Below are positions 1-64,000 of a stretch of 64,000 bases of DNA, piece after piece. The stretch is taken from positions 124,001 through 188,000 of the forward strand of contig OZ025671.1 of assembly GCA_964019335.1 (NCBI GenBank), in the 5' to 3' direction. The first letter of the stretch is position 1. Every line of letters starts with the position of its first letter. The notes beneath the pieces are model-generated. The model had not been told where the DNA came from and made no database searches. It worked only from the letters and a program-made list of their open reading frames with translations. The translations under genes and the position numbers were made by a program. The stretch comes from Diplonema japonicum. Taxonomy: Eukaryota; Protista; Euglenozoa: Diplonemea.

Positions 1-294
1 TTTGAAAAAAAACCACTTTACCACTACCATGTGACCCCCCCCCCACCCTTTTCCTTTTGACTATCTTTCCATGTCCAATTCTAAGCCACGGCGTTTCTTT
101 TTTTTCCATTTTCTTCCATTCTTTTTTTGAAAAAAAAAAAAAAAAAAAAAAAAAGAAGTAAAAACCCATCTGGCTTGTATTTTGCACTCTTTTTTTTTTC
201 TTTTTTTCTTTTCTTCTCGTTTTCTTTTTCTTTTCCTTTTTATCTTTCTCTTTAAAGGGGGGGGGGGGGGGGGGCAACTTTCTTCTCGCTGATG

Positions 295-1870
295 TCAGAA
301 CTGTGTGCGTGGCACGAGAGGTCTCTCAAGCGCCAAGTAGCACACAAGGGGGATGAGACGATCCTGGTGGTACATACTACTTTCCCCCATTCTTCTTCTT
401 TTAACTCTTTTTTCTTCCTTCTTCTTAGCCACGGAATGGAGAGAGAGAGAGAGAGATGCTTCAGTTCCCCCCCCTTTCCTTCGAAAGTTCAATCAACTGT
501 AAATATATGAAATATGAAATCCCCTCCTGAAAAGAGTGAGATATGTGTGTGTGTGGGGGGGGGGGGGGGGGGGGAGAGAGAGAGAAAAAAAAAGAAGAAT
601 GCACGTTTCTCACCTAAGAAGAAAGGTTTATTTTTTTCTTTTTTCTTCTGTTTTGTTCCTACTACAAAAAAAAAAAAAAAAAAAAAAGAAAAGCCACATA
701 CTCGGTGAAAGAAATCAAATAAGAATCGGCATTGGTTTCTCGTCGGGGTGGGGGGAATTTCCTTCTTGTTTTTTTTTTTTTTTTAAACCCATAAAGGACC
801 TCAAAGAAAAAGAAATTTGGCGCGTAACATTTCCTTCTTCTGGCCAAATACATAGCTCCCTAAAGTAATAACAAAAAAAAAAAACGGTGAATAAACCATT
901 TTCTTTGGCCGAACTGGGGATGGAAGAACTTGAGGCAAAAAAAAAAAAAATTAAAGAGAGGAACAGGGTGGATGTGAAAAAAAAAAAAGGGAGGGGTGGG
1001 AAAGATGCACAACATCCCTTACTTCTTTGACCGTGTGTCACCTCCTAGTTTTTTCTTTTTTTCCTTTTTTTTTTTTTTGTTTTTCAAGAGCGCTAGCTAG
1101 AAGAGCGACAAGGTAAGAAGGGAAAGAAAAAAAAAAAACGATTTTTCTGCTGGAAGTCCAAGGTGAATCGTGCGAGCACCTCACGAAGCTTCTCCCCGCA
1201 GAATCCTGGCCCCTGAACCTCACAAAGACAAGGCTCCCGATATATTTCGCGCCTCTTTCTAACACCCTAAACAAAAAAGAGCTGGTTGCATTCGCAAAAG
1301 TCGAAGTTTCTTTTCTCCTTCTTCATCTTTTTTTTTCCTCCCTCTCACCTCACTTCAAAAAAAAAAAAGAATAGGGTTTTCGCAAAAAAAAAAAAAAAAA
1401 GCCAATCAACTGCTTAGTCTTCCTCTTTTTTCTCCTTTATTGCACGTGGACCGTGTGCTCCTGCTGGTGTAAGTAGAAAAAGAAAATGAGAAAAAAACCC
1501 CTACCCGCCCTCCTCTTGCTGGTGTGAGTTTCTAAATAAAGAGAGGTTTAAGTTACGAAGGGGAAAGAAGAAATATTTCGCTCTTTATCTCCTCCCTCTT
1601 TTGTTTTTTTTTTTTTTCGCGAAAAACCAGTGGGCCCATTTGGCACCGCTTCATCTGATTTTCCCATTTTCTCTCCTCTGGCTGTCCATCGTGTACTTTC
1701 TCAAAAATAAAAAAAAAAAAAAATAAAAAAAGAAACTTTCTTCTTCCATAAAAAGGGGGTTTGTGTGCCTTCATAGTGCCTGCTTTTCCCTCCTTCCAGC
1801 AAAGACAGGCACCTTTGCACATTGAATACCTGGATCACGAGCAAGGAGACCAATCAACTATAGGGGGGAG
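295..1870 (-). pseudogene. possible highly decayed retroviral/Ty3-type integrase remnant
   Basis: Motif-like fragments in integrase order, separated by homopolymers: C-x-x-C-like region (~1870-1770), FEKVHD (~1700), GPGFCGEKLREVL (~1220), YHQDRLIPL (~370). Confidence 0.25.
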
Positions 1871-2100
1871 GAATGTGTTATTCTTTTCAAAAGTGTCAAT
1901 AAAAAAAAAAAAAAAAAAAGAAAGAGCAAGGTTGGGGGGAGTCCTGAATTAAAGAACACCTTGTATGGATTTCTTTTTTTTTTCTTCCTTTTTCTTTTGA
2001 CTTTCTTTTGTTTGGTACAATAAAAAACTTCTTTCTTTTTTTATTTTTTCTTTTTTTCTTCTCGCCCTTTTCAGCGTAATGTTGCATTAGAGTAAAAAAA

Positions 2101-2204
2101 AGGAACTGGCCGTTGTTTGTACGTTACCGGGTTGACAAGCTTATGACCCAACATGTTGCCTACGTTCCCCTTTTTGTTAGACAAGTCAAAAACTCGTTTT
2201 TGCA
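2101..2204. repeat. ~110 bp interspersed repeat, family R1
   Basis: ggaactggccgttg...cctacgttcccc...ttagacaagtcaaaaactcgtt; recurs at 20841, 58374 and 59956. Confidence 0.8.
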
Positions 2205-3188
2205 AAAGAAAAAAAAATAATAAATAAATAATAGATGGACGGGGAAATAGTGAGTAAGAGAAGCTATTCAAACATTTGTTGTGTTTCCTGTCTGTGCAGC
2301 TTGTACACTACTTACGAAAGCAGTTATCTTGTTTTGGGTTTCTTTCTTTCTTTTTTTTTTTTTTTTTATTATCCCTTTCTTCTTTCACGGACATGAGGGA
2401 GAATAAAAAAAAAGAAAAAAAAAGAAAAAAAAAATATATATAGAGAGAGGGGGAAGTAAAAGAAAGATCAGGGAAAAAAAAAAAAAAAAAACCTTAGCGT
2501 AGAACACAAAAAATTAAAATAATAATTAAACAACGTGCTCTCTTGGTAGTAATCTTTTACGCATTGAGAGGAATACAGAGATACACGGTGGTCAGAGGTG
2601 CAGAAGGTGGGTCACTGTTTTGTGATCGCTGTCGCTAGTGCCACTGCTAATAGTAGTAAGCTATGTCACCCAAGTCTGCACAGGATTACATTGGCGCAAA
2701 ACACTTTCTTTCTTCAAAGTTCACAGATAGAAATCCACTTTGACACTTGACAGACAGACACCTTTCCAGAAAAAAAAAGAAAAAAAGAGGGGAAAAAAAA
2801 ACTGCTTTTGCCACCGTTTGCCGACAGCGTTGCTGGTTTCCTGTTCTCTTTTTCTCACAACAAAATCCCTCCTATGAACGTTCAAGCATTTCAGGGGTTC
2901 CCTCACTGGTATAAAAACAACATTGAGGAAAAGAGTTCCCCTCCCCCTCTTTTCTTTTTATTTCATTCTCATTTAGACAAAAAAAAATGTTCCCTGAAGA
3001 TTCTTGGAAAAAAAAAAATTAGGAAAATAAGAAAACCACCAGAGGCTGCAAGATCTATTCTTCCTCTCATTTCTTTTTTTTTTCTTTTTCTTTTTTTCTT
3101 TTTTTGTTTGCTCGAAACGTTCAGTTGGGACCTTTTGACAAACCCTTAAAAAAATCCAAACGAATATGAAGGAGAAAAAAAAAATTAT

Positions 3189-3291
3189 ATGAGTTAAAGG
3201 AGGCCGGTGTTGGCGGCGCCCTGCACAAGAACTGTCTACTTGATTACAGGGGGCGCGCCGCGGCCGAGTTGTAGCTTCTTCTGCGTTCCGC
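3189..3291 (-). mobile_element. 5'-truncated copy (3' tail) of the ribozyme retroposon
   Basis: Matches 47590-47667; flanked by direct repeat AAAATTAT (3181-3188 and 3292-3299). Confidence 0.85.
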
Positions 3292-3338
3292 AAAATTATG
3301 TGTGGACACTCACAACCGTACACGTTACGGAATTATAA

Positions 3339-3375
<37 letters not shown>

Positions 3376-4963
3376 ATGAATGAGAAATAAAAAACAAACC
3401 TTTTGCAAAAAAAAAAAAAAAAAAAAAACCAAAACAAAAACAAAAACAAAAACAAAAAAAAAAAAAAAAGCAATTCCAATCCAGTAGATTCTCTCTTTCT
3501 TTTTGTATCATTTCCAATTGACCCTCAGACCGTGACTGACCAAAGTAGAAATGGCTGCTGAGGATGTCCGAGAAAAAAAAAAAAAAAAAGAGAGAGAGAG
3601 AGAGAGAGAAGAAAAAGAATAACATTGCGGTTTAGCCTTAAAAACCCGCGCCTTTGCATTCTATCCAAAAGTGAGCCCTAAGAGACAGTCATCTAAGATA
3701 GATCGAGTTTCTTTACGTAAAACCCTTCATTAGACAATGTTATGGCGCCTTGCTATGGGGGAAAAAAAAGTTTTTTTTTCCCTCCCCGCTCGGCACAAGT
3801 TGTATTTGTGGTAATTAAAAAAAAAAGATTATTTGCAGGGGAAAAAAAAGGGGGGGGGGAGGGGGAAACTACTTGTTTGTACGGGAGCTTGCAATTCTTT
3901 TTCTCTTATTTCTTCTTAAGCCAATACAAAAAATAAAAATAAAAAGGAATGCAGGCCTACGCTTTTGCCAATCAACACAAAAAAAAAACAAGATCCAACT
4001 TTTCTCTGCCTTCCGGAGTGAAGGGAGACCGGATCGAAAGAATAAAAAAGAAAAAAGAATAAAAATAATATCAGCTGAAAGCATGTCACGCTTTGCCACG
4101 CCCATGATTGTTTTTTTTTTTTTTTTTTTTTTTTTTTTTGTCTTTTGTTTTTTCTTTTTGTTTTGTTAAATCTTTTTTTTTTTTCATTTCTCTTTTTAAA
4201 TCTTTCTCTAAAAAAAAAAAATCAACAAGAAAGAAACTTTTAGGGGCGAACATGGAGAGTAATAAAAAGTAATATTCCTTCTTTTTCTTCCCCCCCCTAA
4301 ATCTTGAGGGAAAAGAAAAATGCAGAAGGGTGTTTGATGACCACTACTTAAAAAATATTTCTCTCCCCAGCTCATCTTTGTTTCTTGTCTCTCCTCCCCC
4401 CCCCCCCCCCCTCCCCTCTTCCTTTTCCTTTATCTAGTGGTTGCAGAGGGGGTGGAGGTTTTTTTTCTCCTAAAAACTACAAATTCAATAAATTTTCTTC
4501 TTGACACGAGAAGTGGTGTACTTCTTTTTTTTTTTTTTGCCCTCTCTCCCAAGAGATATAGTTCTTAATTTATTTTCTTTTTTTCTTTTTCTTCAGCTTC
4601 TGTTTTCTTCTTTATTTATTTTTTTCGTTCCCTCCGTTCTTCCCCGGATTTTCTTTTTTTTTTTTCCATTTTTTTTTTTCCCTGCTTGGATGACCATAGT
4701 CAAAAGCAAATAAAGTGGGGAGAAATCTTTTATAAAAAAAAAAAGGGTGGGGGGAGGGGAACCCTTGTAAGCAATGGCTGGGTAGAACTAGCTGGCGGAA
4801 AAAACATAAGTTATCGACAGTAACCTGGGCAGGTGGGGCTGGTGGCACTAATCTTCATTCTTTTCTTTTATTCCTTCTTTCCTCGATTACCAAAAAGAAT
4901 TAAAAAGGAAGAGGGGTAGTCTCCTCATTTTCTCTCTCGTTTTTTCTCTTCTTTTTCTTAGTT

Positions 4964-5403
4964 CACTCTTCGTCATTTTCTTCACTCACTAGGGGCCTCA
5001 TAATTTAACGCGAAACGGCCATAATTTAACTAGTTAAATTATGAAATTTTGGAGTTAAATTATGGACTTCAGAGTGAAAAAATGGGTCTTGTCATGGGAA
5101 AAAAAAATGTACCTAACCCCCCCTTGAAAAATCTTTTTGGGATGGGGTATTTTGAATATTCTTGGCATTCCGGCCCTTAAAAGTGGCTGACCCGTGTGAG
5201 GAAAACAGCAGTGAAAGCAGTGAAGAGTGAGTGACTCACTCAAACGACGAAGAGTGAAATAAAACGACTTACTTGCCGCCAACGAGCCATTATTTAACAC
5301 TAGTTACGGTTTCTTTGCACTCGGGCCTGCAGGGCCCGAGTGCAAAAAATTCGGGAAACTTGAGTTAAATAATGACTCATAATTTTGTTGGCAATAAATA
5401 GCT
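4964..5403. mobile_element. non-autonomous element with asymmetric inverted repeats and a palindromic module, family R2
   Basis: cactcttcgtcattt (4964) is inverted at ~5242-5256, followed by a palindromic module; second copy at 60264-60630. Confidence 0.8.
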
Positions 5404-5804
5404 ATTTTTAAAGTCATCACACTGCCCGAGAGGCTTTCCCCCCCCTTTCTTTCTTTTACCCCTTCTCACGCAGATCTGTGTTTTTCTTTTTTTCTTCTCC
5501 CCCCTTCTTTTGCTTTTTCTTTTTTTTTTTTACACATTAATCTTTTTCTTTTTTTTGTTCCCTCTTTCGTTCTTCAAATAGGTTATTAATATTTATTACT
5601 TTCATTTTAAAATTTTAAAAAGTGTGCATAAGGGCCCTATTACTTAGCAACGTCAATTTTAAGTCACATTTTCTGTTCCGTCACAGCGATTGAGGACTGT
5701 CTTGCCAACATTTAGTGTCTCAGATTTGACAAGGCATAGCGCCAATCACAGGTGAGAAAAGAGGGGCTGTTAGCCAGGCCTCAATTGCGTGATTCCAAAG
5801 CCGT

Positions 5805-5837
<33 letters not shown>

Positions 5838-6072
5838 ATTTCCATTCAAAAAAAAAAACTCGAAAATGTGTTCAAGACCTTCTGAGATTTAGGTGGCCCA
5901 TATTTCTTAGTTTTGCAGGGGGGAGTGGGGTCAGTAGACAAAAGAAGAGACGAAAGAGAAAAAAGAAAATCAACGAACTATTAAAGAAAATAAAATAGAA
6001 ATAAAAAATAAAAAAAAATAAAAATAAATAACGCCTTTCTGCTGAATTGTTTACTCTCGCGTAAAAATTGTA

Positions 6073-7358
6073 TACCGGATTTGTATTTATATTGTTCAGC
6101 TTTAATAATGGTCTGGGGATTTAGTGTACTGTATAAATTATGTACCTTTTTCGGATTTTGGACCCAACTTGGACTTTTTACAGTACAATACAAAAGATTA
6201 TTTTTATTATTTTTGGCCGGATCCCCCCCCAGGACAGGCCCCACTAAAATCAAAGTCACGTTTTCCTACTTATTTACCACCTTAAAGCAGTTCCAACATA
6301 AATAATCATTTAAAAAAATTCAACCCTACCCTGAATAAAAGACATGTCGCTCCATGGCTTCTTGACTGCCCGTGACCGGTACGCGCCCATTGCAGGGGCT
6401 TCAACAGGCCTCTCCCCCCCAGCCGCCAGGCAGGCAGTGGAGGAAGAGATGTCCCGCTTGGAGGAACCCCAGCCTGCCCGGAAGAACAAGAAGTGGACCG
6501 AGGCAGAGAAGGAGGAGCTGGGTGAACTGGTCCGGCAATTCGGCCTTTCAGCCGGAACGCGGAAGTGGAACGAGAAGCATCCCAACAAGGCTGCCTCGAA
6601 GCCGGTTGCTGACCGGGCGAAACAGGACGTCATAGCTCCGTGCCCCCGCCCACTGAGGACGTTCCTGCGCCCTCGCCTGGCCCTCCGCTCCCGCCTTCCG
6701 AGGTCGGGCTGGTTCGAGAAGTGGTGGATGCAGATGCAGGAGTTGACCCGATGGAGATTGATCCATTGGGGCCATTGGGACTCCAGAACCAGCACCCGAA
6801 GACCCGGACATTGAGATCAATGAGATGTTCAGCAGGCTGGGCATCGACATTTCTGATGCACCTTCTTCTGATGAAGAAGCAGAAGAAGAAGAAATGCCTA
6901 ACCAAGAAGCCTCAGCCCCAAGCCAAGCAGCGGCACCAAGCCAGGTGACCCCAAGCCAACGAACGAACAACGTGATGAGGGTGCCCTGCCCCAACTGCAG
7001 CGCAACCCTCAAGCAGGTTAGAAAGGAGACCAGTGCGGGAGTGCACGAAATGCTCTGGTGAGCATGACATGAGCACCCGCGGGAGGGTCTGCCTGTCCTG
7101 CGACTATGTGGTGTGCTTTACGTGCAGGACTGGGCAATAGTGAACTAGAATTGCGGTAATACCACCCCCTCCCCGGCTGGGGGGTATTTTGTTTTTGTCT
7201 TGGGATTTTTTATTTTTAGAGATATTTTCTGGGATTCTTTTTATTTTTGTAATTTTTATGTTCTGTCTTAATGGTGTTCTGTAAATATTATGTACCTTTT
7301 TCGAATTTTTTGCCCAGTTTGGGACTTTTCACATAACAATATAAGTACAAATCCGGTA
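6073..7358 (+). mobile_element. TIR DNA transposon derivative (TA-flanked, Tc1/mariner-pogo-like ends)
   Basis: TIRs taccggatttgtatttatattgt / acaatataagtacaaatccggta; subterminal direct repeat (attatgtacctttttcg...) near both ends; frameshifted ORF inside. Confidence 0.8.
6344..7140 (+). pseudogene. frameshifted transposon ORF: Myb/SANT-like helix, acidic linker, Cys-rich finger
   Basis: KKWTEAEKEELGELVRQFG; CPNC...CTKC...CLSCDYVVCFTC across shifted frames; GC-rich coding-like composition. Confidence 0.6.
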
Positions 7359-7384
7359 AATAAAAATAAAAATAAAAATAAATA

Positions 7385-7422
7385 TATGAGTTAAAGGAGG
7401 CCGGTGTTGGCGGCGCCCTTGT
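7385..7422 (-). mobile_element. short 3' tail fragment of the ribozyme retroposon
   Basis: atgagttaaaggaggccggtgttggcggcgccct is identical to the start of the 3189 copy. Confidence 0.8.
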
Positions 7423-7592
7423 ATAAAATAAAATAAAAAGACTATTTTGCGCTGCTTTGGGAAAAAAAAAAGAAGAAAAAAAAGGGGGACCAAAGGAGAG
7501 ATTCTTCATTTCTTCTTCTTTTTTCTGTAGTAGTCGCGCCCCATTGGGTTACAACCACGGGGATAGAAGAAGAAGAAAATCCGATTAGTTGT

Positions 7593-7693
7593 AATGAGAT
7601 AAAAGGAGGCCAGTGTTGGTGGCGCTCTGCACAGTGCTGTCTACTTGATTACAGGGGGCGCTCCGAGTAACCAAGATTCTGCGCTGTGCAGTT
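7593..7693 (-). mobile_element. truncated, internally deleted copy of the ribozyme retroposon
   Basis: Tail plus gtctacttgattacagggggcgc plus gtaaccaagattctg...gtgcagttt, shared with the 14.7 kb and/or 47.6 kb copies. Confidence 0.8.
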
Positions 7694-8367
7694 TAGAAAA
7701 AGAAGCTGGCGACAATAGTCTACTTTAGTCTTTGTTGACAAAATGACAAATATTTTTTTTCTTCCGAGAGTGGCAATGTTGACTCGATGGTGAAGGGTAT
7801 GCCTACTAGGTGCACACAATAGGTTGGTTCCGCTTCCGGACTTTTCTTTTTCTTTTTTTTTTCTTTGTGAGAAAACCAAGCAAAGCTCAGCATATTAGGA
7901 AGCGATCGATATTCTTTCCCCCCCCCTTTTTTTTTCCCTCTTCACTTCATTCCGCTCTTTTTTTAAAAAAAGAAAATCTATATTTCATCCGTTTCGGGCT
8001 TGGCAGTCCCTTCTCTCTTTTTTAAAAGCAGACACACCCTTCTGGCTTGCCAAGCCCAAGTTCAAGAACTCCTTTTTATTTTTTCCCTCTTTTTATTTTT
8101 TTCTCTTTCTTCCCAGCAAAGCATAGCCATAGCGGTGCGCCCTTTTTTTCTTCTTCTTTTCTTCCCCCGGGCATGTGGGGCCTGTACACCATTTTTTTTT
8201 CAATTCTTGATTAACTTACCAAAAGAAAGGAAAGTCACGTGACAATTTTGTTATGTGTAGTGCTGCTAGGGGGGGGGGGGGGGAGATGGGTGGTTCTTTT
8301 TTTTTTTTTTAAAGCGGGTGATGGGGGAAAATCATGAGGCCAGAATACACAGAAATTAAGTGAAGTC

Positions 8368-8401
<34 letters not shown>

Positions 8402-8904
8402 AAACCCTGAAAAATACTATATTCGAAGATATCGAAATTTCAAACCTTTTCTCTCAGTGGCGATCCTTATGACAAAATCCACTATTTCCTTCACTTTATT
8501 ACTGTAATTTCTATTTTTCTTCTTCTTCTTTTTTGCAGATATTCTGCAGGCCTCAGTGTCAAAAGAATAAAAAAAAAACTCTTTTTTTTTCCCGTTACCT
8601 TTTTCGCTCTTTTTCTTTTCTTTAAAAAAAATAAAAGTGGGGGCCACGGACAAAAGGTACCTTTAACCATCCCCCTGTATATAAAAAATTATAATAAAAA
8701 AGAAAATATCTTTTTTTTTTTCTTTTTTTTTTTTTCCTTCCAAAAAAAAAAAAAAAAAAAAAATAGCTCTTTCCCCTCCTCCAAGTTTTCTTCATCTTCA
8801 TCTTCTTTTCTTTTTTATTATTATTATTGTTGTTGTTGTTGTTGCAAGTTCAGTAGTTAAGAAAAACCCAAAAAAAAGGACAGTGAGCGGGTTATATTCA
8901 TTTT

Positions 8905-8967
<63 letters not shown>

Positions 8968-10036
8968 ATAGCATTGATAAAAAAATCGGTTTCGACCTCA
9001 GAAGGGATTAATGTTCCAAACTGAGATTCCGCCGACTCAAGGCAGGTGGTGGGGAGTAGTGGGGGGGTAAAGGTGCTGAGGGTGCGAACCTCTTTCGTCT
9101 TTCTTTTTCCCACCACCTTCTTTTCACCCTTTCCCCCCCCTTTTTTTTCTTCTTTCCAGTACTTCATTACGCCAGTTTTATGACAAAAATAAATACGAAA
9201 GAGTAGAAAAGAAAAGAGAGGGAAAAAAAAAAAGAAAAAGAAAAAGGGCTGGCAATCGACTTCACCGAGATAAGAAAAAGAAATATATGTTGCAAGTTTT
9301 TTTTTTTTTGAGACAAGAACCGCCGACTGGGTAAAAAAAAAAAGACAAATAATAGCCGGGTTGCTACATGGGTTTTTTCTTTTTTTTTTTTTTACAAAAG
9401 AAAAAGCAGAACTTTTCATTGTTGTGTTTTTGTTTTTTTTCTTTTTCTTCCGATAGGTTTCAAGAGAGAAAGAAAAGAAAAGAGAAAAGAAAAAGAAGAA
9501 AAAAAAACATTTTCCTCTTTTTTTTTTAATTTCTCGTTTCTTTTTTTCTTTTCTCCCTGAACCTACAAAAAAGAAAAACCCATCTCTCTTTTTTTTTTTT
9601 TTTTTCAAAAAAGAAAAAAAAAAAAAAAACACCATTTACAGGAGAGCTTCTCTCTTTTTTCTTTTCTTTTCTTTTTTTTCTTTTTTGTGCTAGCAAAGAA
9701 GTTCTTTTTTGATGATTTTATCTTTCTTTTTTTCAAAACCCGGGAGGGGGAGGGGAGATAATCCTAAAACCCGGTGTAAGCTTTTTTTTTCTTTTTTTTT
9801 TTATCTTTATTTCTGATGTACATGTGACCACCAAAAATGTGTTGGCCTCACTACTGGTGTTTTAGATGTAATGGTCCAACAATTCTAGCATATTTTCCGT
9901 ATTTTACGTTTCTACTCAGGACAGGTCACGTTCCTAAGGAAAATTCAGCCAAAACCTTGTTTCATCTCAGGATTTTAACGGGGGGGGGGGGGGGGGGAGC
10001 AATTTCTTTTTGATGAGATTAAAAAAAAAAAAAAAA

Positions 10037-10207
10037 CTAGTTTGGCGCTTCATTTGTTTGTGCGCACGAGCGGGATTTTACCTAATAAAATAGCTCATTA
10101 CGCTGCCATCAACTAGTTTTTTTTTAGTCGCGACAACAATGTTGTTTAAAACAAAAACAAAAAAAAACTAGTTTTTGGCGCTTTTCTTGTTTGTGCGCAC
10201 GAACGAG
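10037..10207. repeat. local duplication / small repeat family R3
   Basis: actagttt(tt)ggcgctt...ttgtttgtgcgcacga occurs twice; acctaataaa...cgctgcca.caactagtttt also occurs at 45181-45221. Confidence 0.65.
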
Positions 10208-10806
10208 AGGTTGAAAGCTTGCTTCTTTCACTACTTTTTGACACACTCCTCGCTACGTCTGTGTGTGTGGGGGGGGGGGGGGGGGGGGGGGTGGTGGTTT
10301 TAAAATAAAGCTGCCTACCGGGTCTTTCTCCTCTCGCCTCTTGAAGTAACTTCAGTAGTTGTCATTAATAAAATCTTCCCAAAGCCAAGTAATGAACTTT
10401 ACTGGTTCCTCTCAAATAACCCCAATTTACCATCTAGTACCTGAAGGGAGAAGGGCTCGATGGTAAAAATGAAGGAACCCTTGGAGGAAAGGAGAAAAAA
10501 AAAAAAAATACAGTAAAATTTACAAATACTTGTTCTAGTAAAATAGCTATTAGTGTTTTGTTGATAAGTGACGAGAGAACGAAAGGAAGAAAAAAAAAAT
10601 GGGGGGGGAATAAAAAATGGGGGTCAGTCATCGATTATTTTTTGTGCCCTTTTTTTTTTCTTTTCTTCTTTTTTCTTTTCTTTTGTGTTCCTCATAAAAA
10701 AAAAAAGAAGGGGGTGGTGAAGTGAAAAAAAAAAAGAAAAATAGCTATTATTTTTTTTATTTTTTTCACGGACAGTGAATAATGAAAAATTACGTCATCT
10801 CAAATG

Positions 10807-10837
<31 letters not shown>

Positions 10838-11163
10838 TGCTTCGAGTGAAATCTTTTGTTTCAAGAGAGCGACATAAATTTCATTGTCGTGAAAAAATGG
10901 TGGTTTTATTTTTTACTCTCCTCATTTTACTCCATTCAGAACGGGACACAGACCTGTGCAGTTCGACAGCGACTAAGGACTTAGGACCAAAAAAAATTTG
11001 GTTTTTTTCTGGGGTGCCTCTACTGAATGAAGACTGAAAAAGTAGTTGAAATTAAAAAAAAAAGAAGAAAAAAAACAGTTGCTCCGCCACACGCCAAGTA
11101 CTAATCAAGGAAGGAAAAAAAAAAAAAAAAAAAGAAATCTTTTTTTTTTTTGGTCAGAAAATT

Positions 11164-11198
<35 letters not shown>

Positions 11199-11560
11199 CT
11201 TCTGAAAATTACTTTCACACACTCGGGCCCATTACTTCACGGTGCGTAGGCCGAGCCTAGCCCCTTGTGGTGAATAGTAAATAAAAATGCGGAAAATTAT
11301 TTTTTTGTTTTGTTTTTGTTTCCCTGAAGAAAAAAAAAATGAACCCAGGTAACGCTCTGAAGAGAAAAAAAAATAATAAATAAAAAAGAGAATTGATGAA
11401 GGAAGGTTCCCTAAAAAGAAACGTTCCCCCTTTTTTTTTTGTCTTTACGTGCCTATCTACCTTTTTTTTTTTTTCCTCTTCGAATAATAATAATAAAAAA
11501 AAATGCAAAAAAAAGAAACCGACCAAAAAAATTAAAAAGAAGGGAACAAAAAGAAAATAA

Positions 11561-11595
<35 letters not shown>

Positions 11596-12231
11596 AACGT
11601 GTCGGGGTAAATGGAGAAAAATAAGAGGAACTGGTCTTTTGTGCTTTTTTTTTTCTCAAAAAAAAAAAAAAAAAAAAAAAAAAAAAGCGCGTTGCCTTGC
11701 TCCACCTTTTTGTTTAAACGTCATGTGCACTTCAACACGGAATTTGTCATATTTTATGACCTCTGGGAAGATCGGGAACAAATACCTTCTTGACAAAATC
11801 CCGTATAATTGACAAACATAGACCTTCATTCTTGCAGGAAAAAAGGAAAAAAAAAAAAAAGGAGGGGGAAATGAGAATTTTAAACAGAGAGAAAATATGA
11901 GTATTTTAATACAGAGTTCCGCCTGCTGTACTGACTCTTCTCCCTGTTGCAACCGGTGTCAAAAAAAAAAAAAAAAAAAAAAAACTATTTTAAGGTATGC
12001 GTTTTTGCGCTCACCTGGAAAAAAAAAAAAAAAAAAGCAACTCGTAACGTCAAATAATGGCTCCCTTTTACAGGATCATCTTTTTTTTTGTTTTAAAGGA
12101 CCTGAAGGGGGGGGGGGGAAATGAACAGGATACCTTCTTCAGAAGAGAGTCAAGGGAAAAAAAAGGGGGGGGTCTTCCTCCGCCTTTTCTTCCCCCCCCC
12201 CTTTTAGGAAATTTTCTCGATGTGTAATTTT

Positions 12232-12276
<45 letters not shown>

Positions 12277-12438
12277 TAACCAGCATATGCAATACATGTT
12301 TTTAATGGACATAAAAAAAAAAACTTTAAAAAATAAATCTGGTTTTGATCGATGGGGCGTTTGTTTCCAAGTAAACGCGAAAAAAAAAAAAAAAAAAGGG
12401 GGAGGGGAAAGAAAATGGAAATAAGAAACAACGTTTAA

Positions 12439-13833
12439 CCATCTACCAACGAGCGTCTTTATAAAGACGATTTGAAAAAAAATCTTTTGCGCAAAGGGCT
12501 TTCAATGCAATACAGCCCGGCCACTTCTCGCATCCGGGGTCCTGCGCGGAAAATATGAAAAATATAAACTAAATGCTGCCCTAACTTAACAAGAAAAAGA
12601 AAAAAGAAAAAAAAACGCCAGCCCAAATTTACCCTTAAAAATCACTTCAAAAAAGGGTGCCCAGAAAGAGGCCGGAAGAGGACATTATGAGTGATGGTAG
12701 CACTGATGGCTCATCCCTATTATGCAATTTTGGTACGGACAGTGATTCTGATACGAATTCGACCGATTCCGAGTCACAGCAGGGTGATTGGACGGCAAAG
12801 CCGGAGCAGTTGGAAGGCATCCGGTTTCGTGAAGATCGGAATCCTTGCGGACCCTGTTTTGACATCAGAGGCTCAACGCCATTCCATATATTCTCCCAAA
12901 TGCTCGCCCCAAACGTTATTTGGGTCATAATTTCGAACAATGTGGCAAATGCGGCTAAAAAAGGTGTTTCCCTGCCCAAGTCAAATTTGACGTGTCGGCC
13001 AAAAGAGAATGAAAGCCGGAAAGGACATCCCACTCCCCACCAAGTGCATATTTACAACACCGCAATGGGCGGAACCGACGCTGGGTGATGCTGTGACAAA
13101 ACGCCATAAACGCACCCTTATGACTTCGAAGTGGCCCCTGAAAGTATTTTCGTACTTGTTAGATAAATCTCTGGCAAATGCCCGGTTTGTTTGGAAAGAA
13201 GCATTGCCCCCCAACACCCTGAGTACGAACGACAGTGGATTCACACCTTTCAAAGAGGCAGTCATCGAAGGGCTACTAGGGAGGCTGCCCAAACAACAGC
13301 TAAAGTCAACTACAGAGCAGGCTGCCCCAATACCCCCCGAAACACAGAACGAGTGCCCTGAGACCCCAATGCGCCGCGACAGTACCTTCTGGGACCATTT
13401 CCCCGAAAAAGTAGCGCAACGTGCGGTGCAAGCATTGCAAGTCGAAAAACCCCTATTTCAGTGTTCAGCCCGCTTGGTACAACTTTGCGTGACTCCGTGC
13501 TTCAAAGACTACCACCTTGCCGGGGATACCCCCCAGAAACCCCTCTCGGGGCAAAAAAGAAGTCCCTGGGGCACGTACGAACCGCGTCAAGAAGGCCTTA
13601 AATAGGTTTTTATAGAATTTTACAGTCGATTTTTTTTGACTTGTTTTTTGTACCCCCTCTCGGGCACTTCAGGAACGATATTTTTGACAATGCTGTGGGC
13701 ACCCTCTCTCTAGAATTGGGACATCTGGAGGCATTTCCGGGGGCATACAGCCCCGGCGTTGCGCTAGAATAGTTTTTTTTGAAGTTTTGAAAATTTACCC
13801 CCTGGTGGGCAAAAATGGTCCGTTGGTAGATGG
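12439..13833 (+). mobile_element. piggyBac transposon, internally deleted
   Basis: TTAA|CCATCTACCAACG ... CGTTGGTAGATGG|TTAA; transposase remnants inside. Confidence 0.95.
12688..13605 (+). pseudogene. piggyBac transposase pseudogene
   Basis: TPFHIFSQML, YNTAMGGTD, KWPLKVFSYLLD..LANA and C-terminal LCVTPCFKDYH; frameshift near 13085; most of the catalytic core is missing. Confidence 0.9.
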
Positions 13834-14685
13834 TTAACAAAAAAAAAAAAAAAAAAAAAAAAAACTCATAGTAAAAGACAACCCCACTTGAGGACAGCCT
13901 CTTTGTGGTGTGAGTTCCTATCTATTAATGCTCCCCTTCTGGAGCATAGCCTTCGTTCCTATTGTCGCCTTTAAAGCTTTTTCGTAGTCTCGACACGCGT
14001 TCTTTCTTGTATGAATAAAAAAAAAAAACTATTGGGCTGTGAACCTAAAGGTACATAATTAACGCAACTCCCAATTGATCACAGGAGCTGGGGGTGCGTT
14101 GTTTTTGCTGTGACTATCTTCTTCTTTTTTTTTTTGGGATTTCTATTCCCTCCCCCTCGTCTCCCTCTCTAGCTGTTACAAGAGGAAAGAGGGGGAGGGG
14201 GAGGGAGGGGGGATGATAATTCTTTTTTTTTTGAAATCTTCTTTGCTTTCCACCCCCACTCCCCCCCCCGGCAGCGCAATGAAGAAAGGAAAATATGAAC
14301 TTAAAAAAATGAACAAAAGCAACAGACAGGCAAAAAGAAATCATCGACAGCTCGCAAAGGGATTTAAAATAAGGGGGAAGGGGGGGGGGGGGGTGAAGAT
14401 AGTGGGAAGCAGGAGGAAGATGGAAAAAAAAGTGGATCTTGCTTTATTCATTGGAAGTCTTCTCCCCGCAATGGGGATAGCAAAGTGTGGGGGGGTTTTG
14501 TGAAAAGGGTTCTTCTTTCTTCTTTTTTTTATTTCTAAATGATTTTCTCTTTTTCTTTCTTCCCCTCAAAAAAAAATCGACCCCCCCCCCCCCAATTCAA
14601 CATCGCCTTTTCTCTCTCTCTCTCTCCCCCCATGCTTTTGTACGTTCTTCCCATGCTACCGTTTTCCTGACAAACAAAAAACACG

Positions 14686-14930
14686 ATGATTCAAAGGAAG
14701 CCGGTGGGGGCACCCTGCACAAGCGTGTCCTTAATGCGTGCGGTGTGCACAACCCCAGCCGGGGCGCCCCGGGTAACCAAGATTCTGAGCCCGTGTAGTT
14801 TGCTGCCTGTTCGCCACCCAGAGCACCTGCTTCTTCCACTTGGGCGCTACCGGTGATGACCGACGGGGAGGTCAACAGCGAACAACACATCTGATGTACT
14901 TCTTTATATTTCCATGTTATCCCCACCACC
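14686..14930 (-). mobile_element. HDV-ribozyme-headed non-coding retroposon, copy A (5S-linked)
   Basis: Colinear with 47560-47893; shares the 3' tail with the 3189 and 7385 fragments. Confidence 0.85.
14798..14930 (-). ncRNA. HDV-like self-cleaving ribozyme
   Basis: P1 GGUGGUG/CAUCACC; P3 ACC/GGU; L3 UCCCCGUC; P1.1 CC/GG; P4 CGCCCA..UGGGUG; J4/2 GCGAA; imperfect P2 GCUGUUG/CAGGCAGC. Confidence 0.85.
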
Positions 14931-14937
14931 TGTTTAG

Positions 14938-15055
14938 AGGATACAGCACCAGGGCTTCCCACGTGATCACTCACCGCAGTACTAACCTGGCCTGCTGGTG
15001 CTTAACTTCCCAAATCAGGCGGGATGGGTGCATTCACCAGAGTATGGCCGTATCC
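14938..15055 (-). rRNA. 5S rRNA sequence (gene or retroposon head)
   Basis: GGATACGGCCATACT...GAAGTTAAGC...GGTTAGTACT...GTGGGAAGCCCTGGTGCTGTATCCT; 118 nt; terminal helix pairs; no oligo-T terminator follows. Confidence 0.95.
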
Positions 15056-15166
15056 TGAAACATATTTTTCTTTTTTTTTTTTTCTTCTTATTAACTCGCA
15101 TTTTCTTTTTTCTTTTTTCTTTTTTTAAATTCAGTTTTTTCTTCTTTTTTTTTTCCTTTTTTCTTC

Positions 15167-15979
15167 TTACGGTGGGGGTGGCTGGCTGTCCTTCCTACCT
15201 CCACCAGGTGTGATCCTCTGGCGCATAGGAACATGCATCAAAACCGTATCACCAAACTGATTCACCCGATCAGCCAGAGACTGCTTATGAGCATGAACAT
15301 GAAGAAGGGGACAGACTGGATCTGTACAGGAGTTCTGCTGAAAAGGAGCGCATCTTTGCGTGTTCGCAGGGGCCCTCCATTGCTCTTGACAGACCCTGCA
15401 CCTCAACATGATCTCACCCCGTTTAATCCTTACATTGTCCCACTCATTGTGAGTGCATGGTTTCGTGTCTGCCACTCTTCTCTGTCTCACTATCTGCTTC
15501 ATCTCTGTGGAGTCATCGGGTAGCAATGGAGGAGCACTGCAAATGGAAGCGTCGCTTTCATACCCATGCTGATCCTCCATGAAGGCTTCCTCCACTGAGT
15601 GTGCTGGGCTGTATAGCGCCAGGCGTGCGATTTTTCCTTTTGTTGTGAACTCGACCGAGATGATCTCTGTGCCGTCGTACCTCTTGCCGGTCCGCTTCAC
15701 AACGCTGCTGAGGTGTAGCTTGCAATACCCCACGGATCCCATGACTACGATGTCGGCTACCTCGTACCGTTTGAAGGTAAACGCATCACGGAAAGCAGAG
15801 AAGAATGCCACCGCACCCTTGTACCCTTTGTGGCTTCCCGCGTAAGGTATGTTGCTAAGAGGTGTCACCGACGCTGTCTCGATATGCACGTTTGATGCAA
15901 GGTATGAGGTCACACTGGGGACACCCTTGGAGAGCTCTGTGAGGAGGAGGAGTAGCATGCGACTGGGGTCTTCTTGAGG

Positions 15980-16044
<65 letters not shown>

Positions 16045-16273
16045 GCTGGATTTGTGTTTGTACAGGAGCCTGCTGCATCAGCACCGGTACGGCTTCGCGG
16101 GAGGGTGAAGCAAGAGCCAGCGGGCCCGGTCTTATTCCCTGTTGTTGTATACCTTGCTGCATGCTTTGTTGAGATACGTTAACAACCAGTGGGACTAGCA
16201 TAGGTTGCTGTCCTGTTGCTTGGCTGACCTGGCTAACTCCTTGGCTGTTCAGAGGCAGCATGTAACTCGCCAT
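15167..16273 (-). CDS. polyQ + SnoaL/NTF2-like domain + Cys/His zinc-finger protein
   Basis: 368 aa ORF; IPYAGSHKGYKGAVAFF SnoaL-like motif; CTHNEWD..LRCRVC and C..C..C..H motifs. Confidence 0.85.
15979..16048 (-). repeat. (CAA)n coding microsatellite (polyQ)
   Basis: (gtt)n run on the plus strand. Confidence 0.95.
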
Positions 16274-16951
16274 AATATTTTTTTTTTTCTTTTTTTTTTT
16301 CTTTTATAGATAGATGATTTTTTTTGTTGTATACGACTTTTTAAAAAAAAACAAAAAAAAGAAAGGAGTGGAAAAAACAAAAAAAAGAACAAAAAAAAAA
16401 AAAGAAAGCTTGACTCCCTGCCAATGACAAAAAGAAAATTGGAGGGAAGAGAAAAGAAAAAAAAAGAAGAAGAAAAAAAAGGAGGGGGGTAAAACTGTTT
16501 TTTTTTATACACCTCTCCTTTTTTTTCCCCTTCCTTTTTTCTTCCTCTTTTCCTCGGGCGGATGGGGCAGAATAATCTCTTTTCTATCTCTCACTCTTTT
16601 TTTTTTTAAATCATTTTCTTCTTTTTCTTTTTAAAAACTTTCAAAGAAGGACAGGCCCGCAATGGAGCTAGTTGGGCCGTGCGCTAATTATCTTGGAACT
16701 GAGAAGGAGATAAAGGGGGGAAGAAGAAAAAAAAAACAACAAAAAAAAAAGAAAGGCCAAAAACCTTTCTTCCTCTTTTCCTTTTTTTCCTTCGTTCCCT
16801 CATTTATCCATTTTTTTTTCTTTTTTGAAAAAAGAAACCCTGGCCGGGCCGCTTGGGGAGGTAAGGCGTCAAAACTGAAAAAGAAAATAAAAAATGAAAC
16901 AAAAAAAAAAGAAGGGAAAATACAAAAAAAAAAAAAAAAAAAAAAAAAGGC

Positions 16952-17278
16952 TCACTGCTTAACAAGCAGCTCCCCCATGGCCTTTGATGCCCACCCTGGA
17001 GCTGAGCTCTGCAAGTCTGCAGGGAGTTCGGGAATCGATGCTGAAGGTAGGCAAGCCATCATTTCCCGCATACTGTAGACCACTCTGCTTGACTCCAAAG
17101 CTCTCTTCCTGCTTGCTTGCTTGCCGTGTCGCTTCTTGTACTTAAGAAAGGCCTGTACCCCGGCAACATTCTTCATGGCGTGCTCCAAGAGGACCTTGTG
17201 GCGAATCTCAACAACAACAGCTTCCTGCTCCTCCTTGGGGAGGGCGGACGTGGGGAACAGGACAGACGATGCAGCCAT
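16952..17278 (-). CDS. hypothetical protein, 108 aa
   Basis: GC-rich ORF island; ATG follows an A tract as in neighbouring genes. Confidence 0.75.
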   Translation of the reverse strand: MAASSVLFPTSALPKEEQEAVVVEIRHKVLLEHAMKNVAGVQAFLKYKKRHGKQASRKRALESSRVVYSMREMMACLPSASIPELPADLQSSAPGWASKAMGELLVKQ

Positions 17279-17333
17279 TTTTTTTTTTTTTTTTTTTTCT
17301 TTTTTTTATAAATCCTATTAATTTTTTTTTCTC

Positions 17334-17373
<40 letters not shown>

Positions 17374-17387
17374 TGTAACTATCTAAA

Positions 17388-18827
17388 TTATGGTAGAGGC
17401 CCCCATTTTGCATCCCAACATTCCCTAAACGGTCGTTGGCTATTCTTGTTCTCCTCCAAAACATAAGGAACGAACCCGGGATGAGGGTTCGACGAAAAAT
17501 TCTTATTACGAATCTTCATACACGCCGTGCAGAGCGGGGGGTACATGTTCCCCCACACCTTCCAAGACTCAAAAACCCGCCTTTCCCTCCACGACTGATA
17601 CCTACGAAGCAACGCTGGCGACCCCAGAACACAGTTTAAGTACGAAACAAGGCTGGAAATCGAAGGAAAGTCCGACGCCTTCACAACACACCCCGTGGTA
17701 GGGAGAAAATTCTCTACATTAGGCGCACCAAGATAAATAGGAATGGACCCGGCCATCAATGGTTCGTACACCTTCTCAGTTACGTAATCAACAGAAACAC
17801 TGTTTTCAACGACTAATGAGAAAACGTAATTCGAACCAATACAAGCTTTGGCAGCCCCTTTTCGAGAAAGGTCTGCCCCGCGGCACCACGTCGCATCTTT
17901 TACAGAATGCGTGTTCATACACTTCCCATAACCGTGAACCGGGAATTTGTACTTTCGCATCATGAGCACAATGGCGTCCCGCCAGTGGGAAGTAAACTCA
18001 CAGTTCGACGCGAAAAAACACGCAGCGCGTACTTTCGACCCTCTTTTTTCAGATTCTCGCCGGTGCTTCTGTATCGCTGTGTTGGTGTGCTCGTCTCGAC
18101 ATATACCCCAATTGTAATAATTCAAGGGTATGTCCGTCCCCATAGGGTATGACACCGTTATGTCAAATGGGTCCCAGAAATTCTCTGAATAATCTTTTCC
18201 CAAGTACCTATGTTTGTATGATTTATTCAGCATTTTCCGGCGGCCTTCTAAGTTCTCGATGTTCCACGCGATCAGCACTTTCTTCAATTTGTTTTTTTTC
18301 CAGTCGTAAATGGGAATATCGTCTGCGTGCGATCTCGCGAGGTCGACGACGAACGCGTCGCTTTCTTCTACAGATTTCGTGTTTTTTCCCGTAATTATTT
18401 CGCAGGGTACTGGGCATGTAACTGGCAACTGTGTCATTCTGGGGACCTCCGCGGCCCATATTTTTACGGGTTTTTCATTGGGGTTTCTAAGTGGTGGTGA
18501 TGAGTAGCATGGCCATGTGTCGGTCCAGTTTTTTTCCTTGTGTTCGATATAGCTGTTTGTGAAGAACTGTTCGTGAGTTGTTAGTCGGTGTAGTTTGCCC
18601 TCTTCTCTTGTTGCTTTGTAAAAGCCCATGTCGGAAAAATTTCCCACTTTCAAGGTTGTAGTTGGGGGTTGTGTTGATGGATATGGTGTGTGTGGGCGAT
18701 GGGTGTTTATGCTGATGGTTGTAGCTTCCTCCTCGGCGAACTTGAACCTGCCGAAAACTGTTAAGTACGTCAAAACAGCACAGTTGGATGCTATTATGAT
18801 CTGTATGATTCGTGTTATCGCTTTCAT
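17388..18827 (-). CDS. alpha-1,3/4-fucosyltransferase (GT10)
   Basis: N-terminal TM anchor; YVFSLVVENSVSVDYVTEKVYEPLMAGSIPIYLG motif. Confidence 0.95.
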   Translation of the reverse strand: MKAITRIIQIIIASNCAVLTYLTVFGRFKFAEEEATTISINTHRPHTPYPSTQPPTTTLKVGNFSDMGFYKATREEGKLHRLTTHEQFFTNSYIEHKEKNWTDTWPCYSSPPLRNPNEKPVKIWAAEVPRMTQLPVTCPVPCEIITGKNTKSVEESDAFVVDLARSHADDIPIYDWKKNKLKKVLIAWNIENLEGRRKMLNKSYKHRYLGKDYSENFWDPFDITVSYPMGTDIPLNYYNWGICRDEHTNTAIQKHRRESEKRGSKVRAACFFASNCEFTSHWRDAIVLMMRKYKFPVHGYGKCMNTHSVKDATWCRGADLSRKGAAKACIGSNYVFSLVVENSVSVDYVTEKVYEPLMAGSIPIYLGAPNVENFLPTTGCVVKASDFPSISSLVSYLNCVLGSPALLRRYQSWRERRVFESWKVWGNMYPPLCTACMKIRNKNFSSNPHPGFVPYVLEENKNSQRPFRECWDAKWGPLP

Positions 18828-19681
18828 CTTTCTTTTTTTGCCATTCTTGTCTTTTTTTTTTTTATTGAGCGAAAAGAAAAAGAAAAGGAAGAAAAAAGAA
18901 AAAAAAGAAAAGTACGGTAATCATCTTTGGAGTAAGAGAGAAAACAAAAAAAATTTTCGGGGGGGAAAGGGGGTTATTCTTTTTTTTTGAATGGAAAAAG
19001 AAAAAAAGATTTTTAAAAAAAAAAAAAAAGCCGCAACTTAAAGTGTTTCAAGAGCTTTGCCAACAAAAAAAAAAATACACACAACAAAAAAAAAAAAAAA
19101 TAAATAATAAAGATGCCATGTTAAATCAAGAGACAGAGAAAAACTGCTTTTTTTCTAAATAAACGCTTTCCTTCATTTCTTCTTTTTTTTTGTTTTTGTT
19201 GTATTTATGAATAAAAAAAAATTATAAAAAAGAAAATGGAATGCAACTTCCAAATCTGCTCTCACATCTCACATTTCTCCAGACAAGAAACATAAATAAA
19301 TAAAAAGGGGGCTGTTTTATTAGACAAGAAAAATTGGAAGTGGGGAAAATGACTCTCCTGTTCCCCTTTAAAAAAAGTTAGAGGGCCGAGAGTAGAAAAA
19401 AAAAAAAAAAAAAGGGAAACACACTGTGGCTAAACTTCTTTTTTTTTTTTTTTTTTTTTCCCGTAATCTTTTTTTTTTTCTCCTTTTTTTTTTTCCTCCG
19501 TGTTCTTCAAAAAAGGGTTGAGGGTGGGGGCAACCAAGAACTGCACTCATGGGTACAGCACCAACAGGGGAACTTTTTTTTTTTTTTTTTTTGGAACAGT
19601 TTTTTTTTTTCTTTTTTTTTTTCTTCCCCTCCCCATTCTCTTCCTTCTCTTCGCGTCACTTGTTCAATCAACTCAATCTAA

Positions 19682-19845
19682 CTATTCGGCTTCGTGGCAG
19701 TGGACGAATGAGTCAATCTTCATTTTAGCACCTGTGTGTATGTTCCCCCCCCCCCTCTTTTTTTTGAAAAAAAATCTGTTCAATACCAATAGTGGCAGCA
19801 ACTGCGTTCAGACCAGCAACGACCTCCTCCTTGCCAAGCTGTGTT

Positions 19846-19900
<55 letters not shown>

Positions 19901-19974
19901 ACAAAACATACATCCCCAGGAGTATCGAGCACAAGACGGAGCTGGAACATTGGCGGACCGCCAAGGGGCGCGGC

Positions 19975-20007
<33 letters not shown>

Positions 20008-20657
20008 CCAATACCCATCTCAGAAGCCATGTTCATGATGAAAGCATTGCGCTTTTGGAGGTATTTCGTGATTGATGAGATGATGCCAGGGGAGTTCTCG
20101 CCTGTGATTCTGAGAACCTTGGCCACCCTGCCCGGGCCTACTGTGTTCGAGTCGTCGGTGGTGGAAGAGGCGTCATGTACCCAGGTCTTCACATCGGGAA
20201 TCGCAAGTAGTTCTTCCTTCATTTTTTCCGCGGCTTTTCTCTCAGTGGTTCTGATGTGGATCATCATCGAGAAGTCCCCCCCAAGGAGCGTGGCTCGTGA
20301 GGCCAGAATCTCCATTCCATTGTCAGAGACAATGGACGCCACCTGCGCCAACATCCCAAGCCGCTCAGGGCCCGTTGTGTGGACGATGTAGTAGTTGAAC
20401 TCTTTCTTTTCCTTGTTCCTCTTCTTCTCTTCCACCTCCTCCTGTAGCATGGCGAGCGCGTTCTTCAGCTGCTCCATTCCTTTGGACGATTCGCCGCTTT
20501 TACCAATCTTTTTTTTTTTTTTTTTTTTTATATATATAAACATTACCTTTTTAATAGTATCTTGTAACTCCTCTATGCTCATCGATGCGTTACCTCTGCT
20601 CTGCACTGCTCCCATACTGCACCCCATGGTTCTTCTTGTTATAGCACGTCGGAACAT
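19682..20657 (-). CDS. tandem ACT-domain protein (GcvR-like), probable mitochondrial presequence, 4 introns
   Basis: TGPERLGMLA and GENSPGIIS ACT motifs; introns 20508-20546, ~19977-20014, ~19840-19910 and ~19732-19786 restore ...AAPLGGPPMFQL...IGAKMKIDSFVHCHEAE*. Confidence 0.85.
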
Positions 20658-20840
20658 TTTTCTTTTTTTTCCCCCTCTATTGTTTTATTCGGGATGTGGT
20701 ATTTTTGAATTTTAAAAAAAAAAGGGGGGGGGAGGGGAAAGAGGGAGGGGGATCTTCCACGTGAACCTCATGGGAGAATGAAAAGGCGCGTCAGAAGTGA
20801 GAAATATAAAGGAGGGTAAAAAAAAAAAAGAGAAAAAAAG

Positions 20841-20967
20841 AGGAACTGACACCGTTTGTACGTGCCGTGCGGGGTAGAAAAAACCTGTGAGAAAAAAAGT
20901 GACAACGGTGTTCTCATTTTCATTTTTTTTTCTTTTTTTTGCTGAGACAAAGTCAAAGCTCGTTCTT

Positions 20968-20970
<3 letters not shown>
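20841..20970. repeat. family R1 copy
   Basis: aggaactg...gtttgtacgt...agacaaagtcaaagctcgttcttgc. Confidence 0.65.
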
Positions 20971-21003
<33 letters not shown>

Positions 21004-21062
21004 ACCGAGGTATAAAAAAAGTAGGGAAAAAAAAAGGTTGAGGGGATAAAAAAAAATCTACC

Positions 21063-21584
21063 CCCCTAAACGCCCGCGCGGACGTTTTTGTCCTTATTTC
21101 AAAATTTGCTTTTTCGCTAAGTACTTTTTTTTGAACACGGCCCCTGGACTTCAAAATATGGCATTGTAGCGCAGTTTATTTTGTCTCGGAACTACATTTT
21201 GCGTTAAAAGTTTTGTTTTAATTGAAACCGGCAGGGTTGGCTTAAAATGAAATCAGATGGTCAAAATAGCAGCGAAAACGTGAGTCTCCCCCGACTGGTC
21301 AGATAGAATTCAGGGCACCAAATAGGGCTGAATGCTGCCCTATTTGGCCCATCCATAACTCCACGGACCCCCCACGACAAGACCCCCCAAAATCAGACAT
21401 AAAAAGTACCCCCTCAACCCCCCTCTTACACACATAGTTAAGTGTTCTCATCTGAATCTGGCACCTGGAATTGAAAATTTTAGTACCGTTTACCCTTTCC
21501 TTGCACTTTCCTATGGTTGCATGCTGCCCTTTTTTTGAGTATTCAAAGCAACAACGAAAATGGGGGGCTCCGGGCGTTTAGGGG
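21063..21584. mobile_element. MITE (~520 bp)
   Basis: Perfect 14-bp TIRs cccctaaacgcccg / cgggcgtttagggg; ctac near both flanks; no ORF. Confidence 0.85.
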
Positions 21585-21645
21585 CTACTAAAAAAAAAAA
21601 AAAAAAAAAAATAAAAAAAAAAAAAAACCGTTGCCTCCCAATATT

Positions 21646-23876
21646 CTATTTGTAGTTAAACTTCAATTTTACCAAGAATCTGGTCTTGATCTGAGAGACA
21701 TTGTACACAATGTACTCATTGTACAAGAGATCGGATTTCCTAGTGTGTTTTTTTTTTTTTTTTTTTTTTTTTTCCCTCCATACCCAACGCCAGAATCGCC
21801 CATCTTTGCACGAGGCCACAGTGTACCGTCAGCGTCAGGAATCCTCCCTTTCGGCTCGGACTTTCCGACACCCATGGTCGAGTCGTAACCCTTTGGCGGT
21901 TTGTCCATGTACTTTGCCGACGTCAGCTTGTGGATCTTCCCCATCGCTACCTCATTTATGGTCATCAAACCAACATTATTCTGCTTCGAGGTGTGGCAAT
22001 AATTCCCGCTCTTGGTAGCGACGTCAGCAAAGTAAACACCCTTACCGAACATGTACCCGGTAACAGGTGCTTCGGGTGGTGCGATACGAAGACCTTGCGA
22101 CAGGATCCCCATCCAGTTGGACATTCTACTCCCGTGCCACAACATCACCCTGTTGTCGGACTTCTTAAATGGTTGGTACCGCTGTTCTTCGCCTTCTCGG
22201 ATTATTTCAAAGACATCCTGGAGCTCCAAGACGTATGCTGTGTGTGTCTTACCGTGGGTGTTCGCTACATATTCCTCAACGTTTTTCCAGTCTTCGCTGT
22301 CTTTTGGAAGAGGTCGCATCTTGAGGTTCATTCCTTCATACGCCGCGTCGAGGGGGTGAACCTTTGATTGTTTCACTTGTTTTAGGATCTTGTCGGCAAT
22401 TTCCAAATCGCTTAGCGTGTCCAACAGTTCCATTTTCTCCTTCACAGTAGGGATGTCTGTAATCATCGTTATCTTGCACATGCCCACATTGTGCGGGACC
22501 AGTGTGAAGAACATGTTGTTCGCCTCGTCGAGAACCGTTTTCGTTCGGTTTTTCTTGTCTTTTTTCAGCTCGGCTTCTATTTTTTTCAAATACCCGAAAG
22601 CTTTTTTGATCTGCCCCTTCGAGATCTTCCCCAAAGGCATTTGCTCCGTGTCGATCTCGAGCTCCTTCAACGTTTGAACCATCGCTTTCTTGTCAGATAT
22701 CAACTCCATCACCTTTCGGACTCTTAACGGAAGCTTTGAATCAGGTATTTTCGCGTCGAGCGACATGGCATCGCTGTCGTCACCATCATCGTCGCTCTGC
22801 TTGTCGTTTTCACCGAGTTCCATGTCCATCAACATGTACTTTCCGGTTACTTTTTTAAAGTCTTTTCTGGATTCCCATGAGTTTGATGTTTTTGATCTGA
22901 ATTGAGATTTGAACGCTGACTTCGCGGCTTCTATTGAGGATTGTGCTTTGAGCTGCGTGTTGCCGGGGACGCCGACTCTGCCCCACCTTGTGAACAACCA
23001 CCATGCCTTCCCCTTGTCGGACTCCAGTAGTTGTATCACGTAGAACTTGTTGTTATTGGCGGTTGTGATGTTCGTCTGGTTCAGCGTGCACTGGTACACG
23101 TCATCACCTTCTTCGTAGACATGGCAGTCGTCGACCTTTAAAGACATCGGGTCCACCACCCCACGCCCCTTTTTGAGAAGCTTTGTAGTGTTTCCCTTTG
23201 GCTTTTCCGATTTCTTTTTGTCCGATTTCGCTGACTTTGCCTTTTTGGCCTTCGGGATGTCAGAGTCGGAGTCGGAGTCGCTGTGTGGTCGTTTGCTGCC
23301 TGCTTTTTTCTTCTTGGTGGATTTGCTCACAGGCGGTGCGTCTTCCTGGCTCTCGTCGTCGCTGGCGTGGTTTTTCTTTTGGGACTTGTGTGGTGCGGAA
23401 GATTTTGTTGTCGCTTCGGACTTCAGGACCCTTCGGATCTTCCTCTTCGTGCCTGAGGACTCGTTGAGCTGCGTCATCTTTGAGATGTTGAAGACGTATG
23501 CCGTGCCCTTCCGCTTCCATGTGTACGACCTGTGTTTCCCTTCTTTCCCGAACGCCTCGTCTAGTTTTGTTCCCAACTCGTCGCCCATTACCACCCATCC
23601 GTGGTCTCCTCTGTACTCCCACTGGTACACTTCTTCTTCTGTGTTGTCGTCGCTCTCTTCTTCGCTGTCGTTGCTTTCTGCAATCCTCCTCAGCTTGTGC
23701 ACTTGCCCTCCGACGTGCTGTTTCATTGCCTTGAAGTTGAACTTGCAGTCCTTGCCTTTTATTTTGAACTCGTGCACTTCCGCCCCCTCGCTGTGCCGTG
23801 CCTCTATCATCCTGCTGTAGGCTGCCCCGAACGCCACCCACGAGTCTCCATCTTTGTGGTACCACGTCGCCGGCAT
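21646..23876 (-). CDS. poly(ADP-ribose) polymerase (2x WWE, WGR, regulatory and catalytic domains)
   Basis: [24 protein letters not shown]; intron 21740-21783 restores [10 protein letters not shown]...FNYK*. Confidence 0.95.
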
Positions 23877-23972
23877 TGTCACCTGTTTGGCTGATAAGTG
23901 GAGTGCGGTGATTTATGAAAAGAGAGCCCACGCACGGGAAAGACAAAACAACTGGATACAATACAGTTACAA

Positions 23973-26900
23973 CTACTTGGGGCGGGCAGGGTGGGTGGGT
24001 GGGGGTGCCGGGGAAACACTTGTATTGCGGTGAGCTTGAGAGATGTTGTGTGGGATGCCTGCCTGATCGGCCAGCTGGCGCAGGGCTGCGACGACCTCAC
24101 CCCTGCCCTTCATTGGGACGTCGACGTGCCTGCCTGTGTCGACAAGGCGGAGCTTGCCCTTCACGGGGTCGAAGGCAATGCGTCTTGTAGGCGGCCGTGC
24201 CTCTCCACCCGTAGTGTACTGAATGGCACCCGGCAGCCACTCCGAGATGTTGAACACATGGTACTCGCCTGTGACAGCGTCCTCAAAGCCTACCTCAACA
24301 GACCCCCTCTGGCCACGCGAGGGGGACAGTGACGGTGACTCCATGTACGGCATCGACTGCGATCTGGACTGCGACCGCTCCCTCAAGGACCTGTCCCTGA
24401 CCTCTGGCTGTAATGACATCTCCCTCTTTGCCATCTCTAGGTGCGCGTGGCTCTGGTTCACAGCTTCGTTAGCCTCGACGAGTGCCCTCTTGAGCAGCAT
24501 CACATCCTGGTCAGCTTGCTCCTTTGCGCCCTCTGTCTCCCTCAAGTTGTTCTGCAGTTCCTGTACCCTCGCCGACCCCGCATGCATCGTCGCCTGTGCC
24601 TGCCCCCATGCCTCCTCCACAACTCCTGTCTCTTCAAACGCAGCATTACGTTCACGCATTGCCATGTCGGCCTCCTCTCGTGCAGAACGTAGTTGCTTCC
24701 TCACGCTGCGCAGCTCTCTCTGCAGCTCGAGGATTCTCTCCTCTTGGGTCTCCACAACTTTCACTCTTTCCAGGTTCCTCTGCTTCTGCTCCCCCACCCT
24801 TTGGCTGGTGTCCTTTGCCTTCCTTAAATCCACCTTCGCGGCAACAAGCTCATCTTCCATACCCCGGAACTCTTGCTCCAAGCGCTTTCTCTCTTCTGCA
24901 CCCCTCTTATTCTGTAGCCTGCACTCCTTAAGCCGTTCTTGAAGGGTTCTTATTTTATTCTTCTCAACAGTAACATCGGTGTCTTTGGATTCGACGAGTG
25001 CTTTCAACCGCAAGTGCTCTTCTCTCAGGAGCCCCATCTCTCTCTGCGCTAGCAGCCTTCTGTCATTGTCTTTTTTGTTGAGCTCTTCCTCTCTTTTCTT
25101 CAGTGTCGCAGTCATGGTGTTGATTCGCTCCTCAGTGGCGCTCTTCTCCGCCTCGATCAAGCTGTTGACCTTGTCGTTGAACTGCTTGCTCTCTTCCAGC
25201 TGCAGCTGCAGCTGAGAACTCTGGTCCTCCACCACGGAGCGTGCTTCTTGAGCCTCTTTGAGCTTGTTCTGCAGTATCTCCTCGTTATGACTCAGCAAGG
25301 CAAAACTCCTGTGTTGATGCAGCTCGTCTTCAGCAGCTGCCCTCCTCCTCTGCTCGTCGGACAACGCACGTCGAAGGCCTTCTTCCAAGTATGTCTTGCT
25401 GTTCATAACCTCCTCAGCTTGGTGGCGTGCTTGCTGTTCGTCTTGCAGTGCACGCTGAATGCCAATCACAGCCTCTTTCTGAGCAACAAGCTCCTCGTGT
25501 GCAGCAGAGAGCGCACGCACTGCGCCTGTGGGGTCTTGCATCTCACGCACTCTTTCGAGCTCATGCTCTACATTCTCGCGCAGCTGCCTCTCTGCCGCAA
25601 GTGCTTGCTTCATCGTGTCTTCGTTCTTGCATATCATGTCGAGACGCTCCTTCAACTGCTGGTTGTCGCTGGCGAGAGCAGGAGCGGGTGAAGGGACAGG
25701 AATGGGAACATTGACTGGAACAGTTACCGAAACAGGAACGGGAATATGAACAGGGGAAGGAATAGGAGCAGGAATCGGAGCAGGCAGTGCCTCAGGAACA
25801 CTTGCGTCCTTCAGCTTAATAAGATCGTCTTGGGCACTGAGGCGAAGTTGCCTCTCCGCCAGAATAACAGTCTGCATCTCTTCTTTCACCTTTCTAAGTT
25901 CTTCCTCTACTTGCTTGTGTTCGCTTTGCGTTTCTGCGAGCTTGCTCTGCTGCTCTTGGATCATCCTCTCCTTTTCTAGAAGCTCACTCTGAACCTTTGC
26001 AGCTGCTTGCGTCTGTTCTCTATCTTCAACAAGGATGGCTTTTAGCTCTTCGAGAGCTTCGGGTGTCCTGTCAGCACGCAAGAGCTGCAGTTCCTTGTTT
26101 AGTGCATTGCGTGCCTCTTGCTCCGAAGCCAGTGCCTCCTGCAGTTCTTCCACCCTGGTGTCTGGTACGTCTGGTGTCACCGATGCCTGTGTCACCGATG
26201 CCAGCGTCGATGCCAATGCCTCCTCTTGCTTTTCTGGATCGGCTTGCCGAGATTGCGAGTTCTCGAGAACGCTGATTTGTTCCCTGAGTACATTCAAAGT
26301 CTCAGCAGCTTCAGCGTTCTCCGCCTTCAGCGTTCTCATTGATTCTTCTGCAGCTTGCTTTGCCTGTCGTTCCTGAGCTAAGACCTGCTGCAGCACGCTC
26401 TCTGCTTCCATTCGCCTTTCAAGCTCCTTCTCAAGGGTCCCCTTCAGGGTGCCGGACGTCACCGAGTCCTTCACTGCTGCCTCGGTGAGCTGGGACCTTT
26501 CTTCCTCTAGTTTAAGGCGCAGATCCCGTTCTTTGTTGAGAGCTTCACAGAAGGCTTCAGAGCTTCGCTTCTCTTCAGCAAGAGCGTGCCGCAAGGCTTC
26601 CTCCGTGTAAGGCGTTGCCTGCCGCTGTAGCTGGTCCTCGATGGCAGCACGCGCATGGCGTTCCTCGACTAGTGCTTGTCGCAGGGATTCCTCGGTGTCA
26701 GTGGGCTGCAGCACAGACAGCTCCTGCCTCACAATTGACTGGATTAGCATCGCGTCGGGTTCAGTTTTCTTCTCCTTGGAGAGCTCCTTCAGTGTGTTGA
26801 CCACATTGCGCAGTGCGTCCTTCTCGCCCTCCGTCTCCCGCATGTACGATGTGATCTCGCCCAGCACGTTGGAAGTAGATGCGCGCGCAGCGTCCCTCTC

Positions 26901-28436
26901 CGTAGATACCGCCAGCAGCGACCTGCGTAAGCACTGCACTTCTTCGTCTTGCTGCTCTGAGGTCGAGCTTTGTAGCTGTTGCTTTGTGTCGTGCAGTGCC
27001 TTCTGCAGCTCTTCGTTCGCCAAGCGCAATGTATCCAAGGTGGACGCTGCGTGCTTGACCTGCCGCTCAGCAGCAAGTCGCATCTCCTTCTCTTGCTCCT
27101 TTTCTTTCAAGGCCTGCAACGCAAGAGTGCGTGATGCCATCAGCTCTGAGTTCAGGTCAGTGGCACTTTGTAGGGTGCTTGTCAACCTCTCTTTCGTACT
27201 TTCTAACACACGACTGCGATACGGGGAAGAGGCCACTGGTGACAGCGATTGTGACTGCGTGAACGGCCTCCCTAACGACTGGCGTGGTGCAGGAGACATG
27301 CCAATCGTGGCATGGGGTGTATAAGGCAGCGAGTCCATGGACTGGGGAACCTGCGGTGGAGCTATCGGCGGGGAGCGGACAGGGGAGGGGGACGTGTACT
27401 GCCTTGTAGGAGATGCGGGCAGTGCTGTGAGCGATTGGGGCTGCGATTGCACCATTGCCGCTTGTGCTTGAGCTTGTAGTTGCTCTTTTTCTTGAATAGC
27501 TGCCAGTGCCTGCGCGTTTGCTTGCAGCTGCGCTTCGAAATGCCCCGAGGTAAGGGGCGCAGCGGTGGGAGCTGAGGACACTGGCACCGGCTGTGCCGCA
27601 GCAAGCTGCTGCTTCTCCATCAAAGGAGACGCGGGAAGCTGCGATACTGCAACGTCGTGTGCCTGGGCGGTCTGATGTGCTTGGGCGTTCTGATGGGCAG
27701 CACGTTCTGCTGCGATACTTGCCTCGAGATGTGCTTTCTCGGCTTTAATCTCTTCGAGTTCCTTGGCCACCGCCGCCACCGCTTCTTCCGCAGCTTCGGC
27801 TTTTCTCTTTGCCACCTCTGCTTTGAGGATCTCACGCTCCACCTCCTGCTTCACGAGGTCAGCTTGGATGGCGTCAGCGCGAGCTTGATCGGCCTTTGCG
27901 CGTTCCATATCCGCCTCCTCCCTGGCGTGCTCAGTGAGGTGGTGCTGCTGGTTTGCAAGGGTGAGGAGCTCCTCGGGAGAGTTGGACAGCAAAGTCTCTG
28001 CGTGGGAAAGGGTTTCGGACTGTGCGCGAGTGATGGTCTGCAGGGCTTCGGTGGTGGCGAGGGCAGTGTGGGCCTCGCTGATTGCAGTTGACTGGCGGCA
28101 GGACTCGGCTTCGGATTCTGCAAAGAGCTGTTCGGCTCGAGCTGCTTGAGTGGCCTTGGCTAGCTCATGCTTGGCACGGCTGGCGGGGGAGCGAGGGGGG
28201 CGGTCACTCTTGGACATGGGCGTAACTAGAACAGAGTCTTGCCACACCACCGAGGTATCGCTGCTTCTACTCCTATTTCTTGGAGGGCTGCTCCTTCCAG
28301 GTGGGTGGATCCACTCTCTGCGCTCTTCTATCGGGGACGGTGACCTGCTCTTGTGCCGCCTCCCACTCTTTGCACAGTACCCACCACGCATAACGTCACC
28401 ACAGTCCTTGCACCTATCCTTGTCCTCATCCGCCAT
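23973..28436 (-). CDS. large coiled-coil protein with N-terminal CxxC..C..H motif and small C-terminal globular domain
   Basis: ~1490 aa uninterrupted E/Q/A/L-rich ORF; first ATG at 28436. Confidence 0.9.
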   Translation of the reverse strand: MADEDKDRCKDCGDVMRGGYCAKSGRRHKSRSPSPIEERREWIHPPGRSSPPRNRSRSSDTSVVWQDSVLVTPMSKSDRPPRSPASRAKHELAKATQAARAEQLFAESEAESCRQSTAISEAHTALATTEALQTITRAQSETLSHAETLLSNSPEELLTLANQQHHLTEHAREEADMERAKADQARADAIQADLVKQEVEREILKAEVAKRKAEAAEEAVAAVAKELEEIKAEKAHLEASIAAERAAHQNAQAHQTAQAHDVAVSQLPASPLMEKQQLAAAQPVPVSSAPTAAPLTSGHFEAQLQANAQALAAIQEKEQLQAQAQAAMVQSQPQSLTALPASPTRQYTSPSPVRSPPIAPPQVPQSMDSLPYTPHATIGMSPAPRQSLGRPFTQSQSLSPVASSPYRSRVLESTKERLTSTLQSATDLNSELMASRTLALQALKEKEQEKEMRLAAERQVKHAASTLDTLRLANEELQKALHDTKQQLQSSTSEQQDEEVQCLRRSLLAVSTERDAARASTSNVLGEITSYMRETEGEKDALRNVVNTLKELSKEKKTEPDAMLIQSIVRQELSVLQPTDTEESLRQALVEERHARAAIEDQLQRQATPYTEEALRHALAEEKRSSEAFCEALNKERDLRLKLEEERSQLTEAAVKDSVTSGTLKGTLEKELERRMEAESVLQQVLAQERQAKQAAEESMRTLKAENAEAAETLNVLREQISVLENSQSRQADPEKQEEALASTLASVTQASVTPDVPDTRVEELQEALASEQEARNALNKELQLLRADRTPEALEELKAILVEDREQTQAAAKVQSELLEKERMIQEQQSKLAETQSEHKQVEEELRKVKEEMQTVILAERQLRLSAQDDLIKLKDASVPEALPAPIPAPIPSPVHIPVPVSVTVPVNVPIPVPSPAPALASDNQQLKERLDMICKNEDTMKQALAAERQLRENVEHELERVREMQDPTGAVRALSAAHEELVAQKEAVIGIQRALQDEQQARHQAEEVMNSKTYLEEGLRRALSDEQRRRAAAEDELHQHRSFALLSHNEEILQNKLKEAQEARSVVEDQSSQLQLQLEESKQFNDKVNSLIEAEKSATEERINTMTATLKKREEELNKKDNDRRLLAQREMGLLREEHLRLKALVESKDTDVTVEKNKIRTLQERLKECRLQNKRGAEERKRLEQEFRGMEDELVAAKVDLRKAKDTSQRVGEQKQRNLERVKVVETQEERILELQRELRSVRKQLRSAREEADMAMRERNAAFEETGVVEEAWGQAQATMHAGSARVQELQNNLRETEGAKEQADQDVMLLKRALVEANEAVNQSHAHLEMAKREMSLQPEVRDRSLRERSQSRSQSMPYMESPSLSPSRGQRGSVEVGFEDAVTGEYHVFNISEWLPGAIQYTTGGEARPPTRRIAFDPVKGKLRLVDTGRHVDVPMKGRGEVVAALRQLADQAGIPHNISQAHRNTSVSPAPPPTHPARPK

Positions 28437-29081
28437 TTTCTTAAGAAACACCTGTTTGGTATTTGTCACATTGTAATGGAAGGTAATTCAATATAAGCGC
28501 TAGAAGAAGGAATCTAATGTGGAGGCAAATGGGGGGCATCGGTGGGTGTGTCTCTTTGTTCATTCTTTTTTTTTCTTTTCTTCTTTTTCCAAAAGGGGAA
28601 GGTCTTTCTTTTTCTTTTTATGCTACCTTTCCCTTTTTGTTGTGATAAATAATTTAACACACTTCCGGAAAAGTAAAATAAAAAAAGAGAAAAAAAAAGA
28701 AAAAGCTGTGTTCTGTTTCTCTCTGTCTCACCTTTTTTTTTTTTTTTTTTTTTTTTTTGCCCACGTCCTTTCTTTTAAAAAATCTATTAAAAAAAAGGAG
28801 GAGAGGAGGGTTGCAAAAATAAAAATAAAAATAAAAATAAAAATAAAAATAAAAATAATAAAGGAGGGGGTACGGGAACACAAGAATTTAATTCTTTCGG
28901 CAGGGGTGAGGAGAGCACATATTTTCTTTCTTTTTCCCCTTTATCCCAACTGTCATTATTTCCTCACGTATAATTACGTAAGAAGCCTTCATAAAAGACC
29001 CATAATTATTCGCTACTTCCTCCAGAGAAAGACAGTGGAGAGACTTAAATGACGAAGGGGGGGGGGGGGGGGAGAGGGGGG

Positions 29082-29172
29082 ACTACTTACTTTACCGCCA
29101 AAAAAAAAAAAGCCATTATTTTAACTCTTACCGGGTTAAAATAACTTATTATCTGTTGGTAATAAATAGCTA
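29082..29172. repeat. palindromic module of family R2, solo copy
   Basis: acttact..accgcca..gccattattttaac..gttaaaataa..tgttggtaataaatagct. Confidence 0.7.
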
Positions 29173-29325
29173 ATTTCTTCTTCTTTTTTTTTCTCCTAAA
29201 AAAAAAACAAAAAAAAAAAAAAAAAAACAAAAAAAACTATACAAACAAAAAAAAATCTTTTGAAAACGATGGGGGAGGGGGGAAGGGAGTAAATAAAACA
29301 AAAACAAAAAAGATTTTTTTTCTTC

Positions 29326-30009
29326 TTAGAGCCTCTTCAGCGACTTCTTCCTCTCCTTATTTATTGCCTTCTGCGCCTGTGAGTAAGAAAAAAAAAAAAG
29401 ATCTTTTACAAAAGAAAAAAAAGAGGGGAGAATGGAATACCAAAGGAACAGCAGCTTTCTTCTCATCCTTCAGAGTCACATCGGCCTTGCTGATGTTCTC
29501 CTTACTACTAGCAGGCTTCGCGTGGATAGAGGTCAGAAGAGCTGCCCTGTGAAAAAGATTATTTTCTTCTTTTTTTTTTTTTACCTTTTACAGTATTCCG
29601 GATAATGCTCCAGAAGGAGTTTCCCAGCTTCTTCATTCAGTGCTGACTCGGGGTTAGGTTCCACCAGCAGGCACCTGACAACTAGGAAAACATGTCTCAG
29701 GCCAAGAGAAGCATCCCAATCCTTCTTGAGAGTATTAACACATATTTCCCCTCTTGGGTCCGACACGTTAGGGTGGAAGATCTTCGTCACAAAAAACCCC
29801 TTGGGGGGAACCTGTGGATATCCAGCTTCAAGCTCCAGCCTCACCTGAAACACCCCCCCTTCGAAAGGAGTATCAGCAGGGCCCAAGATTTCCCCTTCTA
29901 TACAACTAGCGTCATCCCCCACCGTGACGTTGATGCCATCAATCGGGTTCTTTCTTAAACTATTCAGGTTTGAGATCACCTGTTTGATCACCGAGGGCTG
30001 CAGCGACAT
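29326..30009 (-). CDS. UBE2S: ubiquitin-conjugating enzyme E2 S
   Basis: FHPNV..GEICVNTLKKDW; introns 29547-29584 and 29377-29440 give the basic C-terminus KERKKSLKRL*. Confidence 0.95.
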
Positions 30010-30341
30010 CTTGGCTCTCCCCTTTCTCTTTTTTATTTTCTTTTTTTTTTCTTTTGTGGTGAAAGTGCAAATAATAAATAAAAAACACAGAGGGGGGGGG
30101 GGGGGGGGGGGATGGGAAGACAATTCTTTAAACAAAATCTAAAAAAAAAAAAAAAAAAGAGAACAAAAAAAATCTTTTCTTGGACGGCTGCAGTTTTCAT
30201 TTCTTTTTTTTTCATAATTACTATTTCCTTTTTTTTTTTCTTTTCAGTTTCCGTTGTATTCTCCTAATATCTTCTTTTCTTTTTTAAAAATATTTTCCGC
30301 CTTTTCTTTCCCCCCCTCCTTTTTTCTTTCTTTGCATAGCT

Positions 30342-30668
30342 CATACCTCAAAGCTTTTAGGCTTCTTTTTAGGATTTCATAGGGGTTATTAAGCACTGCA
30401 GAACTCAATGAAAAAGACTACTGCACCGCACGAAAGAAAAAGCACTGTCGCGGTGGTGGATTGAAGATATTCGTCTCGTGGGCTGACGCACCTATATTTC
30501 TAAAACCCGCCTAGTCAATCCTGGAATCATCTGGGAAAACTTCGAAAAGCTACCAAAAGGTTCCGAGGGAGTTTTGTAAAAAGCTTTCAGGGGGGGAAGG
30601 GGGGAAGAACTGTGGGCACCAATCCTAAAAACCCCCCCAAAAAAAACTTTTAAGGTTGCAAGGTATGA
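30342..30668. mobile_element. possible degenerate MITE
   Basis: Imperfect terminal inverted similarity tcatacct... / ...aggtatga. Confidence 0.35.
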
Positions 30669-30889
30669 ATACTCCAAAAGAAAAAAAACACTTCGAAACA
30701 AGGGGGGCGGTGAGGGGGGGAGATCAACGAGAAAACAAAAATCATATCGTTTACCGTTATTACAACAACAAAAAAAGAACAAAAGGAGGGGGAAGGGGGA
30801 TTGTTTAATTTATGGGTGTACAGTGGGAGAGGTGCTTCTATGATAAGGCGTTTGGGTTTCGCCACTTCTTGCTCCCTGAGGGTCGCATG

Positions 30890-32356
30890 TTAGTGGTGAG
30901 GAAAGAGGAACTGCTGCTGCTGGAGTTGGGATTCAAAGGGGTAGGCCGAAGGGATGTCTCCCACAGGACAGTGGAAAGGTTGGAAGGGTTGCTGGCCAGG
31001 TGGCGGTACCTGTGCGTGTGGTTTGAAGGTCTGAAACAGACTGTGATGAGCATACTGATGGAACCTTGCAGGCGGCTTGCCGTCGTTCTGCAGCACTGTG
31101 TCGGGCACAGCTGTGTCACCAGACACGGAGTCCCTCCCACTCCGGCTGGACACTCTTCCCTTTTTTTTCTCTTTCGCTAAGGGGACGTGCTGTCGCCCTT
31201 CCCGTTCCTGATAGCTGTGATTTTGGCTTTGGTTCTGCACAGGGTACGGGTGAGGATTCTGCTGCAGCTGCTGCGGCTGGTACTGTGGATGTTGTAGATG
31301 TTGCTGAGGCTGGAGATGATGATGATGGAGCTGATGTTGGTGTTGGTGTGGGTGTTGCTGGTGCTGGTGCTGGGGGTGATGGAGGGGGTGCTCTTCCCTC
31401 TTCTCTTCGTTGAACTTCGTGTTCCTCCTCACCAGCCTCCACAGAACGGACCCAGGCTGCTGTGCGATGCCTCCTGAGGCGGATATCAACGAAGGGTCCA
31501 GCGGGGGCGAGGGCGCCTTGCTACCCTCCTCAATGAGTTCGGGTGCAACGGCAAGGGACGTGTGCCGGAGCTCGGCAGCAAGCGCGCCGGCAGGGAGGAG
31601 AGGTATCTTGATAAGTGTGAGGACTTGAATGTGCTGCGGGTGAGCCTGTATCCAGTGCAACACGCCTTGGAGGAGGAGGTGCTCGAGGTGCTCGGGTGAC
31701 AGGTCGCAGTCGGGGAAATCGTCGGCAAGCAGCGCGCAGAGCGCCTCTATTCTCAAGGATGTGAGGTAGGGGGACTTCAAGATGGAGGCGGGGGTGCTTT
31801 TGCCGAATGCAATACACTTATCGAACGGGAGCGGCAAGGGCGCTTCAGGTTCACTGTGGTCGAGCAGCATCTTCGCAAAATCAGTGTCGTCAGGCACCCA
31901 AAGGGTGGTGACAACCAGCGGCCACCATGCGTGTTCATCCCTCACGAGCTGCAGGAGCCTGGCAGAGGCAAGGGAGAAGAGGAACGGCATTTGTAGGATC
32001 TTGCTCATCTCACATATGATCATTGTCTCCACGGGAGGAAGCTCCACCAACCAATCGGTGCTGATGAACTCCAGAACTGCATTGAAGGCTGCCTTCATGT
32101 CGCCCTCCAGCCGCGTGATGTTCCCATCGCTGAGAATCGCATCCACCGACACGACGATCTCGTGCCCCTTGCGTGCCTGCACCTCGCGCTCTAGCAACTG
32201 CGCCAAAGGCAGCGACCTGATGGAAATCAGCAGCCTATGCGCAGGGTACCTCTCGCCCATGTATACCAACGTCACGTCTGACATGAACTTGTGCTGGCGT
32301 GCCTTCCACAAGTCCATCTGCAGGGTGAAATCCCACCCCCACTCCACTTCGTGCAT
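30890..32356 (-). CDS. BTB/POZ-BACK domain protein with H/Q-rich tail
   Basis: SDVTLVYMGERYPAHRLLISIRS; VLHWIQAH BACK-like segment. Confidence 0.9.
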   Translation of the reverse strand: MHEVEWGWDFTLQMDLWKARQHKFMSDVTLVYMGERYPAHRLLISIRSLPLAQLLEREVQARKGHEIVVSVDAILSDGNITRLEGDMKAAFNAVLEFISTDWLVELPPVETMIICEMSKILQMPFLFSLASARLLQLVRDEHAWWPLVVTTLWVPDDTDFAKMLLDHSEPEAPLPLPFDKCIAFGKSTPASILKSPYLTSLRIEALCALLADDFPDCDLSPEHLEHLLLQGVLHWIQAHPQHIQVLTLIKIPLLPAGALAAELRHTSLAVAPELIEEGSKAPSPPLDPSLISASGGIAQQPGSVLWRLVRRNTKFNEEKREEHPLHHPQHQHQQHPHQHQHQLHHHHLQPQQHLQHPQYQPQQLQQNPHPYPVQNQSQNHSYQEREGRQHVPLAKEKKKGRVSSRSGRDSVSGDTAVPDTVLQNDGKPPARFHQYAHHSLFQTFKPHAQVPPPGQQPFQPFHCPVGDIPSAYPFESQLQQQQFLFPHH

Positions 32357-32444
32357 CTTTCTTTAATATCCCTATCGGAGCTTAACTACATTGTCTGGCT
32401 TTGCATATAAACTACAGGTACATGGTATTGTGCTATCTATCTGC

Positions 32445-34421
32445 CTACACCCACACGGGTGGCGGCGTGAAGTCGGAGGCGGCGTTCTGCAGCCACAAGT
32501 AGGTAACGATCGTGAAGAGGACAGCTATCCGCAGGAGCCACCATATGAAGGTCGAGTTCCCACTGGCGGTGATGTCCTCCTGGCGTTTCTTTTTTATCTC
32601 GCGCTTGGCGCGTCTCTCCAAGACATCGATGCGCTGCTCGAGCTCTGTGAGAATGCGCTGATCCTGACGAAGGGGTTAGTGGCACGTAAACCATTGCATA
32701 CCTTCTTTGGCAGCTGCGAGATATCAGCGCCAGTCATTTTCTCAACTGACTTCTCTATGTGCGACGCGCTCTGCTTCCTCTTCCCCAGCTTGAGCTCCTG
32801 CTTCAGGATCTCTTGCACGCTACTCAGCTGCTCGCACCGCCTGAAGTCGGGTACTAGGTTAGGTGTTATAAAGTACATACTTGTCCAGTTCCGAGTACAT
32901 CCCATTCATGGCCTTAAGGCGTAGCTCCAGTGCGTTGATAATGCCAAACATGCCTGTCTTGGCAGATGAGTCGCCGTTGACGATTTTGCGCAGCGTGAAG
33001 GCACCTGCTGCAGGCACGACGCTAGCCACGTCGGGGTGCAGGAGGGCCGAAGACAATTCGCCCACAGCATCACCGTCCTCGTGGTGCGTCATCTCCTCCT
33101 CTTCACGCTCACGCTCCCGCTGCATTTTGCGTTCAGTCCGTGCGTTCCTGCGCGTTTCCCGCTCAAGCCGTCTCATCTCTTTCACAGGGTCCCTAAACCC
33201 TGCTTGCTTGAGGGCCTTGATCTCGCTGTTTAGCTGTTGCAACTCTTCCTCCTTCTGCGTGGGCATCTCGTCAGCGACCTCCAAATTCTTGTTCGACCGA
33301 GACTGCTTCTGGAAGCCTGCGTAGAAGAGCCCCCTGAGGCGCTGGTCCACACGCACGCGCTCCTTGTCCACCATTCGCTCGATCTCCCGCTTACGCATTT
33401 GTCCCCGTTTATCTGTTTTGGCTATCGTCACGTTGCTGTTGTGGAGGGACTCCGTCACGGACTCGGTCGCCTCGTCGGCCACACGCTCCCTCTCCCTGCT
33501 CATTGAGGAAGACAGTGCAGAGTCCTTTCGCGGGAGGAAACCTGAGCTTTCAGGACGGAGCTGTGGTGATGTGGAAAGGTGCTGTCGCCTAGCCTGGTAG
33601 GGGTCCTTGCCTCCAAGGAGGTTGACCTGTGCTGCGAAGGACGAGTTATAGGCTGCGTCAGAGACGTCGCCCCTTGTGGGGGATGGGGAGGGCGACCTGT
33701 CGAGGTCGGGCCCCTGCTGCGTCTTGAGCTTGGAGATGACCTCGTTGAAGGAAGAGGGGAGCAGGTCCTTGCGGATGACGAGGCCGGAAGGGAGCGTCAC
33801 GTGCTCGATGTTGGGGGCCATGGCGGCGGCACGCTCGATCCTTTTTTTAGTCTCCGCCTTGGCCCAGCGCAGCGCCATGTGGAGGGGTGTACGGCCCTTC
33901 ATGTTTGGAATGTTGGGGTTGGCACCACGCTCTAGCAGCTCGATGACGATCGTGACGTGAGAGTTCCCCGCAGCAAAGAAGAGGGGCGTCTCGTCCTTCT
34001 CATTGCGGCAGTCGACTTCTATCTCGCCGCTGCGCTCGTCAAGTAAATAGTTGATGAGGTCAAGGTGACCTTCCTTTGCTGCCTGGTGCAGAATTGTTTC
34101 ACCTTCCTTGTTCTTCACAGTCGGGTCGCCACCTGCATCAAGAAGAAGACTAGCAATGCGCAGACTTGTCTCCACGTCGCCCTGCTTGCTCACCACGTTG
34201 TGCATTGCGGTCCTCCCATCTCTGTCCTGTACATTGGGGTCGGCTCGGTATTCTAACAACAGTTCCACAGCCTCTAGGTGCTGCTCTAGTACTGCATAGT
34301 GCAAAGGGGTCGCCTTCAAACCACGGTCGACTAGTGTGACTGGGGCACTTCTTGACGACAAGATCAACTGAAGTTGTATAATGTCGCCGCGCTTTGCGCA
34401 TTCATGTAAATCCAACGACAT
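32445..34421 (-). CDS. ankyrin-repeat, coiled-coil, tail-anchored membrane protein
   Basis: TPLH repeats; introns 32841-32880 and 32664-32701 (CTAAC branch motifs) extend the ORF to FIWWLLRIAVLFTIVTYLWL..PVWV*. Confidence 0.9.
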
Positions 34422-34702
34422 GTTTTTTTTTTTTCTCTCTTTTTTTTTTTCCTTGCTGCTTTTTTTTTTTTTTTTCCTCCCGCTTTTTCGTGTCAATAAG
34501 ATTAGAAGAAGAAAAAAAGGGGGGGGGGAAGCAACCATATCAGAGGAGAAGAAAAAGGAAAAAAAAAAATAAAAAATAAAAATAAAAAATAGTAAAACGT
34601 GTGGTTAAAAAAAAAAAAAAAAGAAAAAAACAGAGAAGCGAAAGAAAAACAAAAAAAAACAACTTTTGTTTGTTGGTGTGTCATACATGTGTTTCCTTTT
34701 TT

Positions 34703-34733
<31 letters not shown>

Positions 34734-35237
34734 GTACTGTGAAGGAGTTTGTTTTTTTTTTTAATGTTTTATTTCAGCTTCAGCTTCTAACCTTTTCTTT
34801 TTTTTTTTAAAACGACTTTTCTTATTTTCTTCCTCTGGAAAAAAATAAAGAACGGGAGGGGGGATAAAAGGGAGAATGGGTGGGGGGGAAAAAAAAGAGG
34901 AGGTTTGAAAAGAAGGAGAAGAACACAAAATAAATATGGAGCTAAATTATTACTATCCTATCAGCCGAAACTGGTACCCTCCATCGCCCCCCCACCCCTT
35001 GTTTCTGCCTTATCTTTCTCCTCTCCCTATTCAGTGCCCCCTCCCCCTTTATCTTGCTTATGGACCCCAATCATACCTGGTGTGGCTGAGTTAGGAACCT
35101 TTTAAGAAAAGTAGTGAATAAACCAGCGGTGAAAGGAGTGGGGGTGGGGGGTGGTGGTACCTCTGTCAGCACACTTCTTATGAACCAAAGAAAAAAAAAA
35201 GAAGAAGAAATTAGAAGAAAATCAAAAAGAGAAAGGG

Positions 35238-35275
<38 letters not shown>

Positions 35276-35413
35276 AAAGAAGAGAAACGAAAAAGATAGC
35301 CCCATGAATCAACTTATCTTTTTTGTTTCTATTTTTTTTCTCTTTTTTTTTTTCCTTCTCTTTTTTTTTTTTTTTTTCTTTCATCCTCTCTTTCCCCTAT
35401 CCTCTTATACTGC

Positions 35414-37885
35414 TCACAGCTTGGCCTGTCCAGAGCAGATCCTTTCGAAGGCGTTCTCATTGAGTTCGGAGTAGGTGCCAGCGGGGATGTCGAAGAACCT
35501 TTAATATTATTATTTTTAAGAATTTCCATACCACATCTTGTCGCTGCATTTTTTGGGGTCAAAGCTCTCCTTCTTGTACTGCACCTTCATGTGCTTGAAG
35601 GTGCCTGTCGAGTCCATCTGAGCGAGGAAACGCACGAACATGGGAACCTTTTAACGTTAAAAAACCTTTTTGTCTCTCCATACCGAGTACATGGGCAGGT
35701 TGGCTCTGCAGTAGGTCGCGAATTTCCTAGGGTCAATCGGGACGTTGGGGTCCTGGTTGATGGCAACCATGCAAGCCCTGCCGTCCTTCCCCGGCACCTC
35801 AACCCCGTACACAGAGGCTTCAATGATACCAGGGAAGGTGGAGAGCACCTCGGACACCTCCATAGTGGAGACGTTCTCACCCTTCCATCGGAACTGTGGT
35901 GTTGCTTTTAAAAAAAAGAAAGAAAAAAAGTTGTCTCGATTTTAGTGGTGCCATGCAGTATGTGACACAGCAGCCACCCTTGTGAAACTTCGCCCCGAAG
36001 CCTCCCAAGTCCCCTGTGGTCCCGTAGAAAGTAAAAGTGGAGAGGTAAAGAAAGCTTGGAAATTGAAATAGGGAGAGGGGCCACAGAAGCAATTAAACAC
36101 CAACTGGAGTATGCTGTGGGAGATTGCTTCACTGGCCTGCCCACCTCCTTGTTCGATGTAATGGGATAAGGGACTCTCCGTTGAGGGCGATGCCAACTGG
36201 CGCCACGCGTAGGGTGGGCTCTCCACCCCCGTCCAGGTTTCCCCACGTGTACGGCTTTAGAACGAGAGTTTCCCTTTCGCTTGTGTCTCTCCAAACCACA
36301 ATTACCAGGAACCACCACAGGGAGGTTGGAAACATTGGTCCCCAAAAAAAGTCACATACAGTGTCGCCGATCCTGTCTACGAAGTAGGTGTACCCGTTGG
36401 TCTTCCTCAGAAGGTCTCCTGTTCTGAAGTAGGAGTCGCCCTTCACGAACACATCCCTCATGATCTTCTTCTCGGTCGCTTCCTTGTTGGTGTACCCTTC
36501 GAAGTCAGGGGCCGAACCAGTGGCCGTCTTGACCATCTTGATAGGGCTGATGAGCTCACCTGGCTGGTTGTCTTCGACAATTTCGCAGAAGCCTGCCTTG
36601 TTCCTGATGGGCATTTCGTTCTCAACGTCAAACTTCACAATGTACATAGGGCGTGCCGCCTGAAGGATCGCGCCGGTCTTCCCAACAGCACCCTGGCCCT
36701 CGTAGTTCCTGCAGAAGTTGAAGAGGAACGCGTTCCCCTCTGTGGCACCGTAGAACTCCCCGATCTCAGGAATGTTGTTCCTCCTCTGGAAGGTGTCCCA
36801 GATCTCAGGCCTCAGCCCGTTGCCAATGGCGATTCTAAGACGGTGCTTCTTCTCCTCCGGCTTGGGATCCGCGGCGAGGAGGTACCTGCACAGCTCACCA
36901 ATGTACTGCATGACAGTGGCCTTGTACCTGTTAAGATTGCTACCCAGTTTTGTACATACTTGATGCAGTCGCTCCAGTGCCTGGAGGCGGAGAACTTCTT
37001 CCTGATGATGTAAGTGCACCCCTTGTTCATCATGGACATGACACCAAGGTTAGCGGCTGTGTGGTAGAGGGGCATGCCTGAGCCGTAGATGACATCGGTG
37101 GCCTGGCAGCCGAAGGCGTTGACGATGATGGCGTAGTTGTTCATCTTCATGTGGCTGATCTTGCAGGCCTTGGGAAGCCCGGTGGTACCGCTGGTGTAGA
37201 TGTATCCGAAGGCATGCCCTGCGTCGAGGAGGTGCCCACGCCTCTCCTTGGCGTTAACCTTTTTGGTGGGGAAGGTCGCGATCTGCTGCAGGAAGTTGAT
37301 GCCTCCGTCAACCGAGGGCGCGTCGCCGACGATGGCGAAGGTCTTGACGCCGTTCTCACGGAAGCCCTTCTCCACGTTGTGGACGTTCTCAGAGATGTCG
37401 CTGTGGTAGATGATGCCGACGGCGCTGGCAATCTGAGTGCTGTGCAGGAGGGCCTTGCCCTTGATGTTCGAGTTGATCAACGCGATCTCAACACCCGCCT
37501 TGGCAAGACCCAACCAGGTCACAATGTAAATGGGATCGTTTTCCATGTACAACGCCACGCACTGCCCGGGCTTCCACAACGTGCACGCCCAGTTGGCAAC
37601 CTGGTTCGACTGCTCCTCCACCTGCTGGAAGGTGAGCGTGGCACCGGTGTCCGCGCTGATCAGGGCGACCTTGGTCTTGGACACCTCCTTCCTCGTCTTG
37701 GCCCACATGTCAACGATGCTCCACCCGGGGGTCTTGAAGTTCTTGTTCGCCTCCAAGTACACGCTGGCCAGCCTCGAGATCGCACCAAGGTCGTGCGACA
37801 GGTGGTACTTCCCGTCGACCCATTTCCAGCTCGCGAATGACGCAATGAGCGCCGCAAGGAGCTTGCCTTCAGTCGGAATGTCCAT
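35414..37885 (-). CDS. very-long-chain acyl-CoA synthetase / fatty acid transport protein (SLC27 family), ending in AKL
   Basis: [23 protein letters not shown]|[10 protein letters not shown]; introns 36928-36959, 35894-36359, 35648-35683 and 35499-35531. Confidence 0.95.
35932..36343 (-). mobile_element. ribozyme-headed retroposon inserted in FATP intron 2
   Basis: TSD ACTTTTTTT on the minus strand (36344-36352 and 35923-35931); 3' tail gtcacatactgca..gcacc shared with the 47.57 kb and 57.75 kb copies. Confidence 0.85.
36268..36343 (-). ncRNA. compact HDV-like self-cleaving ribozyme (76 nt)
   Basis: P1 GGGGACC/GGUUCCU with G1-U wobble; P2 GUUUCC/GGAAAC; P3 ACC/GGU; L3 UCCCUGU; P1.1 GG; P4 UUGUG..CACAA; J4/2 GCGAAA. 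Confidence 0.9.
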
Positions 37886-38010
37886 CTTACTATGCTGTGG
37901 TGTGGTGTGGTGTGGACCGAGTAAAAAAGGAGGGAAAGCAAAGGGAAGAAGAAAAGAAAAAAGGGAAAAAAAATAACAGGTCAAAGACTTTTTTTTAATG
38001 TCTGTGCGCC

Positions 38011-38655
38011 TCACGACTTTTGCGTCCCGGCGGTACTTCTCTTTTCGTTTACAAGCTTTTCCTCTTCTTCAACAATACGCTGACGGAGCCACATGACAGC
38101 GGAGATGAAACCAGCGAGAGACGACACTGTCTCCGGGGTGGAGAAGGCACCGAGGGCGGTGGTGTCGAGGAGGGCTCTTGTCATGGCGGGGGTGGGGGTC
38201 GGGGTGGAGCGGAGCTCGTGGAGGGCGTCAAGGGCCCGCGAGGCGACTGCAATGCGGGTTTCTGTTTTGGGAGACAGAAAGGACTTCTTTGTAAGGAAGC
38301 TAGCACAGCAGTTCAAAACAAGAGCGTTGCTGCAGAGGTCCGAGAAAATGTCCTTCGGGGTCTTGCTTGAGAAGTCTGAGAAGGCTCGGATAGGCGCGGT
38401 GACTCCCTGCGCTAAGTTCAACACACCCAGACCAGTACCTGCTGACTTCGCCGCACCACGAAGAACCTCTGCTACCTCAACGTCTTCCTCTTCCACACCA
38501 GCAGCGAGCCCTTTTGCTGCATACTGAAGCATAGCACACACCTGGCCCACACCCTGACTCGTCTCGAGCACCTTCGCGATCGCTGTCAGCTTCACAGGCA
38601 CATCACCGCCCCCTAGGACTGTCCGCACTGCGTACCCCGCGGGTATAGCAGCCAT
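38011..38655 (-). CDS. PEX11-like peroxisomal membrane protein
   Basis: VLETSQGVGQVCAMLQYAAK resembles the PEX11 N-terminal helix; C-terminal AGFISAV; 214 aa. Confidence 0.65.
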   Translation of the reverse strand: MAAIPAGYAVRTVLGGGDVPVKLTAIAKVLETSQGVGQVCAMLQYAAKGLAAGVEEEDVEVAEVLRGAAKSAGTGLGVLNLAQGVTAPIRAFSDFSSKTPKDIFSDLCSNALVLNCCASFLTKKSFLSPKTETRIAVASRALDALHELRSTPTPTPAMTRALLDTTALGAFSTPETVSSLAGFISAVMWLRQRIVEEEEKLVNEKRSTAGTQKS

Positions 38656-39186
38656 AACAAACTCTCAAAGTGTTATTATGTGACGTGCCACCTGTTGGTT
38701 GTTATGGTCGATCATCTGGCGAGGAGAAATGAAGAAATGAAAAAAAAGAATACAGTAAAAAAAAAAGGGGGGGGGACTGGGGGACGCTTCCCTGGGTCCC
38801 GGTCCCCAGTCAGTATTTCTCCGTTTTACTGTAAATTTATCCTTCTCGACAAAAAAAAGAAAAAAAAAGAAGAAGAAACATATCGGTGCAGTGGGCTGCG
38901 TGAGTTTAAATAAAAAAGAAAAAGTAGTAGAGGGAGGGGGGGTAGTGGATGGGGGAAAAACAAAAAAAAAACACATTGTTCTCTTTTTTTTTTTCCCTCC
39001 AATTTTTTCACCCTCTCCCCTTATCCCCTTTAGCTTATGGGACAGTGTAAAAGGTGGTGACGGGGATGACTAAACGAATAATATAAAAAATATAAAAAGC
39101 AACAACACAACAACAACAAAAAAAAAGAGGAAAACTGACTGGAAAAAAAAAGGAAAAAAAAAAAACTTGATTTCTCATAAATTCTT

Positions 39187-40125
39187 TCAAGCACACGCCA
39201 AAAGTGTGGCGACGGTCAACTGCTCTTCATTGACAAGGTCCTTATGCCGCCCCTTCCCGGGTTTTCCCTTCCGCCTAGGAGCAGCGGCGGAAATACCGGC
39301 CGCACATGTTTTACGCGCGGCCTTCCGCTTCAAAGGGAGGGGAGGTGGGGGAACTTCTTGTTTCTGAGCCGCTTTTTGGGGAGAACTACGTTTCGACAGC
39401 CTGGGGACCTCCGGCTTCTTCGCCTTCACAGCAGGCGACACCTCGGGTAAGAGCACAGCGTGGGGGGCCGCAACACGCGGCGAAACACGCAAAGGCTTCA
39501 CAACACACACTCTGAACACGCGAACGCCCTCCTTGTACGTCTCTTCATAAACTCCACCAGAGGGCTTGGTTAAAACACCAACACCGTCTTTATGCCCGTT
39601 GACCCAAGGACCACGGTAAAACTCCCCAGTGAGGGTGGTGAAGAGGCACTCGCCATTCGGTGCACCGTTGATCCAGTGCCCGCATTCAAGTATGTTACCA
39701 TTGAAATACCGTTTGACCCCGTAGCCATGCGGGAGGCCTGTTTTGCTGTGGACAAGGCCTGTGAAGACTGCTGTGGGGTATTGTACGTCTATTTGTCGTT
39801 TGCTGTTTTCGAACAGTCCGTACTCCCCGTAGATGGGGGATGTCTCGTTGTATACAGGGTCGTGGTCGTGGGGTGCGGCTGTGGCCTCCGGTTGCTGCGT
39901 TGGGATCGTCACACTGTGCTTTCTGTACTCCGGTCGGAGCACGTCGTCAGCCTCGCTGTCGCTTTCCTGTGTTCGATCCTTGCTTCGTCTTTCTTTCTTA
40001 TTCTTTTTGGAAATTCTGTCTGTTGAACTGCTCACCCGTAACTCGTCCAGCATATCCCTCGGAGGGGGACTGCTGTCGCTATACCCTCCATCGCTCGAGT
40101 CTGAATATAGCCCGAGCGTTTCCAT
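39187..40125 (-). CDS. MORN-repeat protein
   Basis: PHGYG...YRGPWVNGHKDGVGVLT...YEETYKEG repeats. Confidence 0.9.
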   Translation of the reverse strand: METLGLYSDSSDGGYSDSSPPPRDMLDELRVSSSTDRISKKNKKERRSKDRTQESDSEADDVLRPEYRKHSVTIPTQQPEATAAPHDHDPVYNETSPIYGEYGLFENSKRQIDVQYPTAVFTGLVHSKTGLPHGYGVKRYFNGNILECGHWINGAPNGECLFTTLTGEFYRGPWVNGHKDGVGVLTKPSGGVYEETYKEGVRVFRVCVVKPLRVSPRVAAPHAVLLPEVSPAVKAKKPEVPRLSKRSSPQKAAQKQEVPPPPLPLKRKAARKTCAAGISAAAPRRKGKPGKGRHKDLVNEEQLTVATLLACA

Positions 40126-40323
40126 TTTTTTTTTTTCTTTCCGCCCCCCCTTTTTTTGTGTTTTTGTTTTTGTTTTTGTTTTGACGAAAAAATTGAAGAA
40201 AAAAAAATCATCTTTTTTTTTTTTTTTTTTTTTAAAGTGTTGAACGGTACTGAAAATCCCGGATACGCTTATAATGTGATTCCCAACACTTTTTTTTGTT
40301 TTTTTTCTTTTGTTTCTTCTTTT

Positions 40324-41031
40324 TCATGCCACGTCGAAACCCCTTAACGAGCTGATGTCCCGCTCCAGCTTCTCCGTTTCGGTTTGTATACGCTGATTCT
40401 TCCTGCACAGCTCCATCCACTCCAATTCAGATTCCTTCAATACCCGTGCGATTTTCTGTATTTTTTTTTCTTTTTTTTTTTCTTGTGTGAACTTACCCTC
40501 TGCTTGTGTTTTCTGAAAGTGTTGACTTCCTCGATTTTTCTTTTGGTGGCCTCCAATTGCTGCTCCACCTGGTTGCTGACCGACCTTGTCTCCTCGTTGC
40601 TGGACAGCCATGCGTCTTTCCCGTAGTCATTCAATAGTTCTAAATTCGTGTGTCGAGTCACCTTTTTTTTTTTTTTCTTTTTTGTTTTTTTTTTTTTTTT
40701 TTGTTTAAACCTGTTGTTGATATTGCGCTTGTGCGTTGCTGATGGCCTTGGACCAGGCTGCCATATCACCATCCTCCGATCCTGCGGGAGGGATCACCTC
40801 GTATCTAGACCGATCCAATGGGAGGGGGGGCCTGCCCTGTGCTACCCTCTGCAGCTCGTCTTGTACCATACTGCTTACACGACTTTCTGGCAATGGGAGG
40901 TTTTGCAAGTAGTCACCTTCAGGAAATGTAGCCAGCTCCTCTTCTATCATTTGGTCAATCTGCTCCCTCAGGGCTTTAGTGAGGGGCGGGTCGATGTAAG
41001 CGAGGGCATCAATTTGAATTTGACCAGACAT
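40324..41031 (-). CDS. BCAS2: pre-mRNA splicing factor SPF27/BCAS2
   Basis: IDALAYID, LDRSRY, NLELLNDYG..AW; introns 40662-40710 and 40456-40496. Confidence 0.92.
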
Positions 41032-41261
41032 TTTTTTTTCTTTTTTTTTTCTCTCTCTCTTTTTTTTAAAAGGTTTCTTTCCCCCCTCGTTCTCCCTTTT
41101 CGCCCCCTTCCTTTTTTATTGTTTTTCTTTCGCCCCCCCCCCTCGGGGCGGCAACTCTGACAATGTCAAGTGATCATCACCTCTTAAGCGCAGGAAGTTC
41201 CCCCTACCCCCTACCCCCCGATGTGGAATCCCTCAAAAAAAAAAGAATAAAATGGGAGGGG

Positions 41262-42050
41262 TTACAACCTCCCTGCCTTTTCCTTTTCCTTCCGCTCTCT
41301 CGCCTCGCGTTCCTCTCGCATCTTTTTGTATTTGTCTTCCTTGTTCTCTTTTTTTCCTTTTTTCTCTTTCTTTTCCTTTTTGGGATGACTGCTCACCGGT
41401 ACGTCTCGGGGTTGCGATGCGGCTCCCTTAAGGTACCAGGGCTTCTCTGACAGACCTTGCTTTCCGCCAAAGGCATGAGTGAGGTCCATCTTAGGTACTT
41501 CTCTTTCAACAGTGCGGTTGTGCATTTTGTGTCGCGTCTTCTCGACGAAGGTGTTTGGAGCTACGGATGGAGGTGCTGTGTGACCTTCGGGGAAAATTAA
41601 ATTTTGCAAGTCTTCAGGAAGCGCTGAAGGTGCCGAAGGTGTATCTTGCTTAGCTTCCCTCTCTTGTGTCGAGCTTACAGGTGGCTTCCAGTCACACACC
41701 TTTTGGTATTGTTGGTGTGCTTCGTCTCTCTTCTTTGCCAGTGTTTCGTTTCTTCTCTTCTCCCTTTCTTCTTTTGTTTTCTTCTTCCCCCTCCATGTGT
41801 ATCCTGCTTCCTCGGGGTCTGTGCTTTCACTATCGCATTCCTCTTGGATCGTGTGCTTGTCTGTGGCCTCTCCCCTTGCCCGTCCCAGCAGGGCCTCGTG
41901 GCGGTTTTTTGAGTTCGCCACCACCTTCTCCAACTTTCTTTTTTTCTTATTCTCTCGGTACTCTTCTTCATCCTGTTCCACCCTCAGCCTGTTCTCCAGG
42001 TTCCAGACGTGGTACCGCTTGTTTTTTACTACATCGCCGACTTTGCCCAT
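41262..42050 (-). CDS. CIR_N-domain protein (LENG1/CWC25-like)
   Basis: KRYHVWNLENRLRVEQDE N-terminus; PWY motif; RE-rich end. Confidence 0.8.
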   Translation of the reverse strand: MGKVGDVVKNKRYHVWNLENRLRVEQDEEEYRENKKKRKLEKVVANSKNRHEALLGRARGEATDKHTIQEECDSESTDPEEAGYTWRGKKKTKEEREKRRNETLAKKRDEAHQQYQKVCDWKPPVSSTQEREAKQDTPSAPSALPEDLQNLIFPEGHTAPPSVAPNTFVEKTRHKMHNRTVEREVPKMDLTHAFGGKQGLSEKPWYLKGAASQPRDVPVSSHPKKEKKEKKGKKENKEDKYKKMREEREARERKEKEKAGRL

Positions 42051-42200
42051 TTTCTTTTCGAGGGGTTTTTTTTTCTTCTTTTTTTTTTCCTCCTTTTTTT
42101 AGGGATTGTTTTTTTTTTTTTATATTTCAGGTAAGGTGTTTTCTTTGGACATGCAAAAAAAACAAGAGGGGGGCGGGGCGGGAAGGGGAAAAAAAAACCC

Positions 42201-42255
<55 letters not shown>

Positions 42256-42560
42256 GGACAGTGGAGGCGCAAGGCAAAAAGACAATCGAGCAAATAACAA
42301 CCTGCTTATCTTTCTTGCTTCCTCCTCACATTGAGCCCCCCCCCCCCCCCCCCCCCCCCCCCCATACACACTGAAATCTTACCGAATTTCGCAGCAGCCA
42401 AAAAATGCCGTAAACAAATAACAATTTCAAAATCTGCTTACTTGTTCCGGCAAAAAGAAAATGATATCCAGGAATAATATATGAATATAAAATGCGGAAT
42501 GGGGGGAAGGGGTGTTTTCTTTCTTTCTTTTTTTTCTTCTTTTTCTCTCTCTTTTCCCCC

Positions 42561-43431
42561 TCATGCGAAAACAGATTTCGGGTAAGGCGTCTCGCTGATC
42601 GGGGAGGTTTCAAGCCTTTTGAGGTACCCTTCCCAGGACTGTTCCCTGTACTTCCTGGCCTCCTCTGCTCTGTTGGCCGCGTTAAGAATTCCACGGCCAA
42701 CCTGGATAACATCAGCACCCTTCCCAACCACACTCGAAGGGGTGTTGTACTGTTGCCCGAGGCTATCACCACCAGCTTGCAATTTCACACCAGGGGTAAG
42801 AGTAATGAACCCAGGGTGGTCTGTCAGGCGGTGCTGCGCAACGAAACCGAAAATGAAGTCCTCATGGTCGTAAGCCTGCTGGACACATGCCTTGGTGTAT
42901 GGGCCGCCGTCAGCAAGCGTTCCTTTTGAGGACATCTCCGCAACGAGAAGAAGGCCTCTCTTGCGAGGAACACCCACTTCTTTCAAAGCCTCCACAGTTC
43001 CAGGTCCTGCAATGATGTGGGCGTTGGTAACATGGGACCATTCTGCGATGCGGTGGTGCCCGTGTTCGTACTGCAGCTTTGCTGTGTTGCCGATATCAGC
43101 AAATTTTCTATCTTCAAAGATCACGAAGTCCAGCTCTTCAGAGAGCTTTTGCAGCTCCTTCACAAGCTCATCATCGAAATCACGAACAACGTCCATGTGG
43201 GTCTTGATCATGCAGCACTCTGCACCAACCTCCCTCACCGTAGTCAGAAGCTCTTCTTTGGTTGTAACATCAGGGTTGAAAGACAGGCATGACTTCTTTC
43301 TTGCCATCGTTTCAAATACTTTTCTTTTTTTTTTTTTTTTTTTTTTTCTCGGCCCAATATCATTATCCATACCTCCCTGCTTCGTTCTTACACAATTTCG
43401 CTCTCTCTTCGAAGGTTAGTTCCTTTGCCAT
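42561..43431 (-). CDS. URA3: orotidine-5'-phosphate decarboxylase, monofunctional eukaryotic type
   Basis: KTHMD, FEDRKFADIGNT, AEMSSKG, DSLGQQY, VGRGI; intron 43324-43372 joins MAKELTFEERA... Confidence 0.95.
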
Positions 43432-43824
43432 TTTTTTTTTTTTTTTTTTGCTTTCTTTTTTTTTTGTTGTTGTTGTTTTGGAAGAAATGGTGTTAGAAAA
43501 GGGGGGGAATAAATAAAAAATGGGGTAAAGGGATGGAGGATAAAAAAAAGAGAAAATAAAAAAAAATGGGAGGGGAAAAAGAGGGGATGGGATGAGAGGG
43601 CGGCGGGATTAATGGAGAAAAGAAAAATCTTTTTTTTTTTTTTTTGCAATGACGGGGGTGTGTGGGGGCTTTTTTTTTTAGGTGGAGAAAAAAAAAAAAA
43701 AAAAAAAAAACGAAGAAAAAGGTTAGAATGACACTTTTGTCCCTGAAAAAACAAGCCGATTGCTCCCTTTTATAAAAGAAAAAACTTTTTTTTTCCTCCC
43801 TTCACAGAACAACTAGTCTGTTTT

Positions 43825-43861
<37 letters not shown>

Positions 43862-44747
43862 ATAAGTGCATCTAAACGAAAAAAAAAAACAAGAAAAAAT
43901 CTTAGGCCGAAAAAAAAAAGCGAGCTAGGTTTGTGGAAGCATGAGTAGGGGGGGGGGGGGGATAGGAAAAATAAAATAAAAGGGCGTGTACTCATGAGCA
44001 GAAGGGAAAAAATAAAAAAATAAGCGAAAACGCAGGGTAAAAAAAAAATGAATAAATAAAAAAAAGGAAAAAAAAAGGGGGCCTCAGAAGCTAGAATAGT
44101 TGTTACTTACCGTTAAAAACCTTCTTTTTCTTTTTTCTTCTTCTTTTTGTCCATCCTTCCCCTACTCTGAATGGGAAGGTAGCGGGGGAAAAAAAAAAAG
44201 AGAAAAAAAAGAAAAAGAAAACGTAACGATAAGCCCCAACCGTAGGGAGTAAGAAAGAAAGAAGAGAAAAAAAAAACTAAATTTTCAGAGACAAAAGGGC
44301 GTAAGTACTAGAAGAAAAAAAAAACTTTTTTTTCAATAAACCGTATCTACTACTGGTAAGGAACTGGTATAGCCCTGTCTCTCTCTTTTTGTTTTGAAAA
44401 CACAGATGGGCCGGGGTAGGGGAAATAGGTGGAATGAAGCATTATCAAACAGGGTCAATGTGATCACCATATTTTCTTTCATTTCCGCTCCTCTCCCCCC
44501 CCCCCACTTTTAGACTATCTATATATTTACCCATTCCCTTTTTTTGCTTAGGTTTGTTCTTCTTCTTTTTTTTTTTTCTTTTCTTTTAATGCAGTCCGAC
44601 GATTACTCTACTGATGTCTAACTGTCACTATAAAAAAAAATAAAAAAAACAAAAAAAAAAGAAAGGGAGGGAGGACCAAAAAAAAAAACAAAATAAAAAT
44701 AAAAAAAAACCGAGGCTCCCCCACAAAGAGGGGGAAGATGAAGAAGG

Positions 44748-44790
<43 letters not shown>

Positions 44791-45554
44791 TTACGCTATT
44801 TTATGTCACCCAGCCCTTTGCCACCCTTTCTAAATGAGTAGCAGGGGGGCACAATCTTTTTTGCGTAAATGGAAAAGTGTTACGCTGAAGGTGGTGAAGG
44901 GGTGCAAGGGAAAAAAAAAAAAAAAAAAAGAAGAAGAACCATCCACGTCATCTCCGTTCTTTTCTTTTTGTTTCCCTTTTTTCCAAAAAGCTTCTTTTGA
45001 GGGGGGGGGGGGGGGGCAAAAATGGGGAATACACGCAGAAAAGTTGTAACTTGAAGGAAAATTCTTAAAAATTAAGTTATTTTTGATGCTCCACCCCCCC
45101 CCCCCCCCCCCCCCGCTGGGCTTTTTGTGCGATGCAACATGTCGTTTGGTGTGATCGAGTGTATTCTTTTTTTTTTTTTTACCTAATAAAGTTAACTCAA
45201 TGCGCTGCCAACAACTAGTTTTAAGGTAAAAATAAAAATAAAGAAGACGGGGAAAAAAATTGCAGCCGATGACTCATTTCTTTTACTTCTATTTTTTCTT
45301 TTTTTGCCTTTCATCGATATGCGTTGCCAAGTTGGTGGTACACACATTTCCCCCCTTCTTTCACACCGTTATTATCGACGCCGATATTATTATTACTTTT
45401 TTTTAACATTTCTTTTTTTTTTTTTTTTAATTTTTAATTTACCATTGCCTCACACCCACCACAGCATTTCTTCTCGTGTCTTGAAGAGGAGAGGGGGAGA
45501 AAAAAAAATACAGTACAAATATTCAACGAAATTATCTCGTCGTTCTTTTTTCCT

Positions 45555-45586
<32 letters not shown>

Positions 45587-47202
45587 CCTTTTTTTTTTCC
45601 AGGCTCGTGCACTTGTATTTAGCCACGGTACTGTCAGGCTGCAGGGTGTCACAAACCCATACAAATGGGAGTTAAGACCCAGCATTACAGCCATATACCC
45701 TTGTACTTTAACAGCACCTTTTTTTTAAAAAAGAGTTTTTTAAAAACCAAGAGCCTGTTTTCTTTTTTTTTTTCTTTTTTTTTTTTTCTTTTTTTTTTCT
45801 GAAAAGAAAAAAAAAATGTCGACAAAAAAAACCCCATCATTGCGCACATCATTATCTTTTTTTTTTTTTATCTTTTTTCTTTTTTTTTTCCCTTCTTCTT
45901 TCAATTATGTCTTACGAATCTTTTTGTTTTTAGAACAGGTGGAGCAAAAAAGGAGGAAAAACAAAACAAAACAATCTCATTTCTTTCTTGTTATTCCCTT
46001 TAGTCATAATGAGCTTGCCTAGTTAAGTTTCTTCTTCTTCTTTTTTTTTCTTTTTTTCCCTCCTTTTTCGTTATGAGTGGGTGGGGGAAACAACAATTTA
46101 CAGGGCCCGAAACCTGTTTGCCAAAAAAAAAAAAAAAAGGGAGGCGAACGTAGATCTTACATCTTATCCTTTGAGCACCTTTTTTACATACACTCAGGAG
46201 GTGGAGGAGGGGGGAAGGAATGAGAACAATAGATGTTCGGGGATTCAGAAAAAAAAATAAATTATTCACCCCCCCCCCCTTCTTTTCCCCATTTTCGGAA
46301 AAAGTTCTTTTTTTGTTCCGTAATCTTTACAAATTTCTTTAACGTATTATTTCTTATGAATAAATTAAAAAAAATGAAAAAAAAACAAAATCTTTGTTAC
46401 ACACCAAAAGAAAAAAAAAATCACCGACTGTTGCTTCATCTTACCATGACCTGCCTTTTACTCTCGCACTATGTGGTTCTCTTGCGAACACGCGTAAAAA
46501 AGGAGAAAAAAAATGAAAAAGAAGGGGGAAATCCTTTATATGAAAAAAAGAAATAAAAGAAGGACAGCCCCTTTGAACTGAGGGGGGGGGGGAATAATAA
46601 AGAAGGGAACAAAAAATATTTTAAAAAAAGAATGAAACAAAAGAAGGCGAGAGAGGAACAGTCCACTTCAAAAACTTCAAAAAAAAAACGAAACTTTTTT
46701 TCTTTTATTCCGGGAGTAGAGGGCCTGAAAGGAAACAAGAATGTTCGCACAAACAAAAGAAGAGTTAAAAAAAAGGGGGGGTGCAGCACCACGCTCATGG
46801 CGACTTCTGACTGTAAGCTTCCTTTATTTTTCTCTGACTTATTCAGTTTCTTTGTTCTTAATCTTATGCTTGTTTTGTTCCCCCTGTTTATTTTCTACTC
46901 CCTTTTTTTTTTATCGTTTCAAAAGTCTTTTTTTTTTCTCTCTATTTTCTCCTTAGTGGACCTACCTCTATCCCGCCTTCCCATCACAAAATAAAAAGGA
47001 CAAGAAATCTTTGCGAAGGTTAGAATCTCCCTTTTTTTTTCTTCTTGTGATGTTCCCACTTCATTCTTTTTTTTTTCTGTTTTTTTTTTTTTTTTCTCTT
47101 TCCCCCCTTCTCAATCTTTCAAAAGAAGAGGGAAAAAAAAAAAAGAAAAAAAGAAAGAAACTAACAGAACAGGGATAACCTTTAGCACTGTATTGACGCA
47201 CT

Positions 47203-47236
<34 letters not shown>

Positions 47237-47559
47237 CTCGCGCGTGCCCGGAGTGTTTAGTTTCCTTTAAGACCCCTTCCAAGTTAGTTTAAACGGTGGA
47301 AAAACGTTAAGAGCTGGGGCTAAACGGATGGTAAATGGGCAAACTTATCTTTTTTTCTTTTTTTTTATTTTTTTCCTTTTCTAAAACGCGTCAAAACAAG
47401 CTTAAAGGTTACCCTCTACTGAGTTCTGAAGTATTAAACAAAAAAAAAAAAAAAAAAAAAAAAAAAAGGACACCACAGAATGTGGGAATTGAAAAAAAAA
47501 TAAAAAAAACTTTGACCAAAACCGAGGCCAAATAGGTTAGACGGAAAAAATAAAAAAAA

Positions 47560-47892
47560 GCCTTTTAAGGGTGCCTGCAGTATGTGGCAGGGCGCCCTGC
47601 ACAAGTATCGTCTACTTGATTACAGGGGGCGCGCCTCGGCCTAGTTGTAGCTTCTTCTGCGTTCCGCGTCGTGTCCTTCATACGTGCGGTGTGCAACTCA
47701 ACCCCAGCCATGGCGCCCCTGGTAACCAAGATTCGGAGCCCGTGCAGTTTGCTGCCCGTTCGTCACCCTGAGCATCTGCGATACGTTCTTCCACTCGGGC
47801 GCTACCGGTGATGACCGACGTGGAGGTCAACAGCGAACAACACATCTGATGTACTTCTTTATATTGCCATATATCTGTGTTATCCCCACCAC

Positions 47893-47893
<1 letters not shown>
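47560..47893 (-). mobile_element. HDV-ribozyme-headed retroposon, copy B (no 5S)
   Basis: Colinear with 14686-14930; starts at ribozyme G1; flanked by taaaaaaaa (47551-47559 and 47894-47902, low complexity). Confidence 0.88.
47747..47893 (-). ncRNA. HDV-like self-cleaving ribozyme
   Basis: P1 GGUGGUG/CAUCACC; ACC-UCCACGUC-GGU; GG; P4 CGCCCGAGU..GCUCAGGGUG; ACGAA; P2; J1/2 forms an extra hairpin. Confidence 0.85.
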
Positions 47894-47935
<42 letters not shown>

Positions 47936-47946
47936 AAAAATGGAAC

Positions 47947-48621
47947 CTACACAACAATAGGCAGTGCCATCCCCATACAAGGAAGGTCGACGGTGAGAGA
48001 TGAGGCGCAAGGGGTGTTCTTCTTTCTAAGAGATTGAGCTATGGGTTCAAAAGACTCTAGGGAGAGGAGGAAACCGATGTTGGGGGAGACAGAAGACCTC
48101 CGTGTCCTGAGGTAGTCAAACGTACTATCACTAGTCTGTCCCGTCTGCATCATGAGGTAAGCGGCGATGAGGGTGGATGAGCGAGAGATCCCCCCACGGC
48201 AGTGAACAAGGACGTTCCCACCTTGAGCCCTGCTTTTGTGGATAAATTCACAGGCTGTGAGGAAATACTCTCGCAATGGTGCATCACAATCGTCCTTTAC
48301 AGGGATCCGAAGGACGTTAGGTGCTTTGTAACCCTCTTCATCTTCTAGGACACCACATTCGACGGTGGCGTTGACCACGTGAGTGATCTTGTGTTTCTTC
48401 ATCTCAACCTTGTTAAGAGCGTCCCCCGCATCTCCTAGGTACAAACCTTCCAGAATCTTGCTGGCGCCCCACGAGCCCATCTCGGGCAGGGGCAACGGTA
48501 CACTGCTCACACTCTTCACCGCCACCGGCAGCGTGTCATGAGTCAACAACAACGACGGCAGAGCCCTCTGCTTCGGGCGCCTTTTAGCTACGCTGCATGC
48601 CGCGGGCTTGGAGTTGCACAT
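47947..48621 (-). CDS. dual-specificity protein phosphatase
   Basis: GLYLG, VLVHCRGGISRS, SPNIGF. Confidence 0.95.
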   Translation of the reverse strand: MCNSKPAACSVAKRRPKQRALPSLLLTHDTLPVAVKSVSSVPLPLPEMGSWGASKILEGLYLGDAGDALNKVEMKKHKITHVVNATVECGVLEDEEGYKAPNVLRIPVKDDCDAPLREYFLTACEFIHKSRAQGGNVLVHCRGGISRSSTLIAAYLMMQTGQTSDSTFDYLRTRRSSVSPNIGFLLSLESFEPIAQSLRKKNTPCASSLTVDLPCMGMALPIVV

Positions 48622-48750
48622 GTTAATCTTCCTTTTTCTTAGATCCTTTTTTCTTATTTTTTTTTGTATTTTTTGAGTTGAATATGGGTGGGGGGGGGGG
48701 GGGAGAAATACTATGAACATTTTTAAAAAAAAAACCCCCCCCGCCCCCAA

Positions 48751-49177
48751 TTATGAAGCTTCCTGCGACGCTTCAGGTTGCAGCTGCTGCGACTTCTCAG
48801 GTTCCGTTTCATTTGGCTATGAAAAAAAAAAAAAAGGTTTAGGGAGCGTTTTTTTTTTTTTTTTTTTTCTTCCCACATACCCCTCGTCCTTTTATAATTT
48901 CCACGTCCTCCCACCGTTCCTCGCCTTCTGTCCCTGTCCTGTACACGACGAATAGCTCTGTTCCGGTGTCGGCGGCAGTGAGGCCGCTGTCGCATAGCGT
49001 AGAGGGGTCCTCCAACTGTTGCTTGCCCAGCAACAACCGTTGGTCAGCCGCCGGGGTGCCGGTTATGGCGGCAACCTTTTCTTTAACATTGAAGACAGTG
49101 TCATTCGGCTCGCAGTGCAGGAAGAAGGTCTGCTTCCGCCGCTTCACCCTGACGTACATAGGGGGCGTGGTAGACAT
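48751..49177 (-). CDS. Elongin B-like ubiquitin-like protein
   Basis: MYVRVKRRKQTFFL..TV..VKEK..DQRL; intron 48817-48880. Confidence 0.8.
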
Positions 49178-49285
49178 GGGACACACCGGCACTGTTCGGG
49201 GGAGGGGGGTAATATTTACTTAATCTAACAATTTACAAAAGAAAAGTTAAATTACTCCTTCAAAAAAAAGTGTAATAACGTCCCC

Positions 49286-49859
49286 TCAATTAAGGCTGTT
49301 TTTTGCTGCGTTCTGCTTCCACCAAGCTGAGTACGAAGTCTTTATATATGTGTCGAATTCCACAACAGCGGAGCTCAGTATCGATAACGAGTCACCTAGC
49401 AGCAGAGAGAGCCGTGTGTGTGGGATGACAGAAGCATCCTTATCTATTTGGTAATTGATAGAGAACAGAGAACATACCGCGTAGCCAGAGCATTTGATCC
49501 ATGTGCATGACCATTAGGGTGGAATCTGCTGATGGGTTCTGGGAGATGGTGACCTTACAGAACCTCCTGGCTGCGTTCCATTGGTTGATGAAGGGAAAGT
49601 CCTGCAGCCCCACCTGAGGGGAACCCCACACCGCGACGAACCTTAAGGAGTCGCCATCCCCCCAGTCCAGGTACGCCACTTTCTTGTCGCTGCTTATTGT
49701 AACCATTAGCTTCTGACCCCTCTCCTCTGCTGGGTACCCTAGGTCCACCACGATGTTCTTCAGCTCACTCAGCGTCATCCACTCAGGCTTTTCTTCCCCT
49801 TTTACCGAGACAAGGCAGCACACATACCACACTGCCCATATCACTGAAACAGGTCGCAT
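49286..49859 (-). CDS. signal-peptide YbjN-like domain protein
   Basis: INQWNAARRFCKV motif; short intron at ~49444-49477 extends the ORF to ...KNSLN*. Confidence 0.7.
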
Positions 49860-50106
49860 TATCTCCTTTTTTTTTGAAATTTTTGGGGAGGAAGGGAATT
49901 CAAAAAAAAAAAAACCACAAAAATAATAAAGGATAAGGGGGGGTGGGAAAAAAAGAGTTATCCGCGAAAACTAAGATTGCTTCTTTTTTTTAATAAAAAA
50001 AAATTGCGTTGTGTGTATTATTTTTCATAGAAAGGAGAACAATAAGGTCAGTTGGGGGGTTGGGGTGGGGGGAGGGGGGGGTATTAAACCAAAAATAAAA
50101 CAAAAC

Positions 50107-50451
50107 CTATTGCAACTGAGGATGGGAGTGCTCGGCAATGGCAGCGTGGTAGGAGGGCATCGCACTGCGCGACGCTGCTTCCCACCTCCTGTCGAACTCA
50201 TGCACATGGTCTGAAGGAACGTTGTGCAGGTCCTGCAGAGTGTTCTCCTCACCTGTGAGCAAACTGCGATGTTTCACAATAGAGACGCTCTGCCCTTCCA
50301 ACTCCCTCTCCAGCGAAATCGTTTCCCTGCCAAGATGTTCATCCCGTTCATTGGACCGTGTTTCGCCTATCCGGGCTGCGGTGTTGTACACCCTCGATGT
50401 CTTCTTGTGGTACGACCCACCTTGCTCCGCACGCCTAAGGAGTTCTTCCAT
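50107..50451 (-). CDS. hypothetical protein, 114 aa
   Basis: GC-rich ORF island; ATG follows an A tract. Confidence 0.7.
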   Translation of the reverse strand: MEELLRRAEQGGSYHKKTSRVYNTAARIGETRSNERDEHLGRETISLERELEGQSVSIVKHRSLLTGEENTLQDLHNVPSDHVHEFDRRWEAASRSAMPSYHAAIAEHSHPQLQ

Positions 50452-50537
50452 TTTCTTTTTTTTTGCTCTTTCTGTTTTATTTTCTCCCTTTGAAAGGGAA
50501 AAAAAAAAAAAAAAAAAAAAAGGGGAATCTAAAATTA

Positions 50538-51218
50538 TTAAAGCTCCTCTGGTGTTTTTCTGGATTCAAGGAGTTGGAGTGCCTTTATTTGCATGTCATG
50601 TTTCTCATTCCCGCCTGTAGAAGGATCGACGCCTAAGTAATCGAACAGAGCACGGAGCTTCTTGACCTTGTACGTCTTCACCTGGTCGGGTGTGGGGAAC
50701 TCACCTTCGTCAAGGTTGAGTAGTTGTCTTGCTTTGGCTTTCTTCTTCGCGGCGGACTTTTCGGCAGACAACTTCTTTTTGTTTAAGAGCTTTGTGCGAA
50801 ACTTGTGGTCGTTTCTGCGAAGCCACTCGGCGTCTATCCGTTGTCGGACTAACTTGATCTGCTCTTTGCGTTCCGTTTCATCTTCAGGAAATCCTAAAAT
50901 TGTGAGTTTTTCCACGTCGTTCTTGAACCGCATTGTCTTTAACATCTTCTTCGTCAGCGGCTCCCAGATCTGAGTTTTCAAGTATGCCCCTGTGATGCCC
51001 CTCTCCTTCCAAACTTCTTTATCCAAAGTGCATTCCGGAAACTCAGGAGAAATAAACCCTATAAACTCGGCAACTCTTATATGGTTCCACGTGTCCAGAG
51101 CTAACCAAGAGTCGTTTTCCTGCAGCCCTGTCAAATCGTGGAACTCCTTCCCCTGTGCCACACTGGTTATCAATGTTAATACAAAACACACTATCAGAAG
51201 TGGTTTTGTTGTGTTCAT
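50538..51218 (-). CDS. secretory-pathway protein with SAM-like and SAP/ARMET_C-like motifs, ending in EEL
   Basis: Signal peptide; TWNHIRVAEFI..GITGAYL; KVKKLRALFDYLGVD..EKHDM. Confidence 0.75.
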   Translation of the reverse strand: MNTTKPLLIVCFVLTLITSVAQGKEFHDLTGLQENDSWLALDTWNHIRVAEFIGFISPEFPECTLDKEVWKERGITGAYLKTQIWEPLTKKMLKTMRFKNDVEKLTILGFPEDETERKEQIKLVRQRIDAEWLRRNDHKFRTKLLNKKKLSAEKSAAKKKAKARQLLNLDEGEFPTPDQVKTYKVKKLRALFDYLGVDPSTGGNEKHDMQIKALQLLESRKTPEEL

Positions 51219-51641
51219 TTTTTCTTTTTTCTTTCACTACCCCTCCCTATTTTTTTTTCTTCCTCTTTTGCGGGGGGGGTGGGGGGGGGGGGGGGGGGGG
51301 AGGGTGCCAGGTGAAGCGAGAAATGAAAAACAAATAATGTGTTATACTTTTTTCTTTTTCTTTTTTTTTTTTTGAAAGACTTTTTTTGTATCTAAGTTGA
51401 ACAGGAATTGGGAGGGGGGTAAAAAAAAACGAGGTTAAAAAAAAAAGATCTAGATCGACAAACAGTATCAGCAACAACCTACCAAAATAAAATAAAAATT
51501 CACTATGATAGGAACGAAGTGGTTAGCAACGGCCCGCCCAAAAAATAAAAAAAAAACAAAAAAAAGGGTCACGACTTCCTTCATGCTCTCTTTCTTCTGT
51601 TTTAAAATCCCAAACTGCACACATCCTTCTAAAGACTAAAC

Positions 51642-54600
51642 CTAAGAAAATTCAGCAAGCTTAATATCATGGCTCACGTACGTCTGTACAGTAGGTGACT
51701 CAGAGAGCAGCTTTGGAGGAGTGTGAGTAGGGATGGGGACGTAACTGGGCCGTGGAGTCGGGCGGAGAGGTGTGTGCCGTGTGGCAGGCTTGACGTCTGT
51801 GTGGCGGTACCAAAAATGTTCCCCACGTGGCCCTCGGACGTAGAAGGGCCGCTCACACCACACATCGATGTCAGCCACGATGCCCACGTCGCTGCCTCGG
51901 AGGCTGCCGCTTGTGTCAGAGGTGTTGACTAGCTCCACAGACTGCAGATAGGTGAGGCGGGTGTGTGATGTGACATACCTCTCCCACTCGCAAGGAAGCC
52001 TGCTTCACGTCATGCTTTTTCACACGCTGCATGTTGTTGGAATGGTTGCTACTCCTTCTGCCCAATGGCGTCGCAGGCGATGCCAGCTCCACCTTCGCAC
52101 TCCCAAACGCAGAAGCAGGGAACGGTACTCTCCTCACACTACCCGCCATGCTCTGCATGTCACCCCATGCTTCTACCTGTTACGGTTTTTTTTGTTTTTG
52201 TTTTTGTTTTTTTTTTGTTCGTATCGTACCTGTGATGTCGTGATGAACAGCCGCTCGGTCGCCTCGTGGACCTCGACTGCTGAAAGCAGCTTGAAGGTCG
52301 CCTCCCTCCTCGCCGAGTCATCTACCACCATCGACAGTTCCTGCTGTGAGGCTTTCAGAGCAGTCTGAAGCCTCCCCACTTCTGAGGACAGTATCTTTTG
52401 AAGCTCTAAAATTTGCTCTTGCTGCTCTTGCATGTCATCCACTTGCTCTCCTTTCATCCTGCTTAATGCGTTATGCAGCTCGTAGCCACTCAGCAGCCCT
52501 GCAGACGACACGTGTTCCAAGGAGTATTGCAGCAGTGACACCTCTGAGAGTGATACGCCCTGCGATACCCTGCCACCCTCTGTCACCTGCAGTGGTGTTC
52601 CGTCCGGCCCCGGTACCACATTGCCGCTGGGGCCTAGTACTGTCTTCTTGTCTACTGCCGTCGTGCACACTTTTCCGGTGCTCCACACGAACGGCTTCCC
52701 GTTTTCTGCGACCACCGGCCGGCCGTCTGTCATCAAGTAGCCCCCCTCACGCGTCTTCACCACATGCAGCCCGTCGCTCCCCACGTAGAACTCCCCTCTG
52801 TGGTCTTTCTCTATGAGCAGCCCTTCCTTCGAGTAAGCCTTCTTCTCCTGCGACACGAACACGTCTTCTGAGAACTGCGTCAGAAAGAGCAGCTCGTTGT
52901 TTGTGACAACAGGGTGCAGTCTCTCCCTAGCAGCGGTGACGGGCAGGTGTGTCAGGGGGTCGGCCAGCACCGTGTTGTTGTCAGGCAGCACAACAGCTCC
53001 GTCGGGATACCTCAGAGGCCCACCGCCGCGTGCTGACAATACCTTCACGCCGTCCTCCAAGACATACGTGGGTGGGTCGTGTGTCACAAGCATTGCTATC
53101 CTGCCGTCCCTGGACCTGTACGGGTTCCCCTCAGGCGTCATGGCCACCGCAACACCTGCCGTTGTGCATGGCTCGCCCTTTGCGTTCGATGGGTACGGTC
53201 TGTCTAAGGTGAGAACCACAATCCCTTCGATGCTCTCCACAAGAGTCACCTCTGTATTGCCGCTGAGTATCCTGCCGTCCTCGTATGTGAGGAGACGTCC
53301 AGCGATGCCCTGTATGACCCTGCCCTCCTCGGAGAGCACTGTGACGCCGTCAGGTGCGGTGGTCATGACTGTGCCCGACTTCCATGACAGAGGCTTCCCG
53401 TCCCTCATGATGACAACACGGTTGTCGTCTGTGCGGCACACAGAGTTGACGTCCCTGATGACCAGCTTGCTGGACGCCTTCAGCGGTGTCGAAAAGTTCG
53501 TCAGCGGGTCGAGCACCACAACATCGCCCTTCCCGTTGCAGAGCTTGGCTTCCGGGTTGAGGTACAGACCCTCTTGCGTACTCTTTATGAGTGGCACGTT
53601 GCCCAACATGTGCACCTCATCACCATCTGAGGTCGTCAGCTTGTTGTCGTCGTTGAAAATGATGACCTTGCCCCCTGCTCCTAGCAGTGCGTGGCCTCCC
53701 AGCAGCGCTGTCTTGCCGTCGGCACATCGTCTGATTCCGCTGTAGGGACCATCGACCTCCACGCCTACTGTACGCAGGTACTTCACGGCTTGGTTGTAGT
53801 GCCCGCTGTCCAGGTGCACCTTCAGCATGTCTGGAAGGTCTGAGCGAGACACTACTGCGTGCTGTTGTTTGAAGTCTACCTTCACCTTCTCCCATTCGGC
53901 TTCAGATCGAACCTCGCGAATAGCGTGCAGAATGCTGTCAAAGTCAGTGAGGTCGCCCTTGAGGTTCGCAAAGATCCTGAAGGCAATGCTGGGATGGGAG
54001 TGAGGGTGGGGGTCTATCGCGACGGTGGCTGGCGTCACAGACGTCATGTGTGCGATGGCCGCAGACATTGGAGTTGCAGGGGTGGGCAGAGTCGTCGGAA
54101 GCTCAAGCACAATGCCGCGGCGCTTCAGGATCAGCCTGCACTTGTCTAGATCCGCATCGCTGAGCTCGCTCTTGAGCGCTTGGAGCACGTCGCCTCCATG
54201 GAAGGACGTGTGCACGGCAGAGAAGTCCCCCTTCACTTGTTCCCACTCCTCTTGTGACCTCATCATGCTGAAACATTCATATATCGCGTTTTCATCTGTT
54301 CCAAAGCCCTTCATAGCCTCATATAGCCTTCCGATAGCATTCAGAGGGCCCTTCTCTTCCAGTTCCAACTTACTTTTCCGCATGATCACCTTGCACTTCG
54401 ACAGCTCTGATTCGTTCAGTTCGTCCTTCAGAGCTGCCACGAGATCTCCTTCGTAGAAAGTTGGGTGAGCGGCTCCGAAGCCCTGCTTCACATCGCCCCA
54501 CATCTCTTGCGACGTGACCTTGCTGAGATTCTCGTAGATGGCAGTCTCGTCTGTCCCGAAGCCTTTCATTGCTTTAAAAAGGTTCTCGATGACTTCAGGT

Positions 54601-57464
54601 GTTTCAAACGAAGGTGCGGGCTCGAGGTCAATACCTCGCTTTTTCAGGACGACTCTGCACTTGGAAAGCTCCGCCTCGTTCAGCTCATCCTTTAAGGCGG
54701 CTAAGAGCACCCCTTTGTGAAAGTTTGGGTATATACTGCCAAACTGATGTTGGACTTCTTTCCACATATCACAGGATGTTACCTCCGACAGGGATTCATA
54801 AATGGCCTTCTCGTCCGTCCCCAGTCCCTTCATTGCGCCGTACAGCTTCTGGCATAGGTCTACCACCGTAACGGGTGCAGGTGTGGTGTCCAGTATGATG
54901 CCCCTCTTCTTCAAGATCAGTTTGCAATTGTTCAGCTCCTTCTCGTTGAGTTCCTCCTTCAACGCCGCCAGCAGCACTCCTTCATGGAACGTGGGGTACT
55001 GCAGCTGGAACTCTTCTTGCACGTCTCTCCACACATCGGGCATCGCCACCTCTGATAACACATTATAAATCGCCTCCTCGTCAGTCCCCAGCCCTTTCAT
55101 AGCTTTGTACAGGTTAGAGACAAGATCATCAGTTGTGCCAGCATGCGGCGGACTCGTGGCCTGGTCTTGCGTAAGGTATTCCTCTGGTGCTGCTGTCTCG
55201 GTAGATGGGTGAAGCCTCATAGGGGAGGTGGCACTCTCCATCTGCACAGGAGTGTCGAAGAAGGGGCTTGTGGCTTGTTCGACACCAGCTTGCGGGGTGG
55301 GGGACATCGGCGACATGGCACGTTCAATGCCCTGGGACATCATGTACAAGGAGTCGTCCTCGCCTTCGGTGTTCAGCTCAATGTGCAACTGCCCGCAGCC
55401 GTTGGACCACTGCAGCGTGTGGGCGAGAGTCTCCAGGGTCCGAGGCGTGACGAGGATATCTGCCTCTGCGACAGGGTGGCTCGGCCCCAGTTTGTCATTG
55501 TAGAGAACGAACTGCACCGTCTTATCTGTGTGCCGCGAGTAGTGCACCCTGAACAGCTCAAACCACCGTGGGGGTGAAGTGCCACGGAAGGCGAAGGTAC
55601 GCGTGCGCCTGTCGTCCACTACCACTTCCACATACAAGTCGCCTTCAGGCGTGTTGTCGCTTGATATGACATTGATCACAAGACACTCCGACAGCCTTCC
55701 CACGATGGTGCCGTCACTGCCCAGTGCTACAGGGCGGCCCTCGGCATCACATGCTTTCCCCTTGCTGTCCACATGGATCGGCCTGCCGTCGGTGCCCCGG
55801 ATGACACGCCCATCGTTGCCCAGTACACTTCTTCTGTCGTGCCCCACAATGCAGGCGTCACCATTCCCCCACAGGAAGGGGGTGCCCTCGTGGTTCACCA
55901 CGACAGGAGTACCATCCTCAAGTTCGAAGATGCTACCCGTATCCAGCACGACCCTCCCATCCTTAGACCTTACCGGGATGTTGTTCCTTGTGTATACGAA
56001 CACGCCCCCCTCTGTCCTGATCTTGTCGTCCTTGTCGTGGTATAGCTGCGAACCGTTCTTCAGGGTTGTGCCATCTAACCGAGGCACGAGAGCGATGCCT
56101 TCGCCTCTGTATATGATAACACGCACGGGCTGCCCGCTGCTGTCGACAGGCCTGCCATGCTGCAGCTCGACAGGGTTGTTCCCTTTCATCATCACCACCC
56201 GTCCGTCGGGGCCAAGGATGGTGCGCCCGTCAGGAGCGATGGTGACGCCCTCCACCGCCTTGCCGTCAGAGCCGAAGGGCTGTGCCGTGTCCTCGATCTT
56301 CGTGTCGTGCTGTGCCAAGTCTACAGTGAGGCCGGTCGAGTCTACTGCCCGCCCATCGGAAGCCAGTGTGATAGGCCTGTTGTCCCTGCCCAGCAACACC
56401 CTGCCATCGTTGCCTAACACCGTTTTGCCATCAGATCCCGCCACGCAGCAGTTCCCATTCGACCACACGAAAGGCCTCCCGGACTGCAGCACAACTGGAA
56501 GTGTGTCTTCCAACTCCGGCCGCCCATCCACAGCCCTCCGCACCACGACTCTGCCGTCAGAAGCGGTGAGCGGCACCTTCGTGGCTGCGTTAGGCTGCAC
56601 TTCGATGATGCGCCCGTCCAGTACACGGATGTTGCTGAAAGCATCGTCGAAGACAGCCCTCCCATCGCGCAGCGTCACCGCCTTGCCGTCGATGTCGTGG
56701 CGCTTCGTGAGGGCCACGTACCCAGAGGTCGTGGACACGAGCGTTACTTCCTCATTCCTGCTTGTGATCAGACCGCCGTCCTGGAACTGCACGGGTTTCC
56801 CATCTGGTGCAACAAGCACCTTCCCGTCCTTGTCACCGATGACGGTCCTGCCGTCGGCGGCGATGGTGAGGGGCAAAGGGCGTGATGTGACGGGGTCGAC
56901 GAGCTGGTTGAGGTTGGCGTTCTTCTGCAGCAGCGTGTCGGGGGTGAGGGTGGCGGGCGGCGGCTTACGGGACTCTTTTTTGTAGATAGCGTGGGAGAGG
57001 AGGCACTTCCAGCGGATACGCCGCAGGACAATCATGTTCGTGTGCAGGAGGTGCCTGCTCACCTGATGTTGGTACTTAGAGAGATGTTGTTTACGTTTTT
57101 GAAGTGCTTGGTTGGCTTGTTTCAGGTCTTGTTTTGTTCTCAGGCTCATCCTGCGGAGGTTGCTGGTGTCCTCATTGTGCTCGTGCTCCGCTTGTTCCAC
57201 GGCAGCCATTTTCTCAGCCGCGTTCTGCGCTTTTACAGCTGCGTTCTCGATGGAAAGCTTCTGAAGCTCTTCATCTCTCTCCCTTAGGGAGTCGTCTGTT
57301 TCCCGTTGCAGCTGCTTTTTTTCCTTCTGAAGCTTCTCCACCTGCTCCTCCAGCTCGCTCAGCCTGTCTGTCATTGAGCTGAGATTACTGCAGCTAGATG
57401 CCGCTGAAGATCTACGGATGTGCAGCGATTGGACTGTATCGATGCTGCTTAGACGCCGCTTCAT
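51642..57464 (-). CDS. giant protein: coiled coil, DG beta-repeats, C2 domain, 4-5 annexin-like repeats, DG repeats, small C-terminal domain
   Basis: LYKAMKGLGTDE-like motif x4; DLYVEV..PRWFELF C2; introns 52177-52229 and 51942-51978 join the downstream ORFs; start uncertain. Confidence 0.88.
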
Positions 57465-57739
57465 CCCTTGAACAGCCCCTTCAAGGGGTCCCTGTGTGGT
57501 TGTGTTAGAGTGGGGCAGTGCAACAGAAGAGGAAAAAAAAAGAAAAAAAAAAGAAAACAAGAAGGGAGGGGGAGAGAGAAGGGATAGGGGCCTCCCTGGC
57601 GACAACAACTGCTGGCAGACGAACGAGACGTGGCGAAAAAAAAATTAAAAAATAATAAAAAAAACATCGTTCTTTTCTTTTTTTTTTTTCTTTTTTAAAA
57701 TATTCTCGAAAAAAGGTCTTGGAAAAAAAAAAGATGTCT

Positions 57740-57772
57740 TTGAAGGAACCTGCAGTATGTGACAGGATCGCC
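57740..57772 (-). mobile_element. isolated retroposon 3' stem-loop fragment
   Basis: aaggaacctgcagtatgtgacagg resembles 47567-47591 and 35948-35967. Confidence 0.6.
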
Positions 57773-58002
57773 TAAAAAAGAAAAAGACATAAAATAAAAT
57801 AAGATGACAAATTACCATTTTTTTTTTTTTAGAAAAAGAAAATAAGGAAAACGTCCGTAATACGCTCACCCCCCCTTTTATTTTTTCAGGACTCTCCTGT
57901 TTTCTCTTACTTCCTTGAAGCACAACTACTGCGTCAAGAGTAGGGACATGAACGTTGGCCCGGTTCAAGCGAAATCAAAAAAAAAAAAAATATATATATA
58001 TA

Positions 58003-58128
58003 TATGAGTTAAAGGAAGTCTTTGTGAGACGCCCCCTTGTTCTCATGCTCTACCTGCACCTATCCCCTTTCAGCAGCGGTTTCTCCTTCTTCGGTGGTCG
58101 TGCCGGCCTCCTCCCCAGCTTGGCTACT
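58003..58128 (-). mobile_element. retroelement 3' end with the shared tail but a different body
   Basis: atatgagttaaagga tail as at 3187 and 7384, followed by unrelated GC-rich sequence. Confidence 0.55.
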
Positions 58129-58373
58129 TTAAAAAAAAAAAAAAAAAGAATGGTGGAGCGCAACCAAATGTACGGACGGGAAATGTAAGTGAAACAAAAA
58201 AAAAAACATGAAATATAGCTAAATTATTCACAACAATAATGAATTCTCATGCCACACTACTCGAATTTCTTTTTATTTATTTATTATTTCAAAGAGTGAC
58301 ATTGAAATTCATGGCGGTGGTGAATACGGATGTTGTTATGTTTCTCTCCTCAATTTTACGGCGGGCAAAATGA

Positions 58374-58437
58374 AGAACTGGCCGTTGTTTGCAAAACCAG
58401 GTTCCCCTTTGTTAGACAGTTCAACTCATTCTTGTAA
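58374..58437. repeat. family R1 copy (deleted)
   Basis: gaactggccgttgtttg..gttcccctttgttagaca..aactcattcttg. Confidence 0.7.
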
Positions 58438-59955
58438 CGAAAAACTCCCAATAAATCGAAAGTAATCTATCACAGAAAGATGCCTAAAAATCTGTAACGC
58501 AAAACTGAGAAGAGTAAAATAAAAATGTAAACATTTGATTTTTTTTTCTTTTTTCTGGTCATACAAGTAGTCCCGAGAGAAATGATGAAGAATGGATTGC
58601 ATTGCTTTTCTTTTTTTTTCTTTTAAAGGTGGATAACAGTTTTGAAGCCCCTGCTCTAAACACAAAATAAAGAAAAGAAAAAAAAAAAGAGAAGCAAGCA
58701 GAATCCGTTTTGTTTCAAAAAAAAAGAAATATGACTTTCCCGTTGTATGGCCTGAACATAAAAAAAAAAAAAAAAAAAAGAGAGAAAAAAGACAACAATT
58801 TGAAAAAGGGAATATTTAACTCACGCAAACAAAAAAAAGCCCCCCCCTTGGTAAACCATTTCTTCTTCCCCAAGAATAACTCCATGAGTTGTGTTAATTT
58901 CTTTTTTTCTTCTTTCTTTTTTCTTCACTCAAAAACAGCTAATTCCTGGTTTAGAAAAATGGGGACTGAACGGAGGGAGGGGCGGGGGGGGGGAGAGGGG
59001 GGGGAAAAAAAAAGCTTAAAGAAGCTCAAACAAATGGCTTCTTCTGTGGAAGATATGATTTTTCTCTTTTCTTTTTTTTTTTTTTTTTTTTTTCAACCCT
59101 TTCTTTTTTCTTTCCTTTTTTCTTCTTTTGAGAAAATCAAAACAATTTCTTTTTTTTTCTTCTTCTTCCACTTGCTGAACGGGGATCAAAAAAAAAAATA
59201 GGGAGGGGAGGGCATGTACACCTTGGGGAGTGAAGGGGTGGTGTAGAAAAAAAAGTGATTTTATTTGCTCTCTCTTTTTTTTCTTCTTCCAATTTCTTTT
59301 TTTCTTCTAAGGTTCCACCCAGCCACTCATAGAAATGCTCTTGAGGTGACGTGAAAATTGTTTTCCGGTATTTTGTATTCTGTCACCTCCCTTGAGGTCT
59401 GGCCTTCCTTCCTTAACCACCCCTGTCATTATCCAACAACTTTTTTTCAAGTATTTTTAGCGAATGCTGAGTGGAAAGAAAGGAACGAACAAAACCGAAA
59501 ATTATCTTCTCTACTCATTTCTTTAGCATTCCCACTTTTTTTTTTTTTTCTCTTTTTTTTCTTTCTCGTTTTCGTTAAGTATAGTATTCTGAGTAAAGTA
59601 CTAGTTTCCCGTTTTTTTCTTTTTTTTTCTTTCTTTTTTTTTTTTTTTTGGCCTCCCCTCCTTGTGGGAAGAGGACACAGTCGTAAAAAAAAAAAGAAAA
59701 GGAAAAAAAAAAATTCACCATGATAGGAAACGAAGTGGGGCCCACAAAAAAAAAAAAGATATTTTGATCCTTCAAAGGAGGTGCTCTTCCTTATCCGGCT
59801 TCTTCCCCCCCCATCGTGTTGACAAATTCTTATTTTGGTTTTCTTTCACTTCCCCCAGCCCTTTTCATTCTTTTTGTTCAAGCAAAAACACAACAAACGA
59901 GAGGGAGGGGAGATCGACAGAAAATATATTTTTCAAAGATAAAGGAGAAAAGGGG

Positions 59956-60077
59956 GAACTGGCCGTTGCTTGTATGCCGTTTGGGTGGAAACATGGAGAA
60001 AAGTTTAGAACCCATAAAACACATTGCCTACGTTCCCCCTTTTCTTTGCTTAGACAAGTCAAAAACTCGTTCTTGCA
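59956..60077. repeat. family R1 copy
   Basis: ggaactggccgttg..ttgcctacgttcccc..ttagacaagtcaaaaactcgttcttgc. Confidence 0.8.
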
Positions 60078-60263
60078 AAAAAAAAGGGGGTGAAAGGGGG
60101 GGGGGTGTAAATCTTGAAAGTTGAAAAATATGTTTTTTTTTTCTTTTTTTAAAGTTTTCTTTTTAATCTGATTGGTCGTGGTAGTATTTCTTCGTTCTCC
60201 CTCTTTTTTTTTTTTTTTCTTCTTTTTTTTTTTCTGTTTTTTGTTTTTTTTTTTTTCCCCCCC

Positions 60264-60630
60264 CACTCTTCGTCATTTTCTTCACTCACTAGGGGGCCTC
60301 ATAATTTAATGCGAAACGGCAGTTAAATTATGAGATTTTGGAGTTAAATTATGGGGTATTTTGACTATTCTTGGCCATCTGAGGTCATTCCGACTCTTAA
60401 AAGTGCTTTACTTCCCCCCTATAATGCTACGGCGATATAGCTATCTTGTATTTTTACCTTAGGGAAATCCCCAAAAAGCTGGCCCGTGTGAGGAAACAGC
60501 AGAGTCAAATGACGAAGAGTGAAATAAAACGACTTACTTGCCGCCAAATGAGCCATTATTTAACACTCGCTACCGTTTTCGGGAAACTCGAGTTAAATAA
60601 TGACTCATAATTTGTTGGCAATAAATAGCT
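60264..60630. mobile_element. family R2 copy
   Basis: Colinear with 4964-5403; inverted repeat at 60264 and ~60507-60521. Confidence 0.85.
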
Positions 60631-60853
60631 TTTTTCTTTTTTTGCTTTGTATTATTTCATTTCCCCTTGCCTTTTCTTCTCCTGCCCTAAATAGGCTGTA
60701 TAATATGTGTGTGTATGTCTTTTCTTTTTTCCCTTTTGTTTTGGACCAGTAAAAAAAAAGAAAAAAAAATCCTGCCACTCGAGCGAATTTCTTCCCGTGA
60801 GTGTTACGAAATAAATTGATTTTCTTTTCATGAAGGGTGTAAAGGTATCAGGG

Positions 60854-60891
<38 letters not shown>

Positions 60892-61814
60892 CAGTATCGT
60901 ACTGGTTGTGTAAAGTCCAAAAAAAAAAGCACACTTCTTTCTAGAACCGGAGAGAACAGAGACGGTAATGGGAATAAAGAAATTCTGTATATAGTTTCTA
61001 TCAAGCACTAACCGAGTCCGAGAATTTACTCTTTTTTCTTTTTTTAAAAAAAAAAACTCTTTTAGCAATGTGTGTAACCATTTTCTTTTTGAGGGGGGAA
61101 AAAAAAAAGAGGGGAAAACCACAGAGGTTATGTAACGATATCCCCTGCGAGAGAAAAAAAAGGAGGTGGAGATTGATTACGTAAACTGCAAGTACGACAG
61201 TTTCTTTCTTTCTGTCATTCTTTCTGTAAACGTAAAAAAAATAAGGCTCAAAAATAAAAAATAATTTGGAGAATCTAATACCCAAAATGAAACAATATCC
61301 CCCCCCCCCCCCCCCGTGTGTTTTCAAAGGACTATCAACCTTTACACGGAAGGTACGGGAAGGCGAGGGTCGGAAAAAAAAAAAAAACGTTCCCTTTTAA
61401 AGAAAAAGGGGGTTCAACAATAAAGAAATAAAAAATTGAGAGCTTTAACCTGTGGAGCAAAGCTGTCGAGGGGGAGGGCTGTGTGTGTGTGTGTGTAGGT
61501 ACGCAAACCACGCTGCAAAAAGTAGCAATAGTTTCTACCAAACTTTCAATTATGTTTTTCCTTTTCATCTTTTTTCTTCTTTTTCTTTATTTTTCCCTTT
61601 TTCTTTTTTTTGACCTTGGGTACTAAAAAACGCTATGAAAAAAAAAAAAAAAAAAAAAAAAAAAACCAAAACAAAAACACAAAAAAAAAAAAAAAAGGGA
61701 CGGGGACAACCCTTCCAATTTTTTTCTCCCCCCTAACTTTTAACATTTAAACGGATTGTCTTATTGTCAACCTACATTTTTTTTTTTTTCCTTTTTTTTT
61801 TTTTTTTTAAACTA

Positions 61815-62771
61815 TCACATTACCTTATTGCCAACTGGATCGTAACAACAAACAACGAAAGCCCCCGATGAGGTTCTGGAAACGCCGGAGCCGAGGCATC
61901 TCGACGAGGCCCACACCAACTGGGTGTAGTTTCTAGCGTAACGCAGCCCAGTCACACCGCCACCAACCTGCTGGTAATAGATACCCTCACGCACCCACGC
62001 ATCAACAGCAGCTTGAATAAGCTGACAATCCGTCAATCTCGTCGCCTTCTGCCCCGGAATGAAATGCACATTAGTGCCCTGCAAAGGAACCGCTCGACCG
62101 GCATCAGTACACACTGCAGCATGCGCGGCCGCCTTGTGCATCAAGGCCAACGAGACTGTTAGTGAAGGACAACTACTTTTTGACCGAATCACATTATGAG
62201 CAGCCACCGCCATCTCCTGCACTGTCATAATGGTGTCATCGTCATCGCTTGTGTCATATTGCGGTTGTGCGAGGCTGGCACGGCGCGACTCACAGTACAT
62301 ACTGTCAACGTAGGCAATGCTGAGCCTGTCCACAAGGGCATCCTCTACACTTGTTGCTGGTGTTGGTTTGACGTGTCTTTTGTAGTAGTCAACACTTGCT
62401 GTTATCTTGTCCTCTAGTGCCTTGGCGTTCACGGGTGTCCAGTCTGTCTTGTTCGCTCCTGTTAAAAGCCTTGCGTAGTTGTTGTTGTTGTTGTTGTGTT
62501 TCGGTGATGATACTGGGGGTGCTCTTCTGCCTGTGTTCTGTGCCGGGCTGTCCCACACGCCCTTCGACATGAACTCTTTTAGTAGTATGGCTGCTCGTTG
62601 TTGTGCTTCCTCTGGTGTCCGTGGTTTTGCGTCCATGCTCCCCTGTTGGACGAGCATTTTCGCCAATCTTAACGCATCCTCAGGTGTTGCCACAGCGTCC
62701 CTCATCGACCTCACCGAGTCGGGGTTAGGGTGTGCTGGACTTTTATAGGGGTACATCACTCCGTTGTACAT
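61815..62771 (-). CDS. CAP/SCP (PR-1-like) domain protein, no signal peptide
   Basis: AHNVIRS; YTQLVWASS..G..FVVCCYDPVGN. Confidence 0.9.
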   Translation of the reverse strand: MYNGVMYPYKSPAHPNPDSVRSMRDAVATPEDALRLAKMLVQQGSMDAKPRTPEEAQQRAAILLKEFMSKGVWDSPAQNTGRRAPPVSSPKHNNNNNNYARLLTGANKTDWTPVNAKALEDKITASVDYYKRHVKPTPATSVEDALVDRLSIAYVDSMYCESRRASLAQPQYDTSDDDDTIMTVQEMAVAAHNVIRSKSSCPSLTVSLALMHKAAAHAAVCTDAGRAVPLQGTNVHFIPGQKATRLTDCQLIQAAVDAWVREGIYYQQVGGGVTGLRYARNYTQLVWASSRCLGSGVSRTSSGAFVVCCYDPVGNKVM

Positions 62772-63251
62772 TTCTTGGTGATGGGCCCCTGGAAAGTTTT
62801 TTTTTTTTTTAAATTGTTTTGGTGATCGTTTTGAATAGGAAAAAAAAAAGGGAAAGAAATCGAAAAAAAAAAAAGGAAAAAAAAAAAAAAGAGCTCACTT
62901 TTCTCTTATTTGTTCTTTTTTCGAATATTTCTCTTATCAACGCACGAAGAAACACATGGATTACATAAAAAAGAAAAAAGAAGGGGGGGGGAAAGGGGGA
63001 GAAAGAAAGAGAAAGGGTGAGTATGCAAAGAGGGGGTTGTACTGTTCCTCACTTTTTCATTTACTTTTTCTTTTCATCCCCGCCTGAGGGGTTTTTTTTT
63101 TGTTTTTGTTTTGATTTGCTGCGGTCGTTTCTCACTAAAAGGCTTTTGAGAGGAAAAATAAAAGAGAAGGTGGGGAGAGGGGAATTGACATTACTTTTGT
63201 TTTCTTTCCACCCTCTCCCCCTCCCCCCCACTTTTCTTTTTTTTTTTGAAC

Positions 63252-64000
63252 TTACTGTAAAGCTTCCCACCTAACCGAAGATAGCGCAAAGGTAGCACCG
63301 ACAAAGGCCCCGAACATAGAGAAAAAACAAATCAATGTAAGAAGAAGCACAAGGTGCTTTATGGGAAGTCCCGCGATAAGATTCTGCGGGGCGGCATCTC
63401 CCGGCTTGCCAGAATCAGGCGATCGGATCTGTCTTTTCGACTTCCTAGCCGGCGACCCGTTACTAGACGGTGCGGAGGTGCTGCCAGTACCAGGGGACCC
63501 GGGGTTCACATGCTTGTTCACATACTTCGCAACAAGTAAATCAATTGGCTTCCCTGCTTTTTTCAACTCCTTCAAACCCGATTTCTCAATCGTCATTTTG
63601 AGCAATTTCGGGCAGGAGTCGACCCAGTTCACCCGTGCTTTCGAGTACATCTTAACCTGACCATCCTCACCAGTAAACATATGGAAGGATTCTGTTCGAA
63701 ACGACGCTCCATACATTATATCAGGAACCTGCCCTGACCGGTGGAACGACAGCTTCTCCACCCCGCCTTCTTTGGAATACGCGAATCGATGTGCTTCGGT
63801 GTACGATTTCGGACCGAACGGGGTGCTTCCTATGCAGTTCATCACCCGCATCCCACCGAACTGGTCAGTCTTTGCCCACGGCCCTATTTGGATGTTCTCG
63901 TCATTGCGGCTTACATGGTAATCGTTGGTGTAGCCGGACTGGTCGGATAACAGAATGTGCCATAATTGCTGGATTGTGCAAGGGAGAATGACTGTTGAAC
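63252..64000 (-). CDS. VASt (StARkin) domain membrane protein, 5'-partial
   Basis: Frame is open to the window edge; PDIMYGASFRTE; C-terminal TM helix; a further 3' exon is possible. Confidence 0.8.
   Translation of the reverse strand, partial: STVILPCTIQQLWHILLSDQSGYTNDYHVSRNDENIQIGPWAKTDQFGGMRVMNCIGSTPFGPKSYTEAHRFAYSKEGGVEKLSFHRSGQVPDIMYGASFRTESFHMFTGEDGQVKMYSKARVNWVDSCPKLLKMTIEKSGLKELKKAGKPIDLLVAKYVNKHVNPGSPGTGSTSAPSSNGSPARKSKRQIRSPDSGKPGDAAPQNLIAGLPIKHLVLLLTLICFFSMFGAFVGATFALSSVRWEALQ

What the first reader, a model, noticed from the sequence alone, without database searches (positions are those of the whole stretch)
14686..15055. 5S rRNA - HDV-like ribozyme - retroposon body: a Pol III cassette that could cut off its own promoter
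Seen: a full-length 5S sequence (15055-14938, minus strand) with no oligo-T terminator, a 7-nt spacer (CTAAACA), then a complete HDV-type nested double pseudoknot starting at G14930. Its core ACC-UCCCCGUC-GGU-P1'-GG...GCGAA closely parallels antigenomic HDV. A ~110-nt body follows, ending in a tail found in several copies in this window. Known: 5S genes carry internal Pol III promoters, 5S-headed SINEs (SINE3) exist, and HDV-like ribozymes process the 5' ends of R2, RTE and L1Tc elements. Inference: Pol III read-through from 5S followed by self-scission would give a near-mature 5S 3' end and a headless mobile RNA. I do not know of this three-part arrangement being described.
Basis: partly seen in the sequence, partly recalled or inferred. 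Interest (0 to 1): 0.95.

Follow-up and report, generated by a model that had tools for sequence, protein, structure and literature searches.

The report
5S RNA fused to ribozyme-headed SINE
A 5S rRNA copy sits directly in front of a short mobile element that starts with a well-supported HDV-type self-cleaving fold, but the 5S is most likely a passenger picked up during reverse transcription, not a promoter the element evolved to shed.

Summary
A full-length 5S copy lies at 14938-15055 (-). It lacks the T-run that follows canonical 5S genes. A repeat follows whose first 129 nt (14930-14802) fit an HDV-like double pseudoknot, with the candidate catalytic C at 14813.

The repeat is a 318-nt SINE with about 1,300 first-look candidates in the genome. 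Its partner is a family of APE-type LINEs with sense-strand poly(T) tails. Four diverged LINE subfamilies carry the same fold at their own first G. Ten of 14 core pairs change compensatorily. L3 (UCCNCG), the P1.1 GG and J4/2 (GC-R-AA) are conserved.

The genome is kinetoplastid-like: a spliced-leader 22-mer occurs 214 times and genes run in one direction. SINE copies lie mostly in sense to neighbouring ORFs, so Pol II co-transcription plus self-cleavage is enough to make SINE RNA.

The Pol III cassette reading is not supported. Only five copies carry a 5S head. Those heads share no derived mutation and their junctions differ. 5S is also fused to 5'-truncated SINE and LINE tails, to other repeats and to another 5S. 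These look like chimeric retrocopies of the U6/L1 kind.

No cleavage assay or RNA data were available. Another first-stage note had already flagged the poly(T) LINE/SINE system on other DNA of this genome.

The parts
15056..15062 (-). Upstream flank TGTTTCA: candidate target-site duplication. Its last two letters are the CA that often precedes retroposed 5' ends in this genome.
   Evidence: Compared with GTTTGTCA at 14675-14668. The match is imperfect (2-nt indel), so it is suggestive only.
14938..15055 (-). Full-length 5S rRNA copy with a 1-nt deletion relative to the canonical genes.
   Evidence: Rfam RF00001, 93.5 bits against 102.6 for the best loci. The deletion is private to this copy.
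14932..14937 (-). 5S 3' trailer CTAAAC. It is present in all 5S loci and is normally followed by TTTT.
14931..14931 (-). Junction nucleotide A, at position -1 of the predicted cleavage site.
   Evidence: An A at -1 also precedes LINE, SINE and several retroposed 5S 5' ends.
14802..14930 (-). Predicted HDV-like self-cleaving ribozyme. P1 14930-14924/14858-14852; J1/2 44 nt; P2 14879-14874/14807-14802; P3 14872-14870/14861-14859; L3 UCCCCGUC 14869-14862; P1.1 GG 14851-14850; P4 14846-14841/14820-14815; J4/2 14814-14808 with C14813. Predicted cut between A14931 and G14930.
   Evidence: Descriptor hit against shuffles. The same architecture with compensatory changes occurs in four LINE subfamilies. 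Coordinates.
14682..14801 (-). Rest of the SINE body. It lacks consensus positions ~213-275 (breakpoint near 14724) and ends ATCATCGTG, where the consensus has ATCATCGAG.
   Evidence: BLAST against the 318-nt consensus: 98% over positions 1-212 and 97.6% over 276-316.
14671..14681 (-). T-rich 3' tail, TTTTTTGTTTG. Its last letters overlap the candidate downstream duplication.
   Evidence: All family members end in a T-run of 6-49 nt. The partner LINEs end the same way.
14668..14675 (-). Candidate downstream target-site duplication, GTTTGTCA.
47590..47894 (-). Second, headless SINE copy of the older subfamily. It begins A|GGTGGTG directly after a T-run of more than 40 nt.
   Evidence: 88.5% identity to the consensus. 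Sequence. Descriptor hit at 47893.

Best explanation
The locus is a chimeric retrocopy. A 5S RNA with its natural CUAAAC trailer is joined head-to-tail to the exact 5' end of a 318-nt SINE RNA, and the pair was inserted as one unit.

The SINE is the non-autonomous partner of an APE-type LINE family. That family has an ORF1 with an OTU domain and an ORF2 with endonuclease and RT domains. Its RNAs end in oligo(U), and it integrates mostly into T tracts on the coding strand.

Both the LINEs and the SINE begin with an HDV-like ribozyme. The host appears to transcribe genes polycistronically, so sense-oriented copies would be transcribed as part of long Pol II transcripts. The ribozyme is inferred to cut them free at G+1.

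The 5S was probably joined in one of two ways. Either the RT reached the SINE's 5' end and jumped to the 3' end of a 5S RNA, or an RNA ligase joined the two RNAs before reverse transcription.

Shown here: the anatomy, the family relations, the conservation and covariation of the fold, and the pattern of chimeras. Inferred: catalytic activity, the joining step, and the source of SINE RNA.
For: Orientation and the LINE partner:
- L006(-) carries an ORF2 C-terminus followed by a short 3' UTR and (T)20.
- A protein search of the genome finds 107 matches with the 5'-truncation pattern typical of LINEs. Full frames are about 1,375 aa and subfamilies lie at 99, 75, 64, 54 and 45% identity.
- The full-length copy L078 has an OTU ORF1 and an Exo_endo_phos + RVT_1 ORF2.
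- A copy on C28 sits outside any T-run yet carries a (T)9 tail.
- The SINE 3' end (AAATCATCGAG + Tn) resembles that of the 75% subfamily (GAAATTTTATCGAG + Tn).

Ribozyme:
- The descriptor gives 3 hits in the window against 0.033 per shuffled window.
- In 265 kb of other loci, only SINE copies hit.
- LINE subfamilies a-d each parse from the first G after (T)n-N-A. Ten of 14 core pairs are compensatory and all are standard pairs. L3, the P1.1 GG and J4/2 are conserved.

Chimera:
- Five composites have different junctions and heads with private mutations only.
- 5S is also fused to truncated SINE and LINE tails, to other repeats and to another 5S.
- A candidate duplication brackets the whole composite.

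Context:
- The SINE lies in sense to the longest neighbouring ORF in 22 loci against 4.
- The spliced-leader 22-mer occurs 214 times against 0 for the control. L080 is a spliced-leader-capped LINE copy.

Precedent: U6/L1 chimeras arise by template switching or RtcB ligation (PMC4476161, PMC6789731). HDV-like ribozymes process R2 and L1Tc (PMC3774820, PMC3185411).
Against: - No cleavage assay and no RNA evidence. The only runs available were contigs of unknown kind.
- Rfam HDV models do not match the SINE or the LINE 5' ends.
- The nested minimum-energy fold is unremarkable, z = +0.48.
- The descriptor was loosened after the fact (J4/2 offset, 6-bp P1) to take in all members. At its loosest the background is 0.67 hits per 128 kb.
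- In the SINE, G1 pairs with C rather than the usual U, and P2 has two G-U pairs.
- About three quarters of copies carry CA before G+1, which a cleaved RNA should not encode. I read it as a junction addition, because A or CA also precedes retroposed 5S 5' ends and position -2 varies among 99%-identical LINE copies. That reading is inference.
- The target-site duplication of the window copy is imperfect.
Confidence: 0.68

Rival explanations
1. A 5S gene without a terminator acts as a Pol III promoter for the SINE. The ribozyme then cuts off the 5S, giving a near-mature 5S and a headless mobile RNA. The 5S-headed copies would be the source genes of the family.
For: No T4 run lies between 5S +1 and the tail. 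The 1-nt deletion lies around position 31-34, which from general knowledge of 5S genes (not tested here) is outside the internal control region. The C86 composite (L002/L043) is full length and 99% identical to the young consensus. Headless copies start at or next to the predicted cut.
Against: Only 5 of about 1,300 candidates are headed. The heads share no derived mutation and use both trailer variants in both SINE subfamilies. L002 has private differences that no sampled headless copy shares. 5S is equally fused to ribozyme-less fragments and to unrelated repeats. The partner LINEs have the same ribozyme without any 5S. The sense bias within gene clusters offers a Pol II source of RNA. The absence of T4 in 318 nt is expected by chance, P = 0.73.
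Confidence: 0.1
2. Two separate DNA-level events. A T-tract-seeking SINE landed in the terminator T-run of a pre-existing 5S gene or pseudogene.
For: The family does target T-runs, and 5S loci end in TTTT. In L005 five Ts remain between the 5S and the SINE.
Against: Four of the five composites keep no T at the junction, whereas headless copies keep 8-37 Ts upstream. The 5' side of the 5S in the composites itself looks like a retroposition junction, with a T-run or CA abutting 5S +1. The candidate duplication brackets the whole unit.
Confidence: 0.1
3. The joining step was RNA ligation rather than an RT template jump. Ribozyme cleavage leaves a 5'-OH on the SINE RNA. An RtcB-type ligase joins it to a 5S RNA with a 2',3'-cyclic phosphate end, and the chimeric RNA is then reverse transcribed.
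For: This route is shown for U6/L1 chimeras (PMC6789731). HDV-type cleavage yields exactly such a 5'-OH end (established chemistry). L005 joins the 5S trailer plus U5 directly to G+1 with no extra nucleotide.
Against: Most junctions carry an extra A or CA. 5S is also joined to internal positions of SINE and LINE RNA, where no ribozyme end exists. A cyclic-phosphate end on 5S has not been shown.
Confidence: 0.2
4. The fold is conserved but is not a self-cleaving ribozyme, for example a translation or packaging element. Alternatively the match is a chance one.
For: No Rfam hit. No thermodynamic signal. CA is retained upstream of the predicted cut.
Against: The residues that define catalysis are the ones conserved: G+1, the L3 U-C-C, the P1.1 GG and the J4/2 C. 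The helices meanwhile covary across five sequences that otherwise do not align. The chance rate at one fixed position is about 5e-6, derived from the background.
Confidence: 0.1

Closest known systems
HDV-like ribozymes at the 5' ends of non-LTR retrotransposons (R2, RTE/Baggins, L1Tc/NARTc)
   Same: A nested double pseudoknot at the very 5' end that releases the element RNA from a longer co-transcript. Non-autonomous derivatives share it, as R2 SIDEs and NARTc do (PMC3774820, PMC3414825, PMC3185411). Large J1/2 inserts are known (PMC4908430).
   Different: The host elements here have sense-strand poly(T) tails, seek T tracts and carry an OTU ORF1. The core is of the canonical HDV/R2 type (L3 UCCNCG, GGCGAA). 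The authors of PMC4035085 describe the trypanosomatid Pr77 ribozymes as clearly divergent from the R2 and HDV ribozymes. In the LINEs the ribozyme overlaps the ORF1 start.
Chimeric retrogenes made by LINE machinery (U6/L1 and 5S rRNA/L1 in mammals; tripartite chimeras in Magnaporthe)
   Same: A full-length small Pol III RNA sits at the 5' side in the same orientation as a retroelement 3' part. Junctions vary, the partner may be truncated, and the whole is one insertion (PMC4476161, PMC2104539, PMC6789731).
   Different: The tail is T rather than A. The acceptor Pol III RNA itself ends in U, like the LINE. The partner's 5' end is probably ribozyme-made.
SINE3 and other 5S-derived SINEs
   Same: A 5S sequence lies in front of a LINE-dependent body.
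   Different: In SINE3 the 5S-like head is part of every copy and evolves with the family. Here it is present in 5 of about 1,300 candidates, is near-identical to the functional 5S, and was acquired more than once.

Membership tests
HDV-like self-cleaving ribozyme | Nested double pseudoknot: P1 starting at the cleavage-site G, P2, a 3-bp P3, P1.1 and P4 in the canonical order. | tested here: met
   Descriptor parse of the SINE (young and old) and LINE subfamilies a-d. Coordinates.
HDV-like self-cleaving ribozyme | Catalytic C in J4/2 (C-N-R-A) and the L3 U-C-C that forms P1.1 with GG. | tested here: met
   GCGAA or GCAAA, and UCCNCG plus GG, are conserved in all six sequences. The C is at 14813 in the window.
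HDV-like self-cleaving ribozyme | Helices supported by covariation. | tested here: met
   Ten of 14 core pairs show changes on both sides and all cells are standard pairs. Caveat: the structural alignment came from my own parse, because MAFFT alignments A1 and A2 put gaps inside P1 and P2.
HDV-like self-cleaving ribozyme | Match to the curated Rfam covariance models of the HDV clan. | tested here: not met
   No hit at E<=10 on the SINE or on LINE subfamilies b-d (L079, L081, L082); the LINE a locus L078 was not scanned. The long J1/2 inserts and the pseudoknots are poorly modelled.
HDV-like self-cleaving ribozyme | Site-specific self-cleavage giving 5'-OH and 2',3'-cyclic phosphate ends. | not testable with these tools
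   Only contigs of unknown kind were available.
5S-derived SINE (SINE3 type) | The 5S-derived head is an integral, inherited part of the family's copies. | tested here: not met
   Five headed copies among 77 scored matches and 1,303 candidates. The heads carry only private changes.
LINE-mediated chimeric retrocopy (U6/L1 type) | A small RNA in sense at the 5' side, a retroelement 3' part with its tail, variable junctions including truncated partners, and repeated independent formation. | tested here: met
LINE-mediated chimeric retrocopy (U6/L1 type) | One target-site duplication around the whole chimera. | tested here: inconclusive
   The window has TGTTTCA against GTTTGTCA, an imperfect match. 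The other composites are flanked by T-runs that hide any duplication. No empty allele exists in the assembly.
rRNA-gene-specific retrotransposon (R2-like co-transcription) | Insertion at one fixed site of an rRNA gene. | tested here: not met
   Copies are dispersed in T tracts. 5S is adjacent in 5 of about 1,300 candidates.

The most novel reading that the evidence does not exclude
5S-headed copies, once made, act as Pol III-driven source genes whose ribozyme sheds the promoter. More broadly, an oligo(U)-priming LINE system with ribozyme-made 5'-OH ends would systematically recombine with Pol III transcripts, creating new promoter-bearing SINE precursors.
Probability: 0.1. Interest if true: 0.85.

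Novelty: new variant of a known kind. Interest (0 to 1): 0.6.

Why it matters
The finding would add a canonical HDV-type ribozyme to a LINE/SINE system of an unusual kind: sense-strand poly(T) tails, T-tract targeting and an OTU ORF1, in a kinetoplastid-like genome.

It suggests a simple logic. The element lands in the polypyrimidine tracts of one-directional gene clusters. It is transcribed for free and then either cuts itself out or is trans-spliced.

It also offers a natural test of how RT-made chimeras form. Pol III RNAs such as 5S end in U like the LINE itself, and the ribozyme would leave a 5'-OH end that can be ligated.

The 5S junctions mark the 5' end of the SINE RNA to within two nucleotides. 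In the absence of RNA data, that is indirect in vivo support for the predicted cleavage site.

Tried and rejected
- Reverse orientation of the repeat, with a poly(A) tail at the GGTGG end. Rejected because the LINE ORF2 runs in the same sense as the T tail, and because 5S +1 abuts the retroposition junction in sense.
- Helitron or Helentron-like insertion between Ts. Rejected for the same reasons, and because of the 5'-truncation pattern.
- Internal Pol III A and B boxes in the SINE. None was seen by eye.
- Absence of T4 runs as a Pol III signature. Not significant, P = 0.73. The LINE has six T4 runs, as its composition predicts.
- Rfam at E<=10. No HDV-family hit.
- Nested minimum-energy fold. 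No signal.
- MAFFT alignments A1 and A2 for the count of structure pairs. Gaps fall inside P1 and P2, so I parsed the helices directly instead.
- Search for a second allele or an empty site. None found. It showed only another 650-nt repeat.
- Sequencing runs. Contigs only, none on record as RNA, so there is no information on starts or strand.
- Protein atlas for taxonomy. Uninformative.
- Phage collection. No match.
- LINE family A (L073). It has poly(A)/TAA tails, stands in tandem and is unrelated to the SINE.

Full report
**Observation**

Rfam places a complete 5S rRNA at 14938-15055 on the minus strand (93.5 bits). The genome, G000, is 62.5 Mb in 132 contigs. It holds 22 5S-like loci on many contigs. 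The best of them read ...CCT-CYAAAC-TTTT.

In the window the trailer CTAAAC is followed by A14931 and then GGTGGTG, with no T-run. No T4 run occurs before position 14681. Rfam's HDV-family models report nothing here, even at E<=10.

**What follows the 5S**

A genome search with 14686-15055 gave 77 scored matches from 1,303 first-look candidates. Most start at query position 124-126, which is 14932-14930. Twenty full copies give a 318-nt consensus. The window copy is 98% identical to it but lacks positions of about 213-275.

Headless copies have a T-run upstream (8-37 nt), usually the letters CA, then GGTGGTG. They end ...AAATCATCGAG followed by a T-run of 6-49 nt. Only five copies carry a 5S head: the window, C86, C23, C91 and C73.

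**Orientation and partner**

The flanks alone cannot tell a T tail from a reverse-strand A tail. The question was settled by a LINE.

- In L006 an open frame of more than 383 aa runs in the same sense as the SINE. It stops about 45 nt before a terminal ...GAAATTTATCAAA plus (T)20.
- That protein finds 107 places in the genome with the classic 5'-truncation pattern. Full frames are about 1,375 aa, and subfamilies lie at 99, 75, 64, 54 and 45% identity.
- A full-length copy (L078) has an 800-aa ORF1 with an OTU domain and a 1,362-aa ORF2 with Exo_endo_phos and RVT_1 domains.
- One copy on C28 lies outside any T-run yet carries a (T)9 tail, so the tail belongs to the insert.
- The 75% subfamily ends GAAATTTTATCGAG + Tn, close to the SINE's end.

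An earlier first-stage note (s1-862144) had proposed poly(T)-tailed LINEs and SINEs in this genome. I checked that claim here and agree with it.

**The ribozyme**

I wrote a structural descriptor with these requirements: a P1 helix starting at a G, a 3-bp P3, an L3 beginning U with two letters pairing to the two letters after P1', a P4 of at least 4 bp, a J4/2 of the form C-N-R-A, and a P2 of at least 5 bp.

- It hits the window at 14930, 47893 (the second SINE copy) and 36343. Thirty dinucleotide shuffles of the window gave one hit in all.
- In 265 kb of other fetched loci, only SINE copies hit.

The decisive evidence is comparative. The first G after (T)n-N-A of four LINE subfamilies opens the same architecture, with different helix sequences:

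| Element | P1 | P2 | P3 |
|---|---|---|---|
| SINE | GGUGGUG/CAUCACC | GCUGUU/GGCAGC | ACC/GGU |
| LINE a, b (L078, L079) | GGGAAC/GUUCCU | GGUGGA/UCCACC | GCC/GGC |
| LINE c (L081) | GGGGGUU/AGCCCCU | GGUGGG/CCCACC | GCC/GGC |
| LINE d (L082) | GGGGUUC/GAACCCC | GGAGC/GCUCC | ACC/GGU |

L3 is UCCNCG(N)N, the P1.1 GG is invariant, and J4/2 is GCGAA or GCAAA. Ten of 14 core pairs show changes on both sides, and every cell is a standard pair.

The loosest form of the descriptor has a background of 0.67 hits per 128 kb. That is about 5e-6 at any one fixed position, yet it hits the defined 5' nucleotide of each family.

Caveats:
- I relaxed the descriptor after seeing the candidates.
- MAFFT could not align P1 and P2, so the pair table rests on my own parse.
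- Rfam models miss these RNAs.
- The nested fold energy is ordinary.
- Nothing has been cleaved in a tube.

**Host context**

The letters just upstream of one LINE copy (L080) end ...CAGTTTCTGTACTTTATTG and are joined to GGAACAC. This is a kinetoplastid-type spliced leader placed at the AG that straddles the ribozyme start. A 22-mer of this leader occurs 214 times in the genome, against none for the reversed control.

All large ORFs of the window lie on one strand. In 26 SINE loci that have an open frame of at least 200 aa nearby, the longest frame is on the SINE's strand in 22. Landing in coding-strand T tracts therefore puts the elements in sense within long Pol II units. This gives the ribozyme an obvious job and makes a private promoter unnecessary.

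**Why the 5S is a passenger**

- The five heads have only private indels and substitutions.
- Their junctions read CTAAAC-A, CCAAAC-CA, CCAAA-A, CTAAA-A and CCAAAC-TTTTT. They use both trailer variants found in canonical genes.
- Three composites belong to the older SINE subfamily, which has a 6-nt insert in the P4 loop. Two belong to the younger one.
- 5S is also joined to the last 52 nt of an old-type SINE (L036, E 7e-14), to the last ~50 nt of a LINE (L039), to two other repeats (L037, L038) and to a second 5S (L049).

This is the pattern of U6/L1-type chimeras (PMC4476161, PMC2104539). They arise either by RT template jumping or by RNA ligation before reverse transcription (PMC6789731). 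Ligation is attractive here because ribozyme cleavage would leave a 5'-OH.

5S RNA, as a Pol III product, ends in U like the LINE RNA, which may favour its capture. In the window, TGTTTCA upstream of the 5S and GTTTGTCA after the tail suggest one insertion event, but the match is imperfect.

**The unexplained CA**

About 73% of SINE copies have CA before G+1. The others have only A, or nothing.

- Among 99%-identical LINE copies, position -1 is always A, while -2 is C, G or T.
- A or CA also precedes the 5' G of several retroposed 5S copies, although 5S RNA cannot encode it.
- In some insertions CA is part of the duplication, as in L078, L026 and L022.

I read these letters as junction additions or target letters. 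That reading is compatible with an RNA starting at G+1. A start at -2 or -1 by transcription initiation, or the use of uncleaved templates, is not excluded.

**Verdict**

The Pol III cassette that cuts off its own promoter is at best a side effect of an accidental fusion. This copy is also internally deleted and has a mutated 3' end.

The thing is best filed as a new variant of known kinds: a ribozyme-headed non-LTR/SINE pair and LINE-made small-RNA chimeras. It sits in an unusual poly(T)-tailed system.

Noticed in passing
window 36268-36343 (-): A third, compact HDV-like descriptor hit (P1 GGGGACC/GGTTCCT, J4/2 CGAA) begins directly after a T7 run. It is unrelated in sequence to the SINE. It may be the head of another T-tract element. 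It was also noted by the first stage (s1-862159).
   Followed up: partly
L080:688-709, joined to LINE sequence from 710 (G000:C27:631088-631109 and on): A LINE copy whose 5' end is a kinetoplastid-type spliced leader joined at the AG that straddles the ribozyme start. The leader's last G restores P1, so the ribozyme could in principle remove the cap and leader. The 22-mer occurs 214 times in dispersed places in the genome, many near contig ends.
   Followed up: partly
window 13200-13865 (+): Another abundant repeat of about 640-665 nt, with at least 40 copies at 89-95% identity, lies just beside the finding.
   Followed up: no
L073 (G000:C15:120000-129999): A different APE-type LINE family (ORF1 950 aa, ORF2 1,383 aa) stands head-to-tail in tandem. 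It has A-rich/TAA tails and almost no 5' UTR. It clusters on a few contigs (C13, C51, C52, C61).
   Followed up: partly
L049:1441-1605 (G000:C85:29143-29307): A 5S 3' half plus trailer is joined through a single A to the 5' part of another 5S, forming a 5S-5S chimera.
   Followed up: partly
L032 (G000:C17:472899-473100): A canonical 5S gene with a TTTT terminator is followed at once by a sequence that looks tRNA-like by eye. If confirmed, this would be a Pol III gene cluster of the kind seen in some kinetoplastids. No tRNA scan was run.
   Followed up: no
window 3189-3291 (-) and 7602-7694 (-): Fragments match the 3' third of the SINE at 76-85% identity. They are probably old 5'-truncated copies.
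   Followed up: no
window 15841 (-): The loosest descriptor gives one extra hit here, inside an ORF. It is within the chance expectation of 0.67 per window.
   Followed up: no
L014:1136-1234 (-) and 40 other places: The last 99-104 nt of the 75% LINE subfamily occur at 100% identity in at least 40 places. This points to very recent activity of that subfamily.
   Followed up: partly
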